From Octopus vulgaris (taxonomy: Eukaryota): a DNA stretch of 64,000 bases. Below, one piece after another: positions 1 through 64,000 of the stretch. The stretch covers positions 186,001-250,000 of the forward strand of contig OX597823.1 in assembly GCA_951406725.2 (NCBI GenBank), given 5' to 3'. A program made the translations under genes and the position numbers. Under the pieces are notes generated by a model. It saw nothing but the letters and a program-made list of their open reading frames with translations, did not search any database and was not told where the DNA came from. The stretch's first letter is position 1. Every line of letters starts with the position of its first letter.

Positions 1-150
1 AGTGGTTGGCGTTAGGAAGGGCATCCAGCTGTAGAAACATTGCCAGATCAGACTGGAACCTGGTGCAGCCATCTGGATCGCCAGACCTCAGTCAAACCGT
101 CCAACCTATACCACCATGGAAAATGGACGTTAAATGATGGTGATGATGAT
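1..150 (+). mobile_element. RTE-LINE 3' UTR fragment with (GAT)n tail
   Basis: Same sequence follows the RTE ORF2 end at 32060-32495; ends ggacgttaaatgatg. Confidence 0.8.
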
Positions 151-440
151 ACACACACACACAATCAAACATTCGCATACATATTCATATACACCTATGC
201 ATGTTTGAGTGTATCAATGTGTGTGCACACAAATGCTTGTTTACATCTTATAGATCAACAAAATCAGTAAAATATGTTTTCTTTTACTTTGAAAAGGAAA
301 TAAGGGTTTGCAATAGAAAAGGCAGGTAAGGAAAAGGAAGAAAATGAAAGTGTATGCATAATCATTCACATAACATTTATATAAACATTATACGAACGAT
401 AATATTTTGAAAATGAAAGTGTTTAATATTTAATTTCATA

Positions 441-541
441 TCATCATCATCGTTTAATGTCCGTTTTCCGTTTTAGCACGGGTTGGACGGTTCAACCAGG
501 GTCTGGGAAACCAGGAGGCTGCACCAGGCTCCAGTCTGATC
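441..541 (-). mobile_element. RTE-LINE 3' tail fragment, inverted relative to 1-150
   Basis: catcatcatcgtttaatgtccgttttcc...ccagtctgatc; abuts (TA)n. Confidence 0.8.
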
Positions 542-858
542 ATATATATATATATATATATATAATTGTACATATGTGTGTGCTAGAAAGAGAGAGTGAG
601 GGAGAGGAATTGATAAAGTAAATACATTTTAAGCTTAAAAATTTGGGGTTTATTTCAATTAAAAGTGTGTTTGGAGCCAGGCCTTTAAATGCAGTTGCCT
701 GTCACTGCCATTCTCTCTGTTGTTTTATTCTTCCCTGCAAGCGTCACCGACAGGAGACTCTTTGCCTTCTATTATAAGTAAGATATCTACACATGTGAAT
801 GAATAGAGCTATAAAAGTTAATGAAAGCGTAAATTTAATAAGGATCAAATGAGCTCAC

Positions 859-942
859 CTGCCAAAAGTCAGCACATGTGTTAGGTAATGGACCTTGAGC
901 GGCAATATATCGATTGATGATGCCAGATCCGGGAATTTCCAT
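859..942 (-). CDS. PTPN4: PTPN4-like exon ([28 protein letters not shown]); the gene continues beyond position 1
   Basis: 84 nt, cttcag acceptor, CAG|gtgagc donor, phase 0/0. YIAxQGP and DFW motifs. Confidence 0.96.
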
Positions 943-2311
943 CTGAAGGAAAGAAGATGAATGTAGAGTTGCAATAGTTTTTAACATAGAAAATCATTTA
1001 AATATTGCGTGTGATCTCTATAAGACTTGTATCAGCTGAATCTACAAGATGATGAGCTTTTGGTTGAAGAGGTATGAATTAGTATTCTGTTATTGGCACA
1101 GAGCACTGCCTTGGCTCGAGCACTAACATGTTCACTAGTTTGGGAGTCTACAATGTAAAGATTGGGTCCCCTTACATCACAAAGGGATAGTGGGTTACTA
1201 ACATTTCAAACTAGATGCATATAACCCTAATAATGCCCTACAGAAAGCTATGAACACATACATTTTCAATTTATCTTTACTAAAAACTACACTTCATGTC
1301 TTCTATTTTATCTTTCAAAACACGAACAGCATTTCAATGAGATTCTTCTGTAGTGTTCTTCCGTTAAAACTCATTTCATTGCTACGATAAGTCAGTCTAA
1401 GTTTATAAATGAGTTGTTATGGCACTTCTAAATTATCTCAAGTCGGTTGCTGTTACATTGCAAAAGATTTTAGAAGACTGTTTTGTTCGGATGTTGAGGT
1501 TTTACTGAATACAACAAATTACCAGCTGTAGCTATAACCACCGAACGTTGTGGTCATAGTAACCCAGGTTTGAAACCTAATCATAACAGAACACAAGCCA
1601 ATGTGGACGTCTCTATGCAGTAAGAAATATCAGTCATATTTTCTGTAAATCACACCCTAATGTCTTAACAAAATGAAGGAGACATCGCATATGGTGTCCT
1701 GGATGTGTTGATAAAATAGCTGTGGGATGGTCACAGCTACAACATCTTTGATCACAAGTTTGTTGGGCAGAGCTGGATTAAACAACAACTAGTCATCAGT
1801 TATTTCAAAAGTGTCAGCAACAGAAAAGAAAGGTACTGTTGTGTTTTGAACAGACACCATGTTAATTATCATTGGAATAGATGACAAGGAAGGTCAACTT
1901 CACCGTACTCAACACTAAATGCTAATTGATATATTTAAATGTTAATGTTCAGTTTTGTGATTGACAGTGTCAAGATTAAATATCCCTCTCTATTGTATTG
2001 ATACTTTACCATCTAAATTCATTTTGCTCAAGACATCAGACTTCTACAAGAAATGTGAAGATTACATATGAAACCCATTCAAAAGGGAATTACAGTAATA
2101 AATCAGCAACTGTTTTAAATAATTTATAAAAACCCAAAATTGAAACTTTTCAACAAATGCAATTAGCACTTTCTGCTTTTGATCCAGCAGACAGTGTTAA
2201 CCTAAGCAATAGACAGGAAACAGGAGTTCAGACTCTGTAAAGAATCAGCTAACTCCTTGATTAGATGAAGTTTTTTTTTTAACAAACAGAAAATGAAAAA
2301 AAAAATCTTAC

Positions 2312-2379
2312 ATTTACAAAGTTGGCATTTATATAGTCCCCATTTTGACTACCTTTTAATATCACTCGGGTCTGGTCAT
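2312..2379 (-). CDS. PTPN4: PTPN4-like exon (YDQTRVILKGSQNGDYINANFVN)
   Basis: 68 nt, ttctag acceptor, AAT|gtaaga donor, phase 1/0. DxxRVxL and DYINA PTP motifs. Confidence 0.95.
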
Positions 2380-2873
2380 CTAGAAAATAAAAAGTTAAAA
2401 TGATTTTTAAGAAAGGAAGTCATAATACAAAATTTCAAGTATTTTCAATTCCCATGGTCTGTTAATATTTGAGTTTAATTTTTTCACAGAGAAACTCCAT
2501 CTTTACATGTTGCAACCACACGATCACATTCTTCAATAATAACAAAAGCAAAACGAATTTCTGTGTGTCACACTTTGAACTCCTCTCTCAATGACACTTC
2601 TACTATTCCTCATGTCGGGGTGAGAGTAATAGTAGGCATAAAGATGGTAATGGGATGATAGTAATAGTAATGAGCTGTAGCTGTGGTAGAGGTGGAGGCG
2701 ACGGTAATGATGGTGGTATGGTAGCCGAGGTGGTCAGGGATGATGGTGACAGTAAGTGATGTGAAAGGCAGAGGTGATGGTGGTGAAGTCAAAGATATTG
2801 ATGGTGGCGGCATCAGAAGTCTGAAAGGTGTGTGTATGGCAATTGTGGTGGTGATGGTGGTTTAAAACAATCA

Positions 2874-2906
<33 letters not shown>

Positions 2907-5124
2907 AAAACAAACAAGGAACTGCTTTCAAAATATATCGTACAGAATACATTAAGTGTCATTGTAGGGCCCAGTGCCCAATGAAGAGCCTGCCACAGGA
3001 GCGAGCTAAAAAGCCACCCTATTGGGCAGCTTTTGAGATAGTAATAGAAATAAAACGAACAAGGAACTGCTTTCAAAATATATCGTACAGAATACATTAA
3101 GTGTCATTGTAGGGCCCAGTGCCCAATGAAGAGCCTGCCACAGGAGCGAGCTAAAAAGCCACCCTATTGGGCAGCTTTTGAGATAGTAATAGAAATAAAA
3201 CGAACAAGGAACTGCTTTCAAAATATATCGTACAGAATACATTAAGTGTCATTGTAGGGCCCAGTGCCCAATGAAGAGCCTGCCACAGGAGCGAGCTAAA
3301 AAGCCACCCTATTGGGCAGCTTTTGAGATAGTAATAGAAATAAAACGAACAAGGAACTGCTTTCAAAATATATCGTACAGAATACATTAAGTGTCATTGT
3401 AGGGCCCAGTGCCCAATGAAGAGCCTGCCACAGGAGCGAGCTAAAAAGCCACCCTATTGGGCAGCTTTTGAGATAGTAATAGAAATAAAACGAACAAGGA
3501 ACTGCTTTCAAAATATATCGTACAGAATACATTAAGTGTCATTGTAGGGCCCAGTGCCCAATGAAGAGCCTGCCACAGGAGCGAGCTAAAAAGCCACCCT
3601 ATTGGGCAGCTTTTGAGATAGTAATAGAAATAAAACGAACAAGGAACTGCTTTCAAAATATATCGTACAGAATACATTAAGTGTCATTGTAGGGCCCAGT
3701 GCCCAATGAAGAGCCTGCCACAGGAGCGAGCTAAAAAGCCACCCTATTGGGCAGCTTTTGAGATAGTAATAGAAATAAAACAAACAAGGAACTGCTTTCA
3801 AAATATATCGTACAGAATACATTAAGTGTCATTGTAGGGCCCAGTGCCCAATGAAGAGCCTGCCACAGGAGCGAGCTAAAAAGCCACCCTATTGGGCAGC
3901 TTTTGAGATAGTAATAGAAATAAAACGAACAAGGAACTGCTTTCAAAATATATTGTACAGAATACATTAAGTGTCATTGTAGGGCCCAGTGCCCAATGAA
4001 GAGCCTGCCACAGGAGCGAGCTAAAAAGCCACCCTATTGGGCAGCTTTTGAGATAGTAATAGAAATAAAACGAACAAGGAACTGCTTTCAAAATATATCG
4101 TACAGAATACATGAAGTGTCATTGTAGGGCCCAGTGCCCAATGAAGAGCCTGCCACAGGAGCGAGCTAAAAAGCCACCCTATTGGGCAGCTTTTGAGATA
4201 GTAATAGAAATAAAACGAACAAGGAACTGCTTTCAAAATATATCGTACAGAATACATTAAGTGTCATTGTAGGGCCCAGTGCCCAATGAAGAGCCTGCCA
4301 CAGGAGCGAGCTAAAAAGCCACCCTATTGGGCAGCTTTTGAGATAGTAATAGAAATAAAACGAACAAGGAACTGCTTTCAAAATATATCGTACAGAATAC
4401 ATTAAGTGTCATTGTAGGGCCCAGTGCCCAATGAAGAGCCTGCCACAGGAGCGAGCTAAAAAGCCACCCTATTGGGCAGCTTTTGAGATAGTAATAGAAA
4501 TAAAACGAACAAGGAACTGCTTTCAAAATATATCGTACAGAATACATTAAGTGTCATTGTAGGGCCCAGTGCCCAATGAAGAGCCTGCCACAGGAGCGAG
4601 CTAAAAAGCCACCCTATTGGGCAGCTTTTGAGATAGTAATAGAAATAAAACGAACAAGGAACTGCTTTCAAAATATATTGTACAGAATACATTAAGTGTC
4701 ATTGTAGGGCCCAGTGCCCAATGAAGAGCCTGCCACAGGAGCGAGCTAAAAAGCCACCCTATTGGGCAGCTTTTGAGATAGTAATAGAAATAAAACGAAC
4801 AAGGAACTGCTTTCAAAATATATCGTACAGAATACATTAAGTGTCATTGTAGGGCCCAGTGCCCAATGAAGAGCCTGCCACAGGAGCGAGCTAAAAAGCC
4901 ACCCTATTGGGCAGCTTTTGAGATAGTAATAGAAATAAAACGAACAAGGAACTGCTTTCAAAATATATCGTACAGAATACATTAAGTGTCATTGTAGGGC
5001 CCAGTGCCCAATGAAGAGCCTGCCACAGGAGCGAGCTAAAAAGCCACCCTATTGGGCAGCTTTTGAGATAGTAATAGAAATAAAACGAACAAGGAACTGC
5101 TTTCAAAATATATCGGTACAGAAT
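2907..5124. repeat. Intronic tandem array, about 15.2 copies of a 145-bp unit
   Basis: Exact 145-nt periodicity, also visible as repeated 78-aa ORFs offset by 145. Only a handful of substitutions between units. Confidence 0.99.
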
Positions 5125-6072
5125 GATGACATTGATTTTACTTGTTTTCCAAGATGCACAAAACTTCAAAATCTAAAACTCTTCAAGTGTGTTTGTCATG
5201 TTTTCCTTCAAAAATCTGCAGCATGAAACTGTAATCCCATTTTTCTCTAAATTTTTATCTCATGAACAATGTAAAGCATCAAAGAAACTCTTTTGTAAAT
5301 TTCTCATGTAGCTCTTCATCATGATGCTTGTAATTTTTTCCCCAAGATGGCACAGGATGATAGCCAAATATATTCACCACAGACAGATCTCTGCTATCTC
5401 AGCTGTGGGAACAACAAATTCAAACTAAATGTCACTAATACAGCCAGAACAAATTACCAATAGCAGAAAAGCTTGTATAACTGCTGAGGTTCAAGCATTT
5501 ACTCCACGTCAAATTTGAAAATGGTGAGGCACTAATTAACACTGCACGACCACTGTTTTGGCATGGGTTCTACAACTGGATGCCCTTCCTTAATTTACAG
5601 AGTGTACTAGGTGCTTTTTACATGGTACTAGCAATCCTCTTTGCAATATTCTTTCTACTTCTCAAAAAAAAAAAGAGAAAGAAAGAAAGAAAGAAGAGAA
5701 AATGTATCAATAGATACATACAAGTATGTGTATATATGTTGGTATTACAACACACACATACAAATACTCAACAGACCACATATTGCCAGTCACATTTTTA
5801 AAATTCTTTTGTCGATATTAGCTTTGGTTGGATGGTTGGGTCATTTCTGGTATTTAATCAATTATTAGAGCAGAAACTGTTTTTGTTTCCAAGTCTAATA
5901 TGAAAGCAGTAAAGCATCTCTCAGATCAACAGACCAAAACAATCAGAGATAATTTGTCATGACTAAAATTACAAGCCTTCATATGCCACTACTATCTGTT
6001 TAGTACACACTGAAAATATCTAATTTCACTTAACATTACTAGATAATTCTCGTTGAAATACATATAAAGGCA

Positions 6073-7426
6073 GGGTTCTAGGAAAGTTCACCACAAACAT
6101 TTTTGAAGCAGGAAAATTTGCCTTGGAATTTTGGCTGTAGAAAAGTTTGTCGCAAAAAAGAAATGAGTTGTCCCCCTTGGTGTATAATTGTTTCAACCAA
6201 TAAGAAGTGGGTAAAGCAATTGGATCTTGTTAATCAGAAAATCAGCCCCCTTTAAATTTGCTTGGATTGTTTTCAATTTTGGTGTATCGTAAATTAAAGA
6301 ATTTGATGTTATTTGGAATTAAATTTGGGAAATTTTAGCCAATTAACAGACGGTGAGGCATTAACAGCTTGTTACCATGACAACCGCACGTTTTGTTGAT
6401 TCTTCACACCATGACATTCAATTTACCTGTGTTTTGTTTTAATAAAAATTTATAGTTATCAATTAGAATTTTATTGTAGACTTTTGCGTCGGATGTCTTA
6501 ATATTTTACATATTTTCCATATATTTCGTGAAGTGTTTCTCTCTTTACTTTTTCCGTGTTTTTCTGTTTTTTATCCACATTCAATCCATTTAATTGTATC
6601 ACTCTGAAGGAAATTTTGAAAACAGAGGTGGATGCAGTAAATTATTTGAAAGAAAAGGGTGTTAGCCCTAAAAAACGAAAAAAGAAAGAAGTGCAGTAAA
6701 TCTAGGTCCAACATGAGTAAGAAAGTGATTCATGGGAATTTGCACTGGCGGTACACTAGCAATGGTTGCAACGAGTGCCTTTCAGAATGAGCCCCAGGTC
6801 AGGCCAGAATGAGCCATTCTGTATTTTTATTGAAGATGTAGGACAACATTATTTAATGTGTCCTTCATTTTTAGAATATTAGAGCATAGTGTGAGGGAAA
6901 TTTGGCTGTTATTTCTAGCAAATTGAACAACCACACAGAGATTACTTCATCGGTTCATTTGCTGATGTGTATAAGTAAACAAAAACTAAGGGAAATGGAT
7001 CTTCATTTGTTTCTAGGATGATCATTCCAGTTGTATGATCAACTGAACTGGTTACACACATCAACCTTCAAAGGATGAAAGGCAAAGTCCACCTAGGCGC
7101 AATCTGAACATTTCCAATATGTTTTTTTCACTTTATTTCCCATCTATCTTATAAACAAGGTTAAGATCATCAACTAATTTCACAGCACCTCTGCTAGTTC
7201 CCACTTGGCAGACACCATTGCAATGGGTTGACCACACAAAGAATATTGTCAAATGAATAAAGAAATTGCTTTACTCCTTCTTATTGCTTGAAATAATAAT
7301 GTACCGGCATGGGGGTGGGGGGATGGAGCCCTCTTTTGTTTTGCAGTAAAATTTCCTATGCAGCGAACTTTTCTACAGCTAAAAACCCTGAGGTGAATTT
7401 TTCTGCAGCGAACTTTCTGGATACAG
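6073..7426. mobile_element. MULE-like non-autonomous DNA element
   Basis: Roughly 100-bp degenerate inverted ends (gctgtagaaaagtttgtcgca / tgcagcgaacttttctacagc). Direct repeat taaaggca at 6065-6072 and 7427-7434. Confidence 0.55.
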
Positions 7427-8053
7427 TAAAGGCACTTATGGTAGCTTTAAGATTAAAAAAGGATTGAGCTATTGACAAAATAGTCATGAGTTCAAACTTT
7501 GTTGCAGCCACTGGCAAAGTATATTACTCACTGTACCAATATTTTCAGGTTAAGCAATGGCTTTGTGTGCATTTACCATTTCAATAATGTCAGAGAGATT
7601 GCAATTCTAGACTTGGAGCTATTCCTGTCTATTTTTAATAAGTTCATTTCTACGTTTTGCAGTTATTAGTAAAATGAGTGTCAGTGTAACAGCAAGGGAT
7701 TGAAACTCATTTGAATCTAAAGGCAATGTTAGTAGTACTTATGTGAGACAAGGAAGCCTCTATTTATGACTAGAAATAGCAGCAGAAACTCTTCCTCAAA
7801 CCAAACCCCACCATCTTAAACAAGTAAGGACACGTTGAATAATGGTAGTCCTAGATAGCTCTAAAGACTGGATGCTCATAACTAAAATGTCTTTGGTGAT
7901 GTGTTTCTTCAAATAGTTTCATCTGGGGTTAAACAAGAACAAACATTTAACCTTGGAAGACTGAAAAAACCAAACCTCTCTCTGTCTGGATACTGTTTTA
8001 AGGTATTTTCCATAAAAACAAGTGAGTAAACAATATATTAGAACAACACTTAC

Positions 8054-8144
8054 AGGGTGACACATCTCTGTATCTGTTCTTTGAGATGTTGGCGGGTAAC
8101 CTTGCTGCATTCATTGTCAGGCCATGCTTTTTTCTATAAAGTTG
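8054..8144 (-). CDS. PTPN4: PTPN4-like exon, PTP motif 1 (QLYRKKHGLTMNAARLPANISKNRYRDVSP)
   Basis: 91 nt, caacag acceptor, T|gtaagt donor, phase 0/1. Contains the KNRY pTyr-recognition loop. Confidence 0.96.
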
Positions 8145-8982
8145 CTGTTGAATAGAAGAAAAAGAAAAAGAAAAAAAAAGATACATAGTTGAGAACATAT
8201 TGAAGCTGAGAGCAGAAATTACATGAAAGACTGATGACAGTAAAGATATACAGATGTTGATCTTGGGTCACTTCTTGTGGCATGAAATGAGTTTTGTTTT
8301 TTTGTTTATAACAAGTCCTGCTGACACCTATTCTCCTGTAAATACCAAATAGGGCTCAATAATGAGAAGCTGATATTAAGATACTATTCAATATGAATTA
8401 TTACATGTGAATATTTATGGATACACAGGAGGGAGCAACTGGTTCAGTGACAAGGGTGTTGGTCTATTAATCAATTTTCTAGAGTTTTCTTTGCATTCTT
8501 AGCAGAGACACAATTCACTCAACCAAAATGAAGGTAGCTCTGTAAGCAATGGAAGAACTGTATTTGATGATTGAATGTCCCAGCTTCCAATACTAAATTC
8601 AAATATTCTCGTAGTTACAAATGCCGTGATTGTTATTTGGCACCAGGCCAGCTTTGAACCAGCAAATACATAATCAAAGGTATTCCAGCTATAATCGTCT
8701 TGTAAAGTGTTCAGGCATAAATTATCTAGAAATATACCATCCAACTTGTTTTTACTTTTTAAGATGGTATGGTGTGGTTTGAGGAAAAATTGGCTGCTAT
8801 TTCTAATAGAGTGAGATATTGCATGGAAGCTCCCTCATTAGCTGTTTCACTGGCTTGGAGAAGCAATAACCCATTGGTATTGGATCACAATTGAAAATAT
8901 CAAGTATTTGGTTGAATGAACAGGAGTGAAAGAGTCAGCAGTTTTTGCGAGGAAAGACAAGATCAACAGAAAACGTTTAGTT

Positions 8983-9053
<71 letters not shown>

Positions 9054-9117
9054 GAGAGAGAGAGAGAGAGAGAGATTAATGTGGGACTTGTGTATATAAT
9101 AATAGCTTTTCACTTAC

Positions 9118-9275
9118 TTCAAACTGTGCCATGGCAGCCCCACTCTCCAGACTCTCCTGCAGGAGCATCATGGAGGCCTGGAGAGTGTTGGCCCCAGACA
9201 TGGTACTTGCTATTTGGTGTGTCTCAGGTATATACATCAAGTCTGGTTCTTCAGCATTATCTTCACTAACATAAA
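9118..9275 (-). CDS. PTPN4: PTPN4-like exon, PDZ-PTP linker (VYVSEDNAEEPDLMYIPE...ESGAAMAQFE)
   Basis: 158 nt, ttgcag acceptor, GAA|gtaagt donor, phase 1/0. EPDxxYIPE and SMxxLxExL motifs present. Confidence 0.94.
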
Positions 9276-10479
9276 CTGCAAAAACAAGTAACAAAATCTG
9301 TTTAATATTCAATAAAAGACAAATTAAAAATCCATTTCTTTACTTCCCCAGTTTTTCTACGGATGAATAGATGAAGCTTCCCAGACCCCTAATCTCATCT
9401 TTGAAGCATGCATTAATAATCTTTATACCTGTATCACATTAACATTGGCTTCATCTCTGAGCGTTGTAAGGGTTCTTGTTCATAGATTGCATACATGGCC
9501 TCTAGACTGCATCTATTATTTTCAAGCAAAAGTGGAAAAGTACCCGGCTGCAGAAATCAAGTGCAAATGACAAGTACAAGTAGTGGCTCACTTGGATCAT
9601 GGTGACCATCCAGTAGAATCCAGCACGGAAAGTGGCAGTAAAATGATGAGGAGGGAAACGGGAGTAATTTTCTTATCTACTGGAGCAAGGAATAAGACAT
9701 CTAATGCTGATCAAAAAGTTAAGCTTTATTGAAATGAAGAAGCTTTAGTAGTGGCTGTAGTAAGGGGATTGCCCTGGAACAGGGGACAACCCTCCAGCCC
9801 ATGGGTTTATTTTGGGTAGTTGTTTCTGATGAGGGTTTTACAAGGTCAGAGTGCAAATCTTACCTTAGCCTCTTTTAGTTGCATTTTATGACATGCAGAA
9901 GAGACTTTGGGTCTCTTCTTTGACATGCTGATCCCCATACAGCGCATTAGAGCAATGTGAAGTGAAGGGTTTTGCTTAAGAACACAACAGATCATGAGTA
10001 CAGATCACCCCAACCACTTGGCCAGGCACCTTCACATTGAAATGCAATGGAGATAGGAAATATTGTAAGTACAAAACCTAAAAATGGGATTATTCATTTT
10101 ACATCTATTTTCCTAGGCTAGCATGGGTTGGATGAATACATATTAAGGCAATTTTACAATTAGGTCTCCTTCCTGTCATTAATCCTCACCTGTTTTCCAA
10201 GTAACTCATTTTTGATTAATGCTTTTCATGTAAGGACATGGAATTTAAACACACACACACAAACACATATGTATACAATGGACTTCTATAGAGTTTTTGT
10301 TAATGAGTTTCCCTAGCAAGATATTGGTGGATCTGAGGCTACAGTAGAAGACTCCTGTCCAAGGTGCCAATGCAGTGAAAACTGAAGACCATGTGTAACA
10401 GCCAAACTTTGCATCATGGAGTCTGGTAAAATTGTAATAGGCTTTTTAATAAAGACTCATCTTTGATGTTAATTGGTTC

Positions 10480-11900
10480 TTGTATCTGAAAACTGTTACC
10501 TCCACCTGAATCCGTGGTTCCGAAACAAATGGCTGCTTAGATGACAAGGAAAAACTGGTGGAAGTTGTGCTTGTTGTTACAACTTGTGTTCTTTACATTT
10601 TCCTTCAGCTATTTTATTTCTTTTGACTTCACAATGTCAGTTCAGGTGTTGATAGAATGATGCCAATTGAAACATTTCTGGTGGGGTCAAATCTGCCATA
10701 TCTTTGACTCAGTTCCAGTTGCTTTGATGGTAAACTTTAGCTGGTCTTTGTAACAGTGGAAAGGAGGACATCCTTGTGGTCTTTTCCCAGTAGTGAATTC
10801 ACTAAAGAGGATTTGATGAGGAAATATCTTTCCCTCACTCTCACCACATGTCCTGACCATTGTAGCCAGAGCTTTAAGATGGTGGATTCAATACTTTGAT
10901 GTGCGTGATAGAAAGTAGTAGTGTTATCCTCTGCACACTGAAGCTCTAAGGGGTTGGCAAGTCACTGAAATCAAAACCTGGCTATATTCAATATTCTGCA
11001 ATAAACCAAAAAACATTGCAGAAAATCATTAAACGAAGAGCACAGGTGCAAGAATGCAATCTTGCTTCAATCCGAATGCAATTAGGAACTGTTCATAAAG
11101 TTTGTTTTGATGAAAAACACAACCTGATGTACCATTGTGCAATGTTGAAACCATCTTCATAGCATTTCTTGCATTGTCACAAGCTTTTTGACCAACTGTA
11201 GAAAATAGGGAGAAGTGTTTTCTATTTTCTCTGCCCTTTTCTTCCATGGAAAAATCATGAAATCCACATTGAACTTTGGGAAGAAATCTATAAGGTTAGG
11301 AACTAAGCTCTAGGTGAATAACTGTTTAAAACTGGTCTTTGAAGATAGCATTTTAAGCTTTGAACTGTCGTATTTTTCTTTGATATAGTAATGACTGTTG
11401 GTTCCTTGGACTGTCTTCAACAATTTATGTTTGTGATGATAAAACAATTGTTCTGGTACCAAGGACATTTTTCTTGTCTCATTCTCCAGAAGGTGTCAAT
11501 GCTAGAAAAGTGGATGCATTCTTGTGGTTTTCGTCAATTGGAACTGAGTGTTAGTGATAAAAGTGGGAGCATTTTTAAGGGAAGCCAAAGAGAAGATTCA
11601 CACCAACACTACAATCCAATACTTTCTTTACTAATGCCATCTTAAAGCTGATTATCTCCTTAGAGTAGAACTTTATTTCTTGATGATACTTTCAAAATGG
11701 TGTTAGTTGTCAGTAAAACTGGTTTTCCACACCTTTGTTAGCATGAAGAATTGGAGCATAAGCTGAAATGAGTGTAGTAGTGTTGAGGAACACAGAGAGA
11801 GTCATAAGGTATCCACTGATGTCAGTTTGAGCTAGTTGATGGAATTAAGTGACCCTACAACAAACAAAACCAACTCCTTGAATTCTATTTTCTCTTTCCT
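10480..11900 (-). pseudogene. Highly decayed RTE-clade LINE (endonuclease and RT remnants)
   Basis: Minus-strand peptide remnants TLISAYAP (APE endonuclease), KQDCILAPVLF (RT) and LQWSGHVVR (RTE C-terminus), with many stops. Confidence 0.6.
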
Positions 11901-12444
11901 CTTCCTCTTTCCAAAAGAAAATGTAACCAGAACTTGTCTCATCAATTTTCTTTTCTTCCTGGAAGCAATGTTTCACATAGGGTAATAATGTCAATGCTGA
12001 TGATGAGAAAGTTCTTTTGAAACAAGGGCTGCATGTTGTGGCCTCTCCATGTTGTTTATATTAAAAAGTATTCTTATTCAGGTTAGTAGATCAAGATTCA
12101 GTGTCCTTAGAGTTTCAACTGCCTGAAGGACAATCTGTTAAGTTTGGTTGCCCAGTCAAGAACCAAAGAAACGATTGTGATTTTTAGCCAACATTTTCTA
12201 GTCTTCCCTGTTAAGGGCATTGATATTCCAGAATAGCCCTATCCAGATACAGATGTAGAATCAGAACTTCAAAGTAACCACTAGGCCCTGAGATGGTAAC
12301 TGTCACACATCTGCTACTAATGTACAGTTCTAGAGTAGACACTTCAAGCAACAAGAAACCCATTTTCACTGTTCGTGTTCCATTACTGTTAGATTTTTCA
12401 AGTAAAATAAAGAGATAAAAATAAATATAAATATAAAATATATA

Positions 12445-12650
12445 AGTGTAGGTATGGCTGTGCAGTAAGAAACTTGCTTCCTAACCACATGGTTCTGGGT
12501 TCAGTCTCACTGTGTGGCACCTTGGGCAAGTGATTTTTGCTATTGTCTTAACAGACCAAAACCTTGTCAGTGAATTTGGCAGATGGAAATGGAAACTGAA
12601 AGAAGCCTGTTGCTTGTGTGTGTATGTATGTATGTATGTATGTATGTATG

Positions 12651-12736
<86 letters not shown>

Positions 12737-12946
12737 TGCATGCATATGTCTTTGTTTGTGTTTGTCTTCCACCATCATTTGACAATCAGTGTTGGTGTGC
12801 TTATGTCTCTGTAACTTAGCAGTTCATTGAAAAAGACTGATAAAATAAGTACCAGACTTGAAAAAAAAACAACAAAAAACAACAAAAGACTACGGTTGAG
12901 TTGTGACTGATAGCTGCAGAGTCTAATGACTGAAACAAGTAAAAGG
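12445..12946 (+). mobile_element. tRNA-headed SINE (CORE-like) with internal compound microsatellite
   Basis: Box A/B-like head (tggctgtgcagtaag...ggttcagtc), accttgggcaagt CORE-like start, internal (TATG)(TA)(GATA) run, tail ctgaaacaagtaaaag. Relatives at 26705, 29020, 50205 and 10250. Confidence 0.8.
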
Positions 12947-13557
12947 AAGATATTGATAAAAATATGAAAGCTTTTCAAGAACTGGTTAAAATGTTGAAAG
13001 AAATGTCAACTGGAAGATATTCCGATAGAAATGGATTCCTTTACAAGGTAGCTTAATTTGTCAGGGCACTGAGAGATAAGACATTAGGGTTTTAGGACCA
13101 CACCTAGTAGAAGATATGAATGAGACAAGCAGTGGAACTACAATGAATTGCTCCTGACTTGGTTGCAGCCTTGAGTAAGACCTTGTTAAGCTTAGTTCTT
13201 TTGGTGTTGCTCTCATCTGCTCGTTCAAATGAGATCAACCATTGTTATCTATAGCCACTTGCACTGGCACTGGAGTCTTGAAGGAGATCGGTCATGTTCA
13301 CTTTGGGTTCTCTTCTATAATCTTATTGTTATGGGTGACCCTAAATTCTCAAGGACATTACTCTCAGTGTTCTCAGACCATGCAAACCGTTTGCTACAGC
13401 AAGGAATTACCCTCAGAGGGTAACACAATATAACAAAAACAAATATGTAAGACAAACAGTTACATTCCATAGTCCAAGAGTAGTCTTAACACTGCTGTAA
13501 GATGATCACTATCAGACATAAGTGGCATGGAGATATTATAAAAATAACACTGAACAG

Positions 13558-13597
<40 letters not shown>

Positions 13598-13644
13598 ATG
13601 GACTGACTGGAGCATGTAAAAAAACTAATAGAAAAGGAATTTAC

Positions 13645-13714
13645 CATTAGGTCTAATAATAAGAGCTAATTCTCCTGAATGTGTCTCCCGAGACGCTTTG
13701 ATAAACATCACAAC
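13645..13714 (-). CDS. PTPN4: PTPN4-like exon, PDZ end (VVMFIKASRETHSGELALIIRPN)
   Basis: 70 nt, tatcag acceptor, G|gtaaat donor, phase 0/1. Matches VVLFIKASCERHSGELMLLVRPN. Confidence 0.95.
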
Positions 13715-14564
13715 CTGATAAAGAAAGGAAATGAATCACATTAATACATTTATGGTTAAATCTTTTTATTGTTAATTAAATTGATCTTTAGCAAAACTGT
13801 AATTAATTGAACATCTCACAGTGACCCACTAATTTCATGCAACATATATCCTGTGATGGTGAAAAGTAGCAATGAGGTTGCAACATCGCTGTTTTGGGCA
13901 TGTGGTGGATGAAGATAAACTTACACATTAAAATAACTGTAGCATCCAATCACTTTTTGGGTCGAGATAATGTGCTCAGTTGTCCAGAGCAGATCCAGAG
14001 GCATCTAATCTACTAGGCCATGACCTATTATTCCACTTTGTTTACATATTTTACAATTACAACTTAATTTAAAACAATTCAAAGTGGACTTGAGTGAAAC
14101 TAAAACTTGTCTAGTAACATACCCTGCAACATACCCCAACACTGTCAAGTTAATAGTATAGCTTGCTTCTAAGTCAGATTGAAGACTGACTTTATCAGTG
14201 AATAGAATGTAATTTGCAACCTGACAGCCTCATAGAACTTGGTAATTCTAACAAGACTATTTAGATTTATTTGATAACATATTACAAAAATAAACTGATT
14301 TTCATCTCAGCAAACCAATTCAAGTTTTATCAGCATAAACCTTAATACATATTCTAGTGAATTAGGCCAGTCCTAAAAAAATAAGTCACTGACATTATAC
14401 AGTTAATCTGTTAAGGGAATGAAATTACTAAAATTCTCAAGAGATCTGCTGTGATAAAACTACAAATCTGCATTAAAAGAGACCAAACCAGATCAGTGTA
14501 GAGCCGCACTGATCTCAAAATGGTATAAAAAGAATAAAAAAATATACAGTTATAAGGCACCTAC

Positions 14565-14708
14565 CTGTTCATGAGTGTGTTGAGAAACATCACGGCCATT
14601 TATAAATAACACTTGGTCGCCCTCGTTTAGCCGAGGTATACATAAATCTGCTGGGGTATTGGGTGCCACCCGAGAAACTATGATGGGCATACACTGGTCA
14701 GATCCACC
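14565..14708 (-). CDS. PTPN4: PTPN4-like exon, PDZ core ([48 protein letters not shown])
   Basis: 144 nt, ttttag acceptor, CAG|gtaggt donor, phase 0/0. Close match to the PTPN4 PDZ motif [23 protein letters not shown]. Confidence 0.96.
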
Positions 14709-15058
14709 CTAAAAACAAGAAGGAAAAGAAAACATAGTAATTGTAAAATTGGGATTTTTCAACTGTTTCAAAAAATCCCCCAAAAGCTAAGTATGTAAAG
14801 AATTGGGTAGTAGTAGTAGTAGTAGTAGTAGTAGGTCAAGCTTAACAAACACTAACAATCAGAAAGATATCATTTTATTTTTATTTTTTGACAATGGGAA
14901 AATGGAAGGCAAATTCATTAGCCAAAACTACTGAAATATTCTGCTGATTTAGCCACAGACAATGTAAATAGTTTCTTATTTGGGCACAAGATCACAAGAG
15001 ACTGAACAACTTTCTTAAATTGATCCAAGTAATAGTTTATCAGCGTTAGAGAATTGTA

Positions 15059-15891
15059 CGAGGTGGTATCAACTACTTCCTGGACTAGTTCTGTAGCATG
15101 CCAACAAATGGCAGCACATGGTTGCATGTGCACAACGAGAGTTAGCAGTGACCTTCATGGGGCACTCTGCTGAGTGACATCACTGTGTTTACTTTGCAAG
15201 TTGTGAAATTTGCATTTTTGTGATCGCATGTGTGTATGCTGTAGTCTGTGATTTTGTTGGAGCAAAGAGCCAACGCAGCAGTCATCACAATGGAAGAGCC
15301 CTTCATCTCCACAAGTGAAGAAGGCATGACAGAGCCACAGCTCAATCAAGAGCATGCTCAATGGTTTTTTCAACATCCGTGATATTGTGCTTAGAGAATT
15401 CCTCCCCAGGGCCAGACCATCAATTGAGAGTTCTACTGTGATGTTTTGAGGCATTTGAGAAGCGTTTGAGGGAGGACATTTGGTGAAAGCAACCAGATCT
15501 GTGCAGTGTGAAAAATTAGATTCTTTACAACAAAAATGCACCCTGTCATCAAGCTCTCCTCATTTGTGGGTTCCTTGCCAAAAACACCATGGCATCACTT
15601 CTACACCTGCCCAATTCACCTATGGAATTCTGTCTCTTCCCTAAAATATGACAGCAGCTCAAAGGCTGCTGCTTTAGCACCATTGTCAAGATTCAGAGTG
15701 AATCACAGAAGGACCCTTGACTTACTTATGGAAAATAGCTTCCAGGCCAGATTAAAAAAATGGCAAGAATGCTGGGACCAGAGTATTGCTGCACAACATG
15801 GCTATGTTGAAGGAGATGATGCTAAAACTTAGGTAAGTAAGTTATTTTTTATCAAACACAACTAGTCTGCAAACTTTTTGATACCATCTTA
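15059..15891 (+). mobile_element. Internally deleted mariner element
   Basis: TA-flanked TIRs (cgaggtggtatcaa / ttgataccatctta). Transposase remnant KSMLNGFFNIRDIVLREFLPQGQTIN. Confidence 0.8.
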
Positions 15892-16928
15892 TAAAACAAC
15901 AAAGATGAACTGAGAAAATAAAGTGACACAATATCAAACAATATCAAATATTTGTTTGGTACACTACTCATTCAGCCATTCACTCTCTAACTGTAAAAAT
16001 GATAATTATAATAATTTCCATTTTTTTTTTCTTGTGAGTTTTTTCTTGAATAAAAAAATTCTATTCAGTCATGTAGCTCAATTTTCCAAATTGGATCTTG
16101 GAACTAAGGTTACAAATTGACACTTTATTTAATATCAAGGGGATGTCTATCAAGGACCATCTCAGTTCACACAGCATCAGGCTATGCTATAAGATGTGTA
16201 GCATAAATAGCTGATATATAGAGAGGCCTAATTTAGCTGAATAGACAGGGGGGGGGGGAGAGAGAGAGAGACTGATTCTTCATTCAAATTTCACGGGTTA
16301 AAAACAAAATTGTGCTCTGAATGTTTATAAATGTTTGCAACTAATATTAATGCTGACTTTGAAAAATGTTCATTTTTAACCATCTTGCATGATTTTTGTG
16401 AGACAGAAATACTGTACATCCGGTAAAACCAGAGCTGTGATGAAATTATGTTCTGCAGAAAGCCATGGCATTGTTCCTTCCAGATTATGAAATGACATGG
16501 AAGGCCGTTGTCTGAATTCCAGAATGGAAACAACAAGATTTTCTAAGGTTATGGAATTGATTTTATTCAATGAATCATATATGCGGATACCAAATTAAGT
16601 TTTTTCTCATATTTGCTTTTATGGGGGCAAGAAAAGTTTTTATCTAATTAACAATTAAATGATGTGACTTCTAAGTGAAGAAAATGCTAAAATAATGCTA
16701 ATTACTTTTGTTTCACTTGTGATTCTTACACTTTGCAGAAACAATGAAGCAACAGAACTGATTTAGTGAAAAAGTTATATTTTCTGGACTTTAAACTGAG
16801 AATTGGAGACCAGGATAAGGATTGGGCACCTTGTGAGGATGGGCAACTGGAAAAAGGAAGAAACTAGAATTTGGAATACAAATGATTCGGAAAGAATCTA
16901 ACCATCTGATACAAACTTTTTCTGTTTA

Positions 16929-17740
16929 CCGTAAAAACCCATGTAATTTCCACATTTCTTTTTCACAAAAATAAAAATGAACTTTAGGGGAGTAGGTCAT
17001 TTCTAGATTTTTTTTTAGAAATGTACAAAACTGAACTATTCGTACCCGAAGTTGACTCATTTAATGTCAGAATAGACTTTTATAGAAAAAATAACGGCTT
17101 AAATATAATGAAGTTGACTTCTGTTTATAATGGATGGTATAATGCTTACTTTTTTTGTATAAATTTACTAAAAAACCATTAAATGGTTAACTACTTTTTG
17201 AAGTCTGACATCATGCTGGTAATCACAGTGTGAGCCATATTTTACATATTTTACTCAGTGGAGTAAAGTGTCATCCAAGCTGCTGTTTATTGGTAATTAA
17301 ACTTATTTTGCAATACCTGTGCATATTTATCAGCTTTGTTTTTGTTGATAAGAATTATCAACAACTTTTCCTGTGATTGTGATTTAAGAAGGCATACAGC
17401 AGTATGCTAAAGATCGGACATAATCTCTTGTGGGCAAGAAATGTAAAATAAAGTTTATTATAAACAACACAAACACTTTGTAATTTAATAAGTTTTAATG
17501 TGATACCTGTTGAACAGAAATTATTTTTATTTAATGAAAATTTAATAAGATCTAATCATAAGTAAATGAAATTATGCTAAATACAGCTAAACTGAAAATA
17601 TCTTGCCCCTGGCTATATTGGCAATTCTGAAAACATTTGGGTGTGAATTTTACATGAGTAGAAACCTTTTTTAATGATTTTTATTCTGAAAATTACCTGT
17701 GTAAATTACACAGGTGTGCAAATTACATGGGTTTTTATGG
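16929..17740. mobile_element. 812-bp Tc1/pogo-type MITE
   Basis: TA|ccgtaaaaacccatgtaatt ... aattacatgggtttttatgg|TA. Confidence 0.88.
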
Positions 17741-17799
17741 TAGCTAATACTAAAAGATTTTAATACTAAAAACAAAGTGAAAATTTGGCATCAGCAATC

Positions 17800-18860
17800 T
17801 GACCAGAATCTGCCAGTGATGAGATTCCTGTGCTCATTTACAAAGTGAGTATTGACCGAGATAGGGAAAATATATACAGGAACCAGATGACAACTTGCTG
17901 GACGGATGATGACTGAAGTTATGTTGAAGAATCAATTCCAGAGAAATTCTCAGAAAATGAATGACTTGGTTCGTTATTCAGACCTGTCCTCAGAGTTGCT
18001 AGCCTCAAGACTTGCTGAAAAAAACACTTGTTGCATCTAAATGTTACAATATCATTTTACTGCAAAAGACACAAAGCATTTTTATAGTATTTTAGTGAAT
18101 AAGATTTTTGTGTATGGTAATATTATTGAACCTGCCTTAAATGAAATGGTTGTGAAAAACTAATCTCCTGATGGCTAGAGACTTTTAAGTGATAGTTCAA
18201 AGTGAAGTTTGAAGTATGTTCTTCTCCACGATGGGAATGAATTTGGTTCAATTCTGATGGCTCACTCAGTGAAGGCAAAATAGAAAGTGTGAAACACGTT
18301 TTGAATGTGATAGCCTACAACCGTCATGACTGGATCATATGCATAGATCTGAAGATGTTTTGATTTCTCCTTGGGCAATAGAGCAGGTGTATGAATACCC
18401 ATGCTTTCTTTGCTTGTGGGACATTAGAGTAAATTCTGAACTTTGATAGAGAAAGGATTGGCCAACAAGAGCTCAAATGAATGTTGAAAACACAAAACAA
18501 AATGAACATTATAAATTAGCCATTAATTGACAAAAACAGAATTAATTTCCCTCCCCTTCATATGGGTTTAATGAAACAATTTGTGAAAGGAAGGGGACTG
18601 CATTGATTATATTTATAGAGTTTTTCCAGGGTTTAATGAAGAAAAATTGAAGGTTGCTATTTTCAATGGATCACAAATGAGAAAGCTTCTCAGGGAACCA
18701 GAATTTGTGCTTTCCATGAACGAAGCTCAAGTAACTGCTTGGAATATACTTGCAGAGGTTATGACCAAATTCTTTAGAAATGTAAAGCACAGCAGCTCGA
18801 CACTGAAATGGTAAACCATTTAATTCACAATTTCTATGCCCTTTGCTGTAACATGTTCAA
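17800..18860 (+). pseudogene. Decayed Chapaev3-like (CMC) transposase
   Basis: Remnants MNDLVRYSDLSSELLASRLAEKN, DSSK.SLKYVLLHDGN, WIICIDLKM, PPLH-GLMKQFVK, with frameshifts and stops. Family assignment from recalled motifs. Confidence 0.65.
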
Positions 18861-18928
18861 GAAATTTTGGCAAGAACTCCAAAGCTGCATAGAATCAAAT
18901 GACTTCACTCTAAACTCTTCATCTAGTA

Positions 18929-19104
18929 CAAGGGTCTCCAAAGCGGTCGATATCGACCCCTGGGGGTTGATGGGACTATTCAAGGGGTTAATAGATGCAC
19001 ATCTACTTAATTATATTTATTTTCTTGTACATGCCTTGGGGGGTTGATGAGAGGTCAAAGGTTCCATGAAAGGGTCAATGGTCTAAAAAGTTTGGGGACC
19101 CCTG
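18929..19104. mobile_element. hAT/Charlie-like MITE
   Basis: TIRs caagggtctccaaa / tttggggacccctg; imperfect 8-bp TSD atctagta / atctaatg. Confidence 0.75.
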
Positions 19105-19789
19105 ATCTAATGAGACATGGCCATTGCTTATTCTATACAACACTTATTCATGACACTTTCCTCCAGTGGTACTGACAATACAGATCTGGGCCCCATTCAT
19201 TGACTCTGAGTAAAGTAGGATGAGAGAATTATGGCTATAAGTTAATCAGCAATTGGTGTATTTATTCAATTCATTACAGTGTTAGCAATTATCAAAAGTA
19301 ATGAGTATTATTTCTCTCTGTTGTCATAAAACCAAAGCAAAAATGGAGAAAGTCATTATTGAAGTAGAATGGCTACACGTAATTAAACTACATGTAATTA
19401 GACTAGTTCAACATAATTAATCTATGTCTCTTGTATAAAGCAAAATAATTCAAAAGAGTTCTTATTTTCCATATCTAATTTTCGTATGTTATAAACATGG
19501 TCCATGTATCATATAATTTGGAAAATACTGGATCAGTGTTGAATAAATAAATTAAACAATAACTGTGGGTTGGGTTTTCCACCAGAAATTTATATTTGAA
19601 GGAAGCTTTTTATTTTTTTTTCAGACCATGTGAAATTTTTCCCGTAAAAAAACAAAAAACAAAATAAAAACAGAGGTGAATCCAGCATGATTGGAAGTTA
19701 GAGATGAAACAAGCTGCTGCTGACAATATAGTACGATTCTCTACCCTGCTAAGATCCTTAGGATTAGCATGAAACACAATACTACATAC

Positions 19790-19879
19790 CTTCACATTAA
19801 ACCCAAATTTCCCTTGTTCATCCGGTTTCATTTTGATGGTAACTAATCCTTGACTGTCAGTATAACCATTGCCATTTGA
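19790..19879 (-). CDS. PTPN4: PTPN4/Ptpmeg-like phosphatase, exon starting the PDZ domain (SNGNGYTDSQGLVTIKMKPDEQGKFGFNVK)
   Basis: 90 nt, ttttag acceptor, AAG|gtatgt donor, phase 0/0. Peptide matches the PTPN4 PDZ start as I recall it (LVLIRMKPDENGRFGFNVK). Confidence 0.93.
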
Positions 19880-20985
19880 CTAAAAGAGAGAAAAAAAAGC
19901 ATATATGAAACTTAAAAATACATTAAAAAAATTCATCAGAAGAAATTACAATTATCAAATACCAGTTACACAATAGTATTAATTACAACTATGTAAAATA
20001 ATGAAGTTTATTCAAGCTATTGTGACTTTGCCATCTTTAATGATGTTATTGAAAGTCATTTATCCCTTTTTTTAGTCAAAGAAAAAAAATCTTCTTCTGG
20101 AGGAAGGTGAGATACACTGAAAGAAATATTAAGAATTAAAATAATTGATCTTTTCTAGTGTGTATTAGATAGCCCAATGTGATGGCGAGTTTTTTGTTAA
20201 ACAACCCTTTCGTAATCAATTCCCTGCTATCAACATTTCATCGTCCCTTATAAGTCTCAGATCTCTTGATTTGGTAGGTAATTATTCATTTATTCATTAA
20301 TAATGACTAACACTATCAACATTGTTGGATTGAAGAGCTGACAGACAAAATATTCTGTTGGAATAACACATTGCCTGAATATCTGACAGTCCCTGGATCC
20401 TGTACACACGTGAAAGGAGATATGTAGCATTTAGGGTCTTACATCTTCAGAATTTACAAACTTATGGTCAGTTCACATCTATTCATTAACAAAACTTAAT
20501 TATTCACAAAACTAGAAAACATCAGTTTGTCAAGAAATAACAGGTGTCATGTTATTTAGTTTCATACTAAGTTTGTTTAAACCTTGCTGACAGGTGGAGA
20601 GGCACCTGCAATACTTGCTTCTCTCTATGAAGCATTATGATTAGCAACAAGTCTTAAAAGTTTAGAAATAACAAGAAATTCAATTTTTATTTTTCAGAGT
20701 GTGTATGGTTACATAAATAACTGTTATTATACATACATAGACAATAATTACTATGGAGATCTTGTTTGACATGAATAGCCATGTGTTTAGGCCACCCAAT
20801 CTTTTATACTTTTTGATTTTTAATTAATTTTTATATGAGTAAAGTAGTGGATGTTAAACGAGGATGATGAAATTAAAAATATTAATTATTAATTTATAGA
20901 TATGTAATTTTATATTCTGTGTCTGCATAAATTAATGTACTGGTGAAAACTGTGTGTGTTTGTGAGTGTATATGCATATCAAGTA

Positions 20986-21019
<34 letters not shown>

Positions 21020-22670
21020 CTACATATACAAAGTAGCTGAGTGGTAGAGCCACTAAAACTTCAGATAGATTTCTTTGTAATAATTGTTCTAGATCCGTTT
21101 ACTCTGAGTCGAAATTAAACCAACTTTGCTTTTCATCCATTCATGGTTGATAAATAAGTACCAGTTCTGTACTGGGGCCAATTCTTCTCTTTTTCTAACT
21201 CTCCCTTTCTGAAAGAAATTGACTGTATTTAGACCTGGAGATAAATGGTTTTTGCCAGACTGAAAATGTCTGAGACATACCTGAGACGCTAACCATCTCC
21301 AACCACTCCAACAGATGGTTAAGGGATACAGCAATACATATACTATCTATTTTTGTATACCTATAGCTACATATCTATATATACATGTATGTGTGTAAAA
21401 ATATATACAAAAGTACATATATGAATTTTTCATAAAGCAAAACAGTTATTTACAGTAAAAAATAATTGGTTCAAAGAAAAATGTATTTTTATAGTATAAA
21501 AAACAAAACAAAAAACTGAACAACGATGAATTTTAGGGTGGGTCTACATGGATACCTTTCCTGTGACAGCTTCTCAGTAATGAAAACAGTAAAACAAAAT
21601 TCATAATCACCAAATGAAAAAGTTTTTAAACATTTAGCAGCAACAATAACAACAATAATGTGATTTAAAGAGACCAACAATAGATAAATAAATAGACATA
21701 GACAATACTTCACTCTCCTCTGCTAACAACGTTACCCTGGTGTCTTTCTAAACTAGACTATATACAAACAGCATTATTGTTCATGTGAAAAGAGAATCAA
21801 AAGAGAATTTTAAAAACCCATAAAATCATGAATACTAACAAAATGATTCCTGAAAATATTCGTATCATCATAGGGAAAAAAGAATCTCATTACAGATTGT
21901 AGGTATATAACGGTTACGTCGCTATGAAGAAGACAGAACAATTGTAAAGTAGAGTGGAGTGATTTTGCTTTTATGGGGATTAACCAGAAACTCAGCTGAA
22001 AAGAAGCACTCCTAGTCCCACATAATAAGTTTTCTAAACTGTCAACTGCTGATATAATTCAATGCATTCATACACAATTTGAAACTTCTAAATATAGAAG
22101 AATGCCCAACAGCTATTTCACAACATTTTCATAATGAATCAACAACCTTCCTGGGGAAGGTAAAAATGAGGGTGGCAAAGGGAGGAGGGGGGGACTTGAC
22201 TATTTAATTGAAAGAAGTAAGTAACAGGAAAAAACATTACTAGACTGCTAAAGCCTATAACTTACAGCAGTAAAGAAAATTAATCATTTCACATCACTGC
22301 ATGAGAGAGTGTGTGTGTGTGTGTGTGTACGTACAGAAAGATGTGCAAAAAAACGTAGTTTGTTGAGGGAGCATTATGAAATTAGAGTATGAAAATAGCT
22401 AGAACACCGACTGAAAGCTTCTTTGATGAGCTGCATTTATAGGTTTACCAAAGTAAAACTGATGAAGAAAGGAAATAAAAAGACAGGTCCATTATTAACC
22501 ATCAATTATTTCTTTCAACTGATTTTCAATGATGATCAGGAGTACTGGGGGGAAACCTATCGAATCCTCAATTATTACAGTTTACTCATGTGTTACAAAT
22601 TTTGAGCTTCAATATTTTATTTCCTAATTTTTAAATCACAAAAGCTTTTATGCCACTTGGAGTCATTCTA

Positions 22671-22727
<57 letters not shown>

Positions 22728-23789
22728 GGGTGGTAAGAAAAGGAGTGAGTGTTAACTTGTTTCAATTCTGGTTGTTACTGCTCCTTCAATTTGAAATTTA
22801 ACAACTAATACCAACAGCAATGACAGTGTTTCATGAGTGGTTGGACAAAGCTAGGTGGAGGTGGCGAGTCTACTTCTAGTATAATGGATGTCATCAGAAG
22901 AAGAAAAACTCAACAAATACAACATTGATTGACATCTGATCTGAAGAAATGAGAAGATATGATATCAAAGACAAGAAAATATAGAGAGAGACGCAAAAGA
23001 TGAAATAAATAAAAAGAAGAAAGGAATAAAAAGAAATAAAAACGCAAATGTAGAAGGAGAAAGTAGGGATCAATTAAGGTCTTTCATTCTGTTTACCATT
23101 AAAAGAAAAAAAACAACAAAAAAAAAACCAAGCTTTTTTTTCTGTAGATTAATTTTAATAAATTGGCTACAGACATAGACTGGGTGGTACCAAACTCCAA
23201 AGCAATGCACCATTCCTGCTAACTTTCGATTTAACATTTATTTTTCCCAGACGAACTGTCTTCTATCATAATTAGTGGAACAATATTGAAAATATACTTA
23301 TATCAATTAATAGTTGCGAGGTGCAGCTGGCAACAAAGAAAGAAGCTGCTGGAATAATTTAGGAAATTTGAAACAGAATAATTTACTTCAAATCTTAACC
23401 AGCTCAGCTCTTTCTTTCTCCGTGATTAGTAAAACATCTACAAGTGAGGTTGGGCCTCATGTTTCTGGTTATTGATTTGACAGGGTGACTCATGTACAAC
23501 CTTAGAGTCTTGAGCTAAAATAAGAGAGTCCACAAGAGCAGGAGAGACAAAGAGAGAGGTATAAACAGCAAGAGTTTTTAAATATTTATTTAGAGAGTAT
23601 TCCATGAATATTATTTCATCTGTGAAACTAAAGAAGAGAGCAAATATAATTTAGTAAGTGGGATTTGGTGAAGATGTAACATGACAAAGGATGAGTATCT
23701 GCAAATGTAACAGGAATTGAAAGCAGAATATATTTATACAGATGATAGCTGAATGTGAATGCAAGGATATATATATATATATATATTTA

Positions 23790-23985
23790 AATGAAGAACA
23801 AACACAAAAACAAAACAACGCAAGGTTATGGTACATGTAAAATATTAGCAGACACTCAGGAAAGAAAGATGGTTTAACATTTTGAGCAAAGCTCTTCTTC
23901 AGAAACAGAGGAAAGTCCAATACAAATGGAAGATGGAGGAAAAAAATCACCAATGATTCACATGTGGTTACATTTTGAAAAATGT
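23790..23985 (-). mobile_element. Penelope-like terminal fragment with decayed minimal hammerhead
   Basis: Homologous to 55940-56130. Minus strand reads GTTT-CTGAAGA-AGAGCtttGCTC-aAAAtGTT-AAAC. Confidence 0.55.
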
Positions 23986-24060
23986 ACATATATATATAGT
24001 TAAACCGTCCAACCCATGCTAGCATGGAAAACGGACGCTAAATGATGATGATGATGATGA

Positions 24061-24352
24061 TCACCGTGATCACCGTGACCGACCAGGCTATCAGATGTTG
24101 ATACACATCGCTGGTCACAATGCGCTTCACATTGTTTTAGCCTTCAAATGACGCCATCTCGCTGGCTAAGCGAGCAAGCCAACAGAAGAAAGAGTGAGAG
24201 AAAGTTGTGGCAAAAGAGTACAGCAGGGATCGCCACCAGACCCTGCTGGAGCATCGTGGAGCTTTAGGGGTTTTCGCTCAAAAAACACTCACAACGCCCG
24301 GTCTGGGAATCAAAACCGCGAGTCTGCTGCCCTAACCACTGGGCCATTGCGC

Positions 24353-24353
<1 letters not shown>
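24061..24353 (-). mobile_element. tRNA-headed SINE, tail type A
   Basis: Head ggcgcaatggcccagtggttaggg; 3' end in tandem tcacggtga repeats. Head and body shared with 26108-26485. Confidence 0.75.
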
Positions 24354-24399
<46 letters not shown>

Positions 24400-24400
<1 letters not shown>

Positions 24401-26070
24401 ATCATCATCATCATCATTATCGTTTAACGTCCGTTTTCCGCGCTAGCACAGGTTGGACGGTTCGACCGGGGTCTGGGAAGCCAGGGGCTGCTCCAGGCTC
24501 CAGTCTGATCTGGCAGAGTTTCTACGGCTGGATGCCCTTCCTAACGCCAACCACTCCGTGAGTGTAGTGGGTGCTTTTTACGTGCCACCTGCACAGGTGC
24601 CAGGGGGGGTCCGGCATCGGTCACGATCGGTTGGAGCTTTTAACGTGCCAGCGGCACGGAAGCCAGCCAACGTTCGGATGGTCTTTTTATGTGCCACCGG
24701 CACAGGAGCCAGTCGGGGTGGCGCTGACATCAGCCCGGGTCTTTGCAGTCACAGCATATCTCCTGAGTGTCTGTGGTATCTATTGTCCCTGTGCATCTGC
24801 CGCACATGAAAGCTATCTTATCTGTTAATTTCCCTTTAATGTTGCTGCACCTCTTGTGCGCCCATAGCTTACATTGGGTGCATTTTATGGAGTTTCTACC
24901 TACACCTTTCCTACAGATCGAGCAGGGCCACCTGCCCGAGGGGGTGTGTGCTGAGTTCGCCTTTCTGCTTACTATAACTTTGGTCTTTGCTACATTTACT
25001 CTAAGGCCCTTTGATTCTAACCCTTGCTTCCACACGCGAAATTTCTTTTCTAGTTCCGGTAGTGATTCTGCTATGAGAGCCAGGTCATCAGCATAGAGGA
25101 GCTCCCAAGGGCATCCTGTTTTGAATTCCTCTGTTATTGCCTGGAGGACTATGATGAATAAAAGGGGACTGAGGGCTAAGCCTTGGTGCACACCTACTTC
25201 TACCCGGAATTCTTCACTATATTCGTTGCCAATCCTAACCTTGCTGACAGCCTCTCTGTATAGAGCCTGTACAGCCCTTATTAGCCATTCGTCAATCTCC
25301 AGTTTCCGCATCGACCACCAGATAAGGGAATGGGGAACCCTATCAAAGGCTTTCTCCAAGTCCACAAAAACTATGTAGAGGGGTTTATCTTTAGCTAGGT
25401 ACTTCTCCTGCAGTTGTCGGACCAGGAATATAGCATCAGTGGTGCTTCTACCCGGCACAAAACCGAACTGCATTTCATCTAAGCAAATTCTCTCCCTAAT
25501 GAGATGGGTTATAACCCTCTCTGTGACCTTCATCACCTGATCCAACAGTTTGATACCCCTGTAGTTATTTCTATCTAGAGCATCACCCTTACCCTTGTAG
25601 CAGTTAACTATGGTGCTGCTACGCCAGTCATTGGGTATGACTCCATTATGAACTACCTGGTTTACAATGTGGGTGACTAGGCCATAGCCCACATAGCCAG
25701 CTATTTTAAGCATCTCAGCAGTGATTCCTGATGGGCCGGGGGCTTTACCCGGTTTCATATCCTTAATTGCCTTAACTACAAGGGAGCTGTCTATTCGGGT
25801 AGCTGGTCCCTCTACTGGGTCAACATTTGGCAGGCTCTCCTCCTCCCATTCATTCAGCAGTCTTTCATAATGTCTTCTCCAAGCCTCTTTCTTTTCACTA
25901 ACAGTAAAAGCAAGTGCCCCATCATCCATGCGGACACATTTCTCTCCTGTAACATCACTATTTTCTCTGACACACTGTCTGGCAATCCGAAATACCTCAG
26001 CTCTTTGGTCCTCACGTCGCTGGACATTGGCAAACTTCTTTTCTGCTACATCTTTGGCTATGTATACCTG

Positions 26071-26072
<2 letters not shown>
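24400..26072 (-). mobile_element. 5'-truncated, internally deleted RTE-clade LINE (RT ORF 24730-25929)
   Basis: KAPGPSG, YRGIKLL, QFGF, FVDLEKAFDRV, GVHQG..LSP and LLYADD motifs, then a Cys/His PHD-like finger. 3' UTR ends in (GAT)n. Confidence 0.95.
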
Positions 26073-26107
<35 letters not shown>

Positions 26108-26108
<1 letters not shown>

Positions 26109-26485
26109 TGGCATGCCTTTGGTTATGATGACGAGGGTTCCAGTTGATCCGATCAATGGAACCACCTGCTCATGAAATTAATGTGCAAGTGGCTGAGCAC
26201 TCCACAGACACATAACGTAGTTCTCGGGGAGATTCAGCGTGTCACAGAGTGTGACAAGGCTGGCCCTTTGAAATACAGGTACAACAGAAACAGGAAGTAA
26301 GAGTGAGAGAAAGTTGTGGTGAAAGAGTACAGCAGGGTTTGTCACCTCCCCCGCCTGCCAGACCCTTGTGGATCTTTAGGTGTTTTCTCTTAATAAATAC
26401 TCACAATTCCTGGTCTGTGAATTGATACCGTGATCCTACAACCATAAGTCTGATGCCCTAACCACTGGGCCATTGAGCCTCCACA
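26108..26485 (-). mobile_element. tRNA-headed SINE, tail type B
   Basis: Same head and body as 24061-24353 up to ctttctctcactctt, then a different 3' module. Confidence 0.75.
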
Positions 26486-26704
26486 CAAGTTACATATAAT
26501 TGACAAGAACCCAGTCATAACACAGAAAAGAAGTGAAGGTTGGATGGAAAAGGCAGAGAGTGTAGGTTGATATCCTAACAGAAGAAAGGAAGTTGGTGTG
26601 TGAAAGTAAGGATATAACTTTGATACTGCCATGACATCTGAAATAACTTGAAACAATTGTGTCATAGTGAAGGCATGATAACCCTTTAAAACACACATTA
26701 GATA

Positions 26705-26891
26705 TCTTTTACTTGTTTTAGTATGTGGCCATGCTGGAATACCCCCCTTGAAAGGTTTAGTCGAACAAATCAACCCCAGCCCTTATATTTAAGTGTGATG
26801 CTTGTGCTGTCAGTTTCTTTTACTGAACTGTTAAGTTATGGGGATGTACACAAACCAACATTGGTTATGAAACAGTGGTAGGGGATAAACA

Positions 26892-26925
<34 letters not shown>

Positions 26926-27065
26926 GGGCTTATTTCAGTTTCTGCCGACCAAAATCCACTCAAAAGGCTGTAGCCGACCTGGGCCTATAGTAGATGACAC
27001 TTGCCCAAGGCGCCACACATTATGACTGAGCCTGTAACCCAAACATCTAACCACAGAGTTGCACT
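26705..27065 (-). mobile_element. CORE-like SINE copy
   Basis: Reverse-complement similarity to 12445-12946, with internal (CA)n. Confidence 0.75.
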
Positions 27066-27512
27066 GCTACACATATACCATTAGATTCAGTTTTATTTTA
27101 TTCTGTAATAATGTTTCTTTATGTATCAAAGACTTTCACTGCACACAACCAAGCTACTGCTACAATTCCACCTGACTGCAACTGCATCAGTGACCGTTTC
27201 ATAGATGTACTTCAAAATTTTGAGACTTTATAGTTAATAATACAATTAAGCATTAACGAAACACAAATTAAACAGTCTATGTGCTTCAAATGGTTATCAA
27301 AATTCTTTCATATAATAATAAAAGAAGGAGTGTGTTAAAACAAGGAGATAAGAGAATGTCTGGCTTAGCAGTGGAGTTTCTTCTAACCAGGACATGACTA
27401 AAACTAAAAATAAAACAATGCATTTTTGACACTTATATCAGCCATTTACACATTTTTAAAAACCAAAATGAAAAATAAAAAGCTTTCACTCTGTTGAGAA
27501 AGGCCAGCAATC

Positions 27513-27543
<31 letters not shown>

Positions 27544-28070
27544 ATGTATACACAGGGAAAGCGGACGTTAAATGATGATGATGATATATGTATACTAGAC
27601 AAAAAGAAAAAGAACAGATGTCAACTGTAATAGAGAGGCAAACTGAAGGAAAAGTTAGGACGAAAGGTTTGAACAAGAAAATATAGGATGTAAGAGATAA
27701 AAGATATTCTAAGTAAATGATGTCAACAAGACTACCAAATCCATTCCACTACAGAAAAAATAAATGATAAAGCAATAACAATAGATTATACCATCTGATT
27801 GGGTCCATTACATCTATAACTATATCTTTGTCATCATTAATTTCATTTACAAGAAAAATAATAAAAATGCCAAAAAGATATCAATGAAAATAACTAGAAA
27901 AAGAGATTTTTTCTTGAAATTGAAAAGGATATTTAGGGATTTCTGGATTCTACACACACACACACACACACACACACAGAATTAAACATAACTGTATGTA
28001 AAGTAAATTAGCTGGTATCAAACTAAAACTAAGTTCAGGTTCAAATTCAAGTAACTTCATCTCATCTCAC

Positions 28071-28181
28071 CTGCAAATGTTCTGGAAACAGCTGCCAACG
28101 CAAGTTCTTCTCTGTAGCATTGATCCAGCTACTGCTTTGAGAAGAGGCAAAAGTATTCCTCTTGCCTATCAGTTTTAACAT
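28071..28181 (-). CDS. Candidate alternative first coding exon (MLKLIGKRNTFASSQSSSWINATEKNLRWQLFPEHLQ)
   Basis: ATG plus 37 open codons ending at CAG|gtgaga, phase 0, compatible with the PDZ exon. No homology support. Confidence 0.4.
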
Positions 28182-28518
28182 TAGGATTTTGGCCCCTTCC
28201 CCAAGCAAAACTGAACAGAACTGCTCTATTTCATTTGAAATATTTAATGCAATAATTATAACTATAGAAGTACTGGTAGTGTTGTTGTTGGTGGTAGTGG
28301 TGGTGGTAGTAATAGTAGTAGTAGTAGTAATTGTTATATTACCAAAGCTCTTACAAGGATTTACTTCCGTCTTAAACTACAATTGTAAACAATTCATTGC
28401 AAACTTCATCATAACCGAACATTTTCCACCAAAAACCTCTCCCTAATTCTCCTGCTCTTCTCAATTTTCTTTCTCTTCCCACAACATCTCTTTCACTTAC
28501 TCCTATCCCTCACCTCTC

Positions 28519-28550
<32 letters not shown>

Positions 28551-29019
28551 GGCCAGCCAAGGAAATGTTTCAAATGTAGTTGACAAACGAAAGCCAAACA
28601 CTTTAGCTCAATAACATTTAAACAGCATGAAAATCAAAACAAAAAAACAGTTCCTTTTATCACAAGGAAGCACACTTGCAAGGCACCAGCTGCTGCTGAT
28701 AATATTCAGTCTGAATTATTCACTACTAAAAACTGTTGAATCAACATAAAAAGAACTTGATTACTCTTTTGTTTTCTACGATAGCTTTGGGTTAACCAAA
28801 GACTTATGGAAAATGAAAGCCCATCATGCATAATCTATACATAAATATGTATATATGTGTGTGTGTGTGCATGGGATAGAATTATGAACTAACAGTTTGA
28901 TAAGTGCATTGGCACAAAAACTCGGGGCCCCTGAGTCACTAAATTCAAAGTTCATAAAGTATAAAATATACAGGCTCTGTTTTATATATTGAGTAATATT
29001 TCTCCTGTTTGTAAAACCA

Positions 29020-29358
29020 TACATATTTGCTTCCTAACCATACGGTTCAGTTCCACTATCTGGCACCATGGGCAAGAGTTTTCTGCTGTAGCCCTGGGCC
29101 AACCAAAGCCTTGTGGGTAGATTTGGTACATGGAAATTGAAAAGGAGTCCATCATGTATATATGTATGTGTGTTTGTCCCCCACCACTGCTTGACGACAG
29201 GTTGGCTTGTTTGTGTCCATAAATTCGTGGTTCAGCAAAGGAGATCATCAATAGGGTACCAGACTTCAAAAAATAAGTTCTAAAGTCAATTTGTTCAAAT
29301 AAATCCTTCAGGGTAGAGGACAACATGGCTGTGGTACAAGGACTGAAACAAGCAAAAA
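29020..29358 (+). mobile_element. CORE-like SINE copy
   Basis: ttgcttcctaacc...ggcaccatgggcaag...gactgaaacaag. Confidence 0.75.
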
Positions 29359-30023
29359 ATTCACACCCCCACATAGCAGCATCTTTCAACATCCTGCTGT
29401 GCTCCAAAGTCAGTTTTGGCTGGATGCCCTTTCCTTCTCTGCCAACCACTTTACAGAGTGTGCTGGGTGCTTTTTTTTCATGGTACCAGCCCTGATGAAG
29501 TTGTGGCTGGCAAGGTCAAGATCCTTACTGACAGGGGAGGGGCTACAGCAGAACTGAAGGTGGCTTTCTGCAAGGTTATGAAAGGTTAGAATATGAAAGC
29601 AGAGACTGGGGGGGACAGGTTTCTTGCTGTTAAGGAGACTACACAGGGTGGGTGGAAGTGATTAGCATGGAGAGCAGAAAAGAGAGATAATGATGGCAGT
29701 GACAAGGGTCGGCATGGGCCCCTGGAGGGGTGGAAAGGGGAAGATTGGCTGGGTAGCAACTGTAGATGGTTAGAGATGGGGTAGAGGAGTACATATAGTA
29801 AATGATGAACAAAAAGATGAGGAGCAGTGCAAGGGATTGATAATAAATATGACTTGGAAGAAAGATGGGGGAGAGCAGAAGGGGATTAGAAATTGGAAAG
29901 GGTTTAGGGGTAAATATAGTGAATGGTGGCGGGGTAATTAATGATATGAGGTGAGAGGAAGATCTGAGGGCAGGGAAATAAGTGCTGATAGGCAGTACAA
30001 GAGGTGTGAAGAGCAGCAGCAGC

Positions 30024-30071
<48 letters not shown>

Positions 30072-30074
30072 GTT

Positions 30075-30270
30075 TCACATTTTGCCACAACAATAGCAAT
30101 TTTGGGGGGAGGGGATGAGTTGATTACATTGACCCCAGTGTTCAACTGGTACTTATTTTATTGACCCTGAAAGGGATGAAAGGCAAAGTCGACCTTGGCA
30201 GAGGTTGAACTCAGAACATAAAGACAGACAAAATGCTTAACGCTGTGCTAACGATTCTACCAGCTCACCA
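30075..30270 (-). mobile_element. tRNA-headed SINE with gcctttcatccc/gtcaataaaataagtaccag central domain
   Basis: Homologous to 36991-37223; followed by (TAA)n. Partial copies near 7070, 21100, 39000, 39780, 50580 and 63460. Confidence 0.75.
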
Positions 30271-30825
30271 TATAGTGGACATGAGAAAGATGAAAGGAAG
30301 GGAGATAGCTGTTGGGTGGGTGGGCTGCATGAGTGTGAGGGCAGAGTGATAGGTGTATGATAATGTGGGTGAGTCAACAGGAAGTGATTCAGTAAAAAGG
30401 GAGAGGAGAGATAATTTGGCAGCAGAGAAGGAAAAAGTAAGTGAAAAGAGTGAATGTTAAGAATGAAGGACGGATGTCAAATGAAATGGTTCCAAGGGAG
30501 AAAGGTAGGTGATATCAGAGAAAAGATGAAGAAATATATGCCATTCTGCACTCAATAAATTACAACCACAGAATCCCAAGTGATGGAGAAAATCAGAGAT
30601 AGAGAATGAAGTGGTGGAGAAACACCAGCCACCCTGGTCCTTTGTCATTTCTTCATTGAGATCAGCCTTCCACTTCATCCCATGTCTTTCTAACTCTTCC
30701 TCTTCTACAAGTTCTATCCAACTTAAGCAATTGGTACTTCGTTATACAGCTGTCATATTCCTATACATCACATGCTCTGCAGTCTCCTTTCATGCCCACT
30801 ACATCTGATTCCTGTCATATATATA

Positions 30826-31278
30826 TATCATCATCATCATCGTTTAACGTCTGTTTTCCGTGCTAGCACAGGTTGGACGGTTCGACCGGGGTCTGGGAAG
30901 CCAGTAGGCTGCACCAGACTCCAATCTGATCTGGCAGTGTTTCTACAGCTGGATGCCCTTCCTAACGTCAACCACTCAGTGAGTGTAGTGGGTGCTTTTT
31001 ACGTGCCACCTGCACAGGTGCCAGGGGAGGCTGGCAGCGGCTATGATTGGTTGGTGCTTTTTATGTGCCACCAGCACAGAAGCCAGTCAAGGCGGCGCTG
31101 GCATCAGCCACATTCGGATGGTGCTTTTTATGTGCCACCGGCACAGGTATCACAACTACTGTTTCCATTTGATATTTATTTCGATGTTTATGTACTTGAC
31201 TCAATAGGTCCCTCAAGCACAGTAGGTCATGTGCCAGCGGCACAGAAGCCAGCCAAGGCAGCGCTGGCACCGGCCACT
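30826..31278 (-). mobile_element. RTE-LINE 3' UTR fragment
   Basis: Near-identical to 24400-24730 over the first ~200 nt; internal ggtgcttttt(a)tgtgcca subrepeats. Confidence 0.85.
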
Positions 31279-31326
31279 ATACATACATACAAAACTTGGA
31301 GAACAGAAAGGGCTAGTTCAACGAGT

Positions 31327-31388
31327 CGTGTTCTGTCCTCACCTTCGAAACACGCATGGAGTCGAACCGGGGACAGCTGATGAAGGGG
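31327..31388 (+). ncRNA. Hammerhead-ribozyme-like motif with non-canonical strand connectivity
   Basis: CUGAUGA 31377-83, GAAA 31347-50 and GUU 31330-32. Stem I CUGUCCUC/GGGGACAG, stem III CGUGU/ACACG and stem II CUUC/GGGG all lie in catalytic register. Activity untested. Confidence 0.5.
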
Positions 31389-31789
31389 AATTTTCCTTGT
31401 GTTGTTTGTCTTGTACTCTGTTTTTTCGTTGTTAAAAAAAAGGTCCGTTTCCATGTTTGTTTTTACGTTTTCGTTTCTCGTTGAGTTCTACGTCTATTTG
31501 TGGTGTCCTGTACTCACGTATATATATTTATATATGCATGTATATATACATGTAGATGTAGGTATGTACATATATGTATGTATGTATGCATATATTTTAT
31601 TTATTAAATTATATATATATCTATATATACATGCAGGGTGTCCATAAAGTCTTTTCACAATTTAAGAGATGTATTACAAAGACAATTGATAAGATATCTT
31701 AATTAGACTTGTTCTATTGTACTCAGTGGTTTTTGAAGTGGATTCTATTTGTCACGTTGCCCGCAGACAGCTTTTATCGTGAAGAGAAA

Positions 31790-32495
31790 TAATGTGTGCA
31801 TTCACAACAGAGTGTAAGCACCCTGAGAGAAAAGTTGGACATAAGAAGCATGAGATGTAGTGTGCAAGCGAGACGACTGCACTGGTATGGTCATGTGTTG
31901 TGTATGGATGAGGACAGCTGGGTGAAAAAGTGTCACATCCTAATAGCGGGGGGAACCTGTGGAAGAGGCAGACCCAGAAAGACCTGGGATGAGCTGGTGA
32001 AGCATGACCTACGAATGCTGGGCCTCACGGAGGCAATGAAAAGCAGCCAAGACCTTTAAAGATATGCTGTGCTTGAGAAGATCTGGCAAGCCAAGTGAGA
32101 CTGTAACCATGACCTATGCCAGTGCAGCATAACCAGCCCATTTAAGAGTACCCTTCAATCATTGGGCAATAAACTGTGCTTGCGAAGACCTGTTGAGGCA
32201 AGTGAAGTCATTGCCATGGCTGATACCAATGCTGCCTGACTTGCTCCTGTACTGGCGGCACATAAAAAGCACCATTTGAACATTGTTGTTTCCAGGGTCC
32301 CCTGACTGGCTCTTGTGCCAGTGGCATGTAAAAAGCACCCACTACACTCTTAGAGTAGTTGGCATTAAGAAGGGCATCCAGCTGTAGAAACCTTGCCAGA
32401 TCAGATTGGAGCAGCTGACTGGCTTGCCATTCCTCAGTCAAACTGTCCATTCCATACCAGCATGAAAAGTGGACGTAAAATGATGATGATGACGA
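31790..32495 (+). mobile_element. RTE-LINE 3' end (ORF2 C-terminus plus 3' UTR)
   Basis: RRLHWYGHV...GRGRPRKTW motif followed by the same UTR and (GAT)n tail found throughout the window. Confidence 0.9.
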
Positions 32496-32522
32496 TATAT
32501 ATACATACATATATATAAATAT

Positions 32523-32573
<51 letters not shown>

Positions 32574-32884
32574 GAGAGAGAGAGAGAGAGATAGAGACAG
32601 ACATAGAAAAAGCAAATCAATTTTAAACATAAACCTGATGAGTCGATATTTTCTATTATTGGTACAATAACATTGATACTATGCGTTCTTTTGCATATTA
32701 TATAATACTAGCATTAAAGACCCATCGTTGCCGGGTCATAGTGCTAGTGCATGTATATATGTGTATATATATGTGTACATATTACATGTACATCTATATA
32801 TATATATATACATCTACACATAAAATACAAAGTTATATCTTGATATCGCTAGTGATAACAATACTCAAAATATATAACAGACTG

Positions 32885-33190
32885 GAATTGTTAGCCCGTC
32901 TCTTGTAATTTTGATCAATTGGATCTTGTCCTCCCTCTTGTATAGAAGTGTGGCTACAATCCAGCCTACCTCTACTTATGGGGGAACATTTTAAATTTTT
33001 TTCCAGGACGTCCTACGTCCCAGATATAAAGGTAAAATTAAAATATTTCCACTTTGCAAGTTCGAGTCGAGTACTCCCTTGCACCCTCCGTTGACTCAAA
33101 CCTTGCTTCTATTGTGGAAAATTTACTGCCTCTGATTAGATACCTTTCATAGTCGCACCAAGACACTTTTCGAAGGTGCTTTCCTCCATG
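32885..33190 (-). pseudogene. Older diverged ORF1 paralogue fragment
   Basis: With two frameshifts it reads YLIRGSKFSTIEARF..AR..LPLYLGRRTS..VPP.VE..IVATL..EDKIQLI. This aligns to YMTKGLEYGTITVQF..AR..FPSYLNRRTT..IPPHLE..ITAAV..EDKVDIL of the adjacent ORF1. Confidence 0.7.
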
Positions 33191-33191
33191 T

Positions 33192-34860
33192 TATTTCTTT
33201 ATTACCCACCAGGGGCTACGAAGAATGGCGGACATAACAAAACATGGGGGACATAGAACAATATGATTAAATTCATGAGCAAATGAAAATGAAAAAATGA
33301 TAATATGAAAGCGATGCTAACGGCCCCCTCCGCCAGCATCACTTACCTGTCCTTTTGTTTTCACTGTCACCTGAATGTTCATTCCCAATACGAAGACCAT
33401 CCATATCCATTCTTACTCCGAAACTGTCCTCCATATATTCCACAAATTCATCGCTCATTCTTGTATCTTTCACCTCCCAATTCTCCCTTTCACACCTCAA
33501 CACAAACTCATCTATATTCTTCTTTTCCAGCACTGCATATCTGGTCCCATCCATTTCATACCATTCATACTCCTCCATTACCCTTTCAACCTCTTTCTGT
33601 TCAGTCACAATATAAATGTTCGGCCTGGGTTCGTTTTCAAACTCTTGTCTGTCTGTATTATTATTTTTCTTTTGTTTTCTTGTTGGAGGGGAGCGGGTGG
33701 GTTCACTGTCTGCAGGGGAAGGGTGGGATTCAGAGGGTGCGGGTGGTGTTGGGGTGGGTTGGGGCTTCGCACAGTTTTTCTTTTTCTCTTTTTTCTTCCT
33801 TCTTCCCACTCTTGTTGCATCTCCTCTTCTTCTGTCGTTTCTTTTTCCATTTGGTTCTCTTTGGTTTCTTCCTCTTTTGGGGCTTCCGCGACGATTTCCT
33901 TTTCTTTTTCCTTTGGTGGGGGAGGGCAGTAGGCTCTTATGTGACCCCTCAGGCCACACTTGTAGCACCTGGGCGCCCTACCCTCCACCCACACTCTCAT
34001 AATAATATTTCCAGTTTTTATACTGTCCGTAAGCTTTTCTATAACTTCCGCCTCCGTCTGTATGTTCATTACTAGTGTGGCACCTCTCACGCCTTCATAT
34101 TTCATAATGGCGTGGAGGATGTCCACTTTATCTTCATTTCCTTTGATAACCGCAGCCGTTATTAATTCGCCCTCTAGGTGTGGAGGTATTCCTTCCACCC
34201 TAATTCTGGTGGTCCTTCTATTCAAATACGAAGGGAACAAGTAAAACTTTTCTGTACTCACCACCTTGGCTGCTATATTCCTGGCTGCTTTCTCCCTTTT
34301 AAATTGTACCGTTATGGTTCCATATTCTAATCCTTTTGTCATGTACACAATTTCTTCTCCTGTCTGTTTGAAAGCCTCTTCAATTGCTTCCATGTTAATC
34401 ACTTCCATTTTTCTACCTCCATTCATAAATACTTTATATTTAATGGTTCTACGATAGAACCAGTCTCCGCGCCCTGCTAGAGGCAACAGCTCAACCTCTC
34501 CGTTCTCCTCCTCCTTCATGAACTCCTGGAAGTCCGTCAACTTAGCCAGGTCTATCTCTTTTTCTGTTGACTTCTTCGTTATACCTGCGTAGGTGCTTTC
34601 CATTTTTTTCACCGCCAACTCCTTCTCAGATGTCGACGAATTTTCAGAGAAATTTCTCCCTTCCATCTCATCCGTTTGGTAGAGGCGGCTCATAGTCGCC
34701 TCAGACCGAAAAACGGCCTCCCGAACAGAAAACGTGCGACGCACAGAACCAGTGCGACGCGAAACCGCACCAACCGACGTTCCAATTCCGCAACCACAAT
34801 TCACTTTTTGTTCTTTTTTCTTTTTTAACCGAATTTTACTGAGCGCAAAAAAACGCGACC
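33192..34860 (-). mobile_element. ORF1-only non-LTR element encoding a Tx1/L1-type gag-like CCHC protein (ATG 34693 to stop 33605; overlapping -1 frame open to 33339)
   Basis: CpG-rich 5' UTR; VEGRAPRCYKCGLRGHIRAYC zinc knuckle; no endonuclease or RT; short 3' UTR ending gcccctggtgggtaataaagaaata. Confidence 0.75.
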
Positions 34861-36134
34861 TTTTTTCTCTACATTGTATACTTTATAGACAATAGTCTTT
34901 TCTTTAATTTAATTTTTTATTATCCATCTGGACTATTCCATTTCTGCATGCTAATTTTATTTTTAATTTATTCCCATTCATGTGAAACCACTTATTCAAG
35001 TTCAAGTCATTGATGCAATTTTATACCAATTGCTATTTTTACTTTTTTTATGTTATGATTATATTATACTTTAGTTTGATTTTAATTATTACTTACTACA
35101 TATAATTCAATTGTTATTACTATTTTTATTGTTAAAGTGAAAGTATCTGACATAAAATAGAGAAATGTTTTTGTTTCACTTTTAACTGAAATAGTGGAGA
35201 AGATATGATATTGCTATGGGCTCGCTCTAGGCAAGAAGTTGAACAATTTTTTTGCCCATGAAACTACATGGACCCTAAGTAAGGCATGTGTAAAATTTGA
35301 ATGAAATTGGTTGTGTAGTTCTCAAGTTTTAGGGATTCACACAGACAGACAGACAGACGGACACACATTCTCAGTTTTATATATATAAAGATTAGTGGAA
35401 CGATAATATTCTGATAAAATGTCGACATCATAAAATGAATTTCTCACTCTGTTCTCCTTGTGAATATATAATCTCTATAAATGTTAACAGTCCATCAGCA
35501 AAGCAATCCATTTCTGTTTTATAATAGTATCTGATAGCTGATACCCATGGATAGGCTTAGTAAAGCAAAGTCCAAACAGAATTTATATATATACACATAT
35601 ACATGCATGCAAGTAGTCATTAGTTTGAGATAAGAAAAAAAAGAAAAGAGTAACTAACTAATAGATGGGACTTGAACTTTATACCTGTTGCTTGCCAGGC
35701 AACTGTGTTACTAATTGATTACACTGTCGGAGTATGATTTCCCTTCTTTCCAAAATTAAGTACATATGTTCAAAACCTCTACCCATGACCACTTGCAGAT
35801 TCATCTGACCAATCTAGTACACATCCCACTTTTCATTCTCAGCAATAACTAATGGCCAAGGGTAAAAAATTTCACATTGATATTTTAGTTTTCTATCTTG
35901 GGATTCACATGGACAACATTGATTTACTTTGATTTACAATAAGTCTTTGAGGTTAATTCTTTCCCTAATAGTTTGAAGTTGATTATTGTTGAAACATTAA
36001 ATCAAAATATAACAAGTTAGACATTACTTGAAATAACTTCATCTCTGAGTATAATGTGTTCATAAAATTACCAGTGACACACAAGAGACATGCTTATAGA
36101 AAGCTTATTTGAGAACCAATAAAAGGGTTAAATC

Positions 36135-36343
36135 TAAGATTATTTTGTCAAATGTAATGCTTATCTATTCACATTGTTTTGAATTAATCATGCATTATCT
36201 CATTGTTTCGAGATCTCAATGATGCAATTGTTTATTTCTAGAATGATATTGTAGGGTATGTGTGAGGGGTCAGATCTGGCTGGTTTTAACATGAAACAAG
36301 CAGAATATTTGGGTCCGATTTGACTGGTCCAAATGTTGAAGGG
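36135..36343. mobile_element. piggyBac-like MITE, left end decayed
   Basis: Homologous to 63167-63386; ends aaggg|TTAA. Confidence 0.65.
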
Positions 36344-36990
36344 TTAAAGAGTGCAATTCCAAACACACAATTTGGAAATAGATCACAATTTCAGTTTTAT
36401 TCATTTACACATAAATGAATTTATTTGACAATAACAAATAAATCTGTAGGCATGTTAGGATATGATATCTTGAACAGAATATTAAATTATTAAAACTACA
36501 TACACACTTTAGTGTAGACTGAAAAATAATTTTAGAGAATGGATATGGATGCAATTATATTTTTTAGCTTTAAGTGAACCAATGTTTTAAGAGAACATTT
36601 TGTCCTATCCTTCCTGAATACTGACGGGTGTGTTCATAAAATCAATAATTGGTGTTACTACTGCTATCGAACACTAAACTAATTTCAGTGCAGGTGCAGT
36701 CCAGGTGAAATAGAAGGGATTGATTCTATTTTGACTACTACTCCAACAGTGAACAATGAGCCATGATGTTAGTGAGTGAGACAGTGTCTAGTTGCCTTAA
36801 CTGAGATCAGACCATTTGCTTTTTCAAATTGTTAATATACTTGCAGAGAAATTAAATCACAACTAAGATGGAAAACTGCAGAATCCCACTCGTAGTCAAT
36901 TGAGAGTTACAGTGATATGAGAGCAACAGAGAGGTAAAAAACAGAATGAAGAAGAGTATTAATGATAGGGAGATTGGAATAGTAGATACT

Positions 36991-37223
36991 TATTTCTTTG
37001 CTACCCACAAGGGGCTAAACACAGAGAGGACAAACAAGGACAGACAAACGGATTAAGTCGATTATATCAATCCCAGTGTGTAACTGGTACTTAATTTATC
37101 GACCTTGAAAGGATGAAAGGCAAAGTCAACCTCGGCGGAATTTGAACTCAGAACGTTAAGACAGACGAAATACCGCTAAGAATTTCGCCCAGCGTGCTAA
37201 TGTTTCTGTCAGCTCGCCGCCTT
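36991..37223 (-). mobile_element. Full-length young tRNA-headed SINE with 18-bp TSD
   Basis: Perfect TSD attggaatagtagatact at 36973-36990 and 37224-37241; box B-like gagttcaaattcc; CpGs retained. Confidence 0.93.
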
Positions 37224-37637
37224 ATTGGAATAGTAGATACTGTATTAGTGGTGACAGCAATACTATAACTTGTGATGTAAGTGACAGGATAGAAATAATG
37301 ATGATTAAGATAATGTAGACAGGGTTGTGATTTGTGGGCAGTTGAAGACAATATACTGGCCACCCACACACATTTCTTCCTCTGCCAATACCGCAACCAT
37401 GAGCATTGCCCCAACATTTACTAAAATTGCTGCTACTAACCACCAGACCTGTCCCTCTTATCAGACAAACCTTTTTTTAGTCACAACTGCTGTGCGCCCT
37501 ACTTCAAAACAAATATATACAACAAAGATAAAGGTCTTCATGAAAAAAAAAAAAAAAACTTGAAAATTCCAAACTTCAATTGATACACTGCTAAACAGAA
37601 TTTTAACTGGGCTGAGGAAAGTAAGAAAGAAAGAAAG

Positions 37638-37700
<63 letters not shown>

Positions 37701-39726
37701 ATGTTGCATGCACACTCCTGTGCATGAATATGAGTCAAGTAATTCAATTAAAATGTAGGTGTGTGCGGCAACACTGGTGGGTTAGGTTGAGCTCCAGTAT
37801 GAAAGTATCACATGACAGATAAACTGAGAAATCAAATGCCTTCGATGGGAAATAGCGTGGTCACTATTATCGAAAATCCTGGTTTCAGAGGGTCACAAAA
37901 CAATTCAAATTAACTGAAAGCTTTTGATAAGGTTGACCATCACATCAATGCAGCCAGTTATGCTGTGTTTTCTGATGGAATAGCTTAGTGGTCAGTCTAA
38001 ATAGTTAGCTATCAGGGCTAGTTTGAATGGTTGAATAAAAATGTCCTCTTTCATTGTGTCTCTATGTAGCTGATTGTTGGGCTGCAAGTGTTGATAAGTA
38101 TTCTGTTATATTAGCAAATGTGCATGACACTATTATAATGGTGTCAGGCATGACAGAAGCTGCAGCAGTTGGCATCATTCTAAACAAATTAGAAAGAGCA
38201 ACAATACTGATGCTGGTGGGAAAATATTCCTCTCAAATTCCTTTATCCATTCCAGATGCCCTTGCACAAGCTTCCAAGTTCTAAATCTACACAGAAATCA
38301 ACCAGCTCAACAAAAACAATGCTTGCGGAAGAAAACTGTCAGTCTTGCTTGAATTCTAATGGATTGCAACTTTGTAATTAAGAAAGAAACAAAAATTACG
38401 AGTACTCATTCTATTACACACCAAACTTCGATGCACAACCATTTCATGAGTAAATGCAGGTGAGACCCCCCCCCTTTATGAATAGAATGAGTTGACAGCC
38501 TTACACAATTCTTTACCACAGCTAATGGCTTCATGATATTTAAATTCATTTCATACTTCTGCTTCACACTGTGTTGTTCATAATAAATGTGTGCACTTGC
38601 ATGTGCACACACACACAGAAATGCAACTCCATTCTTTCAATTTTGACAAAATTTAAAAGAACAAAATCATGAGATCAAAATAAGAAATTAGAGAAGTGAA
38701 AATAAAAAGAAACCAAAAGCAAACAAATTTGAAGGGGTTGTAAAATGAATATATAAGAAAATTAGCATAAACATAAACAAAATACATTTATTGTTAATGC
38801 ATTCCTTATTCTAGTGTGTATGTGTGCATGTACATTCATGCACACTTGATTTTTAATTTAAAGAAATTAAATCTTCTCTTAGAAATTGACTCCTTTTATA
38901 AATAAATAAATAATTTTGTAAGCCATGTATAAAAGAATAATTGTTGTGATTCGATTTGTAGCCAACCACAAAAACGGATTGAGGTTCAATTAGTCGAACC
39001 AATTGCAGTATATTACTGGAACTATTTTATCAAACCAAAGTGATGGAAGGCAAGGTCACTCTCTGACAAGGATTGAACAAAGAACAATGAGGTTTCAAGA
39101 ATAAAACTCAGAAAGCATTGAATCTTCTTTGCTAGTGTTGTTTATGATAAATCTACTTTTTTATATGGCAATACAGATTTATTTTTAGATTGGAACAAAA
39201 CCATAAATTTGTAGAAGACAAGCATTGTCAACTGGACAGACTCTAGTACATGCATGTCAATCTCAGATGATGAGTGACTGGCCACAGCAACCCACATAGG
39301 ATTGAACCTAGAACCCAATGATCTAAACTAATAATGTTAGATTTTTAATCTGCTGCATTACTTCATCACTTTCTGTGTCAAAAAACAGAAAAAAAAAGGA
39401 AATGGTAGGAGAATGAAAAATAAATAACAAAAATCAAAAAAAGGTTTAACAAATATTTCCAAAATATAAAAAAATAAAGAAAACAGTAAATATGTTGATA
39501 AAAAGAAAGTAAAAACCACTTCAATTGCACCAAGATGCAGTCAAGTTGAAAAGAATTAAGAAACATTCAGAAGGAGAGGGAAACAAGGCAGCAAATTTGG
39601 AAGCAATTCAAATCAAATATTTCATTCTCAAGCAAAAGAATGCAAAGCATTTTTGGTGGGTTTTTAAAAAAAATTTCATCTTAAAACAGACACAGAAAAG
39701 AGCATTGGAGAGAATATTCCACACAA

Positions 39727-39765
<39 letters not shown>

Positions 39766-42722
39766 GGGCCATGTGCTGGCAGAATCATTACAATAAAGGA
39801 CAAAATGCCTTGAGGTAATTAATTATTCCACTTTTTTCTGAGTTCAAATCCCACCACGGTTGATTGCCCTTTATCCTTCCACAGTTGATAAAATAAGTAC
39901 AAACCAACTAGGGTTGACCTAATTGACTATTCCCTCCCTTAGAGTCGAATTTTCCCTTTAAACTCTTGAATATTTATGAAAGAGATTATGAAGGACAAGG
40001 TTTACTGACCAGTGCCGTAGAGGATAATAACTTTAGTCTTCAGCATCCTCTAAGAACATACTAAAGGAGCCAGAGGATGAGAGTTATCTGTACAATGTTG
40101 TTTGTACTTATTTGATCAACTTACACATTAATAGAAAAATAATGTTGAAAGTAAAAAAAATCAATAAAAGTGGTTTTGAACTTAAAAATGAACTTTGATG
40201 GTGTTGCCTGGCCAATTGAGTTCTTTACTAATTATACAAACAACACATCAGGAACAACAAGTGTGAAACTGCACCAACAAGGGAACCTTTATACAGTTGT
40301 TTGCCTTGCTAGGAATAGCAGCTGATTTTCTCTCAATGGATACCCTACCAGCTGAAAAAGGCACCCAGAAAATGAGCCATAGACACAAAAATATAAATGA
40401 TTATTGTGGGTGTGCTGAGTCATAGCTAACCTGAAGTTAAGGAGTGTCTACCAAAATAATTTGGATAACTTGTACAGGAAAACTAAAATTTACATTCACT
40501 AACCCCCATCTTCCAGCAGTGTCACGATGGCAAAGAAACAGGTGGAATGAAAAATAGATAAAATTGCCTTTACTTAAAAGAAAAGGCTTCAAAGAAAGAA
40601 TCAGAAACTGTAGGAAGACTTGGCTAATTAGGGATCAACTTTCATTTTAGCAGTGTGTGCTCAAGTAAATACTAAAATAGATATTGTTGACATCATAAGA
40701 ATTTATTAACTTTAAGAGAGCATGAAATAATTCTTTTTTTGAACAGTGGATCTAGAAGCACATAAAGCTATAAATAATAGCATGGAAATGTTGGGCTAAG
40801 GAAACCCTTTAAATTGAAAAAGTTAACAGCTGCCTAAGGTATGCAAACTCACATCACCTGTAAACAGATGTTCTGTCACGAGTAGCCTTTTACCTTTTTC
40901 TTTCCAAAGATTTGCTTTAACCCAGTATTTACATGCTGTTATTTACAGTGTTATGTGCTTCAAGATCCACTGTTCCAATATATATATATGGACAACATTT
41001 TTGATTAAAAAAAAATCTATAATAAAAGAAAAGAAAGGGAGCAACTGTGGGACAAAATGAAAAAGACGAAGAGAAGAATCGTTTAAAATGATTATAGATT
41101 TTAAGAGAGTCAAAGAAAAATGGCCAGTGGGAAGAGATCAATGCAACATCAGTCAAATATTGATTCTTTTAGCTATCTCAAAATTAAACAACAATTCACA
41201 TACAAGTAGAAGAGATCATCTCAGTTGGTGACCCCACCCCTAATGAGAAGCACCCAACATTAATCCTGTTGGTGTGAAACAATTGGAAAAGAAGCAAATG
41301 GCATTCATGGCCTTTTCAATGGCAATAATAATAATAATATAAATCAGTTGAAATTGTAATAAACTGTACTTGTCCAACCCATGCTAGCATGGAAAGCGGA
41401 CTCTAAATGATGATGATGTACTTGCTTAAAAACTTATGACCACATACTTGTCATGCGCACACACACACACACATTTACATTATGTAAACATTTTTTGAGG
41501 TAGAGAGAGAATATATGTAAGTGGAGCTGCTCCTGGGTTACTGGCTCAGTTGATAAGGTGTTTCCTGACTGGCTGCTTTAAAAGCTGTCACTGGTACACG
41601 GAGTCACAGAACTATAAAGAGGTACCACACAACAGGAACAATTCCCCACCAAATAGTGACAGTGTTATTAACCTGACAACACACTTCAGCTTCCTGTCCA
41701 TAAATCTTCTTGCTGACTTTTCTCTCTACTCTTATACAACCACTATCATGGCCTGGTTCACTTCAGCCCACCTCCATTCAGGCAACCCTACTTCTATGTC
41801 TCTCCTCTTTTCGTCATGCATATTATATCCAAATTAGGTCCACTAACAACTATTCTGAGAAGGTGAAGCAAACAGTCCCTTCTGTCAGTGCAACCAAAAC
41901 ACAAAAGTGTTTCATTAACTTGCAAAGCGATGACCCCCTTCCAAGTTAAATTTACTCTATAAGAAAGCCTTCAGTGTCTTCCTCTGACCAAATGCATTAT
42001 AGGACTTTGCTGTCGCTATGCTTAAGCATTCAAATACAAAAAGAAAGCTAAGATTAATGTGATACAAAGGTTGAAATTGAACCCACATCTTCTAAAGAGT
42101 ATACAAGTACAAAAACTTTATCCTTTCTATTCAACTTATTATTCATTACTTTTCAATGTTATTCATAATAACTCTGAGTATTGACAAAGTACAATTTCCT
42201 GATTTTTATCTGTCTTGGAAGATTTTATGTTAAATGTTAGCTCAAGTATTGAACACCTAATTTAAGAATTTCTGCTGAATTTATGTAAACTACATAAACT
42301 TAAAATAAACTGATTCCCATCACTACATAATTATCGGAACCAAGTACCCTACACCAAGGTGAACCCTTATTTACGTCTACTCTGAACAAGAGAGGATAGA
42401 AAAGTGATAGCTGTTTCCCAGAATGGTGTGTCTGAACTACGTAAAACAGTTGATGGGACAGCTACAGTATATATTTCCAAATGTTAACTACTGAAATAGA
42501 GATAGGGGATAATATGTATTTCACATTTCTAATGTTTAGTAAAGTTACATTAAAGTGAGTAGAGACTTATATTGGAGGGTCCAGCTGTGATGCTTAGATC
42601 AACAGTTGAACAAGTTTAACCATTTAGCCACATGTCTTTAGAAAATTATATTATGCAATGCTCTCTTGTAATCTGCAGCAGGCAGGCAGGAAGTCACATG
42701 CCGAGCTAGCAACTTTACCTAC

Positions 42723-42767
42723 CTTCAGGAAGGCTTTGGCCTTGTGGACAACAAAACAACATTTCAT
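42723..42767 (-). CDS. Candidate alternative first coding exon (MKCCFVVHKAKAFLK)
   Basis: ATG plus 15 codons ending at AAG|gtaggt, phase 0, in apparently unique sequence. No homology support. Confidence 0.35.
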
Positions 42768-43226
42768 TGGTTATGTATAGGAAAAATACAATATCAATAA
42801 CAAAAAGGTAAAAGAAAAAAGAAAACAAAAAGATGATGAAACCATTTCTCTTCTTAGTGTAGTTTGGTTTGGTTGACAACTAAGTAATAGCTATTTTGTA
42901 TTCTGGCAGAATCTCAACTCCAAAAGCTCTTTTCATTGTACAGAGCAAACTCCAGTTGACTGAAGGTAGAGAGGGAATTAAGAGTGAATCTCAAAATCCA
43001 ATCTTTGAGGACACACTGCAACTAATAAACAATTATTGGTGGTGTGACAAAAAGTTGTTGATGAGCAAAGTCAGCAACCACAATCGGTGCCATTTCACAC
43101 TCCACATTTTGCTACTGTACTTGGGAATGGCAATTAATGCTGAAAATTCCCATTTTATATTTTCGGTATTTATGCAAATTTATGAAATCATTATAAATCA
43201 TCATCCTCATATTATTATTATTATTA

Positions 43227-43266
<40 letters not shown>

Positions 43267-44989
43267 AAATTGAGTTAAGAAATAGGTTTCAATTTCTAAA
43301 AGTATTTTCAGATTGCAATTAGTTGACAACTTGATTTTAGATGGGTGCAAACCTGTGCTTCTAACTGCCATGCTGGGTCTGTGGAAAACATTAAAGATTA
43401 GTACTGGCTAAATTGACCAGCATCTATGCAGGTTTAGATGCTGGTCAATCAATAGTTTAGTGGTATTGCCATAAATGTATGGTCCTGAGCATCAAGATGC
43501 ACATCCAGTTTAGCTGAAACTTAAATATTGGGTTCTCAGTGAGTAATAAAGATATTAGAACAACATGTTGCTTTCCCAAGCCGTCCTCTGTATTAGTGAG
43601 TTTAAAGATGTTTGTGTGTGTATGTGTGTGTGTGCACATGTGTATAAATACACATATATATGCACACATGTGCATACATACCAATTAAAAAAGTTACATA
43701 ACCCACCCACCTCCATGAAGTGTGTTTAACAGGACACACGGAGAGACATGCTCAGAGATTACAAAAAATATTTTACGGGTTTTTGTGTTTTTTATTCCTT
43801 CTATTTTGGGGCTAAATTCGATTTTACAGTAAGTGGGAGCATGAGTAACCTAATCTACTTTATTACATGGAGATGTCCCAGTGTTCTACAAATCAATGAG
43901 ATGAAAGGTAAACTTATCCGCACACACACACACACATGAACCAAACTGAGCAGCAGACTATTGGTAAATACTAATCAGTTTGGTTTATGGTTAATCACTT
44001 GACTGTTTAAATCGTAGAAGCCCATGGCACAGACAACAAATCAGGTGAAGTTCTCTATGTTTCACTTAACTGAGGGACAATGTGTCCCAAGTTGTAGAAC
44101 TTAAAAGCATGATTTCCATTTTGATACATGAGGAAAGCACTGGCCACTACATTAAGCTGCTGGTATTGCTTAACCACAAGTCACTTGTGGCTTATATAGA
44201 CAAGTGCTGCTGCAGACTGGGCAACAGCACTGAGGTTCTATTGTGAACTTGCAACCGAACCAACTATGACAGTTTCTTCATGTTGAGATATTCTTTAGCT
44301 AACTTCAGCTTAACTGCTGACTGCAAACTACAAGGGCAGACTGCTTCATTACAAAACGAAATTTAGTTAGCATCCAGTGTCAAGATTGCAGCTGGGGGGG
44401 GGGGGGCAGTAGGAGTGGTCCATCCTGGGTGGCACTTTTGAGTCTGCTGTAGACAATGTGCTTTTTGTGGGGCCCAGGGGTGGCAAATGGAAGGGCTGCT
44501 CTGGGCAGCACACACTCTAGCTACATTAGTGAGCTCAGCCTAACAAAAAAAGTGATTGATTCATTAGGAAGACAGAGACTGAATAAAATTTCTGAAAAAA
44601 TGATGCCTGATGCTACAATGTTAGAAGAATTATTTCAGATAGTTTAAAGAAGAGAGTGCTGGAGCCAGTAATTCATTTGCATCTGATGGCTGTAAGTCAG
44701 TGCCAGGATAATTAAGAAATAATGACAATTAGAGAAGACTGGAGAAAGAGATCCATCAATTGTTGTTAGTATTGGGATTTGAGTCTTGGGATCTTTAATG
44801 TCTGAAGAGGGGCACAGAACAATTTGCTGAAAGGTAACCAGGGTGTAGCTGTAGTTTATGATGTGTGTGTGTATATATATATGTGAGTGGCAGGGCAAAT
44901 GATGTCACATAGCTTCTACACTCTGTGCTACAAGAATAGAATGTAAAGGGGGGGGGGGGAGTAGGTGTGTAATTGATGTAAACAATGAT

Positions 44990-45029
<40 letters not shown>

Positions 45030-46189
45030 CTAACACACACACACACACTCACACAGTGTAAAACAAGAACAAACAACAAGTCCTCTACAAAGCATAAATG
45101 TTAACAGCAAACAGCAACAAAAAGGCTCTAAAAATTGTAGCTGCATTTATTTGTTTATATATTTATTATTATTATTATTTTTTGGTGGGGTTTCCAGCAT
45201 TTTTTTTTCTTTTCTTTTAGTTTAAAGCACAACAAATCAATGGCTTGGAAGTTAAGAAAAATGTGTAATACATAAACAACAACAACCATGGCACAAGACT
45301 AGGAGGATGCCTAGTGGGGTGGCGGGGAGGTTAAGGGTGAAAGGTTAAGTGTGAAACCACTTGTTATTATGTGTGGTGGTTGTTTGCTGTATGTTTGTAG
45401 ACATTATACTGCTACCTTCAGGGAATTAATGCTGAACAAGAGCAATTGTATTGCATCTGCCTGTAAAAAGACAAACATTCACGTTTTTTGGTTTTATTTG
45501 GAACCAGAGACATTGCAGACATTGGGTAAGGGGAGGGGGATGGTGATGGAAACAAGAGTGGGGGGGTGAGTGGTGGTGGAAAAAGAGAGAGAGAGACAGA
45601 GAGAGGTGGTGATAAGAGAGAGAGATAGAAAGAGAGACAGATAGAGGTGGTGGTAAGATGAGGCAAGAAACATCAATCTTATGAATCAGGAAAACAAATT
45701 ATTTGGAGAAGTATTGGAAATGGGGTGGGAGGTGAGGGTGCATTAGATTCAATAACATAACATTATAATTAGATAAGCATAGTGTGTGTGTGTGTGTGTA
45801 TACATGCACACATACTCATAAATACACATACACACACACACACACACACAACAGGCTTGCATATACCAAACTCACTGAAGGGGTACTGACCAGCATGAGC
45901 TACAGTAGAAACTTGCCCAGGAAGAGTTTCAAAGATCGGCTGAAATGCCAACTGACCCAAGCAAGGACAGACCCTACAGAGTGGGAATGAGTTACAGCCC
46001 AGAGGGAGTTGTGGCCAGATTAAGGAGCATACATAAGTTATAAATATCAACAGATACAGTAAAAACACACACACACACACAAAAAAGATTCCGCTTCCAT
46101 CCCTGGGGTGGTAACAATTGATCTGTTATTGAGTTGCTCATTCCTCAAAATAATTCTCAATGATATTTCTATTTCTATTTTTAATTTCT

Positions 46190-46563
46190 TAACAAGACAA
46201 GATGAAATCATTCTGAAATCGTAGTCGTGGCCGATGCTGGTGGCACATAAAAGGCACCATTCGAGCATTGGGTCTCACGAAGATAGTGACAGATGACTGA
46301 GACTTTTGGTGATATACGATGCTTCAGAAGACTAGTCAAACCAAGTGAGATTGTAGTTGTGGCCGATGCCGGCATCACATAAATGGTGTGTAAAAAGCAC
46401 ACACGACACTCTTGGAGTGGTTGGTGTTAGGAAGGACATTCATCCATAGAAACTATGCCAAATCAGATTCGAACCTAGTGCAGCTCCCTGGCTTACCCGT
46501 TTTCAGTCAAACCATCCATGCCAGCATGGAAAATGGACGTTAAATGATGATGGTGATGATGAT
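46190..46563 (+). mobile_element. RTE-LINE 3' UTR fragment
   Basis: Ends ccagcatggaaaatggacgttaaatgatgatg. Confidence 0.8.
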
Positions 46564-49500
46564 AAAGAAAAGTGGGACAGACAAACAAACCATCAACAAA
46601 GTAACTAACGAGAACAGTTAATTGGTTTAGTAATAAACTTTAACAGAAATATTCAGCAAACACTGGCAGTTGAACTTGTAAAAATGATTGTTATTATTAA
46701 TTAATTAATTATTATTATAGGTGTTGTTGCACTAGAAGCCATAGTATGAAAATTAGTTCTCGGTGAACTGGCTCTAGTTTCTAGGATTTCTACTTTTCAT
46801 TCCCAATTAGATTGGTTTCATAAAATATAATTATTTTAATTATTGGGAAATGTAGTGGCTAAGTGTCAGTGGTATTTATTGAGCTACAATCCCAGCTGCA
46901 GGGCTTGAGGTTGTAGGCCACTGCAGATATGGTATTATATTACAAAACAAAATAGTTTGTTAATAAAGGTATTTTTTGTCAAATCAAGAAGAATCAACTA
47001 AAAAACCAAAATATTTACATTATTGCTGCACCGTAAAAAGGAACAATGGTGTAGTGGCAATTTCCTTGAAAACCATGTCAGCAACTCAGTTTCGATGGAC
47101 ATTTTCGAACAGATTTGACATTTCATAATCTTCAGTTTTGCTGCTACCATATTGTGAATTCTGAGCACTGCCATATAACAGCAGCAAGATTTTGATAATC
47201 TAAGTCTGCAATCTGATTGCAAATCTCAACTAGGAATATCCCCACTTCTATACGAATTGTGCTTAAGAGAATAACAAAGGTTTATTTCCTCTTTCACCTT
47301 TGTGATTTTTCATGTCCTCATTGTCGTAATTTTTATCATTTCTACTATCATTTAGTCTTGCTTACTCGTTAGCTAATTGAGATTAAAAAGAAAGAACAAT
47401 TATAAGAAAACCAAACAAAAGATATCATGCTAACAGACAAACATGTTTCTTTTCCTCTCCTATTTTCCTGAAAATCTGGAATTAGTGAAGCATAAATTAA
47501 ACCTGAAATGAAATAATGGAAAAACATGTAGCCATCTAAATAAAGAAAAGAAAAGAAGGAACATGTCCTTACTCCCAGACCAAATAATATTACTGGTTAG
47601 CTTTCAACAGCTAACAACCAAGAATCAAATCCTTGTAGTGTAAGTAAGAATAATTTCCAATGTTGTTCTCATGAAATCCAACTCTAATCGCATTTTACAT
47701 ATATTGTTGACTGCAGACAGAGGCTGGACAAATTGGTTGAAATAATGTTGCATTAATAAGGAGCAAAGTGATTAATGAAGACAGTGTAGTGCACCTAAAT
47801 TGCAACTGCACACAATAAAATGCAGTAATGTGTGCCAAGAAGTTGCAGCCAGAGCTGAAACATTTTGAAGTTCTCCTTAACAGCTTACTTAACTGTATAA
47901 AGTTGCTGAGGTTTACTTAGTTATAGAAGTAGCTAGTGAAGGCAAGAGATTAGAAAGCAGCTGTCTTAACCATTTTCACTATTAATAACATATCATCAGT
48001 CAAATATTTCATAAATCGGATAACCAATTGGTCAACATTTCCAGACGATAATTTCACAGAAATAGACCATCTGTGAAGGGTACATTAGTATAGAACCATT
48101 TCTATAATTAGTCCAGACCTTCCACTCCATGTCATGGGGACTTATTTTATTGATTCTAGTGAAATTTGAACCAGAAGATGTGTAAGTGGATAACAGAAAC
48201 GTCTGATTTGGCCATCTACACAGAATAATCACAATTTTATTTGTAACAATGAGATTTTGCTTAGAAAGAAATGGAATTTATCGATACATACAAGAACAAT
48301 TTATTTGAAAGTTGTATTGATTCTAGTCTAAAATGCATCAACAACCTTGGCAAAAAGGACTCATCCATGTGCACATACAAAGTACACATGCATAAAACAT
48401 ATGTGCATGGTGGCACACACACACACACATATCCTTTTATGTCATGGTTGAATAACACTGAATAAATAACACAAGCTGCATGTAGCAACCAAGGCTGACA
48501 GTAACATTCCAAACTCATCATTTAATGTTACTATCAACACAAATGAACTTACTTTAACAATGATGACATACTTTGCAGACAAAACTCTTGATTTCTTTAT
48601 TAAGAGTATACAGTAACACACATCATCATCATCTCAATAGATACTCAAAGTATGTTTTTGATATTATTCCCTGTTAATTTTGAAAGCTTTTGTAATCAGA
48701 CAGTGTATCCAACTGATTCTTACCCAGTAACCTATAATACCCTGGATACCTGTGGACACACTTGCATAGCTGACATAACTTTGTAGCAAATATGTGTTTT
48801 TATCACAAAATCCAGAGAACACATTATCACACATTCACTGAGATACAGACATTACATATAGCATTAAACACAGACTACAAACATTATAGATAATACCTGT
48901 TGCATGTACACCACTTGCCTGCATGAGCATCTCTAAATAAATATAGCAGAGAAACTCACACGTAGGATAGATTACATAGCAGTAGACTTTATGTCATAAC
49001 CAAATGACACAAGGTCAGTAGTTGTACTAGTAGACACAGAAAAGATAGGCCATTTCTTTCTCAGTTATTTTATATTTGATGATAAAGTGTCCACATTAAT
49101 CCAACCATCAACTTGTGGCAGTCTAAATGAAGACAGAGATTTCTCTACCATGAATCTGCAGTGATTCTTTATTCCAGACTTGCTTTATTTTCTGCCAGTT
49201 TTCTCTTCAGATATCATCACAATGTTTGGTATCCTCAAAATAGAAATACCCAAGGAATCAGAGATTAAATCTATTAAACTTTATTATACTAAAATCTCAA
49301 CCATTCTCTCAACTTCATGACAATATCAACATTATTTCTTTTACAATAAAAAATTTAACATGATGGTTGTGATTAATATGATTTAGCATTCCACCACCAC
49401 CACCACCTCCTCCTCCTACTACTACTACTACTACTTGCAGATGATGTAGCATCTGTATGGCATGCTGATCTGGGTTGGATGGTTTGATTGGATCCAGCAG

Positions 49501-51165
49501 GCTTTAGTAGTGAGTCAAGCTGCAGCATCTGTTTCAGCATAACTTTTACGGGTGGATGCACTTCCTAGCACCGTCCATTTTTTTCATTTCATTGGCACTG
49601 GTGAGGTCACCAAGTACCTTGTAAAACGAAGACACCCCCCACCCGCTTGACTGAGTTGTGTGGGGATTTGAGGGAGGCTGCTAATGCCAGATGTTGAAAG
49701 GGATATGAACAGGTGCTTTGCTGCAAAGGGGACACATAGAAAGAGAGAGAGGATGTGTTAGGACATAACCACAAGGTGCAAGAGGGTGAATGTGTGTGTG
49801 TGTGTGTGGGGGGGATTGAGATAGAAGTGTAGGTAAGTTTGGAGGAATGTAAGGTGAGTAACAAATGGAAGAAATATGGGGATATGGATGACACAGTGAA
49901 TGGTATGGTCAATGGCGAAAACTAGTTTGGGGGGAGTGAGGAAAGTGGAGGAAATAGGAGTGGATAAGAGAGGAGGAGGAGGAGGCACTGTACTTTGTAC
50001 TTTTAGAGCCATGAGAAATAAGATACCTTACTTGAAAAGCAGATAGGACTTAGTATCAAACTGCAAACCAATGTCGAACCCATGCTTATAAGGGTCAGAT
50101 GGAATTTGTTGAGACAGATTTTCTGTGGCTAGATACAGTTCCTGTCACTAATCCTCATTTGTTTCAAGACACTCATTTACAACTGTCACATCATGTTAAA
50201 ACACACACGTACACATATGACAGGCTTCGTTCAGTTTCTGTCAACCAAATCCATTCACAAAGCACTAGTCAGCCTGGGGCTAGAGTAGCCGACATGTTTG
50301 TCCAAGCGTGTCTTCTACAGTGACACTGAACCTGACACCACATGGTTGGGCAAACGAACCTTTTACCCTAAAACAGCCATACCTGCATCTATAATATACA
50401 GTAAGTATTGACTTTGATGACCTTTCAAAAGAAGCTAGGGGAAGTATTGTAAGGAGATCTGAATTCAAGGCTGTTTGCCATTTTTTCAATCAACAGAGAA
50501 ATAGTTAAATTTGCTATATTTGTATGTCTACTACATAGACTTTTATATATCTAGACAGAAGGTATCAATAATAGGAGAGGGATTTGTTGATTAAATTGAC
50601 CCTGTAATTGTCTGTTACTTTATTTTACTCATTCCATAAGGATGAAGGGCATAGTTGACCATGGCAACATATAATTCAGAATGTAAAGACGAAACCTTTA
50701 ATGGAAGCACAGATTGGGAGGCAGCAATGAAAATTCCTGTTTCAATGTGAATTAAATGTTCCCTTTGTTTGGTTTCTAGCTTCAGTTATTCAGCTTGATT
50801 GGAATGCAACCTGAAGATTAAAGACACACATCTGGTTCTTATATTAGCAATCAGGTAAAATACAAACACTTGTATATGGAGTCACTTGACTAAGAAAAAC
50901 TATATAGCTGCAGAGAGAGAACAATAGAGTTTGAAATACAACAGAGTGGTTTCAGTTCTGTGATAGCTTTCCTTTAAAATAAAGACCAATACTTTTATAT
51001 ATATTTCACTTCACTTGAATGTAAAAACAATAATAAACATGAGAAGCAGAAGAAAATCTATCAAAACAAGTCTAGTATTTATTTCTCACTACAATAAATG
51101 TAATGTGTAAAGGAAAAATGCCACACCTATACTTTATATGTATATATATGTGTATGTGTGTATAT

Positions 51166-51208
<43 letters not shown>

Positions 51209-51210
<2 letters not shown>

Positions 51211-51690
51211 ATAAAAATCCATGTAATTTGCATACCTGTGTTAATTTACACAGGTGATTTTCAAGATAAAAATTGTTAAAAATACCTTCTACTCATGTAA
51301 GATTTGCACTCAAAAGTTTTCAGAATTGCTGATATGGCCAGGGGAAAAAAGGTTTTCAATTTAGTTGTATTTAGCATAATTTCACTTACTTATGATTAGA
51401 TTTTATTAAATTTTCATTAAATAAAAATAATTTCTGTTCAACAGGTATCACATTAAAACTTATTAAATTACAAAGTGTTTGTGTTGTTTATAATAAACTT
51501 TATTTTACATTTCTTGCCCACAAGAGATTATGTCCGATCTTTAGCTTACTGCTGTATGCCTTCTTAAATCACAATCACAGGAAAAGTTGTTGATAATTCT
51601 TATCAACAAAAACAAAGCTGATAAATATGCACAGGTGTTGCAAAATAAGTTTAATTACCAATAAACATCAGCTTGGATGACACTTTACTC
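51209..51690. mobile_element. Partial copy of the 16929-17740 MITE in inverted orientation
   Basis: Reverse complement of about 17260-17740; begins with the TIR inside a (TA)n run. Confidence 0.9.
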
Positions 51691-52803
51691 AACCGACAGA
51701 GGAAGGTGACCGATCAAACTGATTATGTAAACAGAATTCTGATTGGTCGAAAGTGTCTTCTTGTCTCAAGCTCTGATTTTCTGCCTATTCTTGTTGGAAC
51801 CTTTGATATGGAGTATCGAAATTTTAATTCCTTTCACACTTACAAAATGTAAAGCAAGCTTAAGAATTTGTCATTACCATTTTAGCTGGGAGACCAAACT
51901 GATAGTTTGGTAACCCACTAAAACAAACATTAAAAATCGAAAGGAGAAAATAAACAGCTTTGCAAATTTAACTCAGTGTTTATTGAACAGGAGAGGTGCA
52001 AAATTTAAGAAGAGACTTGCTAGAATATACACATCTGTGAGGGGACATAAAGAAGAATAGCAAAAATCTACTCTACCAAAAGAACTGGTAATACATACAT
52101 TACAAGTGTTCTACGAAGAGAACATGAGATTGCTGCAGAACTCGACATGAATGTGAAACGACATTAAACATTGGATATGGTAAATGAAGGTTTCTGTAAA
52201 CAGACCCCATAAAGTTCAAGAAGTCTTTGAACAAACTCCTTCAAGAAATCCTGGATTTTACCAGGTGGGGCTATTAAGTTAGGCATAACCAGGGCCAACA
52301 TTGTCTGAAACCTATCAAAGTGTGTGTGTGTAAAGAGGGGTATATACATAGAATTACAGATATAAAGATGCCTGACCATGCATAAATGGCCACGTGAATA
52401 TAAACTTTACATAGAACACATACTTCTATAAATAGCAACTTCCTTGTATGGTATTACTCAGTCACTCTACCCTGACAGCTACAGGTTGCCTTCCTGTTCA
52501 TGCCTCAATATAAAGACAGGAGAAATGATTAAAAATGACTTCCTTGTGTGGTATTTCTCAGCCACTCCACTTGGAGAGCAAGGGACAAATGATTAAAAAT
52601 GAAAGTAAAGTATGTACACCTGCATAATTTACAGGTAATTATTTTATATCTAAAGCTCAAATCTTCATTGTTAATCTGAACATATTGCAAGGTGTGACTG
52701 AGAGCATATTTTCTGTGCAGGCTTGTGCATGCGTGTGTGTAAACATATGCATACATAAACATACGTATACACACACACATGTACATATATATATATACAC
52801 GCA

Positions 52804-52856
<53 letters not shown>

Positions 52857-53188
52857 AAATTAACAGAATGAGATAAAAATCCAAGGCTATAAAGATTTGA
52901 GAACATTTACAAACAGGACTTAGAGCTGTTTCCAGAATATTTTATATCTCCCTTCATCGGAGAAGGTGTGAGAGAATGCTGAAGAAATAGTTATTCAAGA
53001 TTAGATATGAAATAAGAGAATGAAGTGGAGAAATGAAAATAAACATAAAATATGGAGGGATATTGTGTCTTCAGTTCTATTATTTAGGCAGAATGGTATA
53101 CGTATAAGATTCCTGTATCTTGAGATTAAGTTCCAATAGTACTTAAAATTGGTCACTCCAAGCATAGAGTGTGTAAATGGTGTTATTG

Positions 53189-53450
53189 ATATATATATAT
53201 ATACACATACATACATATATACATATATATATATACATATACATATATATATATATACACATACATACATATATACATATATATATATACATATACACAT
53301 ATATATATATATACATATACATATATATATATATATATACATATATACATACATATACATATATATATACATATACATATATATATACATATACATATAT
53401 ATATATATATACATATATACATATATACATATACATATATATATATATAC

Positions 53451-53535
<85 letters not shown>

Positions 53536-53550
53536 GATATATGTACATAT
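53189..53550. repeat. (TA)/(TACA) low-complexity tract
   Basis: Direct inspection; source of the poly-IY ORFs. Confidence 0.97.
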
Positions 53551-53619
53551 ATTTATCATCATCATCATCGTTTAACGTCCGTTCTCCATGCTAGCATGGG
53601 ATATATATATATATATATA

Positions 53620-55417
53620 TTTTTTTCTAGTTTCAGCTCAGAGCTGCGGCCATGCTGATGCACCGCCGTTTTGTGCTACACTGTTATTACGACGAACCTT
53701 GTCTAATATGTGGCACTTGGTGAAGAATGGAGTTTGATATAGCTACTCTCATTTGCACCTCTTGCCGTGAGGTAGGTTCATCTGGGACTCTTGACAGGAA
53801 GATGTCCAGCTTTGATTTAAAAACTGCTACATCTACTTTGTGCAAGTTCCTCAGACTCTTTGGGAGAATATTAAAAAGCTGTGGGCCCTTGAAACCCAGG
53901 CTGTTGCAGAAGCTGGTCCTGAAGCGTGATGGCATTGCTGGGATCTTTGGCACTATGCAGTGTCGTCCCGTTCTAGCATTGGTGTAGCTTACAATGGCAA
54001 AATTTGGCACAATTCCTTCCAGGATCTTCCAGACATATATTACTGCATACCTCTCCCGTCTTCTCTCCAGGGAGTAGAGTCTTAGCTGTTTCAACCTTTT
54101 CCAGTAGCTGAGCTGTTGCAAAGAGACGATCTTCTTTGTGAATCTTCTCTGGATTGCTTCAAGGTCCTCTGTTAATTTTACACTGGTGGGTGACCATAGC
54201 TGTGAGCAGTAATCCAGGCAGCTGAGGACGAATGTCCGCCAGAGGACCATCATGGTTTCCTTATCTCTGGTTCTGAATGTTCTCAGGATCCACCCAGCCA
54301 GTTGTCTGCACTTTGTTGCCATCCTGGTAATGTGCACTTGGAAAGAGGTATCATCACTCATGTCGATACCCAGGTCCCTCACACACTTAGGCTCTGGGAT
54401 TGAAATTCCCTGTGGACCGGTGTATCCTGTAAGTTTAATATTCAGCTTTGGATGCTGGTAGCGCAGGGCCTGGAATTTTTCAGCATTAAACTGCATATTA
54501 TTATCCTCAGCCCATCTGTAGATTGAGTCCAACTCCTGCTGCAGGTGTGCAACATCGCTGGGGTTCTGAATTATCTGCAAGACTTTCGTATCGTCTGCAT
54601 AGCTTGCCAGAGTGGCTATCTGGGCATTTGAGGGCATATCTGAGAGGGCCACTATAAAAAGCAGTGGTCCCAAGACAGTGCCCTGTGGAACACCGCTCAC
54701 TATTTGTGTGTTCATAGAGGTGGCTCCATTAACCACTACTGCCTGACTCCTATCTTTCAGGAAGTCATGCAACCACACTCCAAGTTTTCCAGCTATGCCG
54801 AGGTCACGTAGTTTGTGGCATATCATACCATGATCCACCTTGTCAAAAGCTTTTGCAAAATCAAGGTAGATTACGTCCACATTTGATCTGTTGAGTAACT
54901 GCCTCAACACCCAGTCATAATGCTGTAAGAGCTGGGTCAGGCAGCTCCTACCTGGTCGAAAACCATGCTGGGTATTACTCAGCAAGTTATTTTCCTCAAG
55001 GAATGCGATTAGTTTCTTTCTGACTATCCTTTCCATGACTTTGCTGATGTGTGAAGTCAGAGAGATAGGCCTATAGTTTTTGGCATCTGCTCTACTTCCC
55101 CCTTTATGTATTGGGCATATTATTCCCTCCTTCAGCTTGCTTGGCAGTTTGCCATTCGCAAGAAAGCTCTGGAAGAAAATCTTGAGGGGTTTTGCCAGGG
55201 CATGCTTGCACGCTTTGAGGAGGATGGCTGGGAAACCATCTGGAACCAGCAGCTGAGTTTGTGTCCACTTCATCTATGGCAAGTAGGACATCTTTTTCGC
55301 TAATGTCAATACATTCTATTGTAACCGCCTCACTGGTTATAGGTGAGGCGGCAAAGAAGTCCACTTGTCTGTGTTCCAATGGGGTGGTAAAGACACTTTT
55401 GAACTGGTCATTCAGCA

Positions 55418-55421
<4 letters not shown>
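53620..55421 (-). mobile_element. 5'-truncated CR1-group LINE (RT ORF 53687-55273, one frameshift near 55245)
   Basis: NYRPISLTS, QHGFRPGRSC, YLDFAKAFDKV, SGVPQGTVLGPLLF, YADDTK and LYSLERRR motifs. Short 3' UTR ending in an A-run; (TA)n on both sides. Confidence 0.93.
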
Positions 55422-55475
<54 letters not shown>

Positions 55476-55798
55476 ACATATATATATACACACATATATA
55501 TATATACACACACACACATATATATATACATATATATATACATACATATACATATATATACATATGTATACATATATATATATATACATATATATACATA
55601 TGTATACATATATATGATATATATATACATATATACGTGTGTATATATATATATATATACACACATATACATATGTATACATATATATGATATATATATA
55701 CATATATACGTGTGTGTATATATATATATATACACACATATACATATGTATACATATATATACACATATACATATGTATATATATATACATATATACG

Positions 55799-55830
<32 letters not shown>

Positions 55831-55885
55831 CGTATGTATATATATATATACATATACACGTATATATATATATATAGATATATAC

Positions 55886-55918
<33 letters not shown>

Positions 55919-55935
55919 AACACATATATATATTT
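55422..55935. repeat. (TA)/(TACA) low-complexity tract
   Basis: Direct inspection. Confidence 0.97.
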
Positions 55936-55939
55936 GTAT

Positions 55940-56130
55940 ATAAAGTTAATCCAAACATGAAAACACAAAGAGAAAACACAACAACGCGAGGATGTGGAAC
56001 AAGTATAGTGTTATTGGACGCTCAGGAAAGAAGGAGGATATAACGTTTCGAGTGGAGCTCTTCGTCAGAAACATAGGAAAAGGAAAGATCCAAGGAAGGG
56101 AAGACGGAGGAAAAAAATCGCCAATGATAC
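55940..56130 (-). mobile_element. Penelope-like terminal fragment with minimal type I hammerhead core (56038-56072)
   Basis: Minus strand CUGACGA-A-GAG(cucca)CUC-GAAA-CG-UU: intact core, 1-bp stem III with palindromic ACGU, degenerate stem I. Confidence 0.6.
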
Positions 56131-56399
56131 ATACACAGTCACATATATATATATACACACATACATATATATACACACATATATATATATATACACACAC
56201 ACACATATATATATACATATATATATAAAGAGATATTTATATATATATATATATAATTTGAAGACAGGAAACAATTGTAGTGGCGATTTATTTACTTTAT
56301 ATTAAAATTTTTTTATGTATTGATTAAGTCTTTCCTTGTTTGATTTACAAAATAGTGGTTTTGTCTCTAATTAATATTATATATATATATATATATAAA

Positions 56400-57386
56400 C
56401 ATTTTGGAATTTATTGCATTTTTAAATTTTGGAATCTATTTTGTTTTTTTCTAGTTAAGTTTAGTTAATTTTTGTTTATCTTCAGATCATTAAAATGGAA
56501 TGTTAAGTTAGAAAAACGAGCATTTTGACACCTCCTCCTTTTTGCTTTTAATCAAGGTTCTAAGGCTGCAAAAGCAGAGAAAATGGAATGCTCCCACACT
56601 GCTATAGAGAAGCATCTTCACTCGATGGAGAAGGTTCAGAAGTATAGAGCATGGGTTCTGCATGCTTTAAGTGACAACAACAAAAATCAACGAGCCACAA
56701 TCTCCGCTGGTTTGCTTGCTCATCACCGCTTAACACATGGACCCAAGCAACGATTTCTTTACCGGATCGTTACTGGCAATGAAAAATGGAGCCTGTACAT
56801 CAATATGAAGCAGCGTAAGGAATGGCTTAGCTCCGGTAAACAAGATCTTCATCTGCGTAAAACGATGTTGTGCATATGGTGGGACTGGGAAGGGATTATC
56901 CATTACGAATTGCTTGAATGGAACCAAACGGTCAATGCAAAACTCTATGTTCAACAGATGGAACGACTCAACATGGCTATTCAAGAGAAAAGACCTAATT
57001 GGCAGCATGGAGTTCTGCTACTGCACGACAACGCCCACCCTCATATCGCCAATATGACCAAGGAAGCCATTCAAATGCATGGCTGGGAAGTGCTGCCACA
57101 CCCTCCATACTCTCCTGATGTGGCACCAATGAATTTTCAGCTCTTTCGATCTCTTTCAAATGCTGTGTGTGGAGTTTCGTTCAATATTGATGCAGAATTG
57201 AGAGCTTGGTTGGATCAATTTTTTTGAGTCGAAATCGGGTGATTTCTACCAATGAGGTATTGAAAATCTCGTTGAACATTGGGAAGAAGTTGTAAACAAC
57301 AATGGTGAATATATTATTGATTAATTAGTTGTTATTTTTTATTAAACCTTTTAAAAAATGGCGGGAATTTAGTTGCCAAACTAATA
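56400..57386 (+). mobile_element. Inactive mariner element (transposase ORF 56583-57227)
   Basis: WVLHAL, IVTGNEKW, HDNAHPH and HPPYSPDVAPMN motifs. First and third catalytic Asp replaced by Asn. Right TIR-like end ttgccaaactaaTA. Confidence 0.92.
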
Positions 57387-57389
57387 AAT

Positions 57390-58800
57390 TCTCACCAGAA
57401 ATGGGATAGAGAGATTCTTGTAAATGCAAAGTCTTTCTCAGGGAAAGGATGTACAATCTAATATAGATTAGTGGTTAGTGACTTCAAGCTCAGAGCTAGA
57501 AGGACTCAAAGAAATAGACCAGTCTGGAAAAGAAAAACATGGAAACTCAAAGACCCAGCAAATAGATACTTCCAGCAAAAAAGCAGAGGAGTTAGAGATA
57601 TATGGCATAGAAGACCTAATCTGTGGCTGCTACAAAGTCTGGCCAAACTGAGGATAATGTGATGCAGGGAACAATGAGGTAGACAGAGTTGTAGAAGTGA
57701 ACGGACATGCCTGAAAAGATTGGAAGAATGGGGGTAATAAAGAAATATAGAAGGTAACAAGGAGGGAAGTTAGGCAACAGGTTTACATAGCAAAAAGAAA
57801 AGCAGAATGGAGGAGATTTGTCACTGTTCTGCAGTGTGAGGATGAGAGGCATGAGGTGTTGCAGAGCATGAGGCACTATTGTCATCATCGTCGTTTAATG
57901 TTCAGTTTCCATACTGACATGGATTGGATGGTTTGACAGGAGCCGACAAGCTAGAAGACAGCCTAAAGTTTCTCGGACTAGATGCCGTTCCTAACACCAA
58001 CCAATTTACAGAGCATACAGGATACTTTTTACATGGCACCAGAGAAAATGATGTTGTGGGTGAAAAGCATGTGATGATGGATGATGGTCCATTTGCACTT
58101 GGAGACTCTGAAGAGGAAAGAAGCAAGGAAGAAGTGCTACTATGAAAGACTATTATTAAATGTGGAGAATGTGAGGGAGAAAGAAGATCATCCTAATGTG
58201 AACCCAACAGAAGGACAAAGAATCTAAGTTAACAGCAGTAAGATAAACAAGGCAATTAAAGGCATAAAGACAGGATCAGGAAAATGCTGATGGTTATGTG
58301 GAATAGGATATGGCCTCATAACTCATATTGTGAATCACGTTGTACAGGAAATGATCAAACTCAGTGATTCGAGTAGCAGCATGATGGTTAGCTTTTGCAA
58401 TGGTAAAGGAGAAGCTTTAGATAAAAGTAAATAGAGGGGTATCAGTTTGCAGGAGCAGGTCATGAAAGTTAGAAAGAGAGACTTACAGCCTGATTAATTA
58501 GGAAAAGAATTAACCTAAATGAGAGACAGTTTGGTGCTAGGGAGAAATATTACGGGGACCATATTCCTCGGAAGACAACTGCAGGAGAAATATTTGGCAA
58601 AACATCGACCAAAGTGTATGGCATTCATTGACTTGGAGAAAACCTTCAACAGGGTCACTTGTTCTATGATGTGGTAGTGTCTGAAGGGGCCGGGGGTAGA
58701 CAACAGGTAGTTCTATCAGACAAGTGAGAGTCATGAGCAAAGCAATGAATTTAGAGTAGACATAGGAATTCGCCAAAGTTTGCTTCTCAGTTTCCTCCTG
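57390..58800 (+). pseudogene. Decayed RTE LINE of the same family as 24400-26072, interrupted by an RTE tail insertion (about 57880-58040)
   Basis: Remnants LVVSDFKL, MDDGPFAL and RQLQEKYLAK...FIDLEKTFNRV. Confidence 0.8.
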
Positions 58801-59399
58801 TTTGTTTTCTCTCCTCAATAACAAGACAGTCTTTCTCCACACCAATGAAACACATTAGGAAAATGACTTCAAGGTTTTTAGAAACCTTGTAAACATTCTT
58901 GTCAATGAGGAAATACTACCAACAATAGGCATAATACACACACATGTATATGGCAACCTCATTGGTGCCTCTAGCCTAAAAAAAACAGAACAGCCAACAC
59001 ATGCTGTGAAGTGGTTGGAGTTAGGAGAGGTGCCTAACTGTGGGCACCTTGCCAAAGCAGACATTGGAGTTTGACTGATGCAGCTCTGCAGTGAGCAAAA
59101 TCCAGTCAAACTGTCCAGTATGGCAAAATGGCCATTGAATGAGGAGGAGATATATGTGAGTGTGCACACACACCTTAAATATGATTAATAACTTTTCAGA
59201 TGCCTCCGATTGCCAAAAGTGAGACAAATGACTATTGCACTTGCAGGAGATAAATGAGAAAGACTAATACAGATTAGCCATTGCCCCTCTTCTTGAAATG
59301 TAAGCACACACACACGCACACACACACATGCACACACACACACACACACGCATGCACGCACACACACACACATTTACACTTGCATGTGTGTATGAGTTG

Positions 59400-60265
59400 T
59401 GTGATTCTAACATCCAAGAAGATACCCAAAGCTGACCAGAAATATTCTTTGTTGGACAAGCCTGTTGTAGTTCAGGCTTCTGACACTAGAGGCCACTTGA
59501 TGCAACCGTTGGGCATCAATCTGCTGACCAGCACTATTGTGTGAGGTCGTGTGGTTTGTCTTTATTTTACAGTGCTTCTCCCCTGTTCTTCAATTTTTGT
59601 GACGACTGAAACAAAGGAACCGCGTGCTTCTGTGAAATTCTGTTTTCTGCTGGGGAAAACCACGACCGAAACTGTTGTCATGCTTCGAACAACTTAAAAG
59701 GGTGCTGCCATGAGCAAAACACAAGTTTACGAGTGGTTTCCATGCTTTAGGAATGGTCATTTGAAGACCAGCCTTGTTCAGGACGACCTGAACGAATGAA
59801 AACGTCATGAAAATTCCTGAACTAATCTTGGTCAACCATCAAAAGACAATTGATGAACTTTCTGATACGACTGGTGTTTCCCGGAGCTCCTGCCAACAAA
59901 TTCCAAGTGAGGAATTGTGAATGGAAAGAGCTGCAGCAAAATTTGTGCCACACTTACTCACAGAAGATCGGAAACAGTCACAACTGAATGCATGTCATGG
60001 AACTGAAAGAACAGCCGGAAGTTGATCCGGACCTTTTTTTCGAAGGTCATCACTGGTGACGAAAACTGGTGCTACGGAATTTGCAGATGTGGAAGAGGTG
60101 AAGAAAAGAACGACGGAGGTGTTAAAAGACATCACTTCACTAGAGTTGCAGCTCAGAACATTGGAAAACACACCTGGACTGATGCATTGCTTCCAATGAA
60201 TACTTTAAAGGTGATAAACATGTAAAACTAAGTCAATAAAATAATACTGCAAAATTCTGGTTTCA
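59400..60265 (+). pseudogene. Decayed mariner transposase
   Basis: Remnants VKFCFLLGKT, MSKTQVYEWF, AKFVPHLLT and KVITGDENWCY. Confidence 0.85.
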
Positions 60266-62751
60266 TTTTATAATTCAATTAAAAATTCTTACGAAGAAAA
60301 GATTTTTTTCTATTTTTATTTTATTTTTGTACAGGGAAGAAGGGTACAACAATAACAACTACAACGCACTTTAAAAAAAAACATAGACCCCCCCCACTCT
60401 TGCTACCACAAAAAAAACAAACAAACAAAAAAAAAAAAAACAAAGCAAAACAGAAATGAGTTGGTAGCAATGAAATTTGAAATAATGCCTTTGGAAGTTA
60501 GAAATAAATATTTCTAGAAATGAAATTATGATTCAAATATGGAAGAAAGCTAATGTTGGGGATTCCAGATTATCTGAAGTGCTTTCCACAGAAACTTGCA
60601 AGTAATGAGTCAGAAATGAAGAGTTCTAAATAAATGAGTCAGCCTTGCTAAAGAATAGATTTGAATAGAGAGGGGGGGGGGGGAGGGAATGATTGAGTTC
60701 CACTTGCTTTAGTTCTCATTCTTTTTCTTGTCCTCAACTGAACTTGGCTGTAAGTAGTCATCTATGACTAATATGTGCATTTAAAAGAGTACAAACGTGT
60801 GAATGAATGTTATGTGTATTGTGTGGGGGCAGAAATAGCATGAAATGCTTTCAAAGTAACAGGGAATTGTGTGTGGTATGCGATGACATAGTGAATGATG
60901 TAGCAGCATCTGACATAATGATTCAGCGGTTATTGCATATAATGGCTAAGGTGTTGTGTAATGTGTGGAAAGATGCACATGAAAATACAAATGGGGTTAT
61001 TATTAAAAGCCTCACCCGACCTCTATTCTATCAAGGTTTGGTAATGTTTAGAGATTTCAATCAATACATATAGAGCCAAGTAGATATTTCACAGCTGGGT
61101 GTCCTATTGGCAATGGCATGAGGCACTAACAATCTGTGTAACTTAACTATTTCCTCTTCATGCTAAATTTTCTAAGTGATTTCTTTCTTACAAAAATCAA
61201 AATCATACAGAATCGCCTGAGTGAGACGTAATGCTTATGTTGACAGGAATTACTGTTTTAAGGAACATTGTATTGACAGAAAAGCAGAATAACAATGTTT
61301 TGTTGTAGAGAAGGCAATGGAATAGAATAGCTGTCTCACACATTCAGCTTAGGTATCCCAGGAAATCCTTTTCTGTTACCAACAATTCATGTGCTTATAG
61401 ATTTTTGGACAGCATCATTGGAATGAGAAGTCCCACCAGCTGACCAAAACACAAATGGGCTCAGATTTAATTACTGGTATTATACTGAATACCTTGATTA
61501 ACCAGTGACTTGTTTCAACTCAGAATTATCTCAAGTGTTTAAATTTGTTATAACCTAATCAAGAAGAGGGGTTACCCAAGGGACTGGTAATGTTAAAATG
61601 GGTAACTAAAAAGGGATAAATGCCAGCACTGAGAGATGGTTTTTATCAGTTAATATATCAAACCCAGGTATGATAATTAAACCTTAATCAGATTTTCTTA
61701 AGATATTACTTGCTAAGAAGGTTTCTTGCCATTACAAAAATCATTGTCGGATATTTTTGAAATCTTTTATTGAAATGTAATTATTACACTCTGCATGTTT
61801 TATTTTTAATCTGAATGTGATTTGCAGTTGCTTCAAATTGCATACAACCATCTCGTCTGTGAGCAATGATCGTATTTGAAGTGAATTAACAACAGGACAG
61901 ACCTTTGTATGATTTAATGTTATGAAAACAAATCTTGTTTGATATGAATTCAAATTGCATTAATTTCTGTGAAGTGAGGCAAGCAGCATTTGCTAAAACT
62001 TCAAAGGATTGAGATTTGAAAATGCTTCTTACTTAAATGAGCTGATGATAGTAAGAAAGTATAAAGGTCACAGTTGTGGACAGTTGTATATGCATGTTTG
62101 GTGGGAAGAAAAGAGCAAAAGAAAATAAATTAGGTTTCTAAAATTAGCCAATTAACTATTTCTGAAAGAAAGTTGTGTGTGTGTGTGAGCATGTGTGTGT
62201 GCATTATATAATTCCTTTATGTAAAACACAATTCACCAATATATTTTTGTCACAACCCTAATAATTCTACATTGATGCCGCTAGGATCTAAGTGGGGTTG
62301 TCTGTGGCAGATATTGGTGACTGAATTTCTTTTAATTTATTAATATCTATTTTCACAAGGTAAAGCTAACTCTAACAGGATGTTTGGGAAAACTAGAGAG
62401 TTTAGATCACTTAGACAAGTGGTGAATTTATAATAGCAAATACAATCTAACAATCGCAATATTAAAAAAAAAATTCACTTAATTAAGAATTAAGCCCTGG
62501 ATTAATGAGAGGGAATAGATTGTTGGAATGTTCATGTCAGCCTCACTGACAAATATGTGATGCAGCACAAAACTGTCAATTTAAAGCCAATCTTAGCTTA
62601 ACTTTCAATAACAACGCTTTTATTTTCTAATGGAGGGAAAAACATGCTACATTACAATGCAGCACAAAAACAATGCATTTAAGTAATTATAGAAATGGGT
62701 GTAACACAGATAATTAACAAACAGATATCAATGTAAACATTTAATTATATA

Positions 62752-63060
62752 TCATCATCATTTAATGTCCGTTGTCCATGGGTTAGACAGTGGGACCAGG
62801 GCTGGTAAGCTGAGGGGGCTGCACCAGACTCCACTCTGATTTGGCATGGTTTCTATGGTTGGATGCTCTTCCAAATGCCAACCACTCCAAATGTGTAATG
62901 GGTGTTTTTACGTATCACTGGCATGGGTGCCAGTTGTGACTCTTCAGTATCTGCCATGACTATGATTTCATTTGGCTTGAGGGGTCTTCAACTCAAGCAC
63001 GGCATGTTGCTAAACATCTCAGTCATTTGTCATTGCTTCCATGAGGCCCAACACTTGAAA
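62752..63060 (-). mobile_element. RTE-LINE 3' UTR fragment
   Basis: atcatcatcatttaatgtccgt...ggctgcaccagactcc... Confidence 0.78.
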
Positions 63061-63166
63061 GGTGCTAGTCACACGACACCAGCATGGGTGCTAGTCACAC
63101 GACACCAGCATTGACCATGAATAGGTAAATAAGAGAAATATACGAATACTCAAAATAAGGGTTTAA

Positions 63167-63386
63167 CCGTTTAGCATTGAGATTACTCAGTCAAATTCAA
63201 TGCTTCTTTATCCACTTTGTTTTCAACTGATCCTGCATAATCCCATAACTTTGAGAGTTCAATGATGTGATTGATTAATTTTAGAATGACATTGTAGGGT
63301 AAGCGTGAGAGGCTGGATCTGGTCAGTTTGAACTTATAATAAGTAGAATGCTTCGGTTTGATATGGCCAATCTAAATGCTGAAGGG
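63167..63386. mobile_element. 220-bp piggyBac-like MITE
   Basis: TTAA|ccgtttagcatt ... aatgctgaaggg|TTAA. Confidence 0.8.
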
Positions 63387-64000
63387 TTAAAACCATAAAT
63401 TTATTGAGGAAAAGTACAGCTGATGGAATAGATACCACTATACAGCTGGGTAGCTTTTAATTGGAACCAGGAAGATGAAAGGAAAAGTCAGCCCTAGCAA
63501 GATGAAAGGCAATAGCTCCTGGGAGATTTGAACTTACAAAATAGGTGTTAACTAAATACAGAGAGGCATTTACTATGATATTTCATTACTTTAACAATAA
63601 CATTGATAACTAATAATGATTGCTTGTGTTTTCTTTTACAGTCATGGAACCGTTTATTTATTAGGATGAAAGGAAATGCAAAGTTGTATGTTCTTGGTTT
63701 GCAAACAACTTACAACTGTACATAGAAGAAAAACAGCAATAATTCAAAGTAACGCCTCAGTTGAAACAACACAGCAGGCTCAAATAGGGAGTTAATTTGT
63801 TAAAAAGAGGGTAAGAACATATTTTGGGAACAGCTAAGAGTTGAGAAGGAGAGAGAGAGAAAAAAAAATTATATATATATATATATAATGCACACACACA
63901 CACACACACACACACATAAGATATCAAGAGTTTAGTGTGAAGAGGTACGGTTGGTGGGTGAATTGTAGTAGGCCTTGAATGGAGTAGGAGAAAGCCAGAG

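What the first reader, a model, noticed from the sequence alone, without database searches (positions are those of the whole stretch)
31327..31388. Complete hammerhead core with strands linked in a non-canonical order
Seen: every conserved hammerhead core nucleotide is present and each stem abuts the core in exact register. The order is CGUGU-U (31327-32, stem III' plus H17), CUGUCC(UC) (stem I'), a 2-4 nt linker, CUUC (stem II'), GAAA-CACG (stem III), a 14-16 nt linker, (GG)GGACAG (stem I), CUGAUGA, then A-GGGG (stem II). Established: types I, II and III are circular permutations of the order [CUGANGA]->[GAAA]->[UH], and stems I and II lie side by side in the active fold. Here the order is [UH]->[GAAA]->[CUGAUGA], which is none of those permutations. 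Inference: the distal end of stem I is tethered covalently to the distal end of stem II, replacing the usual loop-loop contact, and standard descriptors would miss it. I do not know of a description of this topology. Caveats: GUU is a weak triplet, stem II has two G-U pairs, and CCUUC/GAAGG (31342-46/31382-86) is a competing pairing. It sits in a ~230-bp repeat-like block antisense to the host gene.
Basis: partly seen in the sequence, partly recalled or inferred. Interest (0 to 1): 0.85.

Follow-up and report, generated by a model that had tools for sequence, protein, structure and literature searches.

The report
Split-core hammerhead in retrotransposon tails
This stretch is a slightly damaged copy of a likely self-cutting hammerhead RNA that many unrelated jumping genes carry near their tail, in a strand order not found in the papers searched (its catalytic core is predicted to be built from two separate strands), and it could explain why one large group of these jumping genes seemed to lack a ribozyme.

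Summary
The hammerhead letters and stems I and III are there as described, in the order UH, GAAA, CUGAUGA. That order is known (type SGC, Eckert 2023). A fourth helix, often kink-turned, closes the fold. The core is thus opened between A9 and G10.1, outside the six published orders. The copy belongs to a non-coding ~800-bp tandem family (over 1,600 exact core matches). The same fold, with all stems covarying, lies in 3' UTRs of Naiad Penelope-like elements and of restriction-endonuclease-type retrotransposons from other organisms (26 of 45 loci). Insertion 5' ends pile up just 3' of the predicted cut in the tandem families (35 of 99) but not in a single-copy family (0 of 49). Cleavage is untested; a dimer is inferred. 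This copy has A in place of G10.1. The scan noted a CSG hammerhead and a Naiad twister elsewhere, not this form.

The parts
31304..31611 (+). 5'-truncated copy of a non-coding tandem repeat family (unit about 800 bp, here called F1), ending in a TA microsatellite; ends approximate
   Evidence: (40 of 3130 candidates scored, 95-98% identical apart from self)
31307..31311 (+). upstream strand of stem II (10.1-10.5); AAAGG here, GAAGG in the family, so G10.1 is lost in this copy
31313..31322 (+). 5' strand of fourth helix P0 (equivalent of the 'I' helix of type SGC); two mismatches in this copy
31323..31324 (+). GA of a predicted kink-turn between P0 and stem III
   Evidence: pattern met in F1 copies L010, L269
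31327..31332 (+). stem III strand 16.5-16.1 and U17; predicted cut 3' of 31332 (GUU)
   Evidence: covariation; 5'-end pile-up
31333..31339 (+). stem I strand 1.1-1.7
31342..31354 (+). stem II strand CCUUC (C11.1 = 31346), G12-A13-A14, stem III strand ACACG
31356..31360 (+). 3-nt bulge AUG and GA of the predicted kink-turn
31361..31370 (+). 3' strand of P0, abutting stem I with no linker
31371..31383 (+). stem I strand GGACAG and CUGAUGA; the backbone leaves the core after A9

Best explanation
The stretch is one decayed copy of a conserved hammerhead fold, shared by several retroelement families, whose stem II is formed with a strand upstream of the cleavage site, so that the core is predicted to be opened between A9 and G10.1, and which likely cuts the element's RNA after GUU. 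Strand order: II-5', P0, III/UH/I, II-3'/GAAA/III, P0', I/CUGAUGA. This is a further rotation of the S-G-C cycle (types SGC, CSG). P0 plus stem III form a hairpin whose loop holds the cut site; the two flanking tails carry G10.1 and CUGAUGA. Inferred (about 55%): the tails cannot reach their own loop, so the tails of one copy complete the loop of a second copy, as in a tandem transcript. Inferred: in this ~800-nt non-coding tandem family the cut makes unit-length RNA, which a Penelope-like reverse transcriptase copies in trans from internal TA-like priming sites; copying often stops at the cut 5' end, and uncut or re-ligated RNA gives the longer-than-unit copies. Shown: letters, covariation, context, 5'-end pile-up. 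Not shown: cleavage, dimer, circles, the partner element. This copy (A at 10.1, two P0 mismatches) is probably slow or dead.
For: Upstream stem II: Watson-Crick run of 5 or more in 86 of 119 unique cores, shuffled mean 5.2, max 14; strand after CUGAUGA 0 of 119 at 4 or more. 22 non-redundant motifs with every stem varying in sequence; own upstream strand fits at 5 or more in 15 of 22 against 5% of 420 swaps. Full descriptor: 172 of 395 cores in 1.46 Mb of loci, 0 in five shuffles. In metagenome loci of restriction-endonuclease-type retrotransposons 26 of 45 with enough 3' room carry the core; all 13 descriptor hits were on the sense strand; placed by pairing alone, U16.1 in 21 of 22, H17 never G, G10.1 upstream in 19 of 22. 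Same fold at the 3' end of Naiad_Obim and Naiad_Ovul and six other Naiad records, type CSG in five more (read by eye). 5' ends of copies picked by a downstream pattern: F2 23 of 57 and F1 12 of 42 lie in the 17 nt from G12 to the cut, against 1 and 2 in the next 17 nt (p 4e-5, 0.02); six F2 copies start at the cut. Kink-turn pattern in 7 of 22, shuffled mean 0.5. Linker between stem III and P0 is 0 nt on one strand in 4 of 22.
Against: No cleavage data. The single-copy family F3 shows no pile-up (0 of 49) although its motif is intact, so the cut is not evident there, and a cut in a 3' UTR would sever the template from the ORF. The window copy fails the descriptor. 74 of the 119 cores share one stem II sequence and are not independent; 68 of 119 can form 4 or more pairs after CUGAUGA if G-U is allowed. 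The loose descriptor still passes 190 of 860 upstream-only shuffles. The 17-nt window was fixed after seeing F2; three inverted pairs are counted as two copies each; junctions are uncertain by 2-3 nt next to TA repeats. Minimum-energy folds do not give the proposed fold, as expected for pseudoknots but no support. No autonomous partner was found.
Confidence: 0.68

Rival explanations
1. Same split fold, but it cleaves as a monomer: the kink-turn or bulge folds P0 back along stems III and II so one molecule closes its own core.
For: Kink-turn pattern in 7 of 22 motifs; F1 has 4- and 6-nt linkers and a 10-bp P0; published SGC and CSG RNAs cleaved during transcription; the motif is kept in single-copy 3' UTRs.
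Against: P0 abuts stems I and II with 0-1 nt in 18 of 22 on each side (partly favoured by the scoring) and continues stem III with 0 nt on one strand in 4 of 22; Eckert et al. note the same ends are far apart in the crystal structure; no pile-up in single-copy F3. No 3D model was built.
Confidence: 0.3
2. The fold is a hammerhead-derived structural signal (binding site for the element's protein, or a stall site for reverse transcriptase) that cleaves rarely or not at all.
For: Position about 100-330 nt from the 3' end of the elements; F3 0 of 49; minimal hammerheads of Penelope-like elements cleave weakly in vitro.
Against: Catalytic letters, U16.1 and non-G H17 are kept across unrelated elements; the pile-up has a sharp edge at the cut and lies in the hairpin loop, not at its 3' base (F2 rate 2.9 per 100 bases against 0.75 downstream and 0.11 upstream).
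Confidence: 0.17
3. Ordinary type-SGC hammerhead with an extra A after CUGAUGA and stem II GGGG/CUUC.
For: Possible with G-U pairs in 64 of 74 CCUUC cores; an extra base between A9 and G10.1 is common; it is the only G-C closed stem II in the window copy.
Against: 0 of 119 reach four Watson-Crick pairs; 14 of 22 non-redundant motifs give 0-1 pairs after CUGAUGA; weaker by 4.7 kcal/mol and competed by a downstream hairpin.
Confidence: 0.07
4. Chance arrangement amplified by a repeat.
For: Isolated fold z 0.28; no Rfam hit.
Against: Covariation in 22 non-redundant motifs from different element classes and organisms; zero hits in shuffles.
Confidence: 0.01

Closest known systems
Type-SGC and type-CSG hammerhead ribozymes (Eckert et al. 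2023, PMC10085705)
   Same: Order S, G, C; short linker between distal stems I and II; extra helix joining the other strands of stems I and II; very short link from that helix to stem III in some members.
   Different: Block C is interrupted: stem II's 5' strand lies upstream of the cleavage site. [quoted passage not shown] Here thousands of copies lie in an animal genome, in retroelements.
Minimal hammerheads of Penelope-like elements (Cervera and de la Pena 2014, PMC4209133)
   Same: Retroelement repeat context, tandem and inverted copies, proposed dimeric action, flexible position between A9 and G10.1.
   Different: Those are type I (C-G-S order) with a weak stem III; here stem III is 4-7 bp or longer and the order is non-circular.
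Non-LTR retrozymes (Cervera and de la Pena 2020, PMC7229834; Li et al. 2026 preprint 10.64898/2026.07.22.740005)
   Same: Non-coding tandem repeats with one hammerhead per unit, tied to Penelope-like elements.
   Different: Unit about 800 bp against 150-450 bp; hammerhead not type I; circular RNA not shown here.
Naiad Penelope-like elements (Craig et al. 2021, PMC8557442)
   Same: (TA)n targets, partial tandems, inverted 5'-truncated copies; the G000 Naiad 3' end carries the same fold.
   Different: The paper reports no canonical hammerhead and only 'half cores'. The window's family has no ORF and no sequence link to a Naiad was found.

Membership tests
Hammerhead ribozyme | CUGANGA, GAAA and UH present with stems I and III in register | tested here: met
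Hammerhead ribozyme | G10.1-C11.1 closing stem II | tested here: met
   family: upstream G in 19 of 22 placed without demanding it; the window copy itself has A
Hammerhead ribozyme | A9 linked to 10.1 directly or through 1-2 bases | tested here: not met
   stem II partner lies upstream
Hammerhead ribozyme | Mg2+-dependent cleavage 3' of H17 | not testable with these tools
   indirect only: 5'-end pile-up in F1 and F2, none in F3
Type-SGC hammerhead | 5'-to-3' order S, G, C | tested here: met
   definition
Type-SGC hammerhead | Uninterrupted block C; published descriptors need CUGAUGAG or CUGAUGAUG followed by stem II | tested here: not met
Type-SGC hammerhead | Helix joining the free strands of stems I and II | tested here: met
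   P0, covarying, but its stem II side lies 5' of the motif
Non-LTR retrozyme | Tandem non-coding unit of 150-450 bp with a type I hammerhead | tested here: not met
   unit about 800 bp, order not type I
Non-LTR retrozyme | Abundant linear and circular unit RNA | tested here: inconclusive
   only contigs, none on record as RNA
Penelope-like element (non-autonomous) | Partial tandems, inverted 5'-truncated copies, (TA)n targets | tested here: met
Penelope-like element (non-autonomous) | Terminal repeat shared with an RT/GIY-YIG element | tested here: inconclusive
   no shared sense-strand end in 30 + 20 GIY-YIG loci or 25 Naiad-like loci; only part of the candidates was examined
Hero clade of non-LTR retrotransposons (label recalled, from no call) | RT followed by CCHC knuckle and restriction-like endonuclease, placed by an RT tree | tested here: inconclusive
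   RVT_1 hit in L155, zf-RVT/RVT_1 look-alikes, motifs seen by eye; no tree. Applies to F3 and L365-L436, not to the window copy
Kink-turn | C helix, 3-nt bulge, tandem G.A/A.G, NC helix | tested here: met
   7 of 22 motifs (one with a 4-nt bulge), shuffled mean 0.54, max 3; fold not tested

The most novel reading that the evidence does not exclude
A seventh hammerhead topology: the catalytic core is split between A9 and G10.1, the RNA is a kink-turned hairpin with the cut site in its loop and the catalytic strands as tails, and it cuts only when two copies dock. It is the missing ribozyme of Naiads (with type CSG in other Naiads) and a standard part of the 3' UTR of a clade of non-LTR retrotransposons, acting as a sensor of tandem or paired transcripts.
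Probability: 0.45. Interest if true: 0.92.

Novelty: new variant of a known kind. Interest (0 to 1): 0.82.

Why it matters
The published scheme of six hammerhead orders assumes the CUGANGA-stem II block cannot be broken; this family breaks it, so every descriptor misses it. Non-circular hammerheads were known almost only from environmental sequence; here they sit in thousands of copies in an animal genome and in two retroelement classes. Craig et al. left open why Naiads lack hammerheads and listed unexplained 'half cores'; these resolve into complete non-circular ribozymes. A ribozyme in a 3' UTR is unexpected for non-LTR elements. All of it is testable with 90-nt transcripts, and a hammerhead that needs a second copy would be a useful engineering part.

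Tried and rejected
Rfam at gathering and E-value thresholds: no ribozyme. Minimum-energy and cofold predictions: cannot show pseudoknots, gave other folds. Search for an autonomous partner: GIY-YIG search (30 loci plus 20 widened regions of 150 matches), Naiad protein search (5 loci plus 20 regions of 150), interior pattern (30 of 557): none joins an ORF to the F1/F2 end; the young 781-aa element L310 has an unrelated tail. First metagenome scan with the F3 protein found nothing. PDB search of the F3 ORF: nothing. Sequencing runs: no RNA holder listed, contigs only, no information on ends or expression. MAFFT alignment of 17 motifs did not hold the stems in register, so no tool-based pair count was made; counts come from core-anchored scripts. 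First F1 5'-end mapping was faulty (references held the upstream tandem copy) and was redone. Loci L001-L030 and L121-L150 were not used for end statistics because their queries bias the ends. Literature: searches found no description of this topology or of non-circular hammerheads in retrotransposons; subscription papers, Repbase/Dfam notes and bioRxiv supplements were not visible. Earlier scan notes: nothing by sequence, place or the specific words.

Full report
Observation. Stem III (CGUGU/ACACG) and stem I (CUGUCC/GGACAG) abut the core in register, the triplet is GUU, and the order is cleavage site, GAAA, CUGAUGA. Rfam has no ribozyme match and the isolated 86 nt fold no better than shuffles (z 0.28).

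The order is known. Eckert et al. 2023 (PMC10085705; I read parts 1-6 of 8 of the text, supplement parts 1 and 8 and one supplement search) divide the hammerhead into blocks S, G and C, call this order type SGC, and show cleavage. [quoted passage not shown] The window copy matches neither published SGC descriptor string.

The carrier. The stretch lies in a 5'-truncated copy (31304 to about 31611) of a repeat with 3130 candidate places in the 2.8-Gb G000 (40 scored, 95-98% identical). The unit is about 800 bp, non-coding, found as partial tandems and head-to-head inversions in TA microsatellites, with 3' ends at two internal TA-like sites. Exact core patterns give 1,680 and 217 matches against 0 in reversed controls; looser ones give 2,053 against 135 and 213 against 50 and reveal unrelated families. 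F2 changes stems I and III in compensating pairs. F3 and two other families follow the end of an ORF with RT, CCHC and restriction-like endonuclease features; 'Hero-like' is my recalled label. Another family matches the 3' end of Naiad_Obim and Naiad_Ovul in the supplement of Craig et al. 2021, so the genome is likely an octopus.

Stem II is upstream. Comparing families showed that what follows CUGAUGA does not pair with the strand before GAAA, whereas a strand about 20-30 nt upstream of the cut does and begins with G: GAAGG/CCUUC, GGGGCC/GGCCCC, GACACC/GGUGUC, GGACA/UGUCC and others. Among 119 unique cores with stems I and III of 4 bp or more (137 before removing duplicates), 86 have an upstream Watson-Crick run of 5 or more (shuffled mean 5.2, max 14); none has 4 after CUGAUGA, although 68 reach 4 with G-U, 64 of them CCUUC cores. 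These cores are not independent (74 share CCUUC), so I reduced 132 full-descriptor hits to 22 non-redundant motifs: every stem position beyond the core varies and stays paired, own upstream strands fit at 5 or more in 15 of 22 against 5% of 420 swaps (G at 10.1 and UH were demanded there). A fourth helix P0 starts 0-1 nt after the upstream strand and ends 0-1 nt before stem I in 18 of 22 on each side. The full descriptor hits 172 of 395 cores in 1.46 Mb of loci and none in five shuffles, but 190 of 860 upstream-only shuffles still pass, so its upstream part is loose. The fold equals type SGC closed into a ring and reopened between A9 and G10.1, the position known to tolerate an extra base.

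It is widespread. A metagenome scan with the C-terminal protein of one F3-type element gave 72 loci; 27 were too short and were dropped, 26 of the other 45 carry CGAAA...CUGANGA downstream of the match, and five of the 19 negatives show decayed copies by eye. All 13 descriptor hits were on the sense strand, none in five shuffles. With the site placed by pairing alone, 21 of 22 unique motifs have U16.1, none has G17, and 19 have G at the upstream 10.1. In the Naiad supplement (by eye; 60 of 62 'ctgatga', 15 of 30 'ccgaaac', 15 of 17 'tcgaaac' places seen) eight records show the split form (three near-identical, one of these with a stem II mismatch, one record with only 2 bp of stem I) and five show complete type CSG; apart from the two octopus records I did not see their names. 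The paper (passages and section 6) reports no canonical hammerhead in Naiads and marks Naiad_Ovul 'HHR_half_core'. Between stem III and P0, 7 of 22 motifs, F1 included, fit a kink-turn (shuffled mean 0.54, max 3).

Does it cut? Copies were chosen by a pattern downstream of CUGAUGA, so their 5' ends are unbiased: F2 70 of 858 places, F1 50 of 686, F3 50 of 916, taken from the head of the lists with four neighbouring or already held places skipped. Among copies reaching G12, 23 of 57 (F2) and 12 of 42 (F1) end within 0 to -16 (the cut is at -14), against 1 and 2 in the next 17 nt (p 4e-5 and 0.02); six F2 copies start at -14 to -16. F3 has 0 of 49 (Fisher p 7e-8 against F1+F2). The edge at the cut and the position in the hairpin loop favour a real RNA 5' end over stalling. 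The window was set on F2 data, inverted pairs count twice, and another reverse transcriptase may serve F3. RNA runs gave nothing usable.

Mechanism. Shown: the fold and its context. Inferred: stem III and P0 make a rod, bent at most by a kink-turn or a 3-6 nt bulge (0 nt on the other strand in 4 of 22), while P0's far end sits directly on the distal ends of stems I and II, which point away from stem III in the active fold. Closing that ring in one molecule looks strained, so I favour the tails of one copy completing the loop of another (about 55%); no 3D model was built. That would fit cutting in tandem F1/F2 transcripts and silence in single-copy F3, and echoes the dimeric hammerheads of Penelope-like elements and retrozymes (PMC4209133 parts 1-2; PMC7229834 passages; the 2026 preprint abstract and passages). 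What a rarely used cut does in a Hero-like 3' UTR is unexplained; after cutting, both pieces would stay paired through III, P0 and II, so it may act as a nick.

This copy. Against family copies it has A at 31307 (G10.1), A at 31320 and CG at 31368-69; it fails the descriptor. It is most likely a passive insertion; the interest lies in the family.

Verdict. Hammerhead class and SGC order are known; the split core, the kink-turn and the presence in Naiad and non-LTR 3' UTRs were not found in nine literature searches (PMC13725137 passages). New variant of a known kind, interest 0.82, cleavage untested.

Noticed in passing
Supplement of PMC8557442, records near Naiad_Hcon: Five Naiad records carry complete type-CSG hammerheads, a form published from only two sequences.
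   Followed up: partly
L310:1745-4090 and about 5060-5105: Young Penelope-like element with an intact 781-aa RT/GIY-YIG ORF in many copies; its tail holds a canonical-order core variant UUGAUAA...GAAAC...GUU (U3/A8 type), seen by eye.
   Followed up: partly
L328:1608: Canonical-order minimal type I hammerhead-like motif near a GIY-YIG match.
   Followed up: no
L004:1055-1225: F1 unit holds an intron-like stretch (GTAAGT, pyrimidine tract, CAG), as in 5' UTRs of Penelope-like elements.
   Followed up: no
L171/L172, L265/L266, L271/L272, L031, L063: Head-to-head inverted copies whose junction lies within about 40 nt of the predicted cut.
   Followed up: partly
window 2907-5124: 145-bp tandem array, 15.3 copies, 99% matches.
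   Followed up: no
window 24730-26070 (-): 446-aa frame of a LINE-type reverse transcriptase with a weak PHD-like C-terminal hit.
   Followed up: partly
window 33605-34882 (-): 425-aa frame with a CCHC knuckle-like motif, gag-like, no Pfam hit.
   Followed up: partly
L128, L129, L147, L192-L202: At least two further non-coding TA-inserted families with the split hammerhead and unrelated stems; L129 is a tandem of about 630 bp.
   Followed up: partly
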